A stretch of 64,000 nt of DNA, taken from the NCBI GenBank assembly GCA_963803995.1, contig CAWDOT010000005.1, positions 179,154 to 243,153 on the forward strand, read 5' to 3'. The stretch is from an uncultured Acidobacteriota bacterium. GTDB lineage: Bacteria > Acidobacteriota > Thermoanaerobaculia > Multivoradales > JAGPDF01. Under the pieces are notes generated by a model. That model had not been told where the DNA came from, did no database searches, and saw only the letters and a list, made by a program, of their open reading frames with translations. A program made the translations under genes and the position numbers. This document shows positions 1 to 64,000 of the stretch, one piece after another (within the stretch, counting starts at the first letter, position 1; every line of letters begins with the position of its first letter).

Positions 1-736
1 CGCGCTCCAGATCGACGGGAACCAGGCGCGGGCCTACGCGGTGCTCTCCGGGGTCGCGCAGGGGCGCTGGCAGTGGCAGGAAGCCGAGGAGCACGCCCGA
101 CACGCGATCGAGCTCGATCCGAACTCCGCCGACGCCCGCCGGAGCTACTGGCGGATCCTGGCCCCGCAGGCACGCTGGGCGGAGGCCCGCAGGCAGATCG
201 ATCTCGCCGTCCGGCTCGATCCGCTCTCCGCGCAGATGACCTCGAACCTGGGGCTCCAGCTCGTGTTCGAGCGGCGCTACGACGAGGCCGAGCGCGTCCT
301 CAAACATGCGCTCGAGCTCGACCGCGACTTTACGCTGTCGCATGCCTGGCTCTGGATCGTCTATACCAAGAAGAGGCAGGACCCCGAGCGCGGGCAGGAG
401 CTGGCCCGCTATCTGGAGGCCGTCAACCTGGGGCAGGCCGTGCCCGAGCTGGAACGCGAGCTGGCGGGTTCGGGCTACGAGGCCGCGCTGCGCGCGATCG
501 CGCTCCGGCTCTCCGCCGAGTATGCCGGCGACCCCGCGCAGGTCGGCATCATCTCCGGCCTCCTCGCCGAGGCAGGCAAGTCCGAGGAAGCCCTCAAGTG
601 GCTGCGCCTCGGACTCGAACGGCGCATCTGGGATCTGCCCTGGCAGGCCGTCACTCCCGATCTCGAAAACCTGCGCGGCCTTCCCGAGTACCGGCGCATC
701 ATCGCCGCGACCGGGCTTCCCAACGCGGACCTCTGA
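1..736 (+). CDS. TPR-repeat protein, 5'-partial (continues upstream of the window)
   Basis: ORF 41..736 translation shows repeated TPR-like A/L/Y/W helical pattern (AIELDPNSADARRSYW..., LDPLSAQMTSNLG..., LELDRDFTLSHAWLW...). The frame is open back to base 2. Confidence 0.6.
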   Translation, partial: ALQIDGNQARAYAVLSGVAQGRWQWQEAEEHARHAIELDPNSADARRSYWRILAPQARWAEARRQIDLAVRLDPLSAQMTSNLGLQLVFERRYDEAERVLKHALELDRDFTLSHAWLWIVYTKKRQDPERGQELARYLEAVNLGQAVPELERELAGSGYEAALRAIALRLSAEYAGDPAQVGIISGLLAEAGKSEEALKWLRLGLERRIWDLPWQAVTPDLENLRGLPEYRRIIAATGLPNADL

Positions 737-755
737 TCGTCGCGGGCTCCCGCCC

Positions 756-977
756 TCAATCTTGAATGTTGATCTTCGCCGCCGCCGCGTAGCGGTCGCC
801 GAGGTACTTCTTGAGCGCCTCCCGGTTGCCGCCGCGGACGAGCGCCTTCTCGATCGCGGTCAGCCCGGCCTCGTCCATGAGCTTATCGGCGGCCGCGCCG
901 CCCTTCTTCATGGTCGCGCGCAGCGACGGGTGCTTCGAGAGCGCGACGAGAAACGCCTGCAGATCCTGATAGGCCAT
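756..977 (-). CDS. RiPP precursor peptide (73 aa) with borosin-binding-domain / Nif11-like leader and a short hydrophobic C-terminal core
   Basis: MAYQDLQAFLVALSKHPSLRATMKKGGAAADKLMDEAGLTAIEKALVRGG-NREALKKYLGDRYAAAAKINIQD. Helical leader resembling Nif11/NHLP and split-borosin SonA-type leaders, internal GG motif, Ala/Ile-rich C-terminus. Divergent from the methyltransferase at 1082, about 105 bp apart. Confidence 0.6.
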   Translation of the reverse strand: MAYQDLQAFLVALSKHPSLRATMKKGGAAADKLMDEAGLTAIEKALVRGGNREALKKYLGDRYAAAAKINIQD

Positions 978-1081
978 GACCTCTCCCTCCTCCGGAAACG
1001 GACCGACGAATCGCGAACTAATCTAGCATCCAATTCCCGGCAACGTGGAGCACGCCGGATCGGAGTCAGGGGGTATCGACC

Positions 1082-1867
1082 ATGACGATGCAGCAGGGGG
1101 TGCTGACGATGGTCGGCACGGGCTTCCGTGTCGCCGGCCAGGTCACCGAGGAGTCGCTGTCGGCGATCGTCGAGGCCGACAAGCTCTTTCACCTGATCCA
1201 GGACCAGGTGACCCACCGCTGGCTCGAGGAGTTGAACCCGACCGCCGAGTCGCTCTACGACTCCTACCGTCCGGGCCGCCCCCGCCGCGAGACCTACGAG
1301 GAGATCGTGGAGCGGATGCTGGCGCCGGTGCGCCTGGGACGACGGGTCTGCGCGGCTTTCTACGGCCACCCCGGCGTGTTCGTGATGCCGTCCCACGAGG
1401 CGATCCGGCGCGCCCGCGCCGAGGGGCACGACGCGGAGATGCTGCCCGGCGTCTCGGCGGAGGACTGCCTCGTCGCCGACGTCGGCTTCGATCCCGGCCA
1501 GCGCGGCTGCCAGAGCTTCGAGGCCACCGACTTCCTCATCCGCCACCGACGCTTCGACGCGTCGAGCGCGCTGCTGCTCTGGCAGATCGGCGGCATCGGC
1601 GTCTCCGACTTCCGCACCGAGGTGTTCTGGAATCCGCGCGGCGTCGCGATCCTCGCCGAGACGCTCGCCGGCACCTATGGCGCGGAGCACGAGGTGGTCG
1701 TCTACGAGGCGTCGCCCTACCCGGTCGGTTCGCCCCTCGTCCACCGCTGTCGGCTGGCCGACCTGCCCGCGGCGCCCGTCACCAGCGGCTCGACGCTGCT
1801 CGTGCCGCCGCTCGCCGACCGGGAGTCCGACCAGGAGCTGCTCGCGCATCTGCGCGGTCTGGCCTGA
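1082..1867 (+). CDS. Borosin-type peptide alpha-N-methyltransferase (SonM/OphMA-like, tetrapyrrole-methylase fold)
   Basis: Strong motif identity to OphMA/SonM methyltransferase domain: MVGTGFRVAGQVT..., FYGHPGVFVMPSHEAIRRARAEGHDAEMLPGVSAEDCLVADVGFDPG, CQSFEATDF, LLLWQIGGIGV, HEVVVYEA, STLLVPPL. 261 aa, intact. Confidence 0.8.
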   Translation: MTMQQGVLTMVGTGFRVAGQVTEESLSAIVEADKLFHLIQDQVTHRWLEELNPTAESLYDSYRPGRPRRETYEEIVERMLAPVRLGRRVCAAFYGHPGVFVMPSHEAIRRARAEGHDAEMLPGVSAEDCLVADVGFDPGQRGCQSFEATDFLIRHRRFDASSALLLWQIGGIGVSDFRTEVFWNPRGVAILAETLAGTYGAEHEVVVYEASPYPVGSPLVHRCRLADLPAAPVTSGSTLLVPPLADRESDQELLAHLRGLA

Positions 1868-2281
1868 CTAGCGGCGGGCGAGCTCCGCCCGGATGCCCTC
1901 GATCAGGCGCGGCAGCCGGTCGGGACGGGGCAGCAGGCAGAGGTAGAGGATCTCGGCGACCCCATCGCCCCCCCGCTCGCCCAGGAAGTCGGAGGGGGCG
2001 TTCTCGTCCCACCAGGCGATCCAGATCGGCAGCCGGGCGGCGCGGGCTTCCTCGAGCGCGCGGCGCGACTCGGGCGAGCCGGACCAGCTCCGCGTGACGA
2101 ACAGGACGCATCCGCTGGGCGGGGTGTCGAACTCGGGCAGACCGCGCACGAAGCGCAGGTCGAGATCGGGCGCCGAGACCTCGTAGCCGGCGCGCGAGAG
2201 CTCGCGGGCGACCTCGAGCCCGAGATCGCGCTCTCCGGGGGAGGAGCGCAGCAGCAGGGTGGCCGTCATGGTCGACGGCAC
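1868..2281 (-). CDS. Hypothetical protein, possible TIR-like/DUF1863 fold (137 aa)
   Basis: ORF convergent with the methyltransferase. Segment CVLFVTRSWSGSPESRRALEEARAARLPIWIAWWDE resembles TIR-type cores. No other support. Confidence 0.35.
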   Translation of the reverse strand: MPSTMTATLLLRSSPGERDLGLEVARELSRAGYEVSAPDLDLRFVRGLPEFDTPPSGCVLFVTRSWSGSPESRRALEEARAARLPIWIAWWDENAPSDFLGERGGDGVAEILYLCLLPRPDRLPRLIEGIRAELARR

Positions 2282-2303
2282 GACTCTAGCCGATGCCGCG
2301 CCG

Positions 2304-3491
2304 TCAGGCGACGACCGGCAGCAGGGCGCTGGCGAGCTCCCGCTTCTCGGGGGTGAGCGCGTGGCGGTAGCGCGCCGCCAGCTCGGCGGTATCCGCGCGG
2401 GTGACCCAGCGCTCGTAGAGATTGGTCCGCTGGCGCGGCTCGTAGCCGGCCGCGCGGATGATGTGCTCCATCTCGTCCTGCGACATCTTGTAGTGCGCGC
2501 CCGCCGCCGAGACGACGTTCTCCTCGATCATGATCGAGCCCATGTCGTCGGCGCCGAAAGCGAGGCCGAGCTGGCCGATCTTCTTGCCCTGGGTCACCCA
2601 GCTCGACTGCAGGTGCTGGACGTTGTCGAGGAAGAGGCGCGAGACGGCGAGCGTCTTCAGGTACTCGTGCGCGAAGATCTCGGGCAGCTCGGTCAGGTCC
2701 GTGTGCTCGTGCTGGAAGGTCCAGGCGATGAAGGCGGTGAAGCCGCCGGTCTCGTCCTGCAGGTCGCGGATGCGCTGGAGGTGCTCGAGACGCGCGGCCA
2801 GGTCCTCGCCCATGCCGAACATCATCGTCGCGGTGGTGCGCATGCCGTGCCGGTGGGCCTGGCGCATGACGTCGATCCACTCCTCGGGCGAGGCCTTGGG
2901 ATAGGCGCGGACCTCCTTGCGGATCTCGTCGGAGAGGATCTCGGCGCCGCCGCCCGGGATCGACATCAGGCCGGCCTCCTTGAGCACGCCGATCACGTCG
3001 TGGAACGACATGCGCTCCTTCTTCGCCAGGAACTTGATCTCCGGCGGCGAGAAGCAGTGGCGGTGGATGTCCGGGTAGTTGTCGCGCAGGAAGTGGAGCA
3101 GATCGACGTAGTAGGAGAGCGGCAGGTCCGGGTTCACTCCGCCCTGCAGGAGGATGCCGGTGCCGTTGAGCGCCAGCGTCTCCTCGACCTTGCGGCCGAT
3201 CTCCTCGAGCGAGACCAGGTAGCCCTCTTCGTGTCCGGGCGGCCGGTAGAAGGCGCAGAAACGGCACTTGTAGACGCAGATGTTCGTGTAGTTGATGTTG
3301 CGGTCGACGTTGTAGGAGGCGAAGCCCGGCTCGTTCAGCCGGCAGCGCACCTCGTGCGCGGCCGCGCCGAGCGCGAGCAGGTCGCCGTCGAGCAGCAGGC
3401 GGTGGGCATCGCCGGCGCTGATGCGGCGGCCGGCGAGCGCGTCGGCGAGGATGGCGGCAACGGCGCGCGGCGAGGGTCCGGGCTCGAACAT
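2304..3491 (-). CDS. Radical SAM enzyme of the futalosine menaquinone pathway (MqnC/MqnE family)
   Basis: CVYKCRFCAF radical-SAM Cys motif. GGVNPDLPLSYYVDLL, FGMGEDLAARLEHLQRIRDLQDETGGFTAFIAWTFQ. Start set at internal ATG 3489..3491 (MFEPGP...), since the upstream part of the ORF is low-complexity Arg/Ser. Confidence 0.75.
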   Translation of the reverse strand: MFEPGPSPRAVAAILADALAGRRISAGDAHRLLLDGDLLALGAAAHEVRCRLNEPGFASYNVDRNINYTNICVYKCRFCAFYRPPGHEEGYLVSLEEIGRKVEETLALNGTGILLQGGVNPDLPLSYYVDLLHFLRDNYPDIHRHCFSPPEIKFLAKKERMSFHDVIGVLKEAGLMSIPGGGAEILSDEIRKEVRAYPKASPEEWIDVMRQAHRHGMRTTATMMFGMGEDLAARLEHLQRIRDLQDETGGFTAFIAWTFQHEHTDLTELPEIFAHEYLKTLAVSRLFLDNVQHLQSSWVTQGKKIGQLGLAFGADDMGSIMIEENVVSAAGAHYKMSQDEMEHIIRAAGYEPRQRTNLYERWVTRADTAELAARYRHALTPEKRELASALLPVVA

Positions 3492-3543
3492 TCGCCGGAT
3501 TCTACCGCCCCCGGTCGGCGGGGGCCCCGCCCGCCGAGGGAGA

Positions 3544-5439
3544 ATGGGCCCCATGAGCTCCCGTCGCCGACTCCCCCGTGCCCTGGCCCTGGGCGGGCTT
3601 GGCCTGCTCGCGCTCGTGGCCAGCGTGGTCCCGACCTGGCGCGTCGCGTTCGCCATGGTCCGCGACGACGGGCGCCTCGCCGCCTGGGCCAACCCCCGCC
3701 CGGAGCGGCTGCGGGTCGCCTGGCGGGAGATCCGGTCGCCGTTCCCCGGGCGCCTCGAGATCGAGGGTCTGCGCGTGGCCGGGCGGACCCAGCGGCTGCG
3801 CTGGGAGGTGAACGCGGACGCCGTCACGGGCTGGCTCTCCCCCTCTCCTCTGGCCCGCCGCGAGCTCGCCTTCACGGAAATCCGCGCGCGTGGCGTGCGC
3901 GTTCAAGTGGAATCGGCGCTGCCGCCGGCCGAGCCCGGAGTCGCGGCGCCGCCGCCACGGATTCCGGACTTTCCGGCCGGGCCGCCGCCGCCACCCGCGC
4001 CGCGCGCCCGCCCCTGGTCGTTCGGCTTCCGCGACATCGAGGTCGAGTCGCTCTCCGAGGTGCGGATCGACGACCGGGTCTTCGCGGGAAGCGCCCGCGG
4101 CCGGGGGGGATTCACGATGGTCCGGCGCCAGACCGCGGAGATCCTGCCATCCGAGGTGACGATCTCCGGCGTCGAGGTCTCGACCCCCGGAGCCCGCCAC
4201 GCCTCGGCCGTCGACGGACGAATCCGCTTCCGCGTCGACCCCTATCCCTATCGGGGCATCCGGCCGATCGATCTGCTCGGCCGCCTGACCGGCGAGATCG
4301 AGCTGGACGGCGAGCTCGACCCCCAGGCGGCGCTCGCCTACCTCACCCGCGGCTGGCCTTCGCTCGAGCTCGAGAGCGGCGTCTCCCGGCTCTCCGCCCG
4401 GCTCCGGCTCGACCATGGGCAGCTCGCCGCCGGCTCACGGCTCGACCTGCCGGCGGCGCGCCAGGCGGTCCGCTTCCTCGGCTTCGAGGCCCGCGGCACC
4501 GCGCGGATCGAGGCGCACGTCGAGAGCGCCCTCGGCGCGCCCCGCCTGCGCTCCGAGCTCACGCTCGGCGACTGGGAGCTGGGACGCCCCGGGGCGCCCG
4601 GGGTGGCCTTCGGCGACGGCCTGCGCCTGACCGCAAGCGCGGACCTGCCGAGCCTTCTGGCCCCGCCGCCCGGCGGGGAGCTCGAGGTCGACCTCGGCCG
4701 GGCACGGATTCCCGACCTCGGCTTCCTCAACGCCTTCGTGCCCGCGGCGGCAGGGCTGGAGATCGAGCGGGGCGAGGTCTCGCTCGGCGGCCGGCTCCAC
4801 CTGTCGCGGGCCGACGGCGAGGGCGACGGGCTGATCCAGGTGCGGGGCGAGCGTGTCCGGCTGCTCGCGCGCGGGCAGCACCTCGCCGGGGACCTCGAGG
4901 CCGACATCCGGCTCTCCGAACCCGACTTGCGGGCGGGCGCCTTCTCGCTCGCCGGCACGCGCGTCGCGCTGCGCCGGGTCACGGCCGAGACCTCCGGCGG
5001 GGACGAGGTGCGCGACTGGTGGGGAGACGCCACCCTGACCGCCGGCCGGATCGATCTGCGCCCGCCGCTCTCGTTCGCGGGCGACTTCACCGCCAAGCTC
5101 GCCGACACCCGTCCGCTCATCGCCTTCTACGAGATCCGGCGCGATCTCTCGGACTGGACCGAGCGGCTGTTGACCGTCGAGGGGCTCTCGGCCACTGGCA
5201 GCTTCGAGTGGAGCGTGGGGCGCTTCGCGCTCCGGCGCGGCTTCGTTCCGCTCAACCGCGGGGAGCTCCGGGCCCGGTTCCTGCTCGAGGGGGGGGAGAG
5301 CCGCGGGCGGTTGCTCGCGCGCTGGCGCCGGCTGGTGGTCGGGGTCGAGCTGGCGGGCGGCAAGCGGACCGTGCATCTCCGCGACGCCCAGGGCTGGTTC
5401 GACGCCGACCCGGAGCCGGCCGCCGCGAGTGAAGACTAG
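3544..5439 (+). CDS. Large secreted or membrane-anchored hypothetical protein (signal peptide; AsmA/TamB-like?)
   Basis: ATG 3544 preceded by GAGGGA RBS. N-terminus MGPMSSRRRLPRALALGGLGLLALVASVV is signal-like. 631 aa with repetitive beta-rich segments. Divergent from mqnC/E. Confidence 0.55.
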   Translation: MGPMSSRRRLPRALALGGLGLLALVASVVPTWRVAFAMVRDDGRLAAWANPRPERLRVAWREIRSPFPGRLEIEGLRVAGRTQRLRWEVNADAVTGWLSPSPLARRELAFTEIRARGVRVQVESALPPAEPGVAAPPPRIPDFPAGPPPPPAPRARPWSFGFRDIEVESLSEVRIDDRVFAGSARGRGGFTMVRRQTAEILPSEVTISGVEVSTPGARHASAVDGRIRFRVDPYPYRGIRPIDLLGRLTGEIELDGELDPQAALAYLTRGWPSLELESGVSRLSARLRLDHGQLAAGSRLDLPAARQAVRFLGFEARGTARIEAHVESALGAPRLRSELTLGDWELGRPGAPGVAFGDGLRLTASADLPSLLAPPPGGELEVDLGRARIPDLGFLNAFVPAAAGLEIERGEVSLGGRLHLSRADGEGDGLIQVRGERVRLLARGQHLAGDLEADIRLSEPDLRAGAFSLAGTRVALRRVTAETSGGDEVRDWWGDATLTAGRIDLRPPLSFAGDFTAKLADTRPLIAFYEIRRDLSDWTERLLTVEGLSATGSFEWSVGRFALRRGFVPLNRGELRARFLLEGGESRGRLLARWRRLVVGVELAGGKRTVHLRDAQGWFDADPEPAAASED

Positions 5440-6084
5440 GGCCGCCGGCGGCGGCGCAGCACGTAGACGAAGGCCGGCGGCAGATTGAGCAGGCTCCAGC
5501 TCGCCCGGCGCGCCTCGAGGCCGAGCTCGGCGCGCAGCTCTTTCGAGACCGGGCTGGCCGGCGCGTAGGTGAACTGGACGAAACGCCCGGCGGGACGCAG
5601 GACCCGGAAGGCGGCCTGCAGCAGCCGACGCTGATCGTCACGCCCCATCGTGAGCATCCCGAGGCCGCTCGCCACGCCGTCGATCTCGCCGGCCGCGAAC
5701 GTCCGTGAGCGCGCCACCACGTCGACCAGGTCGAAGGCGTCGGCGCAGCGCCACCTCGACCCCCGGGAAGCGATGCTCCAGGTGCGAGTGGAGCTCCGGA
5801 TTGCGCTCGAGCACCAGCAGCCGCTCGGGCGCGATGCCCCGCTCGAGCAGCGCCTGGGTGATCACGCCCGTGCCCCCGCCCAGCTCCACCACCGTCCGCG
5901 CGTCGCGCCCGACCGCGGCCGCGACCCGGCGCGCCAGCTCTCGGCCGCTCGGCGCCAGCGCCGCGATCGAACGCGGTTCGCGCAGCCACTGACGGAAGAA
6001 CTTGACCGCCGCGTCGATCTCGGTCCGTCCCTCGCGCCGGCTGCCCTCGGAAGCCGGTGCGGGCGAGCTCGGCTCTCCGCTCAT
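5436..6084 (-). pseudogene. Class I SAM-dependent methyltransferase (phospholipid N-methyltransferase-like), frameshifted
   Basis: N-part in ORF 5638..6195 (VVELGGGTGVITQALLERGIAPERLLVLERN), C-part in ORF 5436..5720 (LRPAGRFVQFTYAPASP). Frames join near a C5 run at about 5760. Confidence 0.5.
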
Positions 6085-6237
6085 GGGCGCAGTCTCTCCC
6101 GAAACGGCGGCCCGGCGCGAGCAGGGCCGCCCCCGGCCCGACTGCCAGCGGTTCGTGCGCGGCCGATAGCCCCCTGCGCGCTTCCGGCGTAGCATGGCGC
6201 CGACTACCCCGCAGGTCCTTCTCGAAAGGAATCAGGC

Positions 6238-6723
6238 ATGGGCATCTTCGACTTCATCAAGGACGCAGGCGAGAAGCTGACTGGCAAGGAGGCTCCGGCG
6301 CCCCAGCCCCAGGCGCGCAAGGTCGATCCGGCCGAGCTCGAAGCCCTCAAGCGGCGCAAGGCGCTCGAGAACCTGGTCGCGGAGCTCGGTCTCCAGGTCG
6401 AGGGCCTCGAGATCCAGGTGACCGGCGACACCGCCGTGGTGCGCGGCAAGGTCGACGACCAGGCCGAGCGCGAGAAGGTCGTCCTGGCGGTCGGCAACGT
6501 GCGCGGCATCGCCCGCGTCGACGACCGGCTCGAGGCCGCGAAGAAGGCACCCGAGGCGCAGATGCACACGGTCGTCTCCGGCGACTCGCTGTCGAAGATC
6601 GCGAAGAAGTACTACGGCAACGCCAGCCTGTACACGAAGATCTTCGAGGCCAACCAGCCGATGCTCAAGGACCCCGACAGGATCTACCCGGGACAGGTCC
6701 TGCGCATCCCACCCGCCGGCTGA
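6238..6723 (+). CDS. ygaU: BON-domain + LysM-domain protein (YgaU/Kbp-like)
   Basis: BON segment (LEIQVTGDTAVVRGKVDDQAEREKVVLAVGNVRGIARVDDRL) and C-terminal LysM (HTVVSGDSLSKIAKKYYGNASLYTKIFEANQPMLKDPDRIYPGQVLRIP). Confidence 0.8.
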   Translation: MGIFDFIKDAGEKLTGKEAPAPQPQARKVDPAELEALKRRKALENLVAELGLQVEGLEIQVTGDTAVVRGKVDDQAEREKVVLAVGNVRGIARVDDRLEAAKKAPEAQMHTVVSGDSLSKIAKKYYGNASLYTKIFEANQPMLKDPDRIYPGQVLRIPPAG

Positions 6724-6785
6724 TCCGGCCCGGACCGGCGCCCCGCCGACCGGCGGGGCGCCGGATCGCGCGCCGGACCAGTTTT

Positions 6786-6860
6786 TCCGTTCCGGATCTG
6801 TCATTTAGCCTTAACACCTCGATTGTTAATATAAAAATGGTAATGTCAGGTCTCAATCAA
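6786..6860 (+). promoter_or_regulatory. AT-rich island upstream of glnA-like gene, candidate promoter/nitrogen-regulator site
   Basis: ctgtcatttagccttaacacctcgattgttaatataaaaatggtaatgtcagg. Only strongly AT-rich stretch in about 10 kb. Direct TGTCA repeats flank an A/T core, about 40 bp upstream of ATG 6900. Confidence 0.35.
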
Positions 6861-6899
6861 GCGGGAGCTTCGCCTCCCGAATCGAGGAGCCCGGACGCC

Positions 6900-8338
6900 A
6901 TGTCGACGCCGCTGCGCGATTTCCTGGAGATCCCCTACGACCAGCTCGAGGAGATGAACCTCGAGGCCAAGGCCGACCGTCTCGCCCGCAAGGACCCGGG
7001 CCGGATCCGCGACGCCCGCCTGAAGTACCTGGCGGACGAGAAGCGGGTCAAGGCGGTCACGGTCTGCTTCACCGACCTCGAAGGCCGTTTCCACATGCTG
7101 GACTACGACAAGAAGTTCCTGCTCAAGTCGCTCGGACAACCTGACCTTCGACGGCTCCTCGATCCGCGGCTTCTCGCAGCAGGCCGAGTCCGACCTCCGT
7201 CTCTCGATCGACTGGCCGCGCCTTCTACTGGCTGCCCGCCGACGTCTTCGGCCCCGGCAAGGTGCTGGTCTTCGGCGAGGTGCAGGAGCGCGACGGCACG
7301 CCCTACCGGGCCGACATGCGGGCGCGGCTCAAGGCTTTCGCCGACAAGCTCTGGAAGAAGGACGGCACCGTCGCCAACGTGTCGAACGAGATCGAGGGCT
7401 TCCTGTTCCGGGGCCGCGACGTCGAGCGCCGCTACCACGAGACCAGGGCCTTCGAGTTCGTCTCGACCGGCGGCTACTACCACTCGCTGCCCGGCGACGC
7501 GTTGCGCCAGTTCATCGACAGCGCCGCCGAGGTGCAGCGCGCGATGGGCTTCGCCAACGAGAAGGACCACCCGGAGGTCGCGCCCTCGCAGTTCGAGATG
7601 AACTACAGCTACACCGAGGCGACCGTCGCCGCCGACCAGGTCCAGCTCTACAAGCTGCTGTCACGCCAGGTCGCGGCGCGCATGGACCTCTCCGCCTGCT
7701 TCCTGCCCAAGCCGGTGGCGGGAGTCAACGGCAACGGCATGCACACCAACATGTCGCTGTCGCGCAAGGGCAAGAACCTGTTCTGGGCGGCCACCGGGCA
7801 GGACCAGCTCTCGGCCGCCGGCTGGAGTTTCATCCATCGCCTCCTCGCCAGCGCCAACGACATCTGCCTGATCCTCAACTCGAGCGTCAACGCCTATCGC
7901 CGGCTCGACCCGCACTTCGAGGCGCCCAACCAGATCAAGGCCTCGCCGATCGACCGCGGCTCGATGGTGCGCATTCCGCTCGGCAACGAGAAGTCCGCGC
8001 GCGTCGAGGTGCGCTCGATCGCGCCCGACGCCAACCCCTACCTCGCGATCTACGCGCTGTTCAGGACCGGCCTCGAGGGCCCGATCGCCGGGGAGGACAA
8101 CGACGGCAAGCGGCCGCGCACCCGGTTCCTGCCCGACAACATCTACGACGCCATCCGGCTCTTCAAGACGAGCGACTACGCGCGCGACCTGATGGGCGAA
8201 GAGGTCCACGGCAAGTATGCCGAGGTGAAGCTCGCCTCGGCCGAGCGCTGCCCGAAGGCCCTCGGCAGCCGAGTCAAGGCCTCGGAGGTGCAGTTCCACC
8301 ACGAGGTCACCAACCAGTACCTCTGGTCGATGTTCTAG
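6900..8338 (+). CDS. glnA: Glutamine synthetase family protein (GlnA-like), interrupted by two +1 frameshifts (near 7134 and 7220)
   Basis: N-term beta-grasp segment in frame 0 (VKAVTVCFTDLEGRFHMLDYDKKFLLKSL), FDGSSIRGFSQQAESDLRLSIDW in frame 1, catalytic domain in ORF 7262..8338 (EVAPSQFEMNYSY, NGNGMHTNMSL, NAYRRL, DRGSMVRIP). Confidence 0.75.
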
Positions 8339-8383
8339 ACCCGGGCGGGCCCACCCCCACCCCGTGCGCCGAAGGCGCAACCC

Positions 8384-8418
8384 GAGAGCCCGGTTCTCCG
8401 CAGGAGAGCCGGGCTCTC
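8384..8418 (+). terminator. Stem-loop downstream of glnA-like gene (no T-tract)
   Basis: gagagcccgg (8384..8393) / ccgggctctc (8409..8418) inverted repeat with 15-nt loop. Confidence 0.35.
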
Positions 8419-8445
8419 CGTCCGTATGGCTGAGCGTCCCCGACA

Positions 8446-8706
8446 GGAAAAGCAAAAGCCCATAGAAGGGAAAGCAGGACGGCCGCGGCGATTGCTGGCC
8501 CGTCACTCGCTGCGCAACCGCGCGCCACGGAGCCGCCCTCGAGCACAGCCCGCCGCCACGACCCGCAGGCCCCGCTGTCTCCGGGCCTCCAGGCCTCCAG
8601 GCCCCCAGGCCCCGATCACTTCGGACTCGGCTCCCACAAGGCCTGACCGACCCGAGGCCGCCCAGCCTGCCACCATTCCCTTAGATGGGCTTTTCAGCTT
8701 TTCAGC
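8446..8706. repeat. 261-bp element bounded by about 30-bp imperfect terminal inverted repeats (MITE-like or structured RNA)
   Basis: 8446..8475 ggaaaagcaaaagcccatagaagggaaagc versus reverse complement of 8673..8706 (gaaaagctgaaaagcccatctaagggaatgg). Interior has CTCCAGGC x3 tandem repeat. A third copy of the end motif lies at 62622..62650. Confidence 0.5.
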
Positions 8707-8750
8707 TTCTGAGCTTCGAGCTCTCGAGCCGCCCGCTTCCGCGTCGCGGA

Positions 8751-9764
8751 TCAGGGGGAGCGGCGGCTCCAGGCGCCGAAGGAGGCGCCTTCGAAGTTGT
8801 CGTAGAAGACGCTCGGATCGGACTCGAACTCGAGGATGTCGCCCGCGAGGCGGATGTCGATGGTCTCCGCAGCCGGAGTCAGCAGCGCGGTGGTCGTGGC
8901 CTCGAGCGTGAGCGGCCGGGTCACGCCGAGCTGGACGCCCGACGCCGTCGGCAGGTGGACGACGAAGAGGGCGCCGGGCACGGAGTTGAAGTCGTCGGCG
9001 GGCGAGTCGAACTCGATGCGCAGCAGGCCGGCCGCCGGGAAGGTGACCTGGAAGGTGACGCTGCCGTGGCGAGGATCCGATGTGACCTGCGGCGGCCCGG
9101 ACAGCACGTCGGTCGGATAGTGCAGCTCGATCACGCCCGATCCGAGATCGAACGGCTCGACCGTTTCGATCTCGACGTCGGCGCCGGAGCCCGGGTGGAC
9201 CCGCGGCCCGTCGATGCCGAGCAGGCGGTCGGTCGCGGCGGCGCGGATCGCGAGCTCGCCGGCGCGCGGTTCCCAGACGATCGGCTGCCCGTCCGGGTCG
9301 GTGAGGAAGAAGCCCGGTCCGAGGTCGACGATGAGGTCGAAGATCGCGCCCGGCGCGAGCCCCGGCTCGAGCGTGAAGAAGAGGACTCCGAAAATGCCGT
9401 CCTGGGCGTTGATCGACGCCGAGATCGAGGCGAACTGGGAGTCGATCGCCTGCGTCGCAGCGTCCCAGTCGAAGACCGGGATCGCGTCGCCCTCGGCGCT
9501 GAAGATCAGGCCGCCGTCGAAGCTCGCGAACGGTCCGGTGCCGAGGAGCGCCAGGTCGCCGGCCACCGGGCGCCCGACGCCGGAGGCGCGGACTCCGAGC
9601 CGCCCCTGACTGACCGGACGCGAAGCGTAGGTGCGCAGCACCACCGCGACCGGCCCGCCCGACTCCCCTTCCGCGTCCGAGACGCGCACGGTCAGCGGCT
9701 CGGTCTGGCCGGACAGGCGGCCCGCCCCGGCGGTGGCCAGGGCGAGTGCGATCGAGAACTGCAC
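8751..9764 (-). CDS. Secreted hypothetical protein (337 aa, signal peptide)
   Basis: MQFSIALALATAGAGRLSGQ signal-like N-terminus. Gly/Asp/Pro-rich beta-type sequence. Confidence 0.6.
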   Translation of the reverse strand: MQFSIALALATAGAGRLSGQTEPLTVRVSDAEGESGGPVAVVLRTYASRPVSQGRLGVRASGVGRPVAGDLALLGTGPFASFDGGLIFSAEGDAIPVFDWDAATQAIDSQFASISASINAQDGIFGVLFFTLEPGLAPGAIFDLIVDLGPGFFLTDPDGQPIVWEPRAGELAIRAAATDRLLGIDGPRVHPGSGADVEIETVEPFDLGSGVIELHYPTDVLSGPPQVTSDPRHGSVTFQVTFPAAGLLRIEFDSPADDFNSVPGALFVVHLPTASGVQLGVTRPLTLEATTTALLTPAAETIDIRLAGDILEFESDPSVFYDNFEGASFGAWSRRSP

Positions 9765-10042
9765 GCGCGCGCTTTCGGTTCATCTCGGGCCCTCCCGGCC
9801 CGCCGCGAGTCTAGACGAGCCTGCGGGGAAAGACAGCCGTCCGCCCCGAGTGGAACAGATTCGGCTGTTCCGCTCGCCGCCGGCCGCTGTCCATTCTCAT
9901 GCCGGCCGCCAGACCTCGCGACCGGCGGACGCTCGTCTCCCGCACCCCCCGCCGGAACCCCTCCCCCACCTCCCACCAGGCGCGGGCCACCGGAAGCGTC
10001 CCCGGGGCCCGTCGCCTCTCCCTCTGGATAGGATGGCGCACG

Positions 10043-12607
10043 GTGACCCCCCTCCGATCGGCCGTCACGAATCTCGTCCTGGCCCTCGCTCTCGGGGCAC
10101 CCGCCGCGGCGCCGGCCGTGACGCTCGAGCAGGCGCTCGACCACCACTACGCCGGCCGGATCGACGAGGCCGTCGCCATCTACCGCGCTCTCGTCGCGAC
10201 GCCCGGCACGCCCGCGGCGGACCTCGCGTCAGCCCACAACAACCTCTGCGTCGTCCACAACGACCGCGGCGAGTACGCGGCCGCGCTCGCCGAGTGTCGC
10301 GAGGCCGAGCGCGGCCGCCGGGCGCTCGGCGACCGCCTCCGGCTGGCGCACACGCTCAACAATCTCGCCCTGGCCCATCAGTACCTGGGCGACGCCGCGG
10401 CGGCCGAGGGCGCCTTCCGCGAGGCGCTCGCCCTCGACCGGGAGCTGGGCGAGACCGAGGACGAGGCGATCGTGCTCGCCAACCTCGCGGCGCTCGCGAT
10501 CGGCGGCGGGCGCTACGGCGCCGCGCTCGACGCGCTCGCCGGCGTCGAGGCGCTCACCGCGGCCCACGCCGGCGATCCCTGGGCACCCGAGCAGCGCCGC
10601 GTGGCGATGCTCAACCGGGCCGTGGTGCTCGAGCGCCTCGGCGCCCACCGCGAGGCGCTCGGCGGGCTGCTCGAGCTGGCGCGCGAACCGGAGCCCGATT
10701 CCCGCCACGAGGCCGCGCTCGCCGCCAACCTCGGCGTGATCTACCGCAACCTCGGCGATCCGCGCGCCGCCGCGCGCGAGCTCGACCGGGCCGCCGCGCT
10801 CTTCCGCGCCGAGCGGGACCGGGGCGGCCTGGCCAACGCGTTGCTCAACCGGGGCCAGGTCGCCGAGCTCCACCTGCGGGAGCCGGAGTCCGCCGAGCGG
10901 CTCTACCTCGAAGCGCTCGCCGAAGCCGAGGCGGGGGGGGATCGCGGCCAGCAGGTCCAGGCGCTGATCTTCCTCGGACGGCTCCGCCGCGGCGCCGGCC
11001 GCGACGCGGCGGCGGAGTCGGATCTGGGCGCCGCGCTCGATCTCGCGCGCGGGATCGACGATCCGGAGGCCGCCGCCGCCGCGCTCGGCGAGCTGGCGCG
11101 CCTCGACCGCGCGCGCGGCGACGGCGACGGCGCCGCGCGCCGCCTCGACGAGGCGCTGGCCGCGCTCGAATCCGTGCGCGCCGGCGCGCGGTCGAGCGGT
11201 CACGCCGCCGGCTACGTCGCCGACAAGCGCGCGCTCTACGCCGCCGCGGTGGATCTCGCCGCCGAGCGGGCGCTCGCGAGTGGCGCCCGCGCCGACGTGC
11301 TCGCCGCGCTCGCGCGGGTCGAGCGCGCCAAGGCGCGCGAGCTGCTCGACGCCCTCGGCGGCGGCACGCTCGAGCCGCTCGACGCCGCCGCGCTCGACCG
11401 GCTCGACCGGACGCCGGGCACCCGGATCGAGCTCTACCTGGGCGAGCGGCGGCTCTGGCGCTTCCGTCTCGGCGACGGCGGCGCGGCGCTCGCCGACGCC
11501 GGCGATGCCGCGACGGCGCTCGAGCGCGCGCAGCGCGTCCACGCGGCCCTCGGGCGGGGCGCCGCTCCCGCGCGCGCCGACCTCGACGCCCTCGGCCGCG
11601 ATCTGCTGGGCGGCCTGGGCGAGCTCTCGGGACCGCTGGTGATCGCCCCCGACGGCCGCCTGCGCTACCTCCCCTTCGAGCTGCTCGCGCCGCGGGAGGG
11701 CGCCCCGCTCGTCGAACGCGCCGAGATCGTGTACCTGCCCAGCCTCTCGGTCGTCCCCGTCCGGTCGGGGGGGGCGCGCGCCTGGAGCTTCGTCGGCTTC
11801 GGCGCGGTGGCGCCGCCGGCGCTCGGCGCTCGCGGCGGCCTGACCGCCGGACGCCTGCTCGCCGACCGCTTCGCCCTCGCGCCGCTGCCGGCTTCCGCGC
11901 GGGAGCTCGCGGCGGCGGCCGCGCGGCTGCCGCCACCCTTCCGGATCGAGCTCGAAGCCGCCGCGACCGAGGCGGAGCTGAGGCGGCGGGCGACGGAGGG
12001 GTCGCGCGTGCTCCATTTCGCCACCCATGCGGTGGTCGACGAGCGGCTGGAACCGGGCGCGGCGATCTTCCTGGCGCCCGCCGGCGAGGACGACGGCCTG
12101 CTGACCGCGGCCGAGATCGCCCGTCTGCCGCTCGCCGCGGATCTCGCGGTGCTCGCCGCCTGCCGGAGCGCCGTGGGCTCCGCGGCCGACGGCCGGGCGC
12201 TGTCGAGCCTGACCGGCGCCTTCCTCGCGGCGGGGGCGGGCGGCGTGGTGGCGAGCCTCTGGGAGGTGGGAGACGCGGCGACCGCCGCGTTCATGGAGCA
12301 GTTCTATTTCGGGCTCGGGCGCGGCCACACGCCCGCGGTGGCTCTCGCCCGGGCCAAGCGCAGGTTGCGCGCGGACCCGCGCTGGTCGGATCCCGCGCTC
12401 TGGGCGGCGTTCGTCCTGGTCGGCGATGCGCCGGCGGTCGCGCCCTCGTGGCGGCGCTTCCTGCCCGCGTTCGCGGCGGGCGCAGCGGCGGCCGCGCTGG
12501 CGCTCGCGGCCGCGCTCTACCGCGCCGGCTCGAGACGCAGGTCCGCGAGCTCGGACGCCGCCAGCTCGCGGCCCGACGCGTCGAGCGCCGAGACCCGCAC
12601 GCGGTAG
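10043..12607 (+). CDS. TPR-repeat + CHAT-domain (caspase-like peptidase) protein, with predicted signal peptide
   Basis: N-terminal TPRs (AAAEGAFREALALDRELGETEDEAIVLANLA...). C-terminal CHAT hallmarks (VLHFATHAVVDERLEPGAAIFLAP...LAVLAACRSAVG). In-frame GTG 10043 gives signal-like N-term TPLRSAVTNLVLALALGAPAAAPAV. The ATG 9899 extension is Arg/Pro low-complexity. Confidence 0.7.
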   Translation: MTPLRSAVTNLVLALALGAPAAAPAVTLEQALDHHYAGRIDEAVAIYRALVATPGTPAADLASAHNNLCVVHNDRGEYAAALAECREAERGRRALGDRLRLAHTLNNLALAHQYLGDAAAAEGAFREALALDRELGETEDEAIVLANLAALAIGGGRYGAALDALAGVEALTAAHAGDPWAPEQRRVAMLNRAVVLERLGAHREALGGLLELAREPEPDSRHEAALAANLGVIYRNLGDPRAAARELDRAAALFRAERDRGGLANALLNRGQVAELHLREPESAERLYLEALAEAEAGGDRGQQVQALIFLGRLRRGAGRDAAAESDLGAALDLARGIDDPEAAAAALGELARLDRARGDGDGAARRLDEALAALESVRAGARSSGHAAGYVADKRALYAAAVDLAAERALASGARADVLAALARVERAKARELLDALGGGTLEPLDAAALDRLDRTPGTRIELYLGERRLWRFRLGDGGAALADAGDAATALERAQRVHAALGRGAAPARADLDALGRDLLGGLGELSGPLVIAPDGRLRYLPFELLAPREGAPLVERAEIVYLPSLSVVPVRSGGARAWSFVGFGAVAPPALGARGGLTAGRLLADRFALAPLPASARELAAAAARLPPPFRIELEAAATEAELRRRATEGSRVLHFATHAVVDERLEPGAAIFLAPAGEDDGLLTAAEIARLPLAADLAVLAACRSAVGSAADGRALSSLTGAFLAAGAGGVVASLWEVGDAATAAFMEQFYFGLGRGHTPAVALARAKRRLRADPRWSDPALWAAFVLVGDAPAVAPSWRRFLPAFAAGAAAAALALAAALYRAGSRRRSASSDAASSRPDASSAETRTR

Positions 12608-13260
12608 AGCACGAAGGTCTCGAGCCGCGCCCGCTCCGTCTCGGTGAGGTTCCACTCCGGCGCGTCCGGCGTGGCGCCGAGCACCGGATTCCCGGCCACG
12701 TCGAGAATCTCGACGCGATAGCCCGCCGCGCCCGCGACCGGTTCCCAGGAGATCTCGAAAGGCGCCGCGGCGACCGTGCCGAGCGGCGTCGCCCAGGCGA
12801 TCGAACCGCCGCGCAGGGCGTCCTGGTACGAGCGCTCGGGAAGACCGGGGCCGCCGCCGTCGCGCACGGCCCAGAAGGAGAGACCGACCGCGAGCGCCAG
12901 GGCGGCCGCCGCCGCCCACGCCGTCCAGCGCCCCGGGGAGCTCACGGCGCGCCGCGGCCGCATCGGCAGGACCCTGGCGACCGGCGCCGGCTCGCCCCGC
13001 CGCCGCCGCTCGAGCTGCTCGACCACCCAGGCCACGTCCGCCGCCTCCGCCGCCGCCGGCGCGCGCTCGAAACCGCGCGCCAGCTCGAGCTCGGCGGCGC
13101 AGGCCGGGCAGGTGGCGGCGTGCGCGAGCAGACGCTCCCGCTCGGCCGCCGGCAGCTCGCCCGCGACGGCCATCACCAGGCGCTCGGCCTCCGGGCACGC
13201 ACCCCCGGTGCGAAGCGCCCCGGCCAGCGTCTCGATCGGGATCCGCCGCATCTCGTTCAT
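12517..13260 (-). CDS. Zinc-binding anti-sigma factor (ZAS-like), membrane-spanning
   Basis: MNEMRRIPIETLAGAL... with HAATCPAC motif and hydrophobic TM (AWAAAAALALAVGLSFWAV). Start overlaps ECF sigma stop by ATGA. 3' end overlaps CHAT gene by about 90 nt (convergent). Confidence 0.65.
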   Translation of the reverse strand: MNEMRRIPIETLAGALRTGGACPEAERLVMAVAGELPAAERERLLAHAATCPACAAELELARGFERAPAAAEAADVAWVVEQLERRRRGEPAPVARVLPMRPRRAVSSPGRWTAWAAAAALALAVGLSFWAVRDGGGPGLPERSYQDALRGGSIAWATPLGTVAAAPFEISWEPVAGAAGYRVEILDVAGNPVLGATPDAPEWNLTETERARLETFVLYRVRVSALDASGRELAASELADLRLEPAR

Positions 13261-13835
13261 CGCCCTTCCCCCTCGAAGTGGCGGCGGAGCTTGCGCTTCG
13301 CGCTCACGATGTAGGCCTTCGCTCCCGACTTGTTGGCGAGACCGAGCAAACGGTCGATCGCCGGCAGGCTCATCTCCTCGACGTAGTGCAGGTGCAGGAT
13401 CCTGGCTTCGGTGGCCTCGAGCTTCGCCGCGATCGCCTGCTGGAGGATCTGCCGGAGCTCGGTCCGGGCGAGCTCCTCGTCGACCGGCGTCTCGGCCGCC
13501 ACCGGCTCGGGTTGCTCCTCGTCGTCGAGCGAGACCGCCGCCCGCCGCCGGGCGGAGATCCCACGGTTGATCGAGACGCTGCGCGTCACCAGATAGAGCC
13601 AGGTCGCGAAGCTGCTCTCGAAGCGGAAGCCGTCGAGCCGCTCCTGCACGCGCAGGAAGACCTCCTGAGCCAGATCCGCCGCCTCCTCGCGCCGCCCGCA
13701 GACGCGCAGGCACCAGGCGGCGACCCGCGTCTGGTAGCGCCGGAACAGCACGTCCAGATAGGGCGCGGCGCCGTCCCGGCCGGCCGCGACCGCGGCGCGG
13801 ACCAGCTCTTCGTCGGCGAGGGTGTCGATCGACAT
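13257..13835 (-). CDS. ECF-type RNA polymerase sigma factor (sigma-70 family)
   Basis: MSIDTLADEELVRAAVAAGRDGAAPYLDVLFRRYQTRVAAWCLRVCGRREEAADLAQEVFLRVQERLDGFRFESSFATWLYLVTRSV... Regions 2 and 4 recognisable. Start at internal ATG 13833..13835. Confidence 0.8.
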   Translation of the reverse strand: MSIDTLADEELVRAAVAAGRDGAAPYLDVLFRRYQTRVAAWCLRVCGRREEAADLAQEVFLRVQERLDGFRFESSFATWLYLVTRSVSINRGISARRRAAVSLDDEEQPEPVAAETPVDEELARTELRQILQQAIAAKLEATEARILHLHYVEEMSLPAIDRLLGLANKSGAKAYIVSAKRKLRRHFEGEGR

Positions 13836-14051
13836 GGGGATCGGGGGGCGTCCGTCGCCGCGCGCCGCCACCAGGCGGAGGGGGACCGGAGGGGCGCTCG
13901 CCCGCTCCGGCGGCGAAGCCGGACGCCTCGCGAGCCTAGCCGATCCTGCCCGCCGCCCGGAAACGCGGCGGGGCTCGACGATCGCGGCGGCGGAGCTGGA
14001 AGGACGTCTCACGTCTCCCTGAGACAGCCCGCCGCCGCGAGTGGAACAGGT

Positions 14052-15762
14052 TCAGGTGGCGATCCGGACGAGCGCCGCGGCCACGGCCGCGTCGAGGCGC
14101 TCGAGCCCGGCGGCCGGGTCGCCGGCGAGGTGCACGCGCAGGGCGCGGCGGCCGCGCGCGCAGAGGACCTCGAAGTCTCCCCGCGCCTGCGCCGCGATCA
14201 CCTGGCCGAAGGTGAGGCGCTGGCCCGGAACCGGGAGGTCGTCGCGCGCCTCGCCGGTGACGAGCAGGAAGAGCCCGGAGGCGGGCCCCCCCTTGTGCGC
14301 CTGGCCGGTCGAGTGCAGGAAGCGCGGTCCGAAGCCGAGCGAGGTCGCCACCCGCGCGGCGTCGCGGACCCGGTGGCGGAGCCGGTCGAGCGGCAGCGCG
14401 TTGCGCTCCGACATCTCGAGAAAGGCGAGCAGCGCGAAGTAGTCACCGGCGGCGAGCCGGCCGAGGTGCGCGGCGAGCACGTCGGCCGCCGTGGCCCCGG
14501 GGGCGAGGCGCGCCGCGAGCGCGGCGTCGGCGAAGAAGGCGAGCGGGCCGTCGACGGCGGCGGGCGTCTCCTGCGGGAGCGCGCCGGTCGCCTCGACCGC
14601 CGCGGTGAGCTTGCGCGCCTCGATCTTGGCCGACTCGACGTCGGGCTGGTCGAACGGGTGGAGGCCGAGCGCCGCGCCGGCCACCGCGGTGGCGATCTCC
14701 CAGCGGTACATCTCCCCGCCCAGCGCCTCGCGTCCGGCGAGATCGAGCTCGACGATCGGCCGCCGCGCGGCCGCGAGCGCCGCGCAGCGTCGACTCGGCG
14801 ACGTCGTCGAGGGCGCCGCGGAAGCGCAGCGCCACGAACAGGCGGTCGGCGCCGTAGCGCTCCGGCCGCGCCGACGGGCGCTCGCCGTCGATCGGCAGGA
14901 TCGCCCGCCCCGCCTTGCCGGTCGACTCGGCGATCAGCTGCTCGAGCCAGGCGCCGAAGACCGCCAGCTCGGGCGCGGCGAAGAGCGTCAGCTTGTCGAT
15001 CCCGCGCCCCGCCGCCGCGCCCAGCAGCAGGCCGAGCCGCACCGCGGCGCCCTCGGCCGGCGCCGGACGCCGGCTGTCGATCGCCGTCTCCAGCGCGCCG
15101 CGCAGGAGCGCCTCGACGTCGAGCCCCTGCAGCGCGGCCGGCACCATGCCGAAGGGCGACAGCGCCGAGAAGCGGCCGCCGACCGTCGGCTCGCCCGCCA
15201 CGATGTGGCGGAAATGGCGCGCGCGCGCCTCGGCCTCGAGCTTCGAGCCCGGGTCGGTGACCGCCAGGAAGTGGCGGCCGGCGGCGCCGCCCAGCTCCTC
15301 GCCGAAGCGCGCCAGGAACCGCGCCATCAGCAGGCTCGGCTCGAGGGTCGAGCCCGACTTGCTCGCCACCACGACCAGCGTGCGGCGCGGGTCGATGCGC
15401 CGCTCGACGGCGTGGATCTGGTCGGGGTCGGTCGAGTCGAGGACCACCGGCTCGGGGGAGCCGGCGACCCGGCCGAAGACCTGTCGGAAGACCTCGGCCG
15501 CGAGGCTCGAGCCCCCCATGCCGAGGAGCACGAAGTGGTCGAAGGCGCCGGAGCGCGCCTCGGCGGCGAGCGCGCGCCAGAGATCGAGGCGGGCGAGGCT
15601 CGCCTCGGGCGCGTCGAGCCAGCCGAGCCAGCGCCCCTCGTCGCCCCCGGTCCAGAGGGTCGCGTCGCGGGCGAAGAGGCGCTCGGTGCCCCGCCGCTCG
15701 CGCCAGCGCGCGACCTCGGCCTCGTGCGCGGCCTCGAGCTCGCGCGGGAGCCGGAGCAGCAT
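14052..15762 (-). CDS. pgi: Glucose-6-phosphate isomerase, frameshifted near 14790
   Basis: N-part in frame of ORF 14443..18069 (HFVLLGMGGSSLAAEVF, LVVVASKSGSTLEP). C-part in ORF 14052..14711 (FDQPDVESAK, GPRFLHSTGQAHKGG). Start ATG overlaps tal stop (ATGA). Confidence 0.75.
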
Positions 15763-16931
15763 CAACCCGCGCTCCCCGCGAGCTCGCGGGCGCGCGCGGC
15801 GACCGCGTCGAGCAGCTTGCGATAGGGCTCGACGAACTTGGCGATGCCGTCGGCCAGCAGCTCGTCGGTGGCGCGGTCGAGCGAGATGCCGAGGGTCTCG
15901 AGCTCGGCCAGCGTCGCGGCCGCGGCGTCGGCGCCGATCGCGAGCGTCGCGCGCGCCACGCCGTGGTCGCGGAAAGCGGAGACCGTCTCGGGCGGCATCG
16001 TGTCGACCGTGTCGGGGCCGATCAGCTCCTCGGCGTAGAGCGTGTCGCGGTACGCCGGGTTCTTGGTCGAGGTCGAGGCCCAGAGCAGCCGCTGCGGCCG
16101 GGCGCCGTGCCGGGCGAGCGCGCGCCAGCGCGGGCTCGCGACGAGCTCCCGGTAGTGGCGATAGGCGAGCTTGGCGTTGGCGATCGCGATCCGGCCGCGC
16201 AGCGCCAGCGGGCGGTCGCGCGCCTCTCCCTCGGCGCCCGCCGCGCGCTCCTCGAGCCAGCGGTCGACCAGCGTGTCGATCCGGGACACGAAGAAGCTCG
16301 CGACGCTCGCCACCCGGTCGACGCCGAGCCCGCGCGCCTGGCGCTCCTCGAGCGCCTCGAGGTGCGCTTCGGCCACCCGGGCGTAGGCGTGCCGCGAGAA
16401 CAGCAGCGTGACGTTGACGTGGATGCCGTCGGCGAGCAGGCGGCGGACCGCCGGGATGCCGGCCGCCGTGCCCGGGACCTTGATCATCAGGTTCGGACGG
16501 TCGACGGCGGCCCAGAGCCGGCGCGCCTCCGCGACGGTCGCCTCGGCGTCGTCGGCGAGATCGGGCGCGACCTCCAGGCTGACGAAACCGTCGCCGCCGC
16601 CGCTCTCCCGGTGGACGCCGGCGAGCACGTCGGCCGCGCGCCGCACGTCCTCGACCGCCAGCGCCTCGAAGATCTGCCGCGGGTCGCCGCCCACCTCCGG
16701 CGCGACCTCGACGATCTGCGCGCTGTACTCGTCGCCGGCGCCGATCGCCTTCTCGAAGATCGCGGGATTGGACGTGACGCCCCGGATGCCGTCGGTCGCG
16801 ACCATGCGCGCCAGCTCGCCCGAGTCGAGCAGCGAGCGCCGGATGAAATCGAGCCAGACCGACTGGCCGAGCGCGGAGAGCTCGAGCAGAGGATTCGGTC
16901 TGGCGGTCTTCGACGAACCGGACGTGGACAT
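15762..16931 (-). CDS. tal: Transaldolase
   Basis: MSTSGSS...LSALGQSVWLDFIRRSLLDSGELARMVATDGIRGVTSNPAIFEKAI...NLMIKVPGT...WASTSTKNP. Full length 389 aa. Confidence 0.85.
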   Translation of the reverse strand: MSTSGSSKTARPNPLLELSALGQSVWLDFIRRSLLDSGELARMVATDGIRGVTSNPAIFEKAIGAGDEYSAQIVEVAPEVGGDPRQIFEALAVEDVRRAADVLAGVHRESGGGDGFVSLEVAPDLADDAEATVAEARRLWAAVDRPNLMIKVPGTAAGIPAVRRLLADGIHVNVTLLFSRHAYARVAEAHLEALEERQARGLGVDRVASVASFFVSRIDTLVDRWLEERAAGAEGEARDRPLALRGRIAIANAKLAYRHYRELVASPRWRALARHGARPQRLLWASTSTKNPAYRDTLYAEELIGPDTVDTMPPETVSAFRDHGVARATLAIGADAAAATLAELETLGISLDRATDELLADGIAKFVEPYRKLLDAVAARARELAGSAG

Positions 16932-17046
16932 GCTCGGGGCCTCCGTTCGCGACCGCTCCAAGATATCCGGCGGCGGACCGGGCGGTAAAGCCGGGCGCCC
17001 GCCAGCCCGGCCCACCCGTGCATAATGGAGACCGGAGGTACCGACC

Positions 17047-18288
17047 ATGTCCGTCCCCCGCCTCGCCACCACCCTGACCCTTCTCCTGCTCGTCGGCCTC
17101 GTTCCGGCGCCCGCGCGGGCCGCCGACCCCGGCCGGCTCAGCGACGTCCGGCGCGGCGACGGGCAGATCGTGCGCGGCCCCGACACCGAGAAGCTCGACG
17201 AGGCCACCGTCGAGCTGCGCGACAGCGGCTACGCCGAGATCAGCGTGCACTCCTTCCGTGGCATCTACCGCTTCATCGGAACCTGGCGCCCCTCCTCGGG
17301 CAAGCAGGTCGCGATCGACATCAACGAGGCCTACGGCGAGAAGGATGCGAACGCCGCCGGCTGGATCCAGATCTCGGGCAACACCTTCGAGCGGATAGAG
17401 ATCGACGGCAGGAACGGCGTCGGCGGCAAGCTGGCGGTCAGCTTCAACGCGACCGGCCCCGGGCGACCCGCACAGCCGGCCTGGTCGGGGCTGAACTCGA
17501 CACGCGACGGCTCGGGCACCTGGGAGTACGGCCGCGCGCGCGACACCGTCGTGCAGGTCACGGTCGACATGCGCCCGGACGGCTCGGGCGAGATCCGCTT
17601 CCGGGGCAACCGGGGCGTCCGGCTCACCGGCCGGTGGAGCGACGTCCGCCCCGACTCGGTCCGCTTCGAGATCACCGACGGGCCCGACGGTTCCGCCAGC
17701 GGCACCGGCACGATCCGCTTCCAGCGCGACCGCGTCGAGCGGGTGGACGTCGACGGCAACGGGCGCGACGGCCGATTCTCCCTCGTCTTCCGCGCCGGCG
17801 AGCGCCCGACCCCTCCCGGCGGCGGCGGCAGCGGCAGCTTCACGGAGGAGTACGGCTACGACCAGCCGGGCGCCGACCTGCGCGACCTGCGCACCGACGA
17901 CCTGCGCTCCTGCCAGGACGCCTGCGCCGCCGACTCGCGCTGCCGCGCCTACACGTTCAATACCCCGGACCGCCGCTGCTACCTGAAGGGCGAGGAGCGG
18001 CCGATGATCCGCCGCAACGACTGCGTCACGGGCGTCCGCCGCGGGAGCGGCGGCGGCGGCGGCAGCCACGGGATGACCCGTCGCGACGGCCAGAACCTCG
18101 AGGGCGGCGACTTCGCCACGCGCAACGAGCGCTCGGTCGAGGCGTGCATGGACGCCTGCCGCCGGGATCAGCGCTGCCAGGCCTACACGTTCAACCTGCG
18201 CGACGGCAAGTGCTACCTGAAGGACCGGGTCGGCAACTACAGCTCGCGCCAGGACACGGTGAGCGGAGAGAAGACCCGGACCTACTGA
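17047..18288 (+). CDS. Secreted protein with two C-terminal PAN/apple domains
   Basis: Signal peptide MSVPRLATTLTLLLLVGLVPAPARA. Two Cys-pattern repeats: CQDACAADSRCRAYTFNTPDRRCYLK and CMDACRRDQRCQAYTFNLRDGKCYLK. Confidence 0.7.
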   Translation: MSVPRLATTLTLLLLVGLVPAPARAADPGRLSDVRRGDGQIVRGPDTEKLDEATVELRDSGYAEISVHSFRGIYRFIGTWRPSSGKQVAIDINEAYGEKDANAAGWIQISGNTFERIEIDGRNGVGGKLAVSFNATGPGRPAQPAWSGLNSTRDGSGTWEYGRARDTVVQVTVDMRPDGSGEIRFRGNRGVRLTGRWSDVRPDSVRFEITDGPDGSASGTGTIRFQRDRVERVDVDGNGRDGRFSLVFRAGERPTPPGGGGSGSFTEEYGYDQPGADLRDLRTDDLRSCQDACAADSRCRAYTFNTPDRRCYLKGEERPMIRRNDCVTGVRRGSGGGGGSHGMTRRDGQNLEGGDFATRNERSVEACMDACRRDQRCQAYTFNLRDGKCYLKDRVGNYSSRQDTVSGEKTRTY

Positions 18289-19526
18289 GCCGGCGGCGCG
18301 GGCAGGAAGCGGGCCGGGATGCCGTGCTCGCGGGCACCCGAGGAGTGTGCCCAGCGCAGAAAGCCCGCGCGGTCGGCGCCCGTCGGATCCGGATACGCGG
18401 CGCGCACGTCAGGGCGCCGGGCGAACACGCCGGCCCAGAGCCGTGACAGCGCAGGCACCGGCGCGCCCGCGCGCTCCTCCGGTCGCCCGAGCCAGGCGGC
18501 GAAGCTCTCCGCGTCGGCGCTCGCGAAGGGGTCGCCGAAGCGCTCGGCCCCATCCGCCAGCTCTCGATAGATCTCGCGCGCGACGTCGGGAATCGGCGTG
18601 CCGTCCTCGAAGCACCCGAAGGCGTAAGGCCAGCTCCGGCTCGCCGTCCACTGCGCCGCCTCGAGCTCGAGCGCGTAGCGCCGGCAGAGCTCCCCGACCG
18701 CGCCGGTCGCGTCGTCCGCCCCCGCGGGCAGGTGCAGCGACAGCCGTTCCGCCCGGTGCGGGTCGAAGCCGCTGAAATGGAAGAGGCGCAGGGGCCTGCC
18801 CGCCGCCTCGAACCGGTCGCCCCGGCGCTCCACCGGGCGCTCCCGCAGGTTCCAGTAGGCGACGTTCACGCCCGGATCGCGCAGCACGTGGACCCCTTCG
18901 AAAAACGCCGGCGCCAGGTCGTTCCAGCGCTGATCGTGGTGATACCCCTCGGCCGGAGCCAGCCGGCAGTCCGTGAGCAGCCGCTCCCGCCACCAGGCGA
19001 GGTAGCGGCGCGCCTCGGGGTGGGCGGCGACGCCGAGAACGCCGTTGTTGAACGTGCCGGCGCGCAGCATCTCGAGCTCGCGGCGGGCCGCGTCCGCGCC
19101 CGCGAGCGGCTCGAGCAGATGGGGCGTCAGCAGGATCGGGGCCCGCTCGAGCGCCGCGAAGACCGGCGTCAGGTCGTCCAGGATCCAGAGGTCGGCGTCG
19201 AGGAAGAGCACGCGGCGGTAGCCGCGATCGAGCAGGTGGTCGAGCAGATAGGGCTTGACCGCCACCGCCATCTCGCGCCGCGTGTACCGGAAGAGGAAAC
19301 GGCGCAACCCGGGAATGCCGATCTCGTCGAGCTCGACGGTCTCGAACGGCTCGCGCGCGGCGTCGAAGCAGCCCTCGACCCGATCGGCGAGGAGCGCGAT
19401 CAGCGGCACGTCCGGGTGCCGGTCGCGGAAGGAGCGGCCGAGGACCCGTGCGAAGGGCAGGTAGCTCTTCGCCGCGACGGTCGCGACGGCGAGATCGCCC
19501 GCCCCCTGGAGCCGGCCGGCGGTCAT
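18282..19526 (-). CDS. Putative GT-A fold glycosyltransferase (DxD motif), paralogue A
   Basis: MTAGRLQGAGDLAVATVAAKSYLPFARVL...RVLFLDADLWILDD...HFSGFD. Start ATG overlaps stop of paralogue B (ATGA). Confidence 0.6.
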   Translation of the reverse strand: MTAGRLQGAGDLAVATVAAKSYLPFARVLGRSFRDRHPDVPLIALLADRVEGCFDAAREPFETVELDEIGIPGLRRFLFRYTRREMAVAVKPYLLDHLLDRGYRRVLFLDADLWILDDLTPVFAALERAPILLTPHLLEPLAGADAARRELEMLRAGTFNNGVLGVAAHPEARRYLAWWRERLLTDCRLAPAEGYHHDQRWNDLAPAFFEGVHVLRDPGVNVAYWNLRERPVERRGDRFEAAGRPLRLFHFSGFDPHRAERLSLHLPAGADDATGAVGELCRRYALELEAAQWTASRSWPYAFGCFEDGTPIPDVAREIYRELADGAERFGDPFASADAESFAAWLGRPEERAGAPVPALSRLWAGVFARRPDVRAAYPDPTGADRAGFLRWAHSSGAREHGIPARFLPAPPAQ

Positions 19527-20740
19527 GGCTCGCGGTGCCCCAGCAGCTCGGCCGGCGCGCCGTGCTCGGAGAGCCCGGAACGGACGGTCCAGTCGAGGAA
19601 AGCCCGACGGTGGGCGCCCTCGAGGTCCGGAAACGCCTGCCGCACATCGGGGCGACGATCGTAGACCGCCCGCCAGAACCGATTCAGGCGCAGGGTGGGG
19701 TCGGCGACCCCGTCGACCGGCTCCTCGAGGAAGCGGCGGAAGCTGCCGGCGGGCGCCGCCGCGAACGGATCGCCGAAGCGCTCGAGATCCGCGTCGTCGA
19801 GGCTCGAATAGAGCTCGCGGGCGAGGTCGGGGATCGCGACGCCGTCGTCGAAGCAGCCGAAGGCGTAGGGCCAGGCGGAGATCCCGGCATGGCCGGCGGC
19901 GTCGAGCGCCAACCGGTAGCGCTCGAACAGCTCGGCGACGGGACCGGCCTCGGCGGCGGAGAGGCGCGCGGAGTGGCGGGTCAGCTGATGCGGCCGCGCC
20001 GGATCGTGGCCGCTGAAGCGCACGATGCGGCCGGGGCAGCCGTCCACTCTCACGTCGTCCCCGTCGACCTCGACCCGCCGCTCGGGCAGGTTCCAGTGCC
20101 CGACGTTGGCGCCCGGGTCGCGCACGATCTCGGCCTCGGGAAACCAGCCGGGTACCAGATCGAGCCAGCGCTGCTCGTAGTGCAGCCCCCCGGCGACCGC
20201 CTGGCGGCAGCCGGCCGCGGTGCGCTCCCCCCACCAGGCGAGGAAGCGGCGCGCCACGGGAGCCTCGGCGACGCCCAGCATCCCGACGTTGTAGACGCCC
20301 GACAGCAGGATGTTGACCTCGCGTGCGACCGCGTCCGCGCCGGAGAGCGGCGCGAGCAGGTGCGGCGTCAGCAGGATCGGGCGCTGGGCGAGCCGGTCGA
20401 AGATCGGACCGAGATCGCCGACCACCAGGGTCTCCTGCTTGAGAAACAGGATGCGATCGAACCCGCGGTCGAGCAGGTGCGCGATCAGGAAGGGGGTCGC
20501 CGCGTAGCTGAGCTCCTGCTGGGCGTGGCGGAAGCGGAAGCGCTCCGGGCGGGAGATCGCGAGGTCGGCGAGGCCGACGCACTCGAAGCGTTCCGCCGCG
20601 GGGTCGAAACACCCCTCGGCCTCGTCGGCGAGCAGCACGAAGAAGGGCAGGTCCGGATGCCGGCGCCGGAAGGAGTCGGCCAGCACGCGCGCGTGGGCCA
20701 GCCAGCTCTTGGCGACGATCGTCGCGGCCGCCGCTGGCAT
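19523..20740 (-). CDS. Putative GT-A fold glycosyltransferase (DxD motif), paralogue B
   Basis: MPAAAATIVAKSWLAHARVL...RILFLKQETLVVGD...RFSGHD. Collinear with paralogue A along the whole length, about 40-45% identical. Confidence 0.6.
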   Translation of the reverse strand: MPAAAATIVAKSWLAHARVLADSFRRRHPDLPFFVLLADEAEGCFDPAAERFECVGLADLAISRPERFRFRHAQQELSYAATPFLIAHLLDRGFDRILFLKQETLVVGDLGPIFDRLAQRPILLTPHLLAPLSGADAVAREVNILLSGVYNVGMLGVAEAPVARRFLAWWGERTAAGCRQAVAGGLHYEQRWLDLVPGWFPEAEIVRDPGANVGHWNLPERRVEVDGDDVRVDGCPGRIVRFSGHDPARPHQLTRHSARLSAAEAGPVAELFERYRLALDAAGHAGISAWPYAFGCFDDGVAIPDLARELYSSLDDADLERFGDPFAAAPAGSFRRFLEEPVDGVADPTLRLNRFWRAVYDRRPDVRQAFPDLEGAHRRAFLDWTVRSGLSEHGAPAELLGHREP

Positions 20741-20929
20741 CACCCACCGCCCTCGCCGCCGGCGAGCGTCAGCATCTCGCCGGCGATCCGGAAGGTCGGA
20801 CCCCGGAACCATCGCTTCCCGTGGTGGTGCCAGGGCAAGCGGGCCGGCCGGCCGAGGGCGACGGAGAGACTCATCGCCCCATTCTCGCATCGCGGGCGGC
20901 CGCCGTCTGCCCGCGCGGCCCGGTCCCGC

Positions 20930-22231
20930 CTAGCGCATCGCTTCCATCGGCGAGAGCTTCGCGGCGCGCAGCGCCGGGTAGAGGCCGAAGACGGCGGCCA
21001 GAACCAGCGCCGAGGCCCAACCCGCGGCCAGGCCGAAGCGGCTGACGATCAGGCCGTAGGGGAAGAAGCCCGAGAGGGCGCGGCAGAGCGCGGCGCCGCC
21101 GACGGTGCCGACGAAGGCGCCGATTGCGGCGAGCACCAGCGCCTCGAGCAGGAACTGGCCGAGGATCTGGCCGTCGGTCGCGCCCAGCGACTTGCGCAGG
21201 CCGATCTCGTAGCGCCGCTCGGAGAACGAGATCAGCATCACCGAGAGCACGCCGACGCCGCCCACCAGGAGCACGGTGATCGCCAGGCTGTAGAGCACGA
21301 TCGCCCAGCCGCGCATCTGCTCGAGGAAGCGCGAGTAGGCCTTCGCGCCCTCGGCGTCGAGGTCGAGCACGCGCACGTCGTCGATGCCGTGGTGCGCCTG
21401 CCGGATGCGTCCCAGGACCACCGGGGCCATCTCCTCGAAGTCCTCCGGGGACTTCAGCTTCACCGCGACGTGGGCGAGCTTGTGGTCGGGGTCGAGCCGG
21501 TCCATGTAGGTCTCGAGCGGCACGTGGACGCCGTTGGCGTCCATGTAGTTCTCGTCGGAGAAGAGCATCCCGGGCGCCTGCACGCCGACGATCCGGTAGG
21601 GGACACCCTCGATCACCAGGTCGCGGCCGACCGGGTCGCTGCCGCCGTAGAGCTTGGATGCGAGCGTCGCGCCCACCACGGCGACGGTGCGCCGCCGCTT
21701 CTGGTCGTCCTCGGTGAGGCCGCGGCCGAGCGCGATCGGCCGGTTCATCAGCCAGGCGTAGTCGGCGGTGACGCCGGTGACGAAGATCCGCTCGCTGCCG
21801 CCGGTGGCCCGCACGTTGACCCGCCGGGTCGCACGCGGCGCGAACCCGAGGATCTTCTCGTGCGGCAGGGTCAGGCGCGCCAGGTCCTCGTAGCGCAGCC
21901 CCGGGCTCATCGCGTAGCGCTTCTGCTCCTCGGTGGTGCGCGGCTCGCGCGGGGCCAGCAGCAGCGTGCCGTCCCAGCTCATGCCGGCGAAGCCGGTGGC
22001 GATCTTGTCCTTGATGCCGTCGAGCACCGAGGTCATCACCACCAGGGCGAAGACCCCGAGCATGAGCAGGGTGAGGGTGAGGATCGAGCGCATCTTGTGC
22101 GCCCAGAGCTCGACGAAGCCGCCGGCGACGACCTCCCAGGCGAGCGCCAGGCGGGCGACGAGCCCGCTCCTCGGCGCCGGCGCCGCCCCGAGCCCGAGCG
22201 CGCGCTCGCGGACGAGCAGGCTCTCACTCAT
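20930..22231 (-). CDS. ABC transporter permease, FtsX/MacB family
   Basis: N-terminal TM, large periplasmic domain, C-terminal FtsX 3-TM bundle (IGLRKSLGATDGQILGQFLLEALVLAAIGAFVG). Confidence 0.8.
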   Translation of the reverse strand: MSESLLVRERALGLGAAPAPRSGLVARLALAWEVVAGGFVELWAHKMRSILTLTLLMLGVFALVVMTSVLDGIKDKIATGFAGMSWDGTLLLAPREPRTTEEQKRYAMSPGLRYEDLARLTLPHEKILGFAPRATRRVNVRATGGSERIFVTGVTADYAWLMNRPIALGRGLTEDDQKRRRTVAVVGATLASKLYGGSDPVGRDLVIEGVPYRIVGVQAPGMLFSDENYMDANGVHVPLETYMDRLDPDHKLAHVAVKLKSPEDFEEMAPVVLGRIRQAHHGIDDVRVLDLDAEGAKAYSRFLEQMRGWAIVLYSLAITVLLVGGVGVLSVMLISFSERRYEIGLRKSLGATDGQILGQFLLEALVLAAIGAFVGTVGGAALCRALSGFFPYGLIVSRFGLAAGWASALVLAAVFGLYPALRAAKLSPMEAMR

Positions 22232-23474
22232 AGCGCAGCGCCTCCATCGGGGAGAGGCGGCTCGCCCGCCAGGCCGGATAGAGCGCGAACAGGAAGCCGA
22301 AGACGAGCGCCAGCAGGAAGGCCCAGAGGAAGCTCGCCGGCGCCAGCGTCAGCGGGATGCCGATCGCCTTCGTGATCACCCAGGAGAGGCCGACGCCGAC
22401 GCCGAAGCCGCCGACGCCGCCGAGCACCGACAGCAGCATCGCCTCGGTCAGGAAGCCGCGGAAGATCTCGCCGCCCGAGGCGCCGATCGCCATCTTCACC
22501 CCGACCTCGCGCACCCGCTCCTTGAGCGACGCGAGCTGGATGTTGACGTTGACCATGCCGCCGCCGACCAGCGCGAGCACTCCCGAGAGCATGAAGATCA
22601 GGTTGTAGACGTCGCCCTGGCTCATCTGGCGCTCGAGCCGCTTGGCCATGTCGTCGAGCCGGTAGTCGCGCTGCTGGCGGTGGCTCGAGTAGACGAGCGC
22701 CGAGAGCTGCTTCGAGAAATCGGCGACATCCTCGACTTTCGGCACCCGGAAAGTGACGCGGTCGAGCCGGTGGTAGTCGTCGCCCTGCATGCGCCCCGCG
22801 ACCAGGCCGGAGGGCACGGCGACGATCCGGTTGCGCCAGGCGAACTGGTTGTGCGACCCCGCGCGGAAGCGGAAGACCTTCTCCTCGAGCACGCCGATCA
22901 CGGTCACCGGCACCTCGCCGACGCGCAGCGTCTGGCCGACGACGTCGCCGGTCGGGAAGAAGGTCTCGGCCGCCTCGGAACCGAGGATCGCCACCGCGCT
23001 CCCCCGCTCCTGGTCGTGCGTGGAGAGCTCCCGCCCCTGCTCGAGCCGGTACCCCTGGATCGGCAGGTAGTCGGCGCCGATGCCGGTCACCTGGCGCTCC
23101 TGGTCGGCCCAGGCCGAGCGCACCCGGGCGTTCACCGAGCGCTGGATCGAGACCCCCTCGACCGCCTCGGCGTCGAGCTCGGTGCCGCGCCGCGCGTCCT
23201 CGGCGCGCAGGCCGAGGTTGGCCATCTTGAGGGCCGACGGGCGTCCCTCCTCGACCACCTCCACCGGAAAGACGTTGAGCTTGTCGATGCCGCCCACCTT
23301 CGCGAACAGGCGCTCGGCCTGGCGGCGCTGGCTGTCGGAGATCGAGAAGCCGCCGAGCACCGAGGCGACGCCGAGCATGATGCCGAGCGCCTGGAGCAGC
23401 GAGCGGCCAGGGTTCTCCGCGATCTCCACCCAGGCCGAGCGGAGCCGTTCGCGAAACGCGCCGGTCGTCTTCAT
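22224..23474 (-). CDS. ABC transporter permease, FtsX/MacB family (second copy)
   Basis: Same architecture (VGVKMAIGASGGEIFRGFLTEAMLLSVLGGVGG). Confidence 0.8.
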   Translation of the reverse strand: MKTTGAFRERLRSAWVEIAENPGRSLLQALGIMLGVASVLGGFSISDSQRRQAERLFAKVGGIDKLNVFPVEVVEEGRPSALKMANLGLRAEDARRGTELDAEAVEGVSIQRSVNARVRSAWADQERQVTGIGADYLPIQGYRLEQGRELSTHDQERGSAVAILGSEAAETFFPTGDVVGQTLRVGEVPVTVIGVLEEKVFRFRAGSHNQFAWRNRIVAVPSGLVAGRMQGDDYHRLDRVTFRVPKVEDVADFSKQLSALVYSSHRQQRDYRLDDMAKRLERQMSQGDVYNLIFMLSGVLALVGGGMVNVNIQLASLKERVREVGVKMAIGASGGEIFRGFLTEAMLLSVLGGVGGFGVGVGLSWVITKAIGIPLTLAPASFLWAFLLALVFGFLFALYPAWRASRLSPMEALRYE

Positions 23475-24163
23475 GCCGCGGCCGCCTCCGGCACGTGCAC
23501 GAGGCCGTCGCGGATCTCGACCTGGCGCCCGGCGAGCGCCGCGATGTTCGGATCGTGGGTGACCAGCAGCAGCGTGTTGCCCTTGCGGTTGAGCTCGGCG
23601 AAGAGCTCGAGCACTTCGTGACCGGTCTTCGAGTCGAGCGCGCCGGTCGGCTCGTCGGCGAGCAGCAGCGCCGGCCGGTTGGCGAGCGCGCGGGCGATCG
23701 CCACGCGCTGGCGCTGGCCGCCGGAGAGCTGGCCCGGCAGGCTCTTCGCCTTCTCCGGGATGCCGACCAGCTCGAGCAGCTCCTCGGCGCGCTCACGCCG
23801 CTCGCGCGCCGGCCAGCCGGCGTAGAGCAGCGGCAGCTCGACGTTGCGCGCGACCGAGGCGCGCGGCAGCAGGTTGTAGCTCTGGAAGACGAAGCCGACC
23901 TTGGCGTTGCGCACCGCGGCGAGCGCCGCGCCGGCGAGCTCCTCGACCGGCTCGCCGTCGAGCCGGTAGGTGCCGGCGGTCGGCCGGTCGAGGCAGCCGA
24001 TCAGCGCCATCAGGGTCGACTTGCCCGAACCCGAGGGCCCGACCAGCGCGACGAACTCGCCGCGCGCGACGTCGAGGTCGACGCCGCGCAGCGCGTGCAC
24101 CGCGGTGCCGTTGCTGCCGTAGACCTTGGTGAGGCCGCGCGCCTCGATGATCGGGGCGGCCAC
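23471..24163 (-). CDS. ABC transporter ATP-binding protein (MacB/LolD-type)
   Basis: Walker [10 protein letters not shown], signature [15 protein letters not shown], Walker [16 protein letters not shown] start at 24161..24163. Confidence 0.85.
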
Positions 24164-24164
24164 G

Positions 24165-25380
24165 TCAGTCGACCTCGTCGTCGCGCTCGACCTTCTTGCG
24201 CGTGGGATCCTCGAGCGCCACCTGGTCGCCGTCGGCGAGGCCGGCCATCACCTCGACCCGTTCGAGGGTCGCGATGCCCGCCTCGATGCCGACCGGCTCG
24301 AAGAACTCCTCCCAGTGCTCGGAGAGCCAGGTGTACTTGCTCTTGCCGGACAGGCCCGTGCGCGCCTTCTCGATCTCCGCTTCCGGCGAGGTCCTTCTTC
24401 AGCCGGTAGGCGACCACCTCGCCCTCGCGCCGCTGCAGCGCCTCGAGCGGGATCGAGAGCGCGTGCTCGCGCCGCTCGCCGAGGATCTCGACGTTGGCGC
24501 TCATGCCGGTGCGGAAGGAGGCGTCGAGCTCGTCGAGCGCGATCTCGGTCTCGAAGACCTTGATCTTGTCGGCGAGCGTCGCCGCCGGCGCCACGAACCG
24601 GACCTTGCCGGTGAAGGCCTTCTGCGGGTAGGCGTCGAGCGTCACGCGCACCGGCTGCCCGGGTCCCACCTTGGCGATGTCGACCTCGTTGAGATTGACC
24701 TTGATCACCAGCGAGCCGAGGTCGGCGACCGTGAACAGCACCGTGCCGGCGTTGAACGAGGAGACGCCGGAGGTGACCGTCTCGCCGAGCTCGACGCCGC
24801 GCTGGATCACCACGCCGTCCATCGGCGCCACGACCCGCGCGACCTGCGAGCCGGCGGCCGAGATCGGGATGCCGTGGTCCTCGACGATGCGGTAGCGCGT
24901 GCGCGCGGCCTCGAGATCCTGCGCCGCGAGGTCGCGGGCGGTCTCGAACTCGCGCAGCGACTCGCTGCCGAGCAGGCCCGCGTCCGCGAGCCGCCGCTGC
25001 GTGGCGAGCGCGCGCTCGGCGTCGCGCAGCTTGAGCTCGGCCTGGTCGACCGCCGAAGTCACCTCGGAGAGCGACTGCGCCTGGGTGACGTCCGGCTCGA
25101 CCTCGGCCAGCAGGTCGCCGCGCCGGACCTGGTCGCCCTCGCGCACGTGCAGCTTCACGATCCGCCCCGACACGGTCGACTTGACCTCGACCTTGTTGAG
25201 CGGGTCGACGACGCCGACCTCGCGCACCGAGACCTGGAGGTCCTCGGCCACCACTTTGCCGAGGCGGAAGGGCGGCTCCTTCGGCTCGGCCGGCGTGTCG
25301 CCACGCCCCCTGGCGGCGATCAGGGTACCCGCGACGCCCAGGACGGCCACGCCCGCGATGATCCACTTCTTCCTGTCCAT
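24165..25380 (-). CDS. macA: Efflux transporter periplasmic adaptor subunit (MacA/HlyD family), frameshifted near 24388
   Basis: MDRKKWIIAGVAVLGVAGTLIAA signal anchor, coiled-coil and beta-barrel segments. The C-terminus (PEAEIEKARTGLSGKSKYTWLSEHWEEFFEPVGIEAGIATLERVEVMAGLADGDQVALEDP...) only reads in the +1 frame after the extra G at about 24388. Confidence 0.75.
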
Positions 25381-25580
25381 CGAAGCTCCCTCACGGCCCC
25401 GCGGGGCCCTCGGACTGACGATTGACCGCGACGCGGCCGAACGGCACTAGCGAGGACTACGCCGGAGGACCCGGAATGTTCCAGTCCGGGAGGGCGGGAA
25501 TGGTGTCGGGAGGGGTGGACGGGGACGAACCGGTCCCGTGGTGCCGTGAATCGGTGCGCCGGGCGCCGTCGCCGCCGCGC

Positions 25581-27060
25581 TCAGAGCGCCCGTTCGAGGC
25601 CGCGGCAGAGGGTGCGCAGGACGGTCAGGCGGGCCACCCGCTTGTCGTTGGCGGGCACGATCGTCCAGGGCGCCGCGCGGGTGCTGGTGCGCGCCACCAT
25701 CTCGTTGACCGCCTCCTCGTAGCGCGTCCACCGCTTGCGGTTGCGCCAGTCCTCGTCGGTGATCTTGTGGCGCTTGTAGGCGACCTTCTCGCGCTCGCGG
25801 AAGCGGGCGAGCTGCTCGGACTTGCCGATCTGGAGCCAGAACTTCGCCAGCACCATGCCGTGCCCGACGAGCTGCGCCTCGAAGTCGTTGATCTCGGCGT
25901 AGGCGCGCGCCCACTCCGCCTCGGTGGCGAAGCCCTCGACCCGCTCGACCAGCACGCGCCCGTACCAGGAGCGGTCGTAGAGGGTCATCGTGCCGGCGCG
26001 CGGGAGGTGGCGCCAGAAGCGCCAGAGGTAGTGGTGGGCACGCTCCTCGTCGGTCGGCGCGGCGACCGAGATCACCTTGAAGTCGCGCGCGTCCATCGCT
26101 TCGGCGACCCGCCGGATGGCGCCCCCCTTGCCGGCCGCGTCCCACCCCTCGAAGACCGCCACGCTCGACTGCCGCCGTTGGTACGCCTCGCGCGCGAGCT
26201 CGGAGAGCCGGGCCTGGAGCTTCGCCAGCTCCTTCCGGTAGGCGTTGTCGGTCACGGTGCGGGTGAGGTCGACCCGGTCGAGGATGGTGAGACCGCCGGC
26301 GAGGGCGGCCGCGGCGGGCGGCGCGGGCGCCGAGGGGGCGGGGGACGCGGCGGGCGTCACCGCGCGCTGGAGCGCCGCGAGCAGCGTGCGGCCGGTGGTC
26401 AGCTCCCGGTAGCGATCGTCGGTCGCCTCGACGACGTGCCAGGGGGCGTGCTCGGTGTCGGTGCGCGCGAGCGCCCGTTCCGAGTGCTTGCGGAAGCGGT
26501 CGTAGAGCTCGAAGTGCTTCCAGTCGACCGGCGAGACCCGCCAGCTCGTCTCCGGATCGCGCTCCAGCCGGCGCAGGCGCCGCTTCTGGTCCTTCTTCGC
26601 GAGGTGGAACCAGAACTTGAGGATCAGCGCGCCGTCCTCGACCAGCATCTTCTCGAAGAAGGCGACGCGCGCCATGGCGTCGTCGAGCTCGCGCGGTCGA
26701 GATCCTGCCGTAGACGCGGCGGACGATCGGATCGGTGTACCAGGAGCCGAAGAAGATGCCGATCCGGCCGCGCGCCGGCAGGGTCCGCCAGAAGCGCCAG
26801 TAGCAGGGACGGTCGCGCTCCTCGTCGGAGAGCGGACCGAAGACGTGGGTCTCGAGGCCGCGGGTGTCGAGCCACTCGTGCAGCCGGTTGACGGTCTCCC
26901 CCTTGCCGGCGCCGTCGGCGCCGGAGACGACCAGGATCACCGGCACGCGGGTCGAGCGGAGCGCAACCTGCGCGGCGAGCAGATCGGCCCGCAGCTTCGG
27001 CACCTCCAGGTCCCAGACCTCCTTCGCGATCGTCCGCCCCACTTCCGCGGCCTCGAACAT
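25581..27060 (-). CDS. ppk2: Two-domain polyphosphate kinase 2 (PPK2 / polyphosphate:AMP phosphotransferase-like), frameshifted near 26690
   Basis: N-domain (VILVVSGADGAGKGETVNRLHEWLDTRGLETHVFGPLSDEERDRPCYWRFW). C-domain in ORF 25581..26675 (VAVFEGWDAAGKGGAIRRVAEAMDARDFKVISVAAPTDEERAHHYLWRFW). Confidence 0.8.
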
Positions 27061-27190
27061 GGCGAACCCCCCGGATCGGCTGCAGGAATCTGCCCCCCTT
27101 GTACTCCCCTTCGGGCGGGAGGGGGTAACCCCCCGGGGTGGCTGACGGCGGTCATGTCCGGCCGAGAATCCCCGTGATGAGCTATCGGCC

Positions 27191-27535
27191 ATGAGAGCCC
27201 TGAAACTGGTCCCCGTGGCGCTCTGCTTCCTGGTGCTCGGGGCCCATTCCTCCCGTTCCGGCTGGCCGCTCGCGGTCAGCGTTCTCCTCGCGGCCCTGCC
27301 GCTGCTGCTGCTCGCCCGCCGGCCCTGGGCGCCGCGGGTCCTCCAGATCGTCCTCCTGGTGGGCGCCGCCGAGTGGGTGCGGACGCTCTTCGGCCATGCC
27401 GCGGTCCGCCGCGCGCACGGCGAGCCCTGGCTGCGCATGGCGATCATCCTGGGCGTGGTCGCGCTGGCGACCGCGCTGTCGAGCCTGGCGCTGCGCAACT
27501 GGAGCCGGAACCGGAACCGGGAGGAGGCCGCATGA
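27191..27535 (+). CDS. Small integral membrane protein (114 aa)
   Basis: Three to four hydrophobic helices (LKLVPVALCFLVLGA..., LAVSVLLAALPLLLLA..., LRMAIILGVVALATAL). Stop overlaps the start of the next gene. Confidence 0.45.
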   Translation: MRALKLVPVALCFLVLGAHSSRSGWPLAVSVLLAALPLLLLARRPWAPRVLQIVLLVGAAEWVRTLFGHAAVRRAHGEPWLRMAIILGVVALATALSSLALRNWSRNRNREEAA

Positions 27536-27906
27536 ACGACCTCGGCGAGCGCCGCCTCCGCCGCGAGTGGCGGACGATCGAGGCGATGATCTCGATCACC
27601 TGCAAGGACCTGCACGGCGGCCGGCGCGGCGCGCTCTGCGCGGAGTGCCAGGAGCTGCGCGACTACGCCGAGCAGCGCCTCGTCCGCTGCCCCTTCGGCC
27701 AGGACAAGCCGACCTGCGCCAACTGCAAGGTGCACTGCTACAAGCCCGCGATGCGCGAGCAGATCCGGCGGGTCATGCGCCACGCGGGCCCGAAGATGCT
27801 CCTCCACCACCCGGCGCTCGCGCTCCTCCACCTCTGGGTCGACTCCCGGCGAGAAGCGCCCGCGAAGCCGGCTCGGCCCAAGGAGAACTCGTCAGCAGCG
27901 GTTTGA
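27532..27906 (+). CDS. Nitrous-oxide-stimulated promoter family protein (YgbA-like, Cys-rich)
   Basis: MNDLGERRLRREWRTIEAMISITCKDLHG...LCAECQELRDYAEQRLVRCPFGQDKPTCANCKVHCYKPAMREQIRRVMRHAGPKMLLHHP matches the YgbA_NO family consensus. Confidence 0.7.
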   Translation: MNDLGERRLRREWRTIEAMISITCKDLHGGRRGALCAECQELRDYAEQRLVRCPFGQDKPTCANCKVHCYKPAMREQIRRVMRHAGPKMLLHHPALALLHLWVDSRREAPAKPARPKENSSAAV

Positions 27907-27917
27907 GCGCGCGCTCC

Positions 27918-28313
27918 TCAGCCGTGCGCGACCGGCTCGACGTCGGTACGGGGGAAGTCGTCGCCCTTGAAGAGGAGCGGTTGGCCGCTGGCGATCGAGA
28001 GAGCGTAGGAGAAGCTGTCGCCGAAGTTGAGGCCGGCGGGGTGGCGCCCCCTGCCGAAGCGGCGGAGCGCTTCGCGCGCGAGCTCGGCCTGCTCGCGGTC
28101 GACCGGCACAATCTCGATTTCCGCCTTGAGGATCAGCAGATCGAGCTCGCGGCCGCCCGGCTCGCCGTAGCGGGACTCGACGACGGCCGCCGCCTCGACC
28201 AGCGCGGCGGCCGAGAGCAGGCGCACCGGATCCGCCTCGAGCGCTGCGCGGAAGGCCTCGGCCTCCGGCTCGTTGGCGAGCAGGGCAAGCAGCGCCGAGG
28301 TGTCGATCACCAT
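27918..28313 (-). CDS. vapC: Type II toxin VapC (PIN-domain ribonuclease)
   Basis: MVIDTSALLALLANEPEAEAF...VPVDREQAELAREALRRFGRGRHPAGLNFGDSFSYALS. Confidence 0.8.
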   Translation of the reverse strand: MVIDTSALLALLANEPEAEAFRAALEADPVRLLSAAALVEAAAVVESRYGEPGGRELDLLILKAEIEIVPVDREQAELAREALRRFGRGRHPAGLNFGDSFSYALSIASGQPLLFKGDDFPRTDVEPVAHG

Positions 28314-28322
28314 GCGCGCGGC

Positions 28323-28577
28323 TCAGCGCGGCAGACCGCGGTCGTCGTAGTCGAGAATCTCGTCGGCCGACCTCGGGTCGCGGACGGGCAGCGCGGCGAC
28401 CCGCTCGCCGATCCGGCGCAGCTCCTCGGCCAGGCCCGGTCGGCGCGGCCGGCTCCGCTGCCGCTCGAGCCGCTCGCGCAGCGAGCGGACGACCGCCTCG
28501 GTCAGAGTCTCTCCGGTCCGGCGTGCCAGCTCGCGCGCCAACCGGTCCGCTTCGGGGTCCTTGATGCTGAGTGCCAT
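28323..28577 (-). CDS. vapB: Type II antitoxin VapB (84 aa)
   Basis: [41 protein letters not shown], immediately upstream of vapC. Confidence 0.7.
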
Positions 28578-28578
28578 G

Positions 28579-28603
28579 TCTATACTCCACCTCAGAGTAT
28601 AGA
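28579..28603. promoter_or_regulatory. Palindromic operator-like site at the vapBC promoter
   Basis: tctatactc-cacctca-gagtataga: 9-bp perfect inverted repeat directly 5' of the vapB start codon. Confidence 0.5.
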
Positions 28604-28648
28604 GTCTAGATCCGAGTTGCTCTGCCGTCCAGCGGCCCCGCCGAGGCT

Positions 28649-29988
28649 CTAGCCTCGGGCCAGTACCTCGTCGAGGGTGACGATGTCGACCAGGCCGCGG
28701 ACGCCGTAGAGGGCCGGGATCAGGTCGGCCGGGGCGTGGCGGCGGCGCAGCTCGGCGACCTTCTCGGTGCCGGCGCGGTAGCAGGGCAGGTACATCCTCC
28801 CCATCAGCGGGTGGCGCCCCCAGGCGCCCGAGAGCTTCTCGGCGCGCTCGTCGGAGACCAGGAAGTCGCGGGCGAGGACGGCCGCGACCTCCGGCTGCGG
28901 CCACCCCTCCTGCCAGGTCAGCCAGGAGGCCTGGTTCTTGGCGTCGTCCTGGAGCAGGGCGAGCAGCAGCCCGAGCTCGAGGTCGGGGTCGCCGAGCTCG
29001 TCGATCTCGAGTCACGCCGTGCGCCATCAGGATCGCGTTGTTGGCGATCCCCTCGGCGAGCGTCGCGGCGCGCGTGTTCATGGTCGGCACCGAGGCCTCG
29101 AAGCCGACCTCGCCCGGTCCAGTAGAGGTGCTGCAGGTAGGCGAAGGTGGTGACGTGCCCCGGCACCACCTCGTGCGCGACCAGCTGCACGAACTCCGGC
29201 ACCGAGATCTCGAGCGAGGCGTTGAGCTCGTAGGTCGCCTCGTACTCCGGGGCGCCGTCGGCGCGGCGGGCGCGGCCGAGGTAGTTCATCGAGCCGGAGA
29301 ACCAGGCGTTCTCGATCGGCAGGAACGCGACGTTCGCGCGCGGCACGTCGCGCAGCGACGCCGGCAGGTGCGGCAGCAGGTGGCGCGCCGTGTCGGCGTC
29401 GAGCTGGGCGATGAAGGCGTCGGCGAGGGCCTTGACCGACTTGCGGGGCACGATCCGCTCGGCGCGCCAGCGTCCGACCGCGGCGCGCACGTCGCCGCCG
29501 TACCCGGCGGCGTCGAGCAGCGCCGCCACCCGCTCGACGCTTCGTCTCCGGCCGCGAGGGCGAGGGCGCCGCGCCGCAGCGAGGCTTCGACCGCGCGCGC
29601 GATAAGGCACCGGCTCGCCGCGGCCCGTCAGCTCGAGGACCAGCTCCCACATCACCTCGCAGGAGAAGGCGAGGCCCTCGAGGTAGCGGCCGCGCAGCCC
29701 GCCGACCGCGCGGGCGCCTTCGCCCACGGCGGCGATCGCCGCCGGCAGATCGACCGCCTCGAGGTAGGCGTCGATCGCGACCCGGTCCGGGTCCTTCGCC
29801 GAGACGCCGCCCGCGGCGCGCACCGCGGCGGCGGTCGGATCGGTGTACGCCGCGGGCAGCGGCTCGTCCGAGAACCAGGCGTCGGCGATGAAGCGGCCGG
29901 TGCCGGAGGGGTTGGTGACGTCGCCGCCGAACAGCGTGTCGAGGCCGAGGATCGCGTTCGCGACCGCGCGGTCGAGCCGGGTGCTCAT
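28649..29988 (-). CDS. Hypothetical protein with HExxH-like motif (AHEVVPGH), interrupted by at least two frameshifts (about 29003, about 29115)
   Basis: [22 protein letters not shown]... The C-terminal 110 aa ([37 protein letters not shown]...DEVLARG) only read after frame changes. Confidence 0.45.
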
Positions 29989-31989
29989 GCCTTCTCCTTG
30001 CCCTCCTTCATCGCGCCGCACCAGACATAGACGCAGAGCGCGAGGAAGCCGAGCGCCGAGACGATCTGCGAGATCGCCGGATCGTCGTAGAACGGGGTCT
30101 TGATCCACTCCTCGCTGTAGCTCGGGATCAGCCGCATCGCCGCGCCGATCACCCCGCCCAGCGCGCCGCCCGCCATCAGGCCGGAGGCGATCACCACGCC
30201 GCGCTCGCGCATCGAGCGGCCACGCTCGCCGCCCGCCGTCTCGGATCGCTTCGCGATCAGGTGCGCCAGGAAGCCGCCGACCAGCGCCGGGCTGTTGAGC
30301 TCGAGCGGCAGGTACATGCCGAGCGCGAAGATCAGCGCCGGCACGCCCAGCATCTCCATCATCACGGCGATCATCGCGCCCGGCGCCGAACAGGATGTAG
30401 GCCACCGGCTGCTGGCTCATGAAGCCCTCGACCAGCGCCTTCATGATCGAGGCCTGCGGCGCGGCGAGCACCGCCCGCGGGTCGCCGATCGCCGCCTCGC
30501 CGAACTGGAAGGTCTTGGCGAGCAGCACGATGGTGAGCGCGCCGGCGACCGCCGAGGCGGCGATGCCCGAGGAACTTGACCCGCTGCTGCACCGCCGGCG
30601 TCGAGCCGAGCCAGTAGCCGGTCTTGAGGTCGGTGATCGTCTGCCCGGAGACCGACAGCGCCGTGCAGACCATGCCGGCGATCGCCATCACGAAGAACAT
30701 GCCGGTGGTGCCCGACAGGCCGAACTTGAGCAGCACCACCGACGACACGATGATGGTGAGCATCGTCATGCCGGAGACCGGGTTGCGCGCGGTGGTGGCG
30801 ATCGCGTTGGCGGCGACCGAGGTGAAGAAGAACGAGAAGACGACGGTGAGCGCGAGGCCGACGAGGGTCACGGTCAGCGAGCTGCCGAGGCTGCCGAAGA
30901 AGACGCCGGCGCCGAGCGTCGAGAGGACGACGCCGATCAGCATCGTGACGATCGACAGGTCGCGGTCGGTCCGCTCCAGGCCGGCGGCCTCGCCGTGCCG
31001 GAAGGCGTGGGCGGCGATCCTGAACGAGCCGGCGACGATCTTCAGCGACTTGACGATGCCGAAGATGCCGGCGGTGGCGATGGCGCCGACGCCGACGAAG
31101 CGGACGTAGCCGCGGAAGATCTGGGTGGCGTCCATGTCCGGCGATCGGCACGGTCGCCGGGTAGACCGCGTCCGGGAAGTGCCGCCCGATCATCCAGATC
31201 AGCGGCACCAGCACGAAGTTCGAGAGCACGCCGCCGGCGCACAGGATCATCGACGAGCGCAGGCCCATGACGTAGCCGAGGCCGAGGATGAAGGCGATGG
31301 CGTCGAAGCTCACCACCACCCTGGCCTTCTCGGCGAGCGTGCGCACCTGGGGCAGGAACTGGAAGTCGACGAACTCGCGCCAGACCTGGAAGGTGGTGAC
31401 GAAGAAGTCGTAGACGCCGGCGATGCCGGTCGCCTGGAGCAGGAGCTTCGCCTGCGAGCCCCCCTTCTCGCCGGTGACCAGCACCTCGGTGATCGCGGTC
31501 GCCTCCGGGTAGGGGAACTGGCCGTGCATCTCGCGCACGAAGTAGCGGCGCAGCGGGATCAGGAAGAGCAGCCCCAGGCAGCCGCCGGCGAGGCAGATGA
31601 AGGTGGTCTGCAGCGGGTGCGGGTCGAGCTTCAGGATGTAGAGCGCGGGCAGGGTGAAGATCGCGCCCGCGACCATCGGCGCCGGACGTGCCGCCGATGC
31701 CGGTGATGATCACGTTCTCGAGCAGCGACGAGCGCCGCCCGTAGACGCGCGCCAGCCCGATGGCGAGGATCGAGATCGGGATCGCCGCCTCCATCACCTG
31801 GCCGACCTTCAGGCCCGAGTAGGCCGAGGCGATGGTGAAGATCACGCAGAGGAAGAGACCCCAGCCGACCGCGCGCCCCGTCGCCTCGGGCGGCGCCGCG
31901 CCGGCGGGGACGATCGGTGCGTAGGACTCGCCCGCCGCGAGCGGACGATAGGCGTTCTCGGGCAGCGACTTCGAGTCGGGCGCGTCCAT
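29985..31989 (-). CDS. OPT-family oligopeptide transporter, multiple frameshifts
   Basis: Collinear pieces in ORFs 31042..31989, 30441..31676, 30371..31135 and 29985..30374 (SAYSGLKVGQVMEAAIPISILA..., MVAGAIFTLPALYILKLDP..., GMTMLTIIVSSVVLLKFGLSGTTGMFFVMAIAGMV..., MIAVMMEMLGVPALIFALGMYLPLELNSPALVGGF). Confidence 0.7.
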
Positions 31990-32053
31990 CCGGTCTCCCT
32001 GTCTGGATTCGGTGGGTACGGCGCCCGAAGTCTAGCCGAGGAGCCGGGCCACC

Positions 32054-32929
32054 TCAGTAGACCAGCTCGACCCAGCGGCCGCCGGCGGCGAGCTCGGCCT
32101 TGCGGCGGGCCCACTTCTCGGGGGAGCCGGCGAGGCGGGCGAAGAGCTTGTCGAGGCCCTCGATCGACTTCTTGAGGCCGGCCACGTAGACCCAGGTCTT
32201 GGGCTGGCCGAGCATCTCCCAGAGCTCCTCGCCGCGCTCCTCGATCGCCTGGTCCCAGGCGATCGGGTCGGCCCAGCTCGGCCGCGGCGAGAGCGCCTTG
32301 AAGGCCTGGAAGGTCTCGCGGTCGTAGTACTGGGCGAAGTCGTCGCGCTGGTCGTTCATGTAGAGCAGCTCGAGCCCGCTCTTGGCGCCGTAGAGCAGCC
32401 AGATCCTGCCGCTCCAGTCGGAGACGTCGCGGTAGAGGTGCTTCACGAAGGCGCGGAAAGGCGCGATGCCGGTGCCCGAGCCGATCAGGATCAGGTTGGC
32501 GTCGCGCTCCGCGGGCACCTCGAACGGGATGCCGAACGGGCCGGTGACCTGGATCGACTGGCCCGCGCGGAGGTCGCACAGGTAGTTCGAAGCCACGCCC
32601 GGATAGCGCTCGCCGCTGTAGTCGTCGATGTAACTGCACCGGCGCACGGCGATCTTCACGCGCGGGAGTCCGCCGGGGCCGCGCTCCGGCAGGTCCGCCA
32701 CGCTGTAGAGACGGAAGTGGTGCTGCTGGCCGAACTCGGAGGCCCCCGGCGCCAGCACGCCGATCGACTGTCCGATCTCGTAGGTGAAGTCGGCGCGCTC
32801 GATCTCCAGCACGAGCTCGCGAACCTCCTCCTCCGACGTCTCGGGGGTGATCCGCTCGCTCGACACCACCAGGGCGCGGAAGCGCGTCGTGGTGTCGTAC
32901 TCCTCCAGGCGTTGAACCGCCACGCTCAT
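32054..32929 (-). CDS. fpr: Ferredoxin-NADP+ reductase (plant-type FNR/Fpr)
   Basis: RLYSVAD FAD motif, GSGTGIAPFRAF NADP motif, C-terminal ...GRWVELVY. Start ATG 32927..32929 overlaps the stop of the upstream small ORF. Confidence 0.8.
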   Translation of the reverse strand: MSVAVQRLEEYDTTTRFRALVVSSERITPETSEEEVRELVLEIERADFTYEIGQSIGVLAPGASEFGQQHHFRLYSVADLPERGPGGLPRVKIAVRRCSYIDDYSGERYPGVASNYLCDLRAGQSIQVTGPFGIPFEVPAERDANLILIGSGTGIAPFRAFVKHLYRDVSDWSGRIWLLYGAKSGLELLYMNDQRDDFAQYYDRETFQAFKALSPRPSWADPIAWDQAIEERGEELWEMLGQPKTWVYVAGLKKSIEGLDKLFARLAGSPEKWARRKAELAAGGRWVELVY

Positions 32930-33144
32930 CGTGTCTCCTTCCCGACGGCGACGAGGTGATTCCCCGGCTCGTCGTCGCATCGATTGGTGCAATCCCCGTC
33001 CTGACACCCGCCGCAGCCCCGCCGCTCGCCGCGGGCCTCCGGGCTGCCCGGCAGGGGCACTCTGCGCCGCCAGGCGGCGTCGACCGCCACCCAGACGACG
33101 ACCATTCCGATCAACAGCAGCAGAGCGAGCCAGTGCGCGGTCAT
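32926..33144 (-). CDS. Small Cys-rich membrane-anchored protein (72 aa, FeoB-associated Cys-rich-like)
   Basis: MTAHWLALLLLIGMVVVWVAVDAAWRRR + GCGGCQDGDCTNRCDDE. Translationally coupled between rnfA and fpr. Confidence 0.45.
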   Translation of the reverse strand: MTAHWLALLLLIGMVVVWVAVDAAWRRRVPLPGSPEARGERRGCGGCQDGDCTNRCDDEPGNHLVAVGKETR

Positions 33145-33151
33145 CGGCGTC

Positions 33152-33733
33152 TCAGCCTCCCAGTCCCGCGAAGCCCATGAAGGCGACCGACAGGATGCCG
33201 GCGAGCAGCAGCCCGAGGGCGGTGCCCTTGACCGCGTCCGGAACCTGCGCCAGCCCGAGCTTCTCGCGCACCCCGGCCATCAGCACCAGCGCCAGCGTGA
33301 AGCCCGCGCCGCCGCCCAGCGCGAAGACGATGCCCTGCCAGAAGCCGTAACCCCGGTTGGTCTGGAAGAGGGCGAGCGCCAGGATCGCGCAGTTGGTGGT
33401 GATCAGCGGCAGGAAGATGCCGAGCGCGCGGAACAGCGCGGGGCTCGTCTTCTTGATGAACATCTCGACCAGCTGCACCGCGGACGCGATCACCGCGATG
33501 TAGGCGATCAGCCCGAGGTAGGGGGCGTCGATCGCCGCCAGCAGCGCGTTGATGCCGGTGACGAAGACCGAGGTGATCAGCATCACGAAGGTCACCGCGC
33601 CGCCCATCCGGGTCGCCGTGTCGATCTTGCTCGACACGCCGAGGAAGGGGCAGATGCCGAGGAAGTAGGCGAGGACGAAGTTGTTGACCAGGCAGGCGTT
33701 GAGGAAGATCGTCCAGAGCGACTGGTCGCTCAT
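33152..33733 (-). CDS. rnfA: Rnf electron-transport complex subunit A
   Basis: MSDQSLWTIFLNACLVNNFVLAYFLGICPFLGVSSK... (RnfA/NqrE family). Confidence 0.85.
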   Translation of the reverse strand: MSDQSLWTIFLNACLVNNFVLAYFLGICPFLGVSSKIDTATRMGGAVTFVMLITSVFVTGINALLAAIDAPYLGLIAYIAVIASAVQLVEMFIKKTSPALFRALGIFLPLITTNCAILALALFQTNRGYGFWQGIVFALGGGAGFTLALVLMAGVREKLGLAQVPDAVKGTALGLLLAGILSVAFMGFAGLGG

Positions 33734-34380
33734 CGGGCACCTCCCGCGACGGCCGCCGCCAGGCGGGCCTTGCGCTGCTTGCGCCAGTTGAAGAACAGCA
33801 GCCAGCCGGCGAAGGTGAAGAACCCGCCGCTCGGCAGCACCATGATCACCCAGTCCTGGAAGTTCGGGCCGAACAGCTCGATGCCGAGCAGCGAGCCGCT
33901 GCCGAGCACCTCGCGCACGGCGCCGAACAGCAGCAGCGTGATGCAGAACCCGAGCCCCATGCCGAGGCCGTCGAGGACCGAACGTCCGACCGTGTTCCTG
34001 GAGGCGAAGGCCTCCGCCCGACCGAGGATGATGCAGTTGACGACGATCAGGGAGATGAAGGCGCCGAGCGCCTTGTGCAGGTCGAGGCTGATCGCCTGGA
34101 TCGCGTAGTCGACGATCGTGACGAAGGTCGCGATGATGAGAATGTAGCTCGCGATCCGGACCTGAGTCGGGATCACTCTGCGCACCGTCGCGACGACCGC
34201 GTTGGAGGCGACCAGCACGAAGAGCGTCGCCAGGCCCATCGCGATCGCGTTGCGTACGGAGTTCGTGACCGCCAGGACCGGACAGCAGCCCAGCACCTGA
34301 ACCAGCACCGGATTCTCGCGGAGGAGCCCCTTGAGGAACTCGTCGGTCGGGGCAGCCAGTCCGTCGTTCTCGTTCGCCAT
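33730..34380 (-). CDS. rnfE: Rnf complex subunit E
   Basis: LRENPVLVQVLGCCPVLAVTNSVRNAIAMGLATLFVL... (RnfE/NqrD family). Confidence 0.85.
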   Translation of the reverse strand: MANENDGLAAPTDEFLKGLLRENPVLVQVLGCCPVLAVTNSVRNAIAMGLATLFVLVASNAVVATVRRVIPTQVRIASYILIIATFVTIVDYAIQAISLDLHKALGAFISLIVVNCIILGRAEAFASRNTVGRSVLDGLGMGLGFCITLLLFGAVREVLGSGSLLGIELFGPNFQDWVIMVLPSGGFFTFAGWLLFFNWRKQRKARLAAAVAGGAR

Positions 34381-34383
34381 CGC

Positions 34384-35082
34384 CTATTTCCCCTGCTGGA
34401 AGTCGTCGAGATGCTGGCGGATCCGGGGCGCCCAGAAGGCGGTGCTCTCGCGCAGGATCCTGGCCACCGCGGTCGAGGAGACGGTGGCGCCGGTGATCGC
34501 GTCGATCTGCCAGGGCTGGGTCTTGGTGCCGTGCTTGACCACTTCGATCGGATGGACGACGGCGGAGAGGTCGGCGGTCAGCTCGACCGCGAGCTTCTCG
34601 AAGTTGGCGAGAAAGCCGGGATCGACGTCGATCTTGTCGCCGAGTCCCGGGGTCTCGCGCGTCTCGAGGACCCGGAAACCGGTGACCGCGTCCTGCTCCG
34701 GCGCGTAGGCGTAGAGCACCACGATGTTGTCCTGGTAGCCCATGCCCTGCGCCTGGATCGCGAAGCCGGCCAGCTTGCCGCTCTCGTCGTAGCCCGCGTG
34801 GACGACCCTGGCGCCGTTCGCCTTGCCCTCGAGCGGCGTGAAGCGGCCGTCCTCGTCGAGTTTGTAGGTCGCGCTCGACTTCGCCTCCGGCAGGACGTAG
34901 AAGATTGCCTTCTTCAGCGCTTCGGCGCGGTTCCTCTCGATGATCGGCTTGGTCCACTGGAAAGCGAGGACGATCAGCACGCCGCAAACGAGGGCGATGC
35001 CGACCATCGCCTGGTACATCGGCCAGGCCGGGGTGCTGACCGGCGTGTGGGCGACGGGCACGGATCCGTTCGTCGTGCTCAT
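34384..35082 (-). CDS. rnfG: Rnf complex subunit G (FMN-binding)
   Basis: TM anchor, then ...QIDAITGATVSSTAV FMN-attachment motif. Confidence 0.8.
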   Translation of the reverse strand: MSTTNGSVPVAHTPVSTPAWPMYQAMVGIALVCGVLIVLAFQWTKPIIERNRAEALKKAIFYVLPEAKSSATYKLDEDGRFTPLEGKANGARVVHAGYDESGKLAGFAIQAQGMGYQDNIVVLYAYAPEQDAVTGFRVLETRETPGLGDKIDVDPGFLANFEKLAVELTADLSAVVHPIEVVKHGTKTQPWQIDAITGATVSSTAVARILRESTAFWAPRIRQHLDDFQQGK

Positions 35083-36104
35083 CGCCGGGCTCCCTTGCCG
35101 CCCGTGCCGTAGACGCGCGGTCGGATCAGCTTGTCGAGGTGGGGCGCGACGGCGTTGCCGAGCAGAACCGCGTACATCACGCCCTCCGGCATGCCGCCCC
35201 AGACCCGGATCACCACCACCAGCGCGCCGATCAGCGCGCCGTAGAGCATGCACCCGGCGCGCGTGATCGGCGAGGTCACCATATCGGTCGCCATGAAGAT
35301 GGCGCCCAGCGCCAGGCCGCCCGCGAAGAGGTGGAAGGCGGGGCCGGCGTAGCGGGCGGGGTCGAGCAGGTGGAGAGCGCCCGAGACCGCCGCGACGCTG
35401 GCGAAGATCGCGACCGGCGTCCGCCAGCTCATCATGTTGCGCGCCACCAGATAGGCGCCGCCGAGCAGGATCAGCAGCGCGCTGGTCTCGCCGGTCGAGC
35501 CGCCGACGAAGCCGAACGCCAGGTCGGAGGCGTCCGCCATCTGGCGGCCGAATTTCCAGGCCGAGAGCGGCGTCGCCTGCGTGGTCGCGTCGTAGGCCGG
35601 GGTCGCGAACGGAAGCGTCAGCAGCGACCCGGGCAGACCGGCGAAGCGGCCGGCCGCGAAGGGCGGCAGCCAGGTGGTCATCGCCACCGGGAAGGTCGCC
35701 TGCATCACCGCGCGGCCGACCAGCGCCGGGTTGAAGGGGTTCTGGCCCAGGCCGCCGAACAGCAGCTTGCCGACGCCGATCGAGACCAGCCCGCCGACCA
35801 CCACCATCCAGAGCGGCAGGCTGGCCGGGAGGGTGAGTCCGTAGAGCAGGCCGGTGACCGCCGCCGACCAGTCCCCCACGGTCGTCGGCTTGCCGGTCGC
35901 TTTGCAGATCAGGTGCTCGGCAAGGACGCACGACGCGGTGGCGGTGCCGAGCACGGCGAGCGACGCCCAGCCGAAGGCGTAGAAGGCGAAGGCCATCGTC
36001 GGCGCGAGCGCCACGATCACGTTGAACATGATCGAGTCGACCGCGTAGCCGGAGAGCACGTGCGGCGACGTGCGCAGCTCGAGGGTTCCGACCGGCGCCG
36101 CCAT
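35079..36104 (-). CDS. rnfD: Rnf complex subunit D
   Basis: MAAPVGTLELRTSPHV...MFNVIVALAPTMAFAFYAFG... polytopic, NqrB/RnfD family. Confidence 0.85.
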   Translation of the reverse strand: MAAPVGTLELRTSPHVLSGYAVDSIMFNVIVALAPTMAFAFYAFGWASLAVLGTATASCVLAEHLICKATGKPTTVGDWSAAVTGLLYGLTLPASLPLWMVVVGGLVSIGVGKLLFGGLGQNPFNPALVGRAVMQATFPVAMTTWLPPFAAGRFAGLPGSLLTLPFATPAYDATTQATPLSAWKFGRQMADASDLAFGFVGGSTGETSALLILLGGAYLVARNMMSWRTPVAIFASVAAVSGALHLLDPARYAGPAFHLFAGGLALGAIFMATDMVTSPITRAGCMLYGALIGALVVVIRVWGGMPEGVMYAVLLGNAVAPHLDKLIRPRVYGTGGKGARR

Positions 36105-37435
36105 CACGCGGCTCCCTTCTTGCGCACCATCGACTTGGCGACCCGGAACTGCTGGACCAGCGGGATGTGCGCGGGGCAGACGAAGGAGCAGGAGCCGCAC
36201 TCGAAGCAGTCCATCAGGTGCTGCTCCTCGGCCATCTTCTGGTACTCCTCGCTGCGGGCGAGCTGGCCGAGCGTCGAGGGGTCGAGGAACATCGGACAGG
36301 CGTCCAGGCAGTAGCCGCAGCGGATGCAGGGGTAGACCGGCTGCCGGGTGCGGCCGGCGAGGTCGTCGTTGAACGCGACCACGCCCGAGATGCCCTTGGT
36401 GATCGGGATGTCGAGGCTGGAGGCCGCCTGGCCCATCATCGGGCCGCCGAGGAAGACGCGGCCGACGTCGGACTCGACGCCGACGGTCTCGAGCAGGAAG
36501 CGCAGCGGCGTGCCGATCGGGATCCGGTAGTTGCCCTTCTTCTTCACCGCCGGTCCGTTGACCGTGATCACCCGCTCCTGGATGCCGCGCCCGTGCGGGA
36601 GCAGGCGGCCGATCTCGGCCGCCGTCGCGACGTTGACGACCAGCGCGTGGACGTCGACCGGCAGGCCGCCCGACGGCACCTCGCGGCCGAGCAGCGCGCT
36701 GATCAGCATCTTCTCGGCGCCCTGCGGGTACTTGACGCGCAGCATCTCGACGGTGGCCGGCAGGTCGGCCGGGAGCTCGCGCCGCAGGTGCTCGACGGCG
36801 TCCGGCTTGTTCTCCTCGACGCCGATGATCATCCGCGTCGCGCCCGTGACGCGCAGCAGGTAGCGGGCGCCGACGAAGAGGTCGCCGCTCTGCTCGAGCA
36901 TGACGCGGTGGTCGGTGGTCAGGAACGGCTCGCACTCGGCGCCGTTCAGGATCAGCGTGTCGACCGACTTGCCCTCGGGCAGCTTGAGCTTGACGTGGGT
37001 CGGGAACGCCGCGCCGCCCAGCCCGACGATCCCGGCCTCCTGGATGGCGGCGACGATCTCGTCCGGCGTCGCGTCGAGCGGACAGGGCCGCCCCTCCACG
37101 ACCTCCTGGGTCGAGCCCGGAAAGGGCTGCAGGTAGACGGCGGGCACCATGCGGCCGCTGATGCCGGGCGCCAGCGCGATCCGCTTGACCACGCCCGAGG
37201 CCGGCGCGTGCATGGCGACGGACATGAAGCCGTCGGCTTTCGCGATGCGCTGGCCGCGGGCCACCTCCTGGCCCTCCCGGACCACCGCCAGCGAGGGCCT
37301 GCCCGCGTGCTGGACGAGCGGCACGACGAGCAGCGGCGCGAAGGGGAACTGCCGGATCGGCATCCCCTTCGTGTCGTCCTTCGCCTCCGGCGGGTGGACG
37401 CCGTGGCGGAAGGTCTTCAGTCCGAGCAGGCTCAC
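36104..37435 (-). CDS. rnfC: Rnf complex subunit C (NADH-binding, 2x[4Fe-4S])
   Basis: GLGGAAFPTHVKL, CIRCGYCLDACP and CFECGSCSFVCP ferredoxin motifs. Confidence 0.85.
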   Translation of the reverse strand: MSLLGLKTFRHGVHPPEAKDDTKGMPIRQFPFAPLLVVPLVQHAGRPSLAVVREGQEVARGQRIAKADGFMSVAMHAPASGVVKRIALAPGISGRMVPAVYLQPFPGSTQEVVEGRPCPLDATPDEIVAAIQEAGIVGLGGAAFPTHVKLKLPEGKSVDTLILNGAECEPFLTTDHRVMLEQSGDLFVGARYLLRVTGATRMIIGVEENKPDAVEHLRRELPADLPATVEMLRVKYPQGAEKMLISALLGREVPSGGLPVDVHALVVNVATAAEIGRLLPHGRGIQERVITVNGPAVKKKGNYRIPIGTPLRFLLETVGVESDVGRVFLGGPMMGQAASSLDIPITKGISGVVAFNDDLAGRTRQPVYPCIRCGYCLDACPMFLDPSTLGQLARSEEYQKMAEEQHLMDCFECGSCSFVCPAHIPLVQQFRVAKSMVRKKGAA

Positions 37436-37450
37436 CGGGTCCCCTCCGCC

Positions 37451-40400
37451 TCAGTTGTACTTCTCACCGCGCGCGATCCACTTGGCGATGTCCTTCGCGC
37501 CGCGGTCCTTCGGCAGGCCGGGGTGGATCACCCGCGCCGTGCACTTCTCCGCCGCCTTGACGAGGTCCGTGTAGGGGCCGCCGTCCGCGTTCTTGATGTA
37601 CGCCTTCTTGTCGGCGTTGTAGGCGAAGATCTTCGGGTTGAGCCGCGTGCACTCGTCGCACGAGGTGCACTGCTCGGTGTCGAGCCAGGGCGCGACGTAG
37701 CCGTCGCCGCCCGCCGCTCTCGGCGCCGCGGGAGCCGGCGCCGGAGCGCCGGCCGCTGCCGGCGCGGGCGCGGGCGCCGGCGGAGCGAACGAGCCGCCGG
37801 TCAGCCCGACCAGCGCCGCGCCGATGCGGCCCGCCATCTCGCGCCGGACTTCCGCCTCGATCTCCTCGCGCGAGACGACCTGCTTGTCGACTCCGGCCAG
37901 CGCGCGCAGCATGGTCCAGAAGTCGCGCCGGTCCTCGCACGACTCGACCATCGTCGAGTCGACCAGCAGGCGCGAGAGCTGCTGCTTGCGGTCGACCGAC
38001 CAGATGAAGGGGAACCTGCCCTCGCGCTCGTCGGCGCCGGCCGCGAGGAACTCCGCGAGCGGCACCATGTTGTCGTTCCAGGTGTCGGGCGGCGCGACCC
38101 GGTAGTGCTTGCGGAAGCGCGCCTCGGTGATCGCGAAGTCGGCGAAGGTGAGCGGCAGCTCCATCTCCTTCTCGCGGTTGCCCGAGAGGTACTTGAGCGT
38201 GTAGGTCGGCCAGTCCTGGTCGATCGCCGGGTTGCCCTCGAGGTCGAAGCACTCGGCCGGCGTCTTGCCGGCCGCCGGGTCGTAGCGGAAGACCGGATAG
38301 GCGCGCGACTCGACCGCGAGACGGGCCTGCCGGCTGCTCATGTCGTCGCCGATGCCGTGCTCGGGCTGACAGGAGCTGTAGAGGTTGAACAGCGCCGGCC
38401 GGCGGGCCTTGAGGCCGCGGATGAAGCCCTCGATCATGTGGCTGGCGTTGGCGATCGACCCCTGCATCACGTAGGTCGTGCGGTGCGCCATGGCGATCAG
38501 CCCGATCTCCTTGCGCGGCTCCTGCTTGCCCTTCTGCGCCTTGCCGTACTGCGCCATGTCGGAGATCTGGCCGACGAAGCCCGAGGTGCAGGCCTGGCCG
38601 CCGGTGTTCGAGTAGACCTGCGTGTCGACCACCAGGACCTTGATCGGCTTGCCCGACGCCATCGCGCGCGACAGGTTCTGGAAGCCGATGTCGTACATCG
38701 CGCCGTCGCCGCCGACCGCCACCACCGGCGGACAGAGCTCCCACTCCTCGTCGGTGAACTGGCGCCAGTCGAAGTAGGTGAGCGCCGGATCGTGCTTCTC
38801 GGGTTCGTAGCCGCCCGCGAGCTCGAGCTTCGTCTGCCGGATCGCCCGGAAGCCGTCGGCCATCTTCGCCATGTGCCCTTCGAAGATGCCCATCGCCATC
38901 GAGGGCGAGTCCTGGAAGAGGTGGTTGGTCCAGGGGAACGGGTAGGGGTTGAACGGATAGGTCGAGCCCCAGACCGAGGTGCAGCCGGTCGAGTTGACGA
39001 TGCCCATCCGCGCCCGGCCGCGTCCGGTGATCCCCTCCTGGTAGCGCCAGCGCAGGTCGCGCAGCCTGGCGAGCAGTTGCGCCGTGCGGCGCAGCCACTC
39101 CGGATCGATCGGCCGCCCGCCGGCGCGCGTCTCGAGCTGCCCGGCGAGGCTGGCGAGCGTCAGGTCGCGGTCCCTGGCCGCGGCCAGCACCTGGCCGAGC
39201 GCGGCGGGATCGGTGACGTCGAGCTCGGAGACGAGCTTCATCTGGATGTGCTTCTCGAGCTGACCGATCAGGTCGTCGAGCTCGGCGACGTGCCGGGCGA
39301 CGCGCGGCTGCATCAGCGCCTCGACCGTCGCCGTGAACAGGTGCAGGACCGTCTTCTCCGAGCAGCCCAGGCAGGCGCCGTCGCCGCTCGAGAAGGCGAG
39401 GTAGTTGGCCTTGTCGAGCAGGATGGTCTCGAGCGCCCCGATGCCCTGCTCGAGGTCGTCGATCCGTCCGTACTTCGCCGGCGTGTTGGGCAGGTCGAGC
39501 CAGAAGTCCCAGTTCCGGCGCAGCTTCTCGACCGAGGCCCCGGTCTGGCGCAGCGGCCGCAGCGCGTCGTCCTCGCAGACCTCGACGCACTCCATGCAGC
39601 CCTTGCAGGTGTAGGGGTTGACCGTGATCGACAGCAGGCCGCCGGCGCCCGCCTCGCGCTTCTCGGGCACCGACCAGTAGGGGCGCGACAGCGCGAAGCG
39701 GAAGCCGTCGAGCTCCTCGCGCAGGATCGCCATCTCCTCGACCAGCCGCTTCTGCTCGTCGCCCTCGAGCCCGCTCGTCGCGATCGACTTGTCGATCGCC
39801 TCGTCGATCAGTCCGGCGATCGGGCCGGTCTCGTTCACCTCGGCGACCAGCTCGCGGAACGTGCGCGCGACCGCGCGCGTGGCCTTGGGCAGGTGCCGCA
39901 GCTCGTGGCCATGCTTGCGCGCCCGCTTGACCGCGGTGTCGAAGATCGCACCGACGTCGGAAACCAGGCCGGGGATCGCGGTGTCCGGGCAGACGGTGTA
40001 GCACTTGCCGCACGCCGTGCAGTTCTCCGGGATCCAGTCCGGATGGTCGAAGCGGATCGCGGTCATGTCGCGGAAGAGCGCCGACGAGGCCGGCATCACG
40101 CCCAGGCCGACGAACGGGTCGGTGATGTTGTCGTTGCCCATGCCGCGCGAGTAGAAGCTGCCGGTCTGCTCCCAGAAGCGGTGGATGTCGGTCATCCGCG
40201 CCTGGCTCTGCGGCAGGTCGCGGACCATGACCGGGATCATCGGCTCCCCGCCGGCGATCCGCCCGCCGACGGTCGGCTGGGAGATCGGCAGCGGCTGAAC
40301 CTTCTGCAGCTCGCGGAAGCCGCGCTGCACGACCCGCATGTTGTCCTCGACCACGCGCGCGCCCTTGGAGCCGAACTTGTGCTCGAGCTGTTCACGCACG

Positions 40401-42450
40401 GCCTTGAGCAGCGTCTCGTCGTCGAGCCCGGCCTGCTCCTTGAGCGGGGAGGCCGCGAAGAAGGCGCCCTGGAAGGCGATGCCCTGCATGCGCAGCTGCA
40501 GCTCGGGGTCGCTCGCCTCCTCGCGCGCGATCTTGAAGGCGTCGAGGTAGAAGACCTGGATCTTCTTGTCGATGATCTGCTTCTGGAAGGGCACCGGGAT
40601 GTCCTGCCAGACCTTCTCCGCCGTCGGCTGCTCGCTCTGCAGGATGAAGACGCCGCCCTCCTTGAGGCCGGCGACCGCATTGGTGTGGTTGAAGACGTTG
40701 GGATCCGGCGACAGCACGACGTCGACGAAGTAGTACTCGCAGTTGACCCGGATCGGCTCCGGCGCCACCGACAGGTAGTAGGTCGTCGGCTGGCCCTTCT
40801 TCTCGGAGCCGTACTTCGGGTTGGCCTTGATGTGGTAGCCGAGCAGGTCGAACAGCGTCATCGCGAGGTTCTTGCCGGTGGTGATGGCGCCCCAGCCGCC
40901 CACCGAGTGGAAGCGGACGGTGATCGAGCCCTTCGGCATCAGGTTCGGATTCTCGCGTGCCGTGCAGCGCGAGCTCGCGGACGTTCGGGTAGGCGGCCTC
41001 GATCTCCTGCTGGTAGGCCTCCTGCTTGGGCGTCACCGGCTTGTCGCGCAGGAAGTCGATCGACAGGTAGTACTGGCGCTTGCGCTTGCCGCCCGGCAGC
41101 ATGTTCTCGACCGCCGCCGACCAGGCCTTCGGGCTGCAGGTCGCGGCTGCCCATGCCGAAGGAGCCGGAGTAGAGCTCGGGGGCGTCGGAGAGCTGTCGA
41201 TAGGCCTCGAGCCCGGGGTGGACCGGGCTCTTCGGGTCGCGGCCGTTCTCGAGGCAGCGGCTGACCACGGCGCGGATCTCGCGCATCAGCGGCAGGTCGA
41301 CCGCGAGCGGCTGGTCGAGGCGCTCGAGCACGGCGACGCCCTTGCGGCCCTTGAGCACGCGCCCGAGCAGGTCGGACGGGAAGGGGCGGAACATCACCAG
41401 GTCGACCACGCCGACCTTGATGCCGCGGGTCTCGCGCAGGTAGTCGGCGACGACCTCGGCGCTCGGCACCACGCTGCCCTGGCCGACGATCAGGTAGTCG
41501 GCGTCCTCGCAGCGGTAGGTCATCACCCGCTCGTAGCGGCGGCCGGTCAGCGCGTGGAACTCCTCGAAAGCCCGGTCGGTCAGCGCCTGGACGTGGTCGA
41601 AGAAGAACGGCCGCTGCGCGGCGACGCTCTGCATGTAGGAGTCCTGGTTCTGCACCAGGCCCGCCTGCACCGGGTTGTCGACGTCCCACAGCAGCGGGAT
41701 GCGCCGCCGGGTGTCGCCGTAGATGATGCGCTGCGCCGGCGTCGGTGTCTCGATGATGTCGTCGGGGCGGCCCAGGTATTCGGCGATCAGTTCGCGCTCG
41801 GGCACCTTGAGGGACTCGATCAGGTGCGTGGTCAGGAAGCCGTCCTGCGCCACGATGCCCGGGTTGAGCGCGAGCTCGGCGACGCGGTGCGAGACGATGT
41901 TCAGGTCGGCCGCCGCCTGGACGTTCTTGGCGAAGAGCTGGAAGAAGCCGGTGTCGTCGACGCAGTGGTAGTCGTCGTGACCGGCGTGGACGTTGAGCGT
42001 CGCCTTGGTCATCGCCCGCGCGCCGACGTTCAGGACGTAGGTGAGGCGCTTGCCGACCGCGGCGTAGAGCGACTCGTGCATGTAGGCGATGCCCTGCCCG
42101 GACGAGAAGTTCGAGGCGCGCAGGCCGGTCATCGAGAGCCCGGCGGTGACCGCCGCGGCGGCGTGTTCGCCCTCGGGCTCGACGAAGATCAGCGGCCGCC
42201 CGGAGATGTTGATGTGGCCGGCGGCGGCCGCCTCGGCCCAGTACTCGCCCATCTGCGTCGAGGGCGTGATCGGATAGGCGCCGGCGGCGTCGCTCGACTC
42301 GCGCTCGCACTTGATCACGGCCGTGTTGCCGTCCATCGCGGCGCGCACGCCGGGGTATTTGAACTGCTGCTCGCTGCGCTTCTCGGTGAGCTTCTCGATC
42401 GTCTTGCGGGCCAGCGTCAGCACCGACATCGGGTCATCTCCTTCGGGCAC
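37451..42450 (-). CDS. nifJ: Pyruvate:ferredoxin (flavodoxin) oxidoreductase, single-polypeptide NifJ/PFOR type, unusually long (about 1660 codons) and broken by frameshifts near 40940 and about 41100
   Basis: Domains I/II in ORF 40939..42450 (AYPITPSTQMGEYWAEAAAAG, GVVDLVMFRPFP). Linker in ORF 40392..41102. Domains III-VII in ORF 37451..40939 (ferredoxin CTACGKCYTVCP / CKGCMECVEVCE; TPP site GGDGAMYDIGFQNLSRAMASG...VVDTQVYSNTGGQ; extra C-terminal CTSCDECTRLNP domain). Confidence 0.8.
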
Positions 42451-42501
42451 TGCTTCGACGGTCAGCTCGGGTGGCTCGGCGCGGGGCGGTCATCTGCCCT
42501 C

Positions 42502-43365
42502 TCAGGTTCGAGCGTCGCGCAGGGCGCCCTTGCGGATGACTTTGCGGGCGTCCGGGCCCTTGATCGGGCCGGACTTGGGGTCGAGCCAGACGATCGCCCC
42601 GGTCGGGCAGCGCTGGATCGGCACCTGGGTGGCGTGAGGCCGGTCGTAGTCGACGACCGGGAGGTTGTTCTTCATCGTGATCAGGCCGGGCGCGTCCATC
42701 GCGCAGCGGCCACAGGCGGTGCAGGCGACCTCGCAGTCCTCGAGCAGCCCGTCGCCCGCTTCGAGCGAGCGGCAGGCCACCCAGAGCCGGTGGCTCGCCG
42801 GGTGGATGGAGAAGAGGTCCTTGGGGCAGGCCGTGACGCAGTCGCCGCACGCCGTGCACTTCTCCTCGTCGACGACCGGCAGGTCGTGCTCGTCCATGCG
42901 GATCGCGTCGAAGTCGCAGGCGACCGCGCAGTCGGCGTAGCCGAGGCAGCCCCAGAAGCAGCCCTTGCCGCCGCCGGCGACCAGCGCCGCGGCGCTGCAG
43001 GTCTGGAGCCCGTCGTAGCGGGCGTGGAAGCGGGCGACGTTCGAGCCGCCGGCGCAGGCCAGCCGGGCGACCCGCTTCTCCTCGGCGCCGACGTCGACTC
43101 CGAGGTAGGCGGCGATCTTCGCGCGACCCGCCTCGGTCGAGACGCTGCACTTGCCCGGCTTGGCGACGCCGGTGACCAGGGCCTCGGCGAACGGCCGGCA
43201 ACCCGGAAAGCCGCAGGCGCCGCAGTTGGCGTGCGGCAGCATGTTCTCGACTTCGTCGATGCGGGGGTCTTCTTCGACGTGGAGCTTGCGGTGCGCCAGG
43301 ACCAGCAGGGTGACCAGAAGCAAGGCGAGGCCGCCCAGCGCGCCTACGGACGTCAGGACCAGCAT
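42502..43365 (-). CDS. rnfB: Rnf complex subunit B (polyferredoxin)
   Basis: N-terminal TM (LVLTSVGALGGLALLLVTLLVLA), CGACGFPGC, then CTACGDCVTACP and CTACGRCAMDAP clusters. Confidence 0.8.
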   Translation of the reverse strand: MLVLTSVGALGGLALLLVTLLVLAHRKLHVEEDPRIDEVENMLPHANCGACGFPGCRPFAEALVTGVAKPGKCSVSTEAGRAKIAAYLGVDVGAEEKRVARLACAGGSNVARFHARYDGLQTCSAAALVAGGGKGCFWGCLGYADCAVACDFDAIRMDEHDLPVVDEEKCTACGDCVTACPKDLFSIHPASHRLWVACRSLEAGDGLLEDCEVACTACGRCAMDAPGLITMKNNLPVVDYDRPHATQVPIQRCPTGAIVWLDPKSGPIKGPDARKVIRKGALRDART

Positions 43366-43567
43366 GGCTCGGCCTTCTCCCCCTCCCGGGCGACTCGCCC
43401 GCCCGCGAAACAGCATAGTCGCCGCGTCGCGGCGCATCCCCACTCGCAGGGGTGGGAACCGGTGTCCCGACGGCCCCGCCCGGGAGCGCGGGAGGTCGCG
43501 CGCGAAGCCGCCCCGCCGCGTCCGGAGGGCGCGGAGCGGCCGTCCGTGCGCCTGCGACAGCCTGTTT

Positions 43568-45793
43568 CTAGAAGCGGATCGTGGCGCCGACGAGGAGCGC
43601 GCGGCCCGGCTCGGTGTAGAAGTCGAGCCGCGGATCGGCGGCGACGACGCCGCGCAATGTCGACCAGGACCAGTACCGACGGTCGAGGACGTTGGTGAGC
43701 GCGGCGCGCAGCGTGAGCCCGGGCCGCGGCCCCCAGGTCGCGAAGAGGTCGAGGACGCCGTAGCCGGGCGGCGCGAAGAGGTCCGCCACCGAGGTGTCGA
43801 CCTCGCCCTGCTTGCCGTCGACCAGCGTGAGCAGCAACTCGCCGGTCCAGCGCCCGTCGCGGCCGGCGTAGCCCGCGCCCGCCGTCAGCTTCGGCGGGTC
43901 GACGCCGTTGAGCGGTTCGTCGCGTCGGGTGTCGCGTCCCTCGGCCCAGGCGCCGCCGAAGTCGAGCGACCAGCCCTCGAGCCGCCCCGTCAGCGCCAGG
44001 CGCAGGCGGGCCTCGGCTCCGCGGATCGTGGCGCGGTCGCGGTTGACCGACTGGAAGAGGGTGGTTCCGCTCACCGGGTCGCGGCCGACCAGCGCGCGCG
44101 ACTCGATCAGGTCCTGGTAACGGTTGTCGTAGACGCTCACCTGGGAGGCGAGGCGCGGCGTCTCCACCCGCCAGCCGATCTCGACGCCGAGGCTGCGCTC
44201 GGGGCGCAGGCCGGGGTTCGGAACGGCCTCGTAGCCGAGCGACGGGATCGTGAATCCGACGTTGACGTCGTAGACGGGAGGCGCGCGGAAGCCCTCGGCG
44301 ACCTGCACGAAGACGCTCTGGCTCCCGGTGAGAGCGCGGACCAACCCGAGCTTGGGCGTCAGTCGCCCGTCGTCGGTGTCGACCGTCTCGAGACCCGGAT
44401 TGTCGGCGCGGAAGATCGCGTCCGGCTCGGCCCGGGTCCGGTAGCGGTCGTAGCGGAGCGCCGGCAACAGGCGCCAGCGGCCGTCGCCGAGCGCGATCGA
44501 GTCGAGCACGAAGACGCCCAGCGCGACCGCCTCGGAGCGCGGAAAGTCGCGCACCGGCAGGACCTCGCCGAGGACGACGGCGGTCGCGGCGCCGGTCACC
44601 AGGTCGATCTGCCTGCCGTTGCGCCGCTCCGCGAGGCGCGTGCGCTCGAGCTCCGCGCCCCAGGCGAGGTCGTGGTCGAAGCGCCCCGCCGCCCAGCGCG
44701 AACGGACCGCGACAGAGCCACCGGCGAGATCGCTGTCGAGCTCGAAGCGGCGCTCGCGCAGCGTCGGATGCGGCGTGCGCGGGTCGGGCCCGCGCCACTG
44801 GCGGGTCTCCTGCTCGACGCCGCTGCCGGACCAGAAGACGCGCGCCGTCGTCTCGGAGCGCCAGGCCGCGGCCGAATCGAGCTCGAGCGCCAGCGAGACG
44901 CGCAGGTGCTCCGAGCGGTCGTCGGCGAGCATCTTCTCCGTGGTCGCGAACTGCCCGGGACCGCCGACGAGGTGCCGCACGTCGGTCTCGGCGCCGCCGC
45001 GCTCGCCGTCCAGCGCGAACGTGAGCCAGCCCCGCTCGAGCAGGCCGACGAGCTTGACCAGCCCGGTCGAATCGCGGGTCGCGGCGGGATTGGGCGCCAC
45101 GTCGCCCTCGTTGTCGCGCTCCTCGCCGTCGCGCCGGCTGGCGAGAGCCAGGAGGCGCCAGCGCCGCCCCTGCCCCGCGGCGAGGGCGCTCGTGCGCAGG
45201 GCGTGGTCGCGGCCGTCGGCGGAGAGGTCGAGCTCCCAGGCGGCGCCGTCCTCCGGACCGAGTAGCTCGGCGGGGTCGCGCGTCGTGAGCTGGACGACGC
45301 CGCCCAGCGCGTCGCTGCCGTAAGCCGCCGAGGCCGGACCGCGCAGGACCTCGACCCGGGCGACCGCCTCGACCTCGACCAGCTCGCGTCCGGCGTTCGA
45401 GAAGCTGCCGATCGCGAAGCCGTCGGGCACCGGCACGCCGTCGACCTGGAGCGCGACCCGGTTGCCGTCGATGCCGCGGATGCGGATCGACCCGGCGCCG
45501 AAACGCCCGGCATCGCGGCCGACCGAGACGCCCGGCTCCGCGCGCAGCGCGTCGGCGAGGTCCTGCGCCTGGCGCCGTTCGAGCTCGAGCCGCTCGATCC
45601 GGCCGACCGCGGCGGCGACTTCGCGCACCGGCTGCTCGAAGCGGGCGGCGACGACGGTCACGCTCTCGACGACCACCGGCGCGCGCCCGAGGGCGGCGTC
45701 CGTCGCGGGCGGCTCCGCCGCCGCCCCCGCGCCGGCCGCACCCAGGGCTGCGAGCGCGAAGGCGAACGGGGCGGCGGCGCAGCGCGAGGACAT
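43568..45793 (-). CDS. TonB-dependent outer-membrane receptor
   Basis: Signal peptide MSSRCAAAPFAFALAALGAAGAGAAA, plug domain, terminal ...LLVGATIRF with C-terminal Phe. Confidence 0.8.
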   Translation of the reverse strand: MSSRCAAAPFAFALAALGAAGAGAAAEPPATDAALGRAPVVVESVTVVAARFEQPVREVAAAVGRIERLELERRQAQDLADALRAEPGVSVGRDAGRFGAGSIRIRGIDGNRVALQVDGVPVPDGFAIGSFSNAGRELVEVEAVARVEVLRGPASAAYGSDALGGVVQLTTRDPAELLGPEDGAAWELDLSADGRDHALRTSALAAGQGRRWRLLALASRRDGEERDNEGDVAPNPAATRDSTGLVKLVGLLERGWLTFALDGERGGAETDVRHLVGGPGQFATTEKMLADDRSEHLRVSLALELDSAAAWRSETTARVFWSGSGVEQETRQWRGPDPRTPHPTLRERRFELDSDLAGGSVAVRSRWAAGRFDHDLAWGAELERTRLAERRNGRQIDLVTGAATAVVLGEVLPVRDFPRSEAVALGVFVLDSIALGDGRWRLLPALRYDRYRTRAEPDAIFRADNPGLETVDTDDGRLTPKLGLVRALTGSQSVFVQVAEGFRAPPVYDVNVGFTIPSLGYEAVPNPGLRPERSLGVEIGWRVETPRLASQVSVYDNRYQDLIESRALVGRDPVSGTTLFQSVNRDRATIRGAEARLRLALTGRLEGWSLDFGGAWAEGRDTRRDEPLNGVDPPKLTAGAGYAGRDGRWTGELLLTLVDGKQGEVDTSVADLFAPPGYGVLDLFATWGPRPGLTLRAALTNVLDRRYWSWSTLRGVVAADPRLDFYTEPGRALLVGATIRF

Positions 45794-45816
45794 GGCGCGG
45801 TCTCTCCGCTCCGGGG

Positions 45817-48003
<2,187 letters not shown>

Positions 48004-48059
48004 CTATGACGGCGGTCAGGCCGGCCCGGCCGGCGCCGGTCACCTGCGCCGCGGCGGGC

Positions 48060-48884
48060 TCAGCCGGCGGCCGGAGCGGCGGCGGGCAGGAAGCGGATCC
48101 GGGTAGCCGGAGCGAGCCCGCGGGCCGCGGCCCGGCGCAGGTACTCGGCGAGACCCGCCTGCTCGGCCGGGCCCATGGTGAAGCGGAGATTGCGGGTGTA
48201 GTAGTCGGCGAGGACCGCCGGCGCGAGACCGGTTTCGGCGGCGGTTTCGGCGACGATCGCGTCGAGCTCGGAGAGGCCCGTGGCGAGGCTGGCCGCCAGC
48301 ATCGCGACCAGCTCGCCCGCCGGCGGGCCCTCGCGCACGGCCCAGACCGCGAAGACGAAGGGCAGTCCGGTCAGCTCGAGCCACTCGCCGGCGAGGTCGA
48401 GCACGACGTAGCGGTCGCGCGGCACGGTGAGGGCGGGATCGCCGATCAGCAGCGCGGCGTCGGAGCCGGCCAGCATCTCTTCGAGGTCGGCGCGCGCGGG
48501 GCGGTATTCCGGCTCCAGGCCGTAGCGCTCGGCGAGCAGGATGCGGACGAGCGCCGCCGAGGTCCGGCTGTTCTCGTCGAGCGCCACCGAGCGGATCTCG
48601 CCGATCGGGACCTTCGAGACGAGCAGGACGCTGCGCACCTCGTGGGTCGCCGCGATCGCGATGCCGGGGACGACCGCCAGCCCCGGGATGCGCGCGACTT
48701 CGACCGACGGAACGAGGCCGGCGTCGAGGCTGCCGTCGCGCAGCCGGTCGGCGATCACCGCCGGCGGCAGCAGCTCGCAGACGAAAGAGCCGCCCGGCTC
48801 GCCCCGCTGGAGACCGCGGGAGAGCGGGCGGCTGTTGACGTACTGGACGATGCCGATGCGGAAGGGCGACGGGGAGGGGCACAT
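48060..48884 (-). CDS. mqnA: Futalosine-pathway menaquinone biosynthesis protein MqnA/MqnD family
   Basis: [14 protein letters not shown]... periplasmic-binding-protein-like fold characteristic of MqnA/MqnD. Confidence 0.65.
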
Positions 48885-48896
48885 GCCGGGACAATG

Positions 48897-50288
<1,392 letters not shown>

Positions 50289-50304
50289 GTTGGGCTTTCC
50301 TCTT

Positions 50305-50907
50305 CTACGGTTCCGGCGGGCTCTGCCCCGCGAGAAAGTCGGTGATGGATTTCCAGAGTTCACGCATTCCCTCCCCTGAGACCGCCGAGACGGGCAGGAG
50401 GACCGTCTCGTCCCCGGGGGCGAGCGCCGCCCGGATGCCGGCGAAGGCCGCGACGCGCTCGCCGCGCTTCAGCTTGTCGGCCTTGGTCGCCACCAGGATC
50501 CGCCGGCAGCCCAGGGCGGCGAAGTACTCCGCCGCCTGCGTGTCCAACGGGGTGGCGCCGACCCTGGCGTCGACCAGCTGCACCAGCATCCGGTGGCTCG
50601 GGTCGCGTTCGAGATAGCTCGTCACGACCTTCGCCCACCGCTCGCGATCCGACCGGGCCGCCCGCGCGTACCCGTAACCCGGTAGATCGACGAACCAGAA
50701 CTTCCGGTTGATCCGGAAGTAGTTGACCGTCTGCGTCCGTCCCGGCGTCGAGCTCGTGCGGGCCAGCTTCGACCCCAGCAGCTTGTTCAACAGGCTCGAC
50801 TTGCCGACGTTCGAACGTCCTGCAAAGGCGACTTCCGGCGTGCCGTCGTCGATCAGGTCCCCGGCACTCGCGCCGGACCGCGCGAACTCCGCACTCGAGA
50901 TCTTCAA
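50305..50907 (-). CDS. engB: Ribosome biogenesis GTPase YihA/EngB
   Basis: AFAGRSNVGKSSLLNKL (G1), DLPGYG (G3), ATKADKL (G4). Confidence 0.85.
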   Translation of the reverse strand: MKISSAEFARSGASAGDLIDDGTPEVAFAGRSNVGKSSLLNKLLGSKLARTSSTPGRTQTVNYFRINRKFWFVDLPGYGYARAARSDRERWAKVVTSYLERDPSHRMLVQLVDARVGATPLDTQAAEYFAALGCRRILVATKADKLKRGERVAAFAGIRAALAPGDETVLLPVSAVSGEGMRELWKSITDFLAGQSPPEP

Positions 50908-51046
50908 GTTTTTCGGTTCCGGGCGACGCTCCGCGTTTCGGTGTGCGGAGACCGCGCGAGCGGGAATCGGGGATCGGACCTCGGTTGTCGGACTGGGAAC
51001 CGCGCCGGCGAGGTCGCCGCGCTGAATCCCGCTCCCTTGCGGGATC

Positions 51047-54707
<3,661 letters not shown>

Positions 54708-54872
54708 CTCTCCTCCCTACCTCCCTACGCTCGCGACGTCCGTCCGGTTGGCGCCCGGCGCCCCGGACCGGTTCGGACCCGGTTCCGTCAATGCCGAGAA
54801 CGCCCTCCGCGAGCGGCGCTATTCCTGCCCCCGCGACCACCCCGACTCCCGGAATTCTAACAAACGGCAGGC

Positions 54873-55460
54873 TCAGGACTTGCGCCGCTCCATCACCTGG
54901 TCGACCAGGCCATACGCCACGGCCTCCTCGGCGCCGAGGATCTTGTCGCGCTCGGTGTCGGAATGAACCTGCTCCCGGGTCTTGCCGGTGTGGAACGCCA
55001 GGATGTCGTCGATCTTCTCGCGCAGCTTGAGCAGCTCGCGCGCGTGGATCTCGATGTCGGTCGCCTGGCCCGCCATCCCCTGGGTCCAGGGCTGGTGGAT
55101 CAGGACCCGGCTGTTGGGCAGCGCCGTCCGCTTGCCGGTCTGGCCGGCGGCGAGCAGCACGGCCGCCATCGAGGCGGCCTGGCCCACGCACAGGGTCGCG
55201 ACGTCGGGCTTGATGTACTGCATGGTGTCGTAGATCGCGAGACCCGCGGTCACCGAGCCGCCCGGCGAGTTGATGTACAGGTGGATGTCGCGCTCGGGGT
55301 TCTCCGCCTCGAGAAAGAGCATCTGGGCGATGACCAGGCTCGCCACCTCGTCGTCGATCGGCCGGCCGAGGAAGATGATGTTGTCCTTGAGCAGCCGCGA
55401 GTAGATGTCGTAGGCGCGCTCGCCCCGGTTGGTCTGCTCGACCACCATCGGAATCAGCAT
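54873..55460 (-). CDS. clpP: ATP-dependent Clp protease proteolytic subunit ClpP
   Basis: [32 protein letters not shown]...[11 protein letters not shown] (catalytic Ser) ...HQP. Confidence 0.9.
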
Positions 55461-55470
55461 GAAGCTCCCC

Positions 55471-56739
55471 TCACTTGGGGTCCGCGTCCGCGGCGGGGAT
55501 CTCCCCGAGCAGGCGTCGGACCATCTTGTCGCGGCGCATTCTGGCCCGAAGTCCCGCCAGCTGTCCCGTTTCGTCCAGCCGGTGGCGCAGGGCGTGGGTC
55601 GCGACCCCCTGCGTCCGTGCCAACAGCGCGAGCGCCTGCTCGAATTCCTGTTCCCCGACCTCGACGCTCTCCTTCTCGGCGATGGCGTCGAGCAGCAGCC
55701 GCGCGCGCACCCGGCGCTCGGCGTGGGGCGGGCCTCCTCCCCCATCTTCTGCCAGTCGATCCCGGCCTTCTCGAGGTCGAGCCCCTGGCGCGCGAGCCCC
55801 TCGGCGTAGTCCTTGAGCAGGTCCTCGATCTCGTGGTGGACCACGCCCTCGGGCAGCGGGAAGGTGTGGCGCTCGGTCAGCTGGTCGAGCAGCGCGGTCT
55901 CGCGCTGCTGGCGGGCGTTCTGCTCCTTCGCCGAGCGGATCCGGCGCGCCACGTCCGTTTCGAGCTCGGCGACCGAGCCGTACTTGCCGAAATGCGCGGC
56001 GAACTCGGCGTCGAGCTCGGGCAGCGTCGCCTCCTGGACCTCGGCGATCCGCACTTCGTAGCTGCGCTCCGTCGCCGCCTCCCCTTCGCCGTCGCGCCGG
56101 GTGAAGCGCCCGGTCTGGCCCGCCGCGAGCCCGGTCACCGCGGCCGAGAGCTCGTCCCAGTAGCGCGCATTGCCGACCTCGAGCTCGGCGGGACCGAAGG
56201 GGCCGGGACCCTCGGCGAGGATCTCGGCGATCTCCAGACGGACCCGGTCGCCGGCCGCGGCCGCGCGCTCGACCGGGTTCCAGGTGGCATGCCCCCGGCG
56301 CAGGTCGGCGACCGCCCCCGCGACCTCCTCGGGCGCCGGCTCGGTGGCCGGCGTGGGCAGGGCGAAGTCCTGGTAGTTGCGCAGCTCGATCTCGGGGCGG
56401 ACCTCGACGGTCGCCAGGAAGGTGAGCGGCTCGCCGTCGTGCAGATGGACGTCGCGCACCTCCGGCGTGGTCAGGGCGTCGATCCCCGTTTCCGCCGCCG
56501 CCAGCTTCCAGTACCGGGGGACCAGCCGCTCGAGGACCTCCTGGCGGATATCCGGGCCGTAGTGGCGCATGACCATGGCTCGCCGGCACCTTCCCCTTGC
56601 GGAAGCCGGGGATCTTCGCCTTCCGGCCGAACTCGGCCGAGACCCGCGCGGTCTCGGCCTCGACGGCGGGCAGGGGGACTTCGATCTTCAGCTGCTTGCG
56701 ACAGGGACCGGTTTCTTCGACGGCGAGGACGACGCTCAT
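55471..56739 (-). CDS. tig: Trigger factor, two frameshifts
   Basis: [22 protein letters not shown]...FRKGKVPA (N), [23 protein letters not shown] (middle), ...[22 protein letters not shown] (C) in three frames. Confidence 0.75.
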
Positions 56740-56775
56740 CAGGCGGTCTTTCTTGGGAGTGGGAGGTCGGCGATG

Positions 56776-56864
56776 GGGTGCGAAAGGGGGGACTCGAACC
56801 CCCAACCCGATCACTCGGGACTAGATCCTAAGTCTAGCGCGTATACCAGTTCCGCCACTTTCGC
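56776..56864 (-). tRNA. tRNA-Leu (anticodon TAG), class II with long variable arm
   Basis: Reverse complement folds: acceptor GCGAAAG/CTTTCGC, anticodon stem CTAGA/TCTAG with loop CTTAGGA, variable arm TCCCGAGTGATCGGGTT, T-arm GGGGGTTCGAGTCCCCC. Confidence 0.85.
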
Positions 56865-56914
56865 GGGAGACGCATCCGACGGGGCTGCCCGGTCGTGCGG
56901 AGAGGAGGAGAGGG

Positions 56915-56990
56915 TGGTGAGCCGCGTAGGAATCGAACCTACAACCCGCAGATTAAGAGTCTGCTGCTCTACCAATTGAGCTAGCGGCCC
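56915..56990 (-). tRNA. tRNA-Lys (anticodon CTT)
   Basis: Reverse complement GGGCCGCTAGCTCAATTGGTAGAGCAGCAGACTCTTAATCTGCGGGTTGTAGGTTCGATTCCTACGCGGCTCACCA. Encoded CCA, anticodon loop CTCTTAA. Confidence 0.9.
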
Positions 56991-57040
56991 ACAGACGGGC
57001 GGAATATAACGGACGGCGGCGTCCGAAACAAGAGCGGCGC

Positions 57041-57811
57041 TCAGAGCAGTTGCTTGATCTCGGCGCGGCCGAGCCGGAGGCGCCGGAGATGATCAGCGCG
57101 GCCGAGCCGCGATCGAAGGGCGGGACCTCGAGCTGGAGCTCGAGCGCGCCGACGTCGTCGGTCTCCGCCGACCAGCAGCGTGCGCGGGTCGGCGACCGTC
57201 GAGAGCATCTTCACCGCGACCTGGACGCCGGCGATCGGCAGCCCGGTCCGGCTCGAGAAGGCGCGCAGCACCAGCTGGTTGACCCGGCCCGGCTGGATCT
57301 CCTCCTGGCCGTCGAGCGTCAGCACGAGCTGCTCCTGCTCCGCCTCGGTCGACAGGTAGTCCAGGATCACCTGGTCGAGCGAGGGCCCGTAATCGGCGCC
57401 GGTGGCCATCGGCGTCTCCAGCCGCGCGGTGGTCGGCGGGTACTCCTCGAGGTCCGGCTCGGGCTCCGGCTCCGGGGCTGCGGCGGCGACCGCCGCCGCG
57501 CGGAGCAGGGTCTCGGGCTCCACCCGCTCGGGTTCGCGGCCGGCGACGGCCAGCTCCAGCTTGGCGTCGAAGCGGCCGGCGCGGATGGCGGCGAGGATCG
57601 TGCGGTGCTGGTGCTCCATCACCGCCGCGATCTCGTTTTCCCCCTTGCCCTCCTCGAGCAGCCGGGCGTAGCTGGTGCGCTTGGCGGCCAGCACCTGGCC
57701 GCGCACGTAGATCACGCTCTCGAGGTACGGGTTGTCCAGCCCCTTGTCCTCGGTCTGGACGTGCAGGACGACTTCGCCGTGGCGAACGTCGGTGTTGTAC
57801 CCCGTGATCAT
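57041..57811 (-). CDS. Hypothetical protein (C-terminus probably frameshifted near 57170)
   Basis: MITGYNTDVRHGEVVLHVQTEDKGLDNPYLESVIYVRGQVLAAKRTSYARLLEEG... A protein-like tail (ETDDVGALELQLEVPPFDRGSAALIISGAS) appears only in the +1 frame. Confidence 0.45.
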   Translation of the reverse strand: MITGYNTDVRHGEVVLHVQTEDKGLDNPYLESVIYVRGQVLAAKRTSYARLLEEGKGENEIAAVMEHQHRTILAAIRAGRFDAKLELAVAGREPERVEPETLLRAAAVAAAAPEPEPEPDLEEYPPTTARLETPMATGADYGPSLDQVILDYLSTEAEQEQLVLTLDGQEEIQPGRVNQLVLRAFSSRTGLPIAGVQVAVKMLSTVADPRTLLVGGDRRRRRARAPARGPALRSRLGRADHLRRLRLGRAEIKQLL

Positions 57812-57965
57812 GTGCGCGTCTCGATCGGGGCATTGTAGGAGCCGCGAAAGCGGGGGGTCAAGGCGAAGTTGGACCGGGCCGCCGGGGCCGTGCGAGAATC
57901 GCCGGAACGCCGATTCGGACGGGCCGGTTCCCACGCCGGCCACCCCATGCCACAGGAGGACGAGG

Positions 57966-58787
57966 ATGTCGCAGAACGCCGTCGAGACCGCTCCGCGCAC
58001 GCTGGTGCACTACGAGGCCCGGGAGGGGGTCGCCTACCTGACCCTCGACGACCCGCCGGCCAACACCTACACCCACGAGATGATGCGCCAGCTCGACGAA
58101 GGCGATCCTCAAGGCCCGCTTCGACCCGGCGATCCACGTCATCGTGGTCACCGGCACCGGCGAGAAGATGTTCTGCGCCGGCGCCAACATCAACATGCTC
58201 AAGACGTCGGATCCGAACTTCAAGTACTACTTCTGCCTGCACGCCAACGAGACGCTGTCGCGGCTCGAGCAGACGCCGAAGCTGGTGATCGCCGCCCTCA
58301 ACGGCAACACGGTCGGCGGCGGCCTGGAGATCGCGATGGCGGCCGACCTGCGGATCGCCCGCCGCGGCCCGGCAAGTTCGGCCTGCCCGAGGTTTCGCTC
58401 GGCGTGCTGCCGGGCACCGGCGGCACCCAGCGCCTGGTGCGCATCGTGGGCAAGTCGACCGCGATCGAGCTGATGGTCACCGGCCGGCTGTTCGGGCTCG
58501 ACGAGGCCAAGGCGCTGGGCATCGTCGATGTGGTGATGGAGGCCGACACCCACGCCGCCTTCCAGGAGCAGGTCCACGCCTACGCGCGCCAGTTCTGCCC
58601 GCCCAACAAGGCCGCCCGCGCGGTCGGCCGGATCAAGCGCTCGGTCCAGTCGGGCGCCGAGATCCCCTTCGAGTCGGCCCTCACCCTGGAGCGGGAGCTG
58701 CAGCAGCAGCTCTTCCAGAGCGAGGACGCCAAGGAGGGGCTGGCCGCCTACGTCGAGAAGCGGCAGCCCGAGTTCAAGGCGCGGTAG
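57966..58787 (+). CDS. Enoyl-CoA hydratase/isomerase (crotonase), two frameshifts (about 58100, about 58370)
   Basis: MSQNAVETAPRTLVHYEAREGVAYLTLDDPPANTY, VVTGTGEKMFCAGANINML...AALNGNTVGGGLEIAMAADLRIA, ...GKFGLPEVSLGVLPGTGGTQRL in alternating frames. Confidence 0.75.
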   Translation: MSQNAVETAPRTLVHYEAREGVAYLTLDDPPANTYTHEMMRQLDEGDPQGPLRPGDPRHRGHRHRREDVLRRRQHQHAQDVGSELQVLLLPARQRDAVAARADAEAGDRRPQRQHGRRRPGDRDGGRPADRPPRPGKFGLPEVSLGVLPGTGGTQRLVRIVGKSTAIELMVTGRLFGLDEAKALGIVDVVMEADTHAAFQEQVHAYARQFCPPNKAARAVGRIKRSVQSGAEIPFESALTLERELQQQLFQSEDAKEGLAAYVEKRQPEFKAR

Positions 58788-58791
58788 AGCC

Positions 58792-59980
58792 ATGGCCGCG
58801 GCGCCTCGCCCTCGTCGCGCCGGTGCGCACGCCGATCGGCAAGTTCGGCGGCGCGCTCGGCCGCGCTCCCGGCGGCGGATCTCGGCGCCGCGGCGGCCCG
58901 CGCCTGCCTCGCGCGGGCCGGCCTGCCGCCCGATCGGATCGACCAGACGATCTTCGGCCACGCCCGCCAGGCCGGCGGCGGCCCCAACAGCGGCCGCCAG
59001 GTCGCCTGGCGCGTGGGGATCCCCGTCGATCGGCCGGCGTAGACCGTCAACCAGGCCTGCGGCTCGGGCCTGCAGGCGGTGATCTGCGGCCGCCCGCACC
59101 ATCCTGCTCGGCGAGGCCGAGCGTCGTCCTCGCCGGCGGCACCGAGAGCATGTCGAACACGCCCTACCTGCTGCCGCGCGCCCGCTGGGGCTACCGGCTG
59201 GGCAGCGACGAGATCGTCGATGGCATGTACCGCGACGGCTTCCTCGATCCGCTCTCCGGCCTGATCATGGGCGAGACCGCCGAAGAGCTCGCGGGCGAGT
59301 CGGGCATCGGCCGCGAGGCCTCCGATGCCTACGCCGCCGAGAGCCAGCACCGCTGCGAGGCGGCGCGCAAGGCGGGGCGCTTCGCCGCCGAGATCGCGCC
59401 GCTGGCGGTCGCCGGGCGCAAGGGCGAGACGCTGGTCGAAGCCGACGAGCACCCCCGCGACGGCGTCACCGTCGAAGCGCTGGCGAAGATGGCGCCGGTG
59501 TTCCGGCCGGGCGGCACGGTGACCGCCGGCAACGCCTCGGGCATCACCGACGGCGCCGCCGCCCTGCTGGTCGCCTCCGAGGCGGCGGTCGCCGAGCTCG
59601 GCCTGCCGGTCGCCGGCTGGCTGCTCGACTGGGAAGTGGTCGGCGTCGACCCGCGGATCATGGGGATCGGACCGGTGCCCGCCACCCGCCGGCTGCTGGC
59701 GCGGCGCGGCCTCGCCTTCGACGCCATCGAGGAGGTCGAGCTCAACGAAGCCTTCGCCTCCCAGGTGCTCGCCTGCCTGGCCGAGCTCCCCTTCGACCCC
59801 GCGCGGGTGAACCCCGACGGCGGCGCGATCGCCCTCGGTCACCCGATCGGCGCCACCGGCGCGCGCATCCTCGTCACGCTGCTCCACGGCATGGCCGCCC
59901 GCCGCCGTCGACTGGGGCTCGCCACGCTCTGCGTCTCGGGCGGTCTCGGTCTGGCCGCCCTGGTCGAGCGGGCCGACTAG
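58792..59980 (+). pseudogene. Acetyl-CoA C-acetyltransferase (thiolase II); N-terminal 100 codons scrambled by three frameshifts and an in-frame TAG (59040..59042) replacing the conserved Tyr of PAYTVNQACGSG
   Basis: VAPVRTPIGKFGGALGRAP / AADLGAAAARACLARAGLPPDRIDQTIFGHARQAGGGPNSGRQVAWRVGIPVDRPA*TVNQACGSGLQAV / VVLAGGTESMS... The C-terminal 300 aa is intact (ORF 58823..59980). Confidence 0.7.
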
Positions 59981-59988
59981 GAGGTCCG

Positions 59989-60741
59989 GTGCCGCGCATC
60001 CTGATCGCCTACCTGCGCGAGGACAAGGTCGGTCCCTACGTCGACGCGCTCGCCGCGGCCGGCCTCGATCGCTCCGAGGTCGTCCGCGCGACGCCGGAAC
60101 ACGCCGACAGCGCGCACCTCGATCAGCTCGTCGCGGGCGCCGACGGCCTGCTGCTCACCGGCGGCGCCGACGTCGACACGCGCCTCTACGGCGAGGAGCC
60201 GAATCCGCAGGCCCACCTCGACCCCCCGGTCCGCGAGCGCGACCAGATGGAGCGCGAGCTGCTCGACCGCGCGCGCCGGCGGGACATTCCGGTCTTCGCG
60301 ATCTGCCGGGGGCACCAGATGCTCAACGTCTTCCTGGGCGGCTCGCTCTTCCAGGACCTCGCGCTGCAGGCGGAGCGCGCCGGACACGACTGCTTCGTCG
60401 AGGACGGCTTCGCGCCCGACCACCGGGCGCACGAGGTGACCGCCACCGACGCCGACCATCCGTTCGCGCGCCGCCTGCGCGAGCTGGGCGACCCGCTCTC
60501 CGTCAACAGCCGCCACCACCAGGGCGTGCGCCGCCCGGGCTCCGGCATGGTGATCACCGCGCTCGCGCCCGACGGGCGTCATCGAGGCCGCCGCGCTCGA
60601 ACACCCCTCCTGGTGGGTGCGCTCGGTGCAGTGGCACCCCGAGAACCTGACCGCGGACCCGGCGCACCGCGCGCTGTTCGTCGACTTCCTGGCCGCCGCG
60701 CGCCAGCATGCCGAAGCGCGCCGGACGAAGCGGGTGCGATG
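59989..60741 (+). CDS. Class I glutamine amidotransferase-like / gamma-glutamyl hydrolase family (peptidase C26, PuuD-like), frameshift near 60585
   Basis: LLLTGGADVD, AICRGHQMLNVFLGGSLFQDL (catalytic Cys), ...VQWHPE in the +1 frame. Confidence 0.7.
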
Positions 60742-61713
60742 AGCGCGCCTCCCCGGCCCGAACGGCGCGCGCGGATCGCCCCGGAGCCGCCGTTGCGCCG
60801 ATTCTCCCGCTTTCTCCCGCCGGTCCTCCTCGCCCTCGCCGCACAGCTCGCCGGCGCCCCGGCCTCCGCCGAGAGCGTCGCCTTCGCCTTCGCGCCGCCG
60901 ACCGGCGCGAGCTTCGAGTACCGCGAGTGGGGCACCATCGCCTACAAGTGGGGAGCGCATGTCGACACGGTGGCGATCGGCCAGCGCAGCCGGTGGACCT
61001 TCGCGCCCGAAGGCTCCGGCCTGCGCCTGACCGAGGCCACCCAGGAGCTGGCGATGGCCAAGGAGGGCAAGCCCTTCCAGCACCCGCTCCTCGAGGCGGG
61101 CGCGAAGTCGACGACCGTCTACCACCTCGCGACCGACGGCGCGCTCCAGCGCATGGACGGGCTGCGCAGCAACACCGAGCGGGTGGTCGCCGCGCTCGAG
61201 GGCGAGGCGAAGGAGAGCGCGAAGAAGCGGCTCGCCGAGGGCCGGCTGGGCGAGTCCGAGCGCTGGCTCTGGTTCGAGCGCTTCGAGATCCTGGCGGGGC
61301 AGACGCTCGAGCTCGACCGCGACTACTGGTTCCGGACGGCCGCGCCGAGCGACGACGGCTGGGTCGCCTACCAGGTGCTCTTCCGCCTCGGCCCCTGGGA
61401 GACGACGCCGGAGGGGCGGCGGCTGCGCGTCCAGCTCGCCTACGTGGCGGACGCCCTCGCGACGATTCCCGCCGCGATCGAGCTCCGCCCGAAGATCCGC
61501 ACCCGATTCGATCCGGCCGCGCCGGGCAGGTTCCTGACCGGTTATCAGGTCCGCGGCAACGCGACCCGGCTGGTCGATCCGGCGACCGGCCTCGTCTGGC
61601 GCGAGCAGACCTTCCGCAGGGAGACGCACGTCGAGCGCCCGGTCGAGGAGATCGGCATCAGCATCTCGATCGAGGCGCGCACCGATTTCACGCTCACCCC
61701 GCTCGCCCCCTGA
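60738..61713 (+). CDS. Secreted hypothetical protein (325 aa)
   Basis: Start overlaps the previous stop (ATGA). Signal-like FLPPVLLALAAQLAGAPASA. No recognisable domain. Confidence 0.55.
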
Positions 61714-61750
61714 CGGCGCGCGGCTGAACCCCATCCCGGAGGAGCCGGCC

Positions 61751-62527
61751 ATGTCGAGAGTCGTCCTGTCCGAACGCGAGGGCCGCGTCGCGATCCTGAC
61801 CATCCACCGCCCCGACAAGCTCAACGCGCTGTCCGAGCAGGTCCGCGTCGAGCTGCTCGAGGAGCTCGCAGAGATCGAGAACGACGCCGGCGTCGGCGTG
61901 GTCGTGATCACCGGTTCCGGCGAGAAGTCCTTCATCGCCGGCGCCGACATCGCCGAGTTCGCCGGCCGCACGCCCTTCGACCAGCGCTGGGCGATGCGGA
62001 GCCCGCGCATCTTCGACGTGATGGCGTCGTTTCCGAAGCCGGTGATCGCGATGATCAACGGCTTCTGCCTGGGCGGCGGCTGCGAGCTCGCGATGTCGTG
62101 CGACCTGCGCATCGCCTCCGACAAGGCCCGCTTCGGCCAGCCCGAGATCAACCTCGGCCTGATCCCGGGCGGCGGCGGAACCCAGCGCCTCCCCCGCCTG
62201 GTCGGCACCGGCCAGGCGATGCGCCTGATCCTCACCGGCGACATGATCCCCGCCGCCGAGGCGAAGGAGATCGGGCTGGTCGACCAGGTCGTGCCGCACG
62301 AGGAGCTGCGCGCGAAGACGCTCGAGCTGGCGCAGAAGATCGCCGCCCGGAGCCCGCTCACGCTCAAGGTGGCCAAAGAAGCTGTGCGCGCCTCCGAGCG
62401 GCTGGCGATCGAGGAGGGGATCCTCTACGAACGCGACCTCTTCTGTCTCTGCTTCTCCTCCGCCGACAAGGAAGAGGGCGTCGCCGCTTTCCTCGCCAAG
62501 CGCCCCGCCGCCTGGACCGGGCGCTAG
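61751..62527 (+). CDS. Enoyl-CoA hydratase (crotonase family), intact
   Basis: VITGSGEKSFIAGADIAEF, AMINGFCLGGGCELAMSCDLRIA, INLGLIPGGGGTQRLPRLVG. Confidence 0.85.
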   Translation: MSRVVLSEREGRVAILTIHRPDKLNALSEQVRVELLEELAEIENDAGVGVVVITGSGEKSFIAGADIAEFAGRTPFDQRWAMRSPRIFDVMASFPKPVIAMINGFCLGGGCELAMSCDLRIASDKARFGQPEINLGLIPGGGGTQRLPRLVGTGQAMRLILTGDMIPAAEAKEIGLVDQVVPHEELRAKTLELAQKIAARSPLTLKVAKEAVRASERLAIEEGILYERDLFCLCFSSADKEEGVAAFLAKRPAAWTGR

Positions 62528-62684
62528 CCCGGTCCGCGCGCCGCGCGGCGGCCACCGGGGCTCCGGCGCGCCCGGCTTCGGCGGAAGCAGGAAGAAGAAG
62601 AGGAAGAAGAAGAAGCAAAGGCAAGAGCAAAAGCCCAATTAAGGGGAGGGGTGACACTCGAAGCGGCCGCTGGTCGGCCGGTAC

Positions 62685-62708
62685 GAGGGCGCCCCTCTTT
62701 CGTTTTCG
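62685..62708 (+). terminator. Rho-independent terminator candidate
   Basis: gaggg-cgc-ccctc hairpin followed by tttcgttttcg T-rich tail. Lies after the crotonase gene and a purine-rich tract. Confidence 0.5.
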
Positions 62709-63006
62709 AGGCCCCTGATCCGAGCCCGGACGCTGACACCGCCGCCGGATCGGCGACTCGGAGGCGCTTCCAGAAGAGGAGGTGGACGGCCCTCGCTCTG
62801 GACCATTTCCCTCACCACGGGCGATCCGCCCACCCTACCCCAGCCTCGCCAGGCACCCCCATCTATGGAGCTTCTCGCCGCGCCCGCCACGGCGGCCCCA
62901 CGGTCCCGAGCGCCCTGGCATCGCGCCTTCCGGTTGGGAATCGCACCTCCTCTCCGGTAGCCTTTCCCGGTCCAGTCCAGAACTTCGACAAGGAGCTCCC
63001 TCCATC

Positions 63007-64000
63007 ATGAAACTGCGGGTCGCTCGTCTGCTCGCCGCCCTCGGCGGCGTCGCGGTGCTCGTCGGTCTGCTCGCCACGCCGCTCGTCGCACAATCCGCCG
63101 CGCCAGCCGCGGAGCCCACCGCTTCTCTCGCCGCCGCGCCACCCGATTCTGCGACCGGCCCCGTGCCGGTGCCGGTGCCTTCCGAAAAGGCGATGCGCTA
63201 CTACCGGAGCGGCAACTGGCTCTGGGGGGTGGCGACGGTCTGGGGCTTCCTGGTGCCCCTCGCCTGGGTGGCGACCGGCTGGTCGGCGCGGCTGCGCACG
63301 CTCGCCCAGCGTTGGACCGGCGGGCGCTGGTATCCGACCGTCGTCGTCTACTTCCTGCTCTTCGCGGCGCTCGGCTTCCTGATCGACCTGCCGCTCGCGT
63401 ACTACTCCGACTACGTCCGTCCGCACGCCTACGACCTCTCGAACCAGACCCTGGGCAAGTGGCTCGGCGACGGATTCAAGGGGCTGGCCGTGGGCATGGC
63501 GGTCTCCGCCCTTTTCGCCTGGGTCCCCTTCTGGCTGCTGCGCCGGAGCCCGAAGCGCTGGTGGCTCTGGACCGCGGCGCTCTCGGTGCCCTTCGTCGCG
63601 CTGATGGTGCTGGTCACGCCGATCTGGATCGACCCGCTCTTCAACGAGTTCGGCCCGATGCAGGACAAGGCGCTGGAGGCCGACATCCTCTCGCTCGCCG
63701 AGCGCGCCGGCATCTCCGGCGGCCGCGTCTACGAAGTCGACAAGAGCGTCGACACCGAGGCGGTCAACGCCTACGTCACCGGCCTCGGCGAGACCAAGCG
63801 GATCGTGCTCTGGGACACCATCCTGAAGAAGCTGTCGCGCGAGCAGCTGCTCTTCGTGATGGCGCACGAGATGGGGCACTTCGTGCTCGGGCACGTGCTC
63901 AAGACGCTCGTCGTCGTGCCGCTGCTCGTGCTCGCCGGCCTCTGGCTGATCCACCGGACCTCGGGCGCGCTGCTGGCGCGTTACGGCAAGCGGTTCGGCT
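63007..64000 (+). CDS. M48-family zinc metallopeptidase (Ste24/HtpX-like), 3'-partial
   Basis: Signal/TM N-terminus, multiple TM helices, HEMGH motif (FVMAHEMGHFVLGH). The ORF runs off the window end. Confidence 0.75.
   Translation, partial: MKLRVARLLAALGGVAVLVGLLATPLVAQSAAPAAEPTASLAAAPPDSATGPVPVPVPSEKAMRYYRSGNWLWGVATVWGFLVPLAWVATGWSARLRTLAQRWTGGRWYPTVVVYFLLFAALGFLIDLPLAYYSDYVRPHAYDLSNQTLGKWLGDGFKGLAVGMAVSALFAWVPFWLLRRSPKRWWLWTAALSVPFVALMVLVTPIWIDPLFNEFGPMQDKALEADILSLAERAGISGGRVYEVDKSVDTEAVNAYVTGLGETKRIVLWDTILKKLSREQLLFVMAHEMGHFVLGHVLKTLVVVPLLVLAGLWLIHRTSGALLARYGKRFG

Follow-up and report, generated by a model that had tools for sequence, protein, structure and literature searches.

The 73-residue peptide encoded at 756..977 on the minus strand of the window (by which we mean the whole 64-kb stretch of DNA that was analysed) is, as judged by profile comparisons and structure models, a type IV split-borosin precursor with an N-terminal borosin-binding domain (BBD). 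A sequence-only reading of the same DNA had given it a Nif11/NHLP-like leader that ends in a Gly-Gly cleavage motif, had noted a borosin-binding shape as well, and had left two ways of processing equally open. The alignments described below indicate that this Gly-Gly, G49-G50, is a lineage-specific variant of the x-G-D turn seen in SonA as T44-G45-D46, and not the end of a double-glycine leader. The best joint explanation, to which we assign a probability of about 0.85, is that the adjacent N-methyltransferase (NMT) takes the peptide as its substrate, that the Gly-Gly forms a turn of the BBD, and that the product is released near G60|D61. Because the peptide would be the substrate of an adjacent SonM-type α-N-methyltransferase, the locus would be a type IV split borosin. 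The features concerned are as follows.

1..736, plus strand: C-terminal TPR part of a membrane Ser/Thr kinase-TPR protein, truncated by the start of the window and convergent with the precursor gene.
756..977, minus strand: precursor peptide gene (predicted type IV split-borosin precursor), 73 codons plus stop.
759..797, minus strand: predicted core, residues 61-73, DRYAAAAKINIQD, starting at G60|D61 and homologous to the N-terminus of Shewanellamide A.
798..977, minus strand: leader, residues 1-60, predicted to be a BBD with a five-helix bundle (hhalign to SonA, AlphaFold2 models, Foldseek).
828..833, minus strand: G49-G50, the Gly-Gly in question, placed in the turn between BBD helices 4 and 5 by alignments, column counts and AlphaFold2 models.
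897..902, minus strand: G26-G27, a second Gly-Gly, in the turn between helices 2 and 3 and invariant in 20 orthologues.
980..993, minus strand: Shine-Dalgarno sequence GGAGGAGGGAGAGG of the precursor gene, 2 nt 5' of the ATG.
1082..1867, plus strand: borosin α-N-methyltransferase of the SonM type, 261 residues (match to PDB 7ltc_A; Pfam TP_methylase).

The open reading frame at 756..977 is a real, conserved, coding gene. Its translation on the minus strand is MAYQDLQAFLVALSKHPSLRATMKKGGAAADKLMDEAGLTAIEKALVRGGNREALKKYLGDRYAAAAKINIQD. Four observations establish this: its GC content by codon position (0.90 at third and 0.41 at second positions, with a window average of 71.6%) has the profile of the true genes of this window; it is preceded by the Shine-Dalgarno sequence, a strong one; substitutions relative to orthologous DNA are concentrated at third codon positions (27, against 10 at second positions); and it has 19 orthologues, which are 67–92% identical and 72–73 residues long, and all of which start MAY or MAF. 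The precursor is present in one copy within the 64-kb window. A search of GTDB genomes for loci of the narrow family returned a single match, an Acidobacteria bacterium MAG. No promoter-like site was found when the region 600..1200 was scanned for promoters and terminators, and the lone terminator-like match from the same scan lies inside the precursor ORF and was discarded as not meaningful. The reading frame, the sequence and the 23-mer after the Gly-Gly had all been quoted correctly in the sequence-only reading.

The product of the neighbouring gene, 1082..1867, matches SonM (PDB 7ltc_A) with E=7.8e-59 and the methyltransferase domains of fungal OphMA, dbOphMA and MroMA with E=1e-55 to 4e-48, against E=5e-8 or worse for NCBIfam models of the tetrapyrrole-methylase type. 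The catalytic Tyr/Arg/Tyr is intact, with Y58, R67 and Y71 of SonM corresponding to Y62, R68 and Y72 here. The protein also carries YGHP at 94-97 and DCLVAD at 128-133; YGHP and DCLxAD are the signature motifs that define borosin NMTs (bioRxiv 2021.12.24.474128).

The precursor and NMT genes are divergent, with 104 bp between them. The same pairing is repeated in related loci L001-L008 and L010-L012, and it recurs in relatives down to about 40% identity; TP_methylase genes adjoin the distant relatives too. One variation is found in L012, where a distant relative of the precursor (P0046) is followed by two tandem NMT genes on the same strand (45..1586), instead of the single divergent NMT found here. 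Directly downstream of the NMT is a gene for a 137-residue protein (1868..2281, minus strand), which is conserved in the closer loci at 35–82% identity and absent from L010 and L011. Neither Pfam nor NCBIfam gave a family match for its product.

A phmmer search of the peptide itself against PDB sequences found no match, and a profile of the narrow family run with hmmsearch against the same sequences gave six weak chance matches, SonA not being among them; a comparison of profile with profile was needed to make the link to SonA. An exhaustive profile search identified 30 relatives, and a wide alignment of 32 sequences (A3) was compared with SonA, the sequence of which was confirmed against 7ltc_B. 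The match has an hhalign probability of 97.5% (E=7.9e-12, 59 columns), and the narrow family, compared with a SonA family of 18 members, reaches a probability of 89% (E=2.2e-6). The Pfam LigA model (PF07746) is found at E≤1 in 26 of the 32 relatives (best E=2.7e-7), the window peptide alone giving no match to it at that threshold. SonA homologues carry PF07746, and SonA is filed under LigA in Pfam.

Two AlphaFold2 models (pLDDT 72) were generated, and both predict five helices, at residues 3-15, 17-25, 28-36, 41-49 and 52-66/68. The first model gave no match when run with Foldseek against the PDB. The second, which was built on the wider alignment, was searched against 350,542 PDB chains and has as its top match the BBD of SonA (7ltr_I; TM 0.70, 2.2 Å, 53 columns, all 52 residues), with an E-value of 1.5, which is not significant; below it in the ranking come other chains of SonA, the clasp of dbOphMA, and LigA. 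A non-significant E-value is usual in such a search for a helical domain of around 50 residues. The borosin-binding shape proposed from the sequence alone is strongly supported by the SonM homologue next door, by significant profile matches to SonA and by the top-ranked structural match.

SonA and SonM of Shewanella oneidensis MR-1 (PDB 7LTC/7LTE; Shewanellamide A), a type IV split borosin, are the closest named system. Like SonM, the NMT found here is a discrete protein of about 260 residues with the same catalytic triad. Both precursors have about 70 residues and, in the case of this one by prediction, consist of a five-helix BBD followed by a short hydrophobic C-terminal core; helix 5 is preceded in both by an x-G-D turn, the BBD is joined to the released peptide at a G|D junction, and the core contains Φ-x-Φ residues. 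In both systems the cluster contains no protease, and there is a membrane signalling neighbour with a TPR domain. The differences are also clear. The two precursors are only 25–30% identical. This one has a three-residue insertion after helix 2 (in the region of G27-A28-A29), within which lies the second Gly-Gly, G26-G27, and which sets it apart from most of the wider relatives as well as from SonA. Its turn reads GGN rather than TGD, and its core is three residues shorter and rich in alanine. The neighbour is a Ser/Thr kinase-TPR protein here and a GGDEF-TPR protein in Shewanella, and the host belongs to an acidobacterial lineage, whereas SonA and SonM come from Gammaproteobacteria; methylation and product are predictions in the present case.

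The position of G49-G50 within this domain can be read from the alignments. The BBD of SonA comprises residues 1-53, and its fifth helix follows the T44-G45-D46 turn (PMC8429565). In all three profile alignments G50-N51 falls on G45-D46 of SonA, which would place G49-G50 at the turn between helices 4 and 5, inside the docking domain; residues 50 and 51 are non-helical in both AlphaFold2 models. The motif of the family is x-G-D. Residue 51 is Asp in 30 of the 32 relatives, the window peptide with its Asn being an outlier. Among the 20 orthologues, column 49 is Gly in 11, Ser in six, Lys in two and Asp in one, and column 50 is Gly in 18 and Arg in two. A GG, GA or GS pair is consequently present at 49-50 in only 10 of these 20, and in four of the 32 wider relatives.

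The pattern of conservation along the peptide is, on the alignment, the opposite of that expected for a boundary between leader and core at residue 50. In the wide family conservation is highest at residues 51-61, with an entropy of 1.56 bits against 1.89 for residues 1-48, and it is only past residue 61 that variability climbs, to 2.5–2.9 bits. The residues that come after the Gly-Gly are the best conserved in the family, and so do not behave as a core.

A different boundary is suggested by Shewanellamide A, which corresponds to residues 56-71 of SonA, its first residue D56 coming directly after G55 (PMC10549244). In the profile alignments G55-D56 of SonA aligns with G60-D61, a pair that all 20 orthologues have without exception; of the 32 wider relatives, 28 have Gly at residue 60 and 22 have Asp at residue 61. 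On the basis of this correspondence, and of the known start of Shewanellamide A, DRYAAAAKINIQD is predicted as the released peptide, with G60|D61 as the likelier boundary. The boundary is proposed by analogy only, since SamA1, discussed below, is processed differently.

The likely sites of methylation follow in a similar way. The regiospecificity of SonM is set by local sequence, with a bulky residue before the first site and methylation at positions i and i+2 (PMC11751858), and column 69 is Ile or Val in 28 of the 32 relatives. The motif (V/I)69-x-(I/V)71 is therefore the likely methylation site, and I69 and I71 are the residues that are probably N-methylated. We infer here methylation itself, its sites and the cleavage point, all three.

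On the basis of these comparisons we hypothesise the following sequence of events. The peptide would be a substrate of the adjacent SonM-type enzyme. Residues 1 to about 60 would fold as a five-helix BBD that docks on the methyltransferase dimer, and docking would feed the C-terminal tail (residues 61-73, approximately) into the active site, where at least one backbone amide around K68-I69-N70-I71 would be methylated in a SAM-dependent reaction. After methylation an unlinked protease would probably cut at or near G60|D61, as happens at G55|D56 in Shewanella, and this would release N-methylated DRYAAAAKINIQD.

Candidates for a linked leader protease were considered in the window, namely the CHAT-TPR protein, Lon/ClpXP and a Peptidase_C26 protein, and were rejected, none of them being syntenic with the pair in related loci. 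The first of these (9899..12607, plus strand) is a 902-residue protein with TPR and CHAT (caspase-like) domains, encoded at a distance of 9 kb from the pair. Since its position is not kept in L001, a part in processing of the peptide is improbable.

As an alternative, it could be proposed that the peptide is a borosin substrate from which nothing small is released, the whole 73-residue protein with its methylated tail being functional, for example as a ligand or regulator of the kinase-TPR protein, or else that it is trimmed at some point other than G60|D61. The conserved module encodes no protease, the processing of type IV borosins is known in two cases, which differ, and the literature names no protease for SonA; moreover the kinase-TPR gene keeps its place next to the pair in loci whose other flank is different. 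Set against this, the invariant G60-D61 of the orthologues, with its well-conserved Gly in the wider family, coincides exactly, in the alignment, with the site at which the one close analogue to have been characterised is cleaved, and the proteases of RiPP pathways are often encoded away from the cluster. We regard this alternative as rather improbable, and retain release near G60|D61.

The second of the two characterised cases is that of SamA1, SamM1 and SamP from Shewanella amazonensis, also type IV, which includes a pepsin-like protease. It resembles the present locus in having a BBD-fused precursor and a discrete NMT. In SamA1 a single methylation directs the encoded aspartic protease, which releases a long, unmethylated, acidic C-terminal peptide. 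The precursor described here differs in that it ends with its hydrophobic motif and has nothing beyond it, and an A1 protease is absent.

The reading that takes the Gly-Gly at face value would make the peptide a Nif11/NHLP-type precursor, with a C39 peptidase-ABC exporter, encoded elsewhere, that would cleave behind G50 and carry the 23-mer NREALKKYLGDRYAAAAKINIQD out of the cell, with or without methyl groups. The Nif11 impression behind it has a real basis. Read directly, LTAIEKALVRGG is similar to the consensus LSxxELxxIxGG in positions -12, -11, -8, -4, -2 and -1, and the N-terminal 40 residues are Nif11-like. When the narrow profile is compared with prochlorosin leaders (a set in which ProcA2.8 was confirmed), LTAIEKALVRGG can be aligned on LSDDELEGVAGG through a 14-residue gap such that the two Gly-Gly pairs coincide, with a probability of 62% (E=7.4e-5). 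The wide family matches the same Nif11 leaders with a probability of 92.5% (E=4.8e-7), over residues 1-40 only.

The detailed requirements of the exporter peptidases do not fit so well. For cleavage by a PCAT peptidase, positions -4, -7 and -12 have to be hydrophobic (PMC10885120). Counted from G50, positions -4 and -12 are indeed hydrophobic, but -7 is Lys in 13 of the 20 orthologues and Lys, Arg or Gln in 17, and -15 is Glu in all 20. Shuffling the peptide produces a GG in 36% of cases, so that the presence of a GG carries no information by itself; a G followed by Gly, Ala or Ser and with hydrophobic residues at -4 and -12 is obtained in 9%. A cut after G50 would also remove helix 5 of the predicted BBD, and the 23-residue "core" would begin with this helix, and thus with the family's most conserved segment.

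The comparison with curated leader families points in the same direction. The Pfam Nif11 model matches the window peptide with E=0.021 and 15.5 bits, against a cut-off of 23.8, over residues 1-24 only, and NCBIfam, including leader_Nif11 (TIGR03798) and leader_NHLP (TIGR03793), gives no match at E≤1. Among the 32 relatives there are weak Nif11 matches, 12 to the Pfam model and one to TIGR03798. Models of the NHLP clan match relatives below threshold and over the first 40 or so residues only (for example TIGR04509, 27.2 bits against a cut-off of 34). It is worth adding that the BBD family also gives a sub-threshold match to the IniB_NTERM model. The Nif11/NHLP-like leader of the sequence-only reading therefore stands as a likeness over residues 1-40, but not as membership of a curated family.

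The likeness to Nif11 leaders such as ProcA (PF07862, TIGR03798) extends over helices 1-3, with the pattern LxxFLxxLxxDxxLxxxLk...AG, and beyond this helix 4 and its turn look superficially like LSDDELEGVAGG. The differences are that the window peptide scores below threshold and does not have the spacer of about 14 residues and the conserved double-glycine motif; that its own GG is not conserved and is not followed by a variable core; that no C39 exporter was found nearby; and that the partner enzyme is an NMT rather than LanM or another Nif11-associated maturase. NHLP/proteusin leaders and the LigA subunit of protocatechuate 4,5-dioxygenase likewise have the small helical-bundle fold in common with this peptide, but the matches of the relatives to them fall below curated cut-offs and cover about 40 residues, and a dioxygenase or proteusin maturase context is absent here. 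That the NHLP leader bundle is structurally similar to borosin clasp domains is known from published work (PMC10858898). The resemblance to Nif11 thus points to a common small helical-bundle fold and not to membership of the double-glycine leader class. The helical leader domains of the Nif11, NHLP-clan, LigA-like and BBD groups may have a common origin. As a weaker side reading, the x-G-D turn of the BBD could be the evolutionary counterpart of the Nif11/NHLP double-glycine motif.

An exporter of the required type was sought directly. Pfam scans of 35 ORFs found no Peptidase_C39 in the 64-kb window, and a six-frame motif scan of the window detected a single ABC ATPase and no Cys motif of the C39 type. 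The only ABC system in the window, at 20930..25380, consists of two MacB_PCD/FtsX proteins, an ABC_tran protein and HlyD, in agreement with the earlier description of a MacB-type system and of no C39 exporter nearby. Neither a protease nor a PCAT was found near the pair in any related locus. The genome was seen in part, the C39 search covering these 64 kb of a 269,749-bp contig and the related loci. Taking both sides together, cleavage after G50 is very unlikely. The alignment against Nif11-leader and split-borosin families that the sequence-only reading had put forward as a check yields a clear BBD assignment with no conservation of the Gly-Gly, the outcome that it had named as counting against its proposal. 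The two ways of processing are accordingly not equally open, and G60|D61 was not among the options that had been offered.

That the peptide is not a RiPP precursor at all, but a small LigA/Nif11-like helical protein lying by chance beside a TP_methylase-family enzyme with some other substrate, is hardly credible: the peptide alone falls below every curated family threshold, and LigA-like domains also cap dioxygenase active sites, but the enzyme resembles SonM and OphMA (E around 1e-59 to 1e-55) much more closely than it does the tetrapyrrole methylases, the pairing of peptide and methylase persists in distant relatives, and the hydrophobic C-terminal tail past the bundle mirrors that of SonA.

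The gene on the other side of the precursor is of interest for the function of the borosin pair. In related loci the full kinase has approximately 815–820 residues (10240..12702 in L001, 5148..7595 in L005 and 6244..8613 in L010), with an N-terminal kinase domain, one transmembrane helix at around 317-337, and an extracytoplasmic region that ends in TPRs. Every related locus has such a membrane Ser/Thr kinase gene convergent with that of the precursor, and L010 and L011, where the other flank differs, are no exception. GGDEF-TPR proteins have been reported in more than half of split-borosin clusters. By analogy with these neighbours in Shewanella, the kinase-TPR protein may be a functional partner of the pair. 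One could go further and suggest that kinase-TPR protein, BBD precursor and NMT form a signalling unit, in which the N-methylated, Asp-terminated peptide would be sensed by the TPR domain; this we consider speculative and on balance unlikely.

Two further observations concern the window as a whole. The trigger factor gene tig (54873..56814, minus strand) appears to be split over two frames: the segments for its N and C termini share the frame of ORF 55471..56814, and the segment between them uses that of ORF 54873..56576. The latter runs into clpP and is a single ORF of 567 residues with Trigger_N, Trigger_C and CLP_protease domains. This suggests two compensating frameshifts, from an assembly error or in a pseudogene. 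The window also contains menaquinone genes of the futalosine pathway (an MqnC equivalog at 2304..3875 and a VitK2_biosynth-family protein at 48060..48884) and a cytochrome cd1 nitrite reductase (45817..47958), all on the minus strand; these are genes of housekeeping and respiration, and fit an acidobacterial MAG.

The assignment removes a false ambiguity, in that the Gly-Gly should not serve as a basis for predicting the mature product. It also has a wider consequence for genome mining: rules by which a GG and a Nif11-like N-terminus suffice for a double-glycine leader will mis-annotate BBDs. In its place there is a concrete and testable prediction of the product, DRYAAAAKINIQD, probably N-methylated at I69 and I71. 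In published surveys the group of BBD precursors is dominated by Pseudomonadota, and the acidobacterial lineage described here is an addition to the type IV split borosins. Finally, the recurrent kinase-TPR neighbour provides a lead toward the biological function of bacterial borosins; if the signalling unit outlined above were to prove correct, it would give them a physiological role, as signals that the cell makes for itself.

Follow-up and report, generated by a model that had tools for sequence, protein, structure and literature searches.

The window, as we call the whole 64-kb stretch of DNA that was analysed (about 70% GC), contains a glutamine synthetase gene that converges on a gene for a 337-aa protein, with 412 nt of intergenic DNA between their stops at 8338 and 8751. 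Between these two stops, in the glnA-downstream intergenic position correctly given by the original prediction, lies a 261-bp inverted-repeat element, hereafter element 1. The features of this region are as follows.

6900-8338, plus strand: glutamine synthetase gene (glnA-like), the upstream neighbour (Pfam Gln-synt_C, E=5e-69)
8364-8418, plus strand: two GC-rich hairpins after the glnA stop (about 8364-8381 and 8384-8418), outside the repeat element
8446-8483, plus strand: left arm of element 1, with outer GAAAAGC, core AAAAGCCCATAGAAGGG at 8454-8470 and inner AAAGCAGG
8484-8664, no strand assigned: interior of element 1, GC-rich and C-skewed (GC skew about -0.3 on the plus strand), without coding signal
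8579-8611, plus strand: tandem repeat of CTCCAGGC, 4.1 copies (TRF score 52, 92% matches)
8665-8706, minus strand: right arm of element 1, minus-strand reading GAAAAGC-TG-AAAAGCCCATCTAAGGGAATGGTGGCAGGC, core at 8678-8694
8689-8729, plus strand: microsatellite of 8-nt period, (GCTTTTCA)n, detected by TRF and decaying to GCTTCTGA/GCTTCGA
8751-9764, minus strand: convergent 337-aa gene, called from its open reading frame and GC3, with its stop at 8751

The glnA reading frame is apparently broken in the window by two 1-nt insertions, with frame switches near 7131 and 7219, and the best homologues of its product are glutamine synthetases of Thermoanaerobaculia/Acidobacteriota, 92-93% identical and known from metagenomes. 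The inverted repeat on the glnA side (16 nt, 94% complementary) is not followed by a U-tract, and the hairpins at 8364-8418 are likely the terminator region of glnA. On the other side, the 337-aa protein has homologues (P0241-P0261) and an N-terminus that, judged by eye, resembles a signal peptide, and it matched no Pfam family; farther along, 9899-12607 encodes a CHAT/TPR protein (Pfam). Third-position GC periodicity, which reaches 0.9-1.0 in the flanking genes, is gone between 8340 and 8740, and the 412-nt intergenic stretch is therefore non-coding, as expected from the original claim that element 1 holds no convincing ORF. Two ORFs that overlap element 1 (8426-8911 on the plus strand and 8503-9783 on the minus strand) have no GC3 periodicity and were discarded as artefacts of high GC content.

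Local alignment within the intergenic region pairs 8447-8472 with the reverse complement of 8676-8703 at 24 of 26 positions plus one 2-nt gap (GAAAAGC--AAAAGCCCATAGAAGGGAA against GAAAAGCTGAAAAGCCCATCTAAGGGAA). The alignment scores 16.5, a value reached by none of 300 dinucleotide shuffles (9.7 +/- 1.3, maximum 14.5). The terminal inverted repeats of about 30 bp with 26/30 matches that had been noticed earlier are thus about right if a gap is allowed, and their coordinates are correct within 1-2 nt. The 19-nt arm core has exactly two matches in the 64-kb window, where 0 are expected, and these are the two arms of element 1; a repeat search placed the inverted pair at 8454-8483 and 8665-8694. 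The tandem repeat of the interior, counted at first as three copies, is present, but at 4.1 copies. The 8-nt microsatellite (GCTTTTCA x3.5 at 8689-8716 according to TRF, with decay of the array reaching 8729) overlaps the right arm and runs outwards, and reads on the minus strand as a purine-rich (NGAAAAGC)n tract. We conclude that the inverted-repeat element of 261 bp is genuine and non-coding.

Element 1 has a relative in the same window. The 14-nt core AAAAGCCCANNNAAGGG has three exact matches in the window versus 0.02 expected, and the third of them, at 62629-62645, belongs to a second element (62.58-62.88 kb, element 2). Its span of about 260 nt is the same as that of element 1, and it occupies a 480-nt non-coding gap between the stop of an enoyl-CoA hydratase gene (62527) and the ATG of an M48 peptidase gene (63008). 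Its features are these.

62584-62628, plus strand: purine-rich (GAA)n/(RAAAGC)n microsatellite, of different length among the orthologues L129, L239 and L240
62629-62645, plus strand: core of the L-type arm, AAAAGCCCAATTAAGGG, the third exact 14-nt match (nhmmer E=2e-11)
62648-62708, plus strand: GC-rich hairpin (62648-62695) followed by TCTTTCGTTTTCG, a terminator-like match kept in L129, L239 and L240
62848-62879, minus strand: R-type arm, minus-strand reading GGCGAGAAGCTCCATAGATGGGGGTGCCTGGC (nhmmer E=2e-4), with no microsatellite on that side

The hairpin of element 2 looks like the terminator of the upstream enoyl-CoA hydratase gene, and the diverged inverted partner of the arm core, GGCACCCCCATCTATGGAGCTTCT, lies about 220 nt to its right. 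Across four orthologues of element 2 the arm blocks are invariant, including a 28-nt block of the R-type arm, and the length of the purine tract is variable; one orthologue carries a 28-nt internal deletion. A 31-codon ORF (MELLAA...) that begins in the R-type arm has the same length in three orthologues, and it was rejected as a coding sequence on its low GC3 (counted by eye) and poor sequence conservation.

A metagenome scan with a 17-base arm pattern returned 85 matches, exactly three of which were high-GC relatives. L129 is orthologous to element 2, L117 is a complete element some 155 nt long that lies downstream of a small gene whose CdiI-like match is weak, and in L144 one arm stands at the contig end, with a small divergent gene about 160 nt away. 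The arm profile recovers the arms of element 2 and of these three relatives at E = 2e-11 to 4e-4 (nhmmer), and an alignment of ten arms separates two types, L and R. The L-type consists, in order, of an (RAAAGC)n microsatellite, AAAAGCCCAWNNAAGGGG, 2-4 nt and GGTGCC; the R-type, which lacks a microsatellite, reads GAAGCTCCATAGATGGGGGTGCC in the inward direction. Element 1 carries L-type arms on both sides, and element 2 and L117 have one arm of each type. The family can be described by inverted arms of 30-45 nt with an inward box, AAAAGCCCA-NNN-AAGGG(G), often followed by GGTGCC, by a slippage-prone, purine-rich (RAAAGC)n microsatellite outside the arms, and by GC-rich, strand-skewed interiors of 100-370 nt that vary freely and via tandem duplication. 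The interiors of elements 1 and 2 cannot be aligned with each other, and that of L117 is made of two units of about 56 nt, seen by eye only.

In about 150 kb of related DNA the arm profile detected no additional copy (the related DNA inspected came to only about 0.2 Mb in all), and a scan of viral contigs gave no high-GC and no family-like match. Blastn searches yielded only two marginal, chance-level matches to unrelated plasmids (E=6e-3) and none to phages. A scan of genome contigs with AAAAGCCCATNNAAGGGAA, a pattern too short to discriminate in a 596-Gb genome collection, gave 104 single matches, roughly as many as chance would produce, from unrelated taxa and with no extended similarity. 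A literature search on MITEs in Acidobacteria returned nothing relevant, and we found no Rfam family or paper for such elements in Acidobacteriota. The original prediction had counted it against its proposal if element 1 were unique in the genome, with no flanking direct repeats and no transcript; it is not unique, given the second element in the window and the relatives at other loci, and no flanking direct repeats of more than 2-3 nt were seen. The best reading is that element 1 is a copy of a small, previously undescribed inverted-repeat family of a Thermoanaerobaculia (Acidobacteriota) lineage.

The history of the glnA locus can be followed in related contigs. The stops of the convergent glnA and 337-aa genes are 7, 7 and 13 nt apart in L002, L108 and the distant L248, respectively. 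In L245, L249, L246 and L247, whose neighbouring protein is 89%, 73%, 76% and 76% identical to that of the window, the stop of the 337-aa gene is followed by a flank of the window type, by the microsatellite or by arms. The L245 contig enters (GCTGAAAA)n and stops there, the L249 contig stops 14 nt past the stop codon, and L246 holds the whole glnA-side region, orthologous to the window locus. Parsimony places the two stops 7-13 nt apart in the ancestral state, with a single gain of about 0.4 kb (the two hairpins plus element 1) in the ancestor of the clade formed by the window, L245, L249 and L246.

Comparison with L246 separates the parts of element 1 by their conservation. The left arm core is identical at 26/30 positions (87%) and the right arm core at 23/26 (88%), a value that also applies to L247; the left-arm core is in addition identical in L117 and L144. 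The interior matches at 116/196 positions (59%) and the microsatellite at 18/29 (62%), which is the neutral level, as 4-fold sites of the adjacent gene have an identity of 0.58 (165 sites), a value near saturation for the base composition. The hairpin block on the glnA side stands at 56/70 (80%). A 66-nt unit is repeated 3.6 times in the L246 interior and has one diverged copy in the window, the spacing of the arms ranges from 207 to about 375 nt between orthologues, and the copy number of the microsatellite differs in L245, L246 and L247. These values show that selection maintains the arms of element 1 and that the interior and the microsatellite drift at the neutral level; the pattern is unlike that of a decaying selfish insertion.

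Both strands were folded, as the original prediction had suggested, and the arms of element 1 pair on the plus strand (-120 kcal/mol, z=-4.2) and on the minus strand (-146 kcal/mol, z=-2.6). L117 gave z-scores of -3.4/-4.4, and the folds of L246 and element 2 were no better than those of shuffled sequences. An arm-arm duplex of 21-35 pairs and -22 to -43 kcal/mol is possible in six out of six elements and orthologues, that of element 1 having 30 Watson-Crick pairs and -43 kcal/mol. The stem of element 1, which encloses about 200 nt, is flanked on either strand by an A-tract (5') and a U-rich tract (3') and is followed by CUUUUCAGCUUUU (plus) or CUUUUGCUUUUCC (minus). In element 2 and L117 the U-rich tract is found on a single strand, which in element 2 is the one antisense to both neighbour genes. 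The two substitutions in the arm cores of L246 (C>T in one arm, C>A in the other) are non-compensatory, and for element 2 the RNAalifold covariation terms are positive (unfavourable) on both strands, with a consensus that is more stable on the minus strand (-79.5 versus -65.0 kcal/mol). Assignment of a strand from G-U versus A-C pairs and from duplex energies gave mixed results. Because the L246 changes are of this kind and covariation is unfavourable, the arms are possibly conserved as sequence motifs and not for their pairing. The inconsistent strand asymmetry and the return of one box at unrelated loci, for which a simple stem has no need, likewise count against pairing as the feature under selection.

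Searches for known RNA features were negative. At the gathering threshold, Rfam detected only two tRNAs in the whole window, nothing credible appeared at E<=10 in 8250-8900, and nothing at E<=1 in L117, L129 and L144; ARAGORN reported only two distant tRNAs. No sigma-70-like promoter was found in 8250-8850. A scan of the same interval for canonical intrinsic terminators returned 0 sites, and it misses element 1, as a loop of about 200 nt lies well beyond 3-8 nt. The long-stem structured RNA offered as an alternative in the original prediction thus keeps the arm pairing and the fold z-scores on its side, but neither covariation nor an Rfam match.

Considered together, the data speak for a functional structure at transcript ends as the probable identity of element 1, and not for an active mobile element. 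The reading that we prefer, with a probability of roughly one half, is that the family was acquired once at the glnA site and that its arms have been maintained, most likely as a long stem at the convergent transcripts' 3' ends, in keeping with the position between convergent genes. Transcripts of one or both of these genes would extend into element 1, which would form their distal 3' end, and its arms would pair into a stem of 20-35 bp with an A-tract on the 5' side and a U-rich tract on the 3' side of both strands. Such a stem would close the variable interior into one large hairpin, which, by analogy with the action of ERIC, Correia and REP/BIME sequences, could end, insulate or stabilise the convergent transcripts. 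The presence of glnA's own hairpins upstream of element 1 is an observation that counts against a role at transcript ends.

Since the box recurs at unrelated loci and in other genomes, the arm sequence is probably also read by a trans-acting factor, to judge from this distribution. Candidates are an RNA/DNA-binding protein and a protein resembling a transposase, by which the family would once have been spread. A bolder proposal, to which we assign only a small chance, is that the box AAAAGCCCA-NNN-AAGGG(G), together with the (ARN)n-like microsatellite, is recognised by a trans-acting factor dedicated to it, and that the elements make up a new class of conserved RNA 3'-end or small-RNA modules in Thermoanaerobaculia. 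They would then not be relics of transposition but, for example, protein-sponge or Hfq-binding RNAs, with as many binding units as the tandem interior provides. The ARN pattern is the target of the distal face of Hfq, and the purine microsatellites (AAG)n and (AAAAGC)n fit it. However, the microsatellites evolve neutrally and for this reason are probably by-products of slippage at the AAAAGC end of the arm.

The same tracts are relevant to a related explanation, that element 1 is a stand-alone gene for a structured small RNA that runs from arm to arm and ends in ...CCCUUNNAUGGGCUUUUGCUUUU (the reverse-complemented box plus the U-rich tract), with the purine or U-rich microsatellites as putative binding sites of the Hfq type. 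The significant fold z-scores of element 1 and L117, the closing stem predicted in every member of the family, the fit of (AAG)n and (AAAAGC)n to the Hfq ARN pattern and the greater stability of the minus-strand consensus of element 2 are all consistent with it, and so are the G-U pairs in the closing stem of L246 and of the element 2 minus strand, where a change in L239 turns G-U into A-U. Against such a gene, the interior differs in sequence, length and repeat number even between orthologues, the covariation terms are unfavourable, the arm pairing has no consistent strand asymmetry, and neither a sigma-70-like promoter nor an Rfam family was detected, and we therefore regard a small RNA gene as improbable.

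The freedom of the interior could also be explained if each convergent gene had its own copy of a 3'-UTR or downstream motif (an 'L-box' plus an A-rich tract), these two independent copies being the arms and the interior only a spacer. The appearance of an inverted repeat would then be a by-product of convergent gene orientation. L-type arms are indeed located 44-125 nt downstream of a co-oriented stop for glnA, the 337-aa gene, the enoyl-CoA hydratase gene, the L117 gene and L246, and the variable arm spacing (207 to about 375 nt), the non-compensatory substitutions of L246 and the neutral interior all agree with this idea. It accounts poorly, however, for the R-type arms of element 2 and L117, which have no gene on their side and yet are homologous to the L-type, or for the invariance of 28 nt of the R-type arm among the element 2 orthologues; the L144 arm points away from the start of its divergent gene, and the motif was not found downstream of most genes of the window. 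Separate motif copies are thus a doubtful explanation for the arms.

The original prediction favoured the architecture of a MITE or foldback element, and the terminal inverted repeats, small size, non-coding nature and intergenic position agree with it, in contrast to the target-site duplication, near-identical copies, transposase and clean empty site that would be expected. With inverted repeats matching at 24/26 positions, 261 bp in a class of less than about 500 bp, and no GC3 periodicity, the term MITE is supported in architecture only. At least two copies in 64 kb with relatives at unrelated loci, the presence or absence of the glnA-side region among relatives, and the interruption of short-read contigs in the arm, the microsatellite or the internal repeat (L144, L245 and L247), as repeats tend to cause, could all result from an ordinary selfish MITE, non-autonomous, moved by a transposase encoded elsewhere and without function at the site. 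However, the flanks of element 1 (...CCCCGACAG / AGCTTCTGAG) have no direct repeat of more than 2-3 nt in common, the outer boundary being blurred by the microsatellite and a 2-nt duplication possible, and none was seen at element 2 or L117. The two elements of the window have interiors that are unrelated and cannot be aligned, and about 150 kb of related DNA held no other copy. In L002, L108 and L248 the full 405 nt are missing, the hairpins beyond the element among them, and not just the 261 bp of a clean empty site. Exact-pattern scans of genomes, metagenomes and viruses (16-17 specified bases) found no far-apart pair of arms bracketing a gene and no transposase, and the arm cores are 87-88% identical versus 58% at neutral sites. 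Strict MITE membership fails on target-site duplication, copy similarity, clean empty site and autonomous partner, the last of these not found within the limits of the scans, and a selfish MITE is an unlikely identity for element 1.

An inverton, in which the repeats would be the recombination sites of an invertase that flips the interior, has the general layout in its favour (repeats of about 30 bp around some 200 bp) and the position of element 2 and L144 upstream of genes, but it is very improbable, given that element 1 lies between two 3' ends and so has nothing to switch, that the interior is unconserved and has no promoter-like site, that the orientation is the same in all of the few orthologues compared, that neither the 337-aa gene (no Pfam family) nor the CHAT/TPR protein of 9899-12607 is recombinase-like, and that site-specific recombination would need less diverged arms than those of element 2. 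A retron msr/msd was rejected as there is no reverse transcriptase in the flank, where the neighbours are glutamine synthetase and the 337-aa protein without Pfam family, and a glutamine riboswitch and an integron attC site were rejected on their anatomy.

Among known repeats, element 1 probably acts most like ERIC or Correia/REP. In well-studied bacteria, REP, ERIC and Correia repeats shape transcript ends, mRNA stability and genome rearrangement, and Acidobacteriota is a phylum mostly known via metagenomes. The contrast between arms under selection and a drifting, expanding interior with its microsatellites offers a way to ask which part of such an element has a function. Elements of this type, with their microsatellites, also interrupt short-read assemblies and can be mistaken for ORFs in DNA of 70% GC.

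ERIC/IRU sequences of Enterobacteriaceae and Vibrio are imperfect palindromes of about 127 bp with size variants produced by internal insertions, and they probably work through hairpins in the co-transcribed RNA, with an effect on mRNA stability. Like them, the elements described here are intergenic, non-coding imperfect palindromes found at different loci of related genomes, present or absent at orthologous sites, more conserved than neutral DNA, and without a known transposase or target-site duplication. The likeness, for which ERIC was taken by its description, is functional and architectural only: ERIC is conserved over its whole length, including the centre, whereas in our family conservation is confined to the arms, which are flanked by microsatellites and enclose a neutral, tandemly repeated centre; the two kinds of repeat also belong to different phyla. 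In Neisseria, the RNA of Correia elements (CREE) can fold into hairpins, which either undergo processing or bring transcription to a stop. These elements resemble our family in their terminal inverted repeats of about 26-30 bp, total length of 100-260 bp and location in intergenic regions that are often transcribed, but they have TA target-site duplications and are present in hundreds of near-identical copies with a conserved interior, and no such feature was found here. A further difference is that the arms of element 1 are conserved in situ.

REP-type elements have roles in termination and in the protection of mRNA 3' ends, and REP/BIME/REPIN sequences are mobilised by RAYT transposases. The inverted doublets of a short conserved unit, the less conserved spacer and the extragenic position, often between convergent genes, are common to these sequences and to our elements. 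The REP classes have been surveyed (PMC3733652). REP units are palindromes of 20-40 nt with a GTAG or CGTC tag, whereas the arm box here is untagged and non-palindromic (its only self-complement is the 3-bp CCC/GGG) in spite of the inverted-doublet layout, and the spacers here, of 100-370 nt, are much longer. Finally, the A-tract, GC clamp and U-tract (AAAAGCCC...GGGCUUUU) between convergent stops recall a bidirectional intrinsic terminator. Here, however, the loop has about 200-370 nt versus 3-10 nt, the scan detected no canonical terminator, and one specific box is found again at unrelated loci, something that terminators do not need. Among the small intergenic inverted-repeat elements of bacteria, the elements are best filed as a new family that is ERIC/Correia/REPIN-like.

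The neighbourhood of glnA has been rearranged more than once. In the window, a 5.7-kb stretch that includes the 261-bp inverted-repeat element (element 1, 8446-8706) lies downstream of this gene, and the following features are relevant here:

6900-8338, forward strand: glnA, the glutamine synthetase gene, with two single-base insertions, at 7131 and 7219
8353-14050: 5.7-kb stretch containing element 1, the gene for a 337-aa protein (reverse strand) and that for a CHAT/TPR protein (9899-12607)
62584-62879: element 2, a second member of the repeat family of element 1, between the enoyl-CoA hydratase gene and the M48 peptidase gene
62866-62961: 31-codon ORF, with its ATG within the R-type arm of element 2 (the arm type without a microsatellite) and a peptide that reads MELLAAP...LR*

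The 5.7-kb stretch is missing from one relative, L001, in which the PGI and transaldolase (TAL) genes directly follow glnA; in the window, this PGI/TAL block picks up again at position 14051. Another relative, L248, has the gene order TAL-PGI-sigma factor-CHAT-337aa-glnA. The two insertions in the window glnA are relative to three relatives (L001, L002 and L108) and produce two frame shifts less than 90 nt apart; neither insertion is located in a homopolymer run, and the protein collection contains no intact copy of this glutamine synthetase from the source genome. Either the window glnA became a pseudogene very recently or indel errors are present in the assembly. Upstream of glnA, the close relative L002 carries approximately 250 extra nt (3778-4035) between the terminator of the BON/LysM gene and the glnA promoter region, a segment that is missing from both the window and L001. 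It contains an arm-like box, CAGGAAAAGACCAGAGAAGGGAAGC, with one mismatch to the 14-nt core shared by the arms, placed in the middle of the segment rather than at its end, and it may represent a degenerate member of the repeat family.

In element 2, one arm has an exact core and its partner has diverged; the element also contains a (GAA)n purine tract and, in its interior, a hairpin resembling a terminator (62648-62708). The position of element 2 is kept in L129, L239 and L240, and it is absent from L242, where a PAD_porph gene begins 13 nt after the hydratase gene. The length and stop position of the 31-codon ORF are constant across three orthologues (the L239 and L129 equivalents were compared), and L117, a complete family element from a metagenome, has a MEFLAAS start at the equivalent place. 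With a GC3 of only about 77% (estimated by eye) and poor conservation of the peptide, this ORF is probably not a gene. Read inwards, each arm also contains a strong Shine-Dalgarno-like run (e.g., window 8466-8478 and 62641-62653, the element 2 arm having AAGGGGAGGGGTG; and 1554-1568 in L144, a metagenomic arm at a contig end, with AGAAGGGGGAGGTG), and CACCUCC...CUUCU on the opposite strand of the arms resembles the 3' end of 16S rRNA. These runs have no start codon at a usable distance.

Short-read contigs (L144, L245, L247 and L240) end within or just past an element arm, microsatellite or internal tandem repeat, as expected of multi-copy or slippage-prone sequence in assemblies, which indirectly supports a number of copies per genome higher than that seen. 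Related elements have interiors built from a GC-rich unit, which begins at the inner end of an arm and is repeated in tandem:

L246, 3864-4104: 66-nt unit repeated 3.6 times, called by TRF
L117, 1810-1925: two units of approximately 56 nt, recognized by eye only, with no TRF call

Tandem duplication seeded at the arm seems to be the main route by which these elements change in size.
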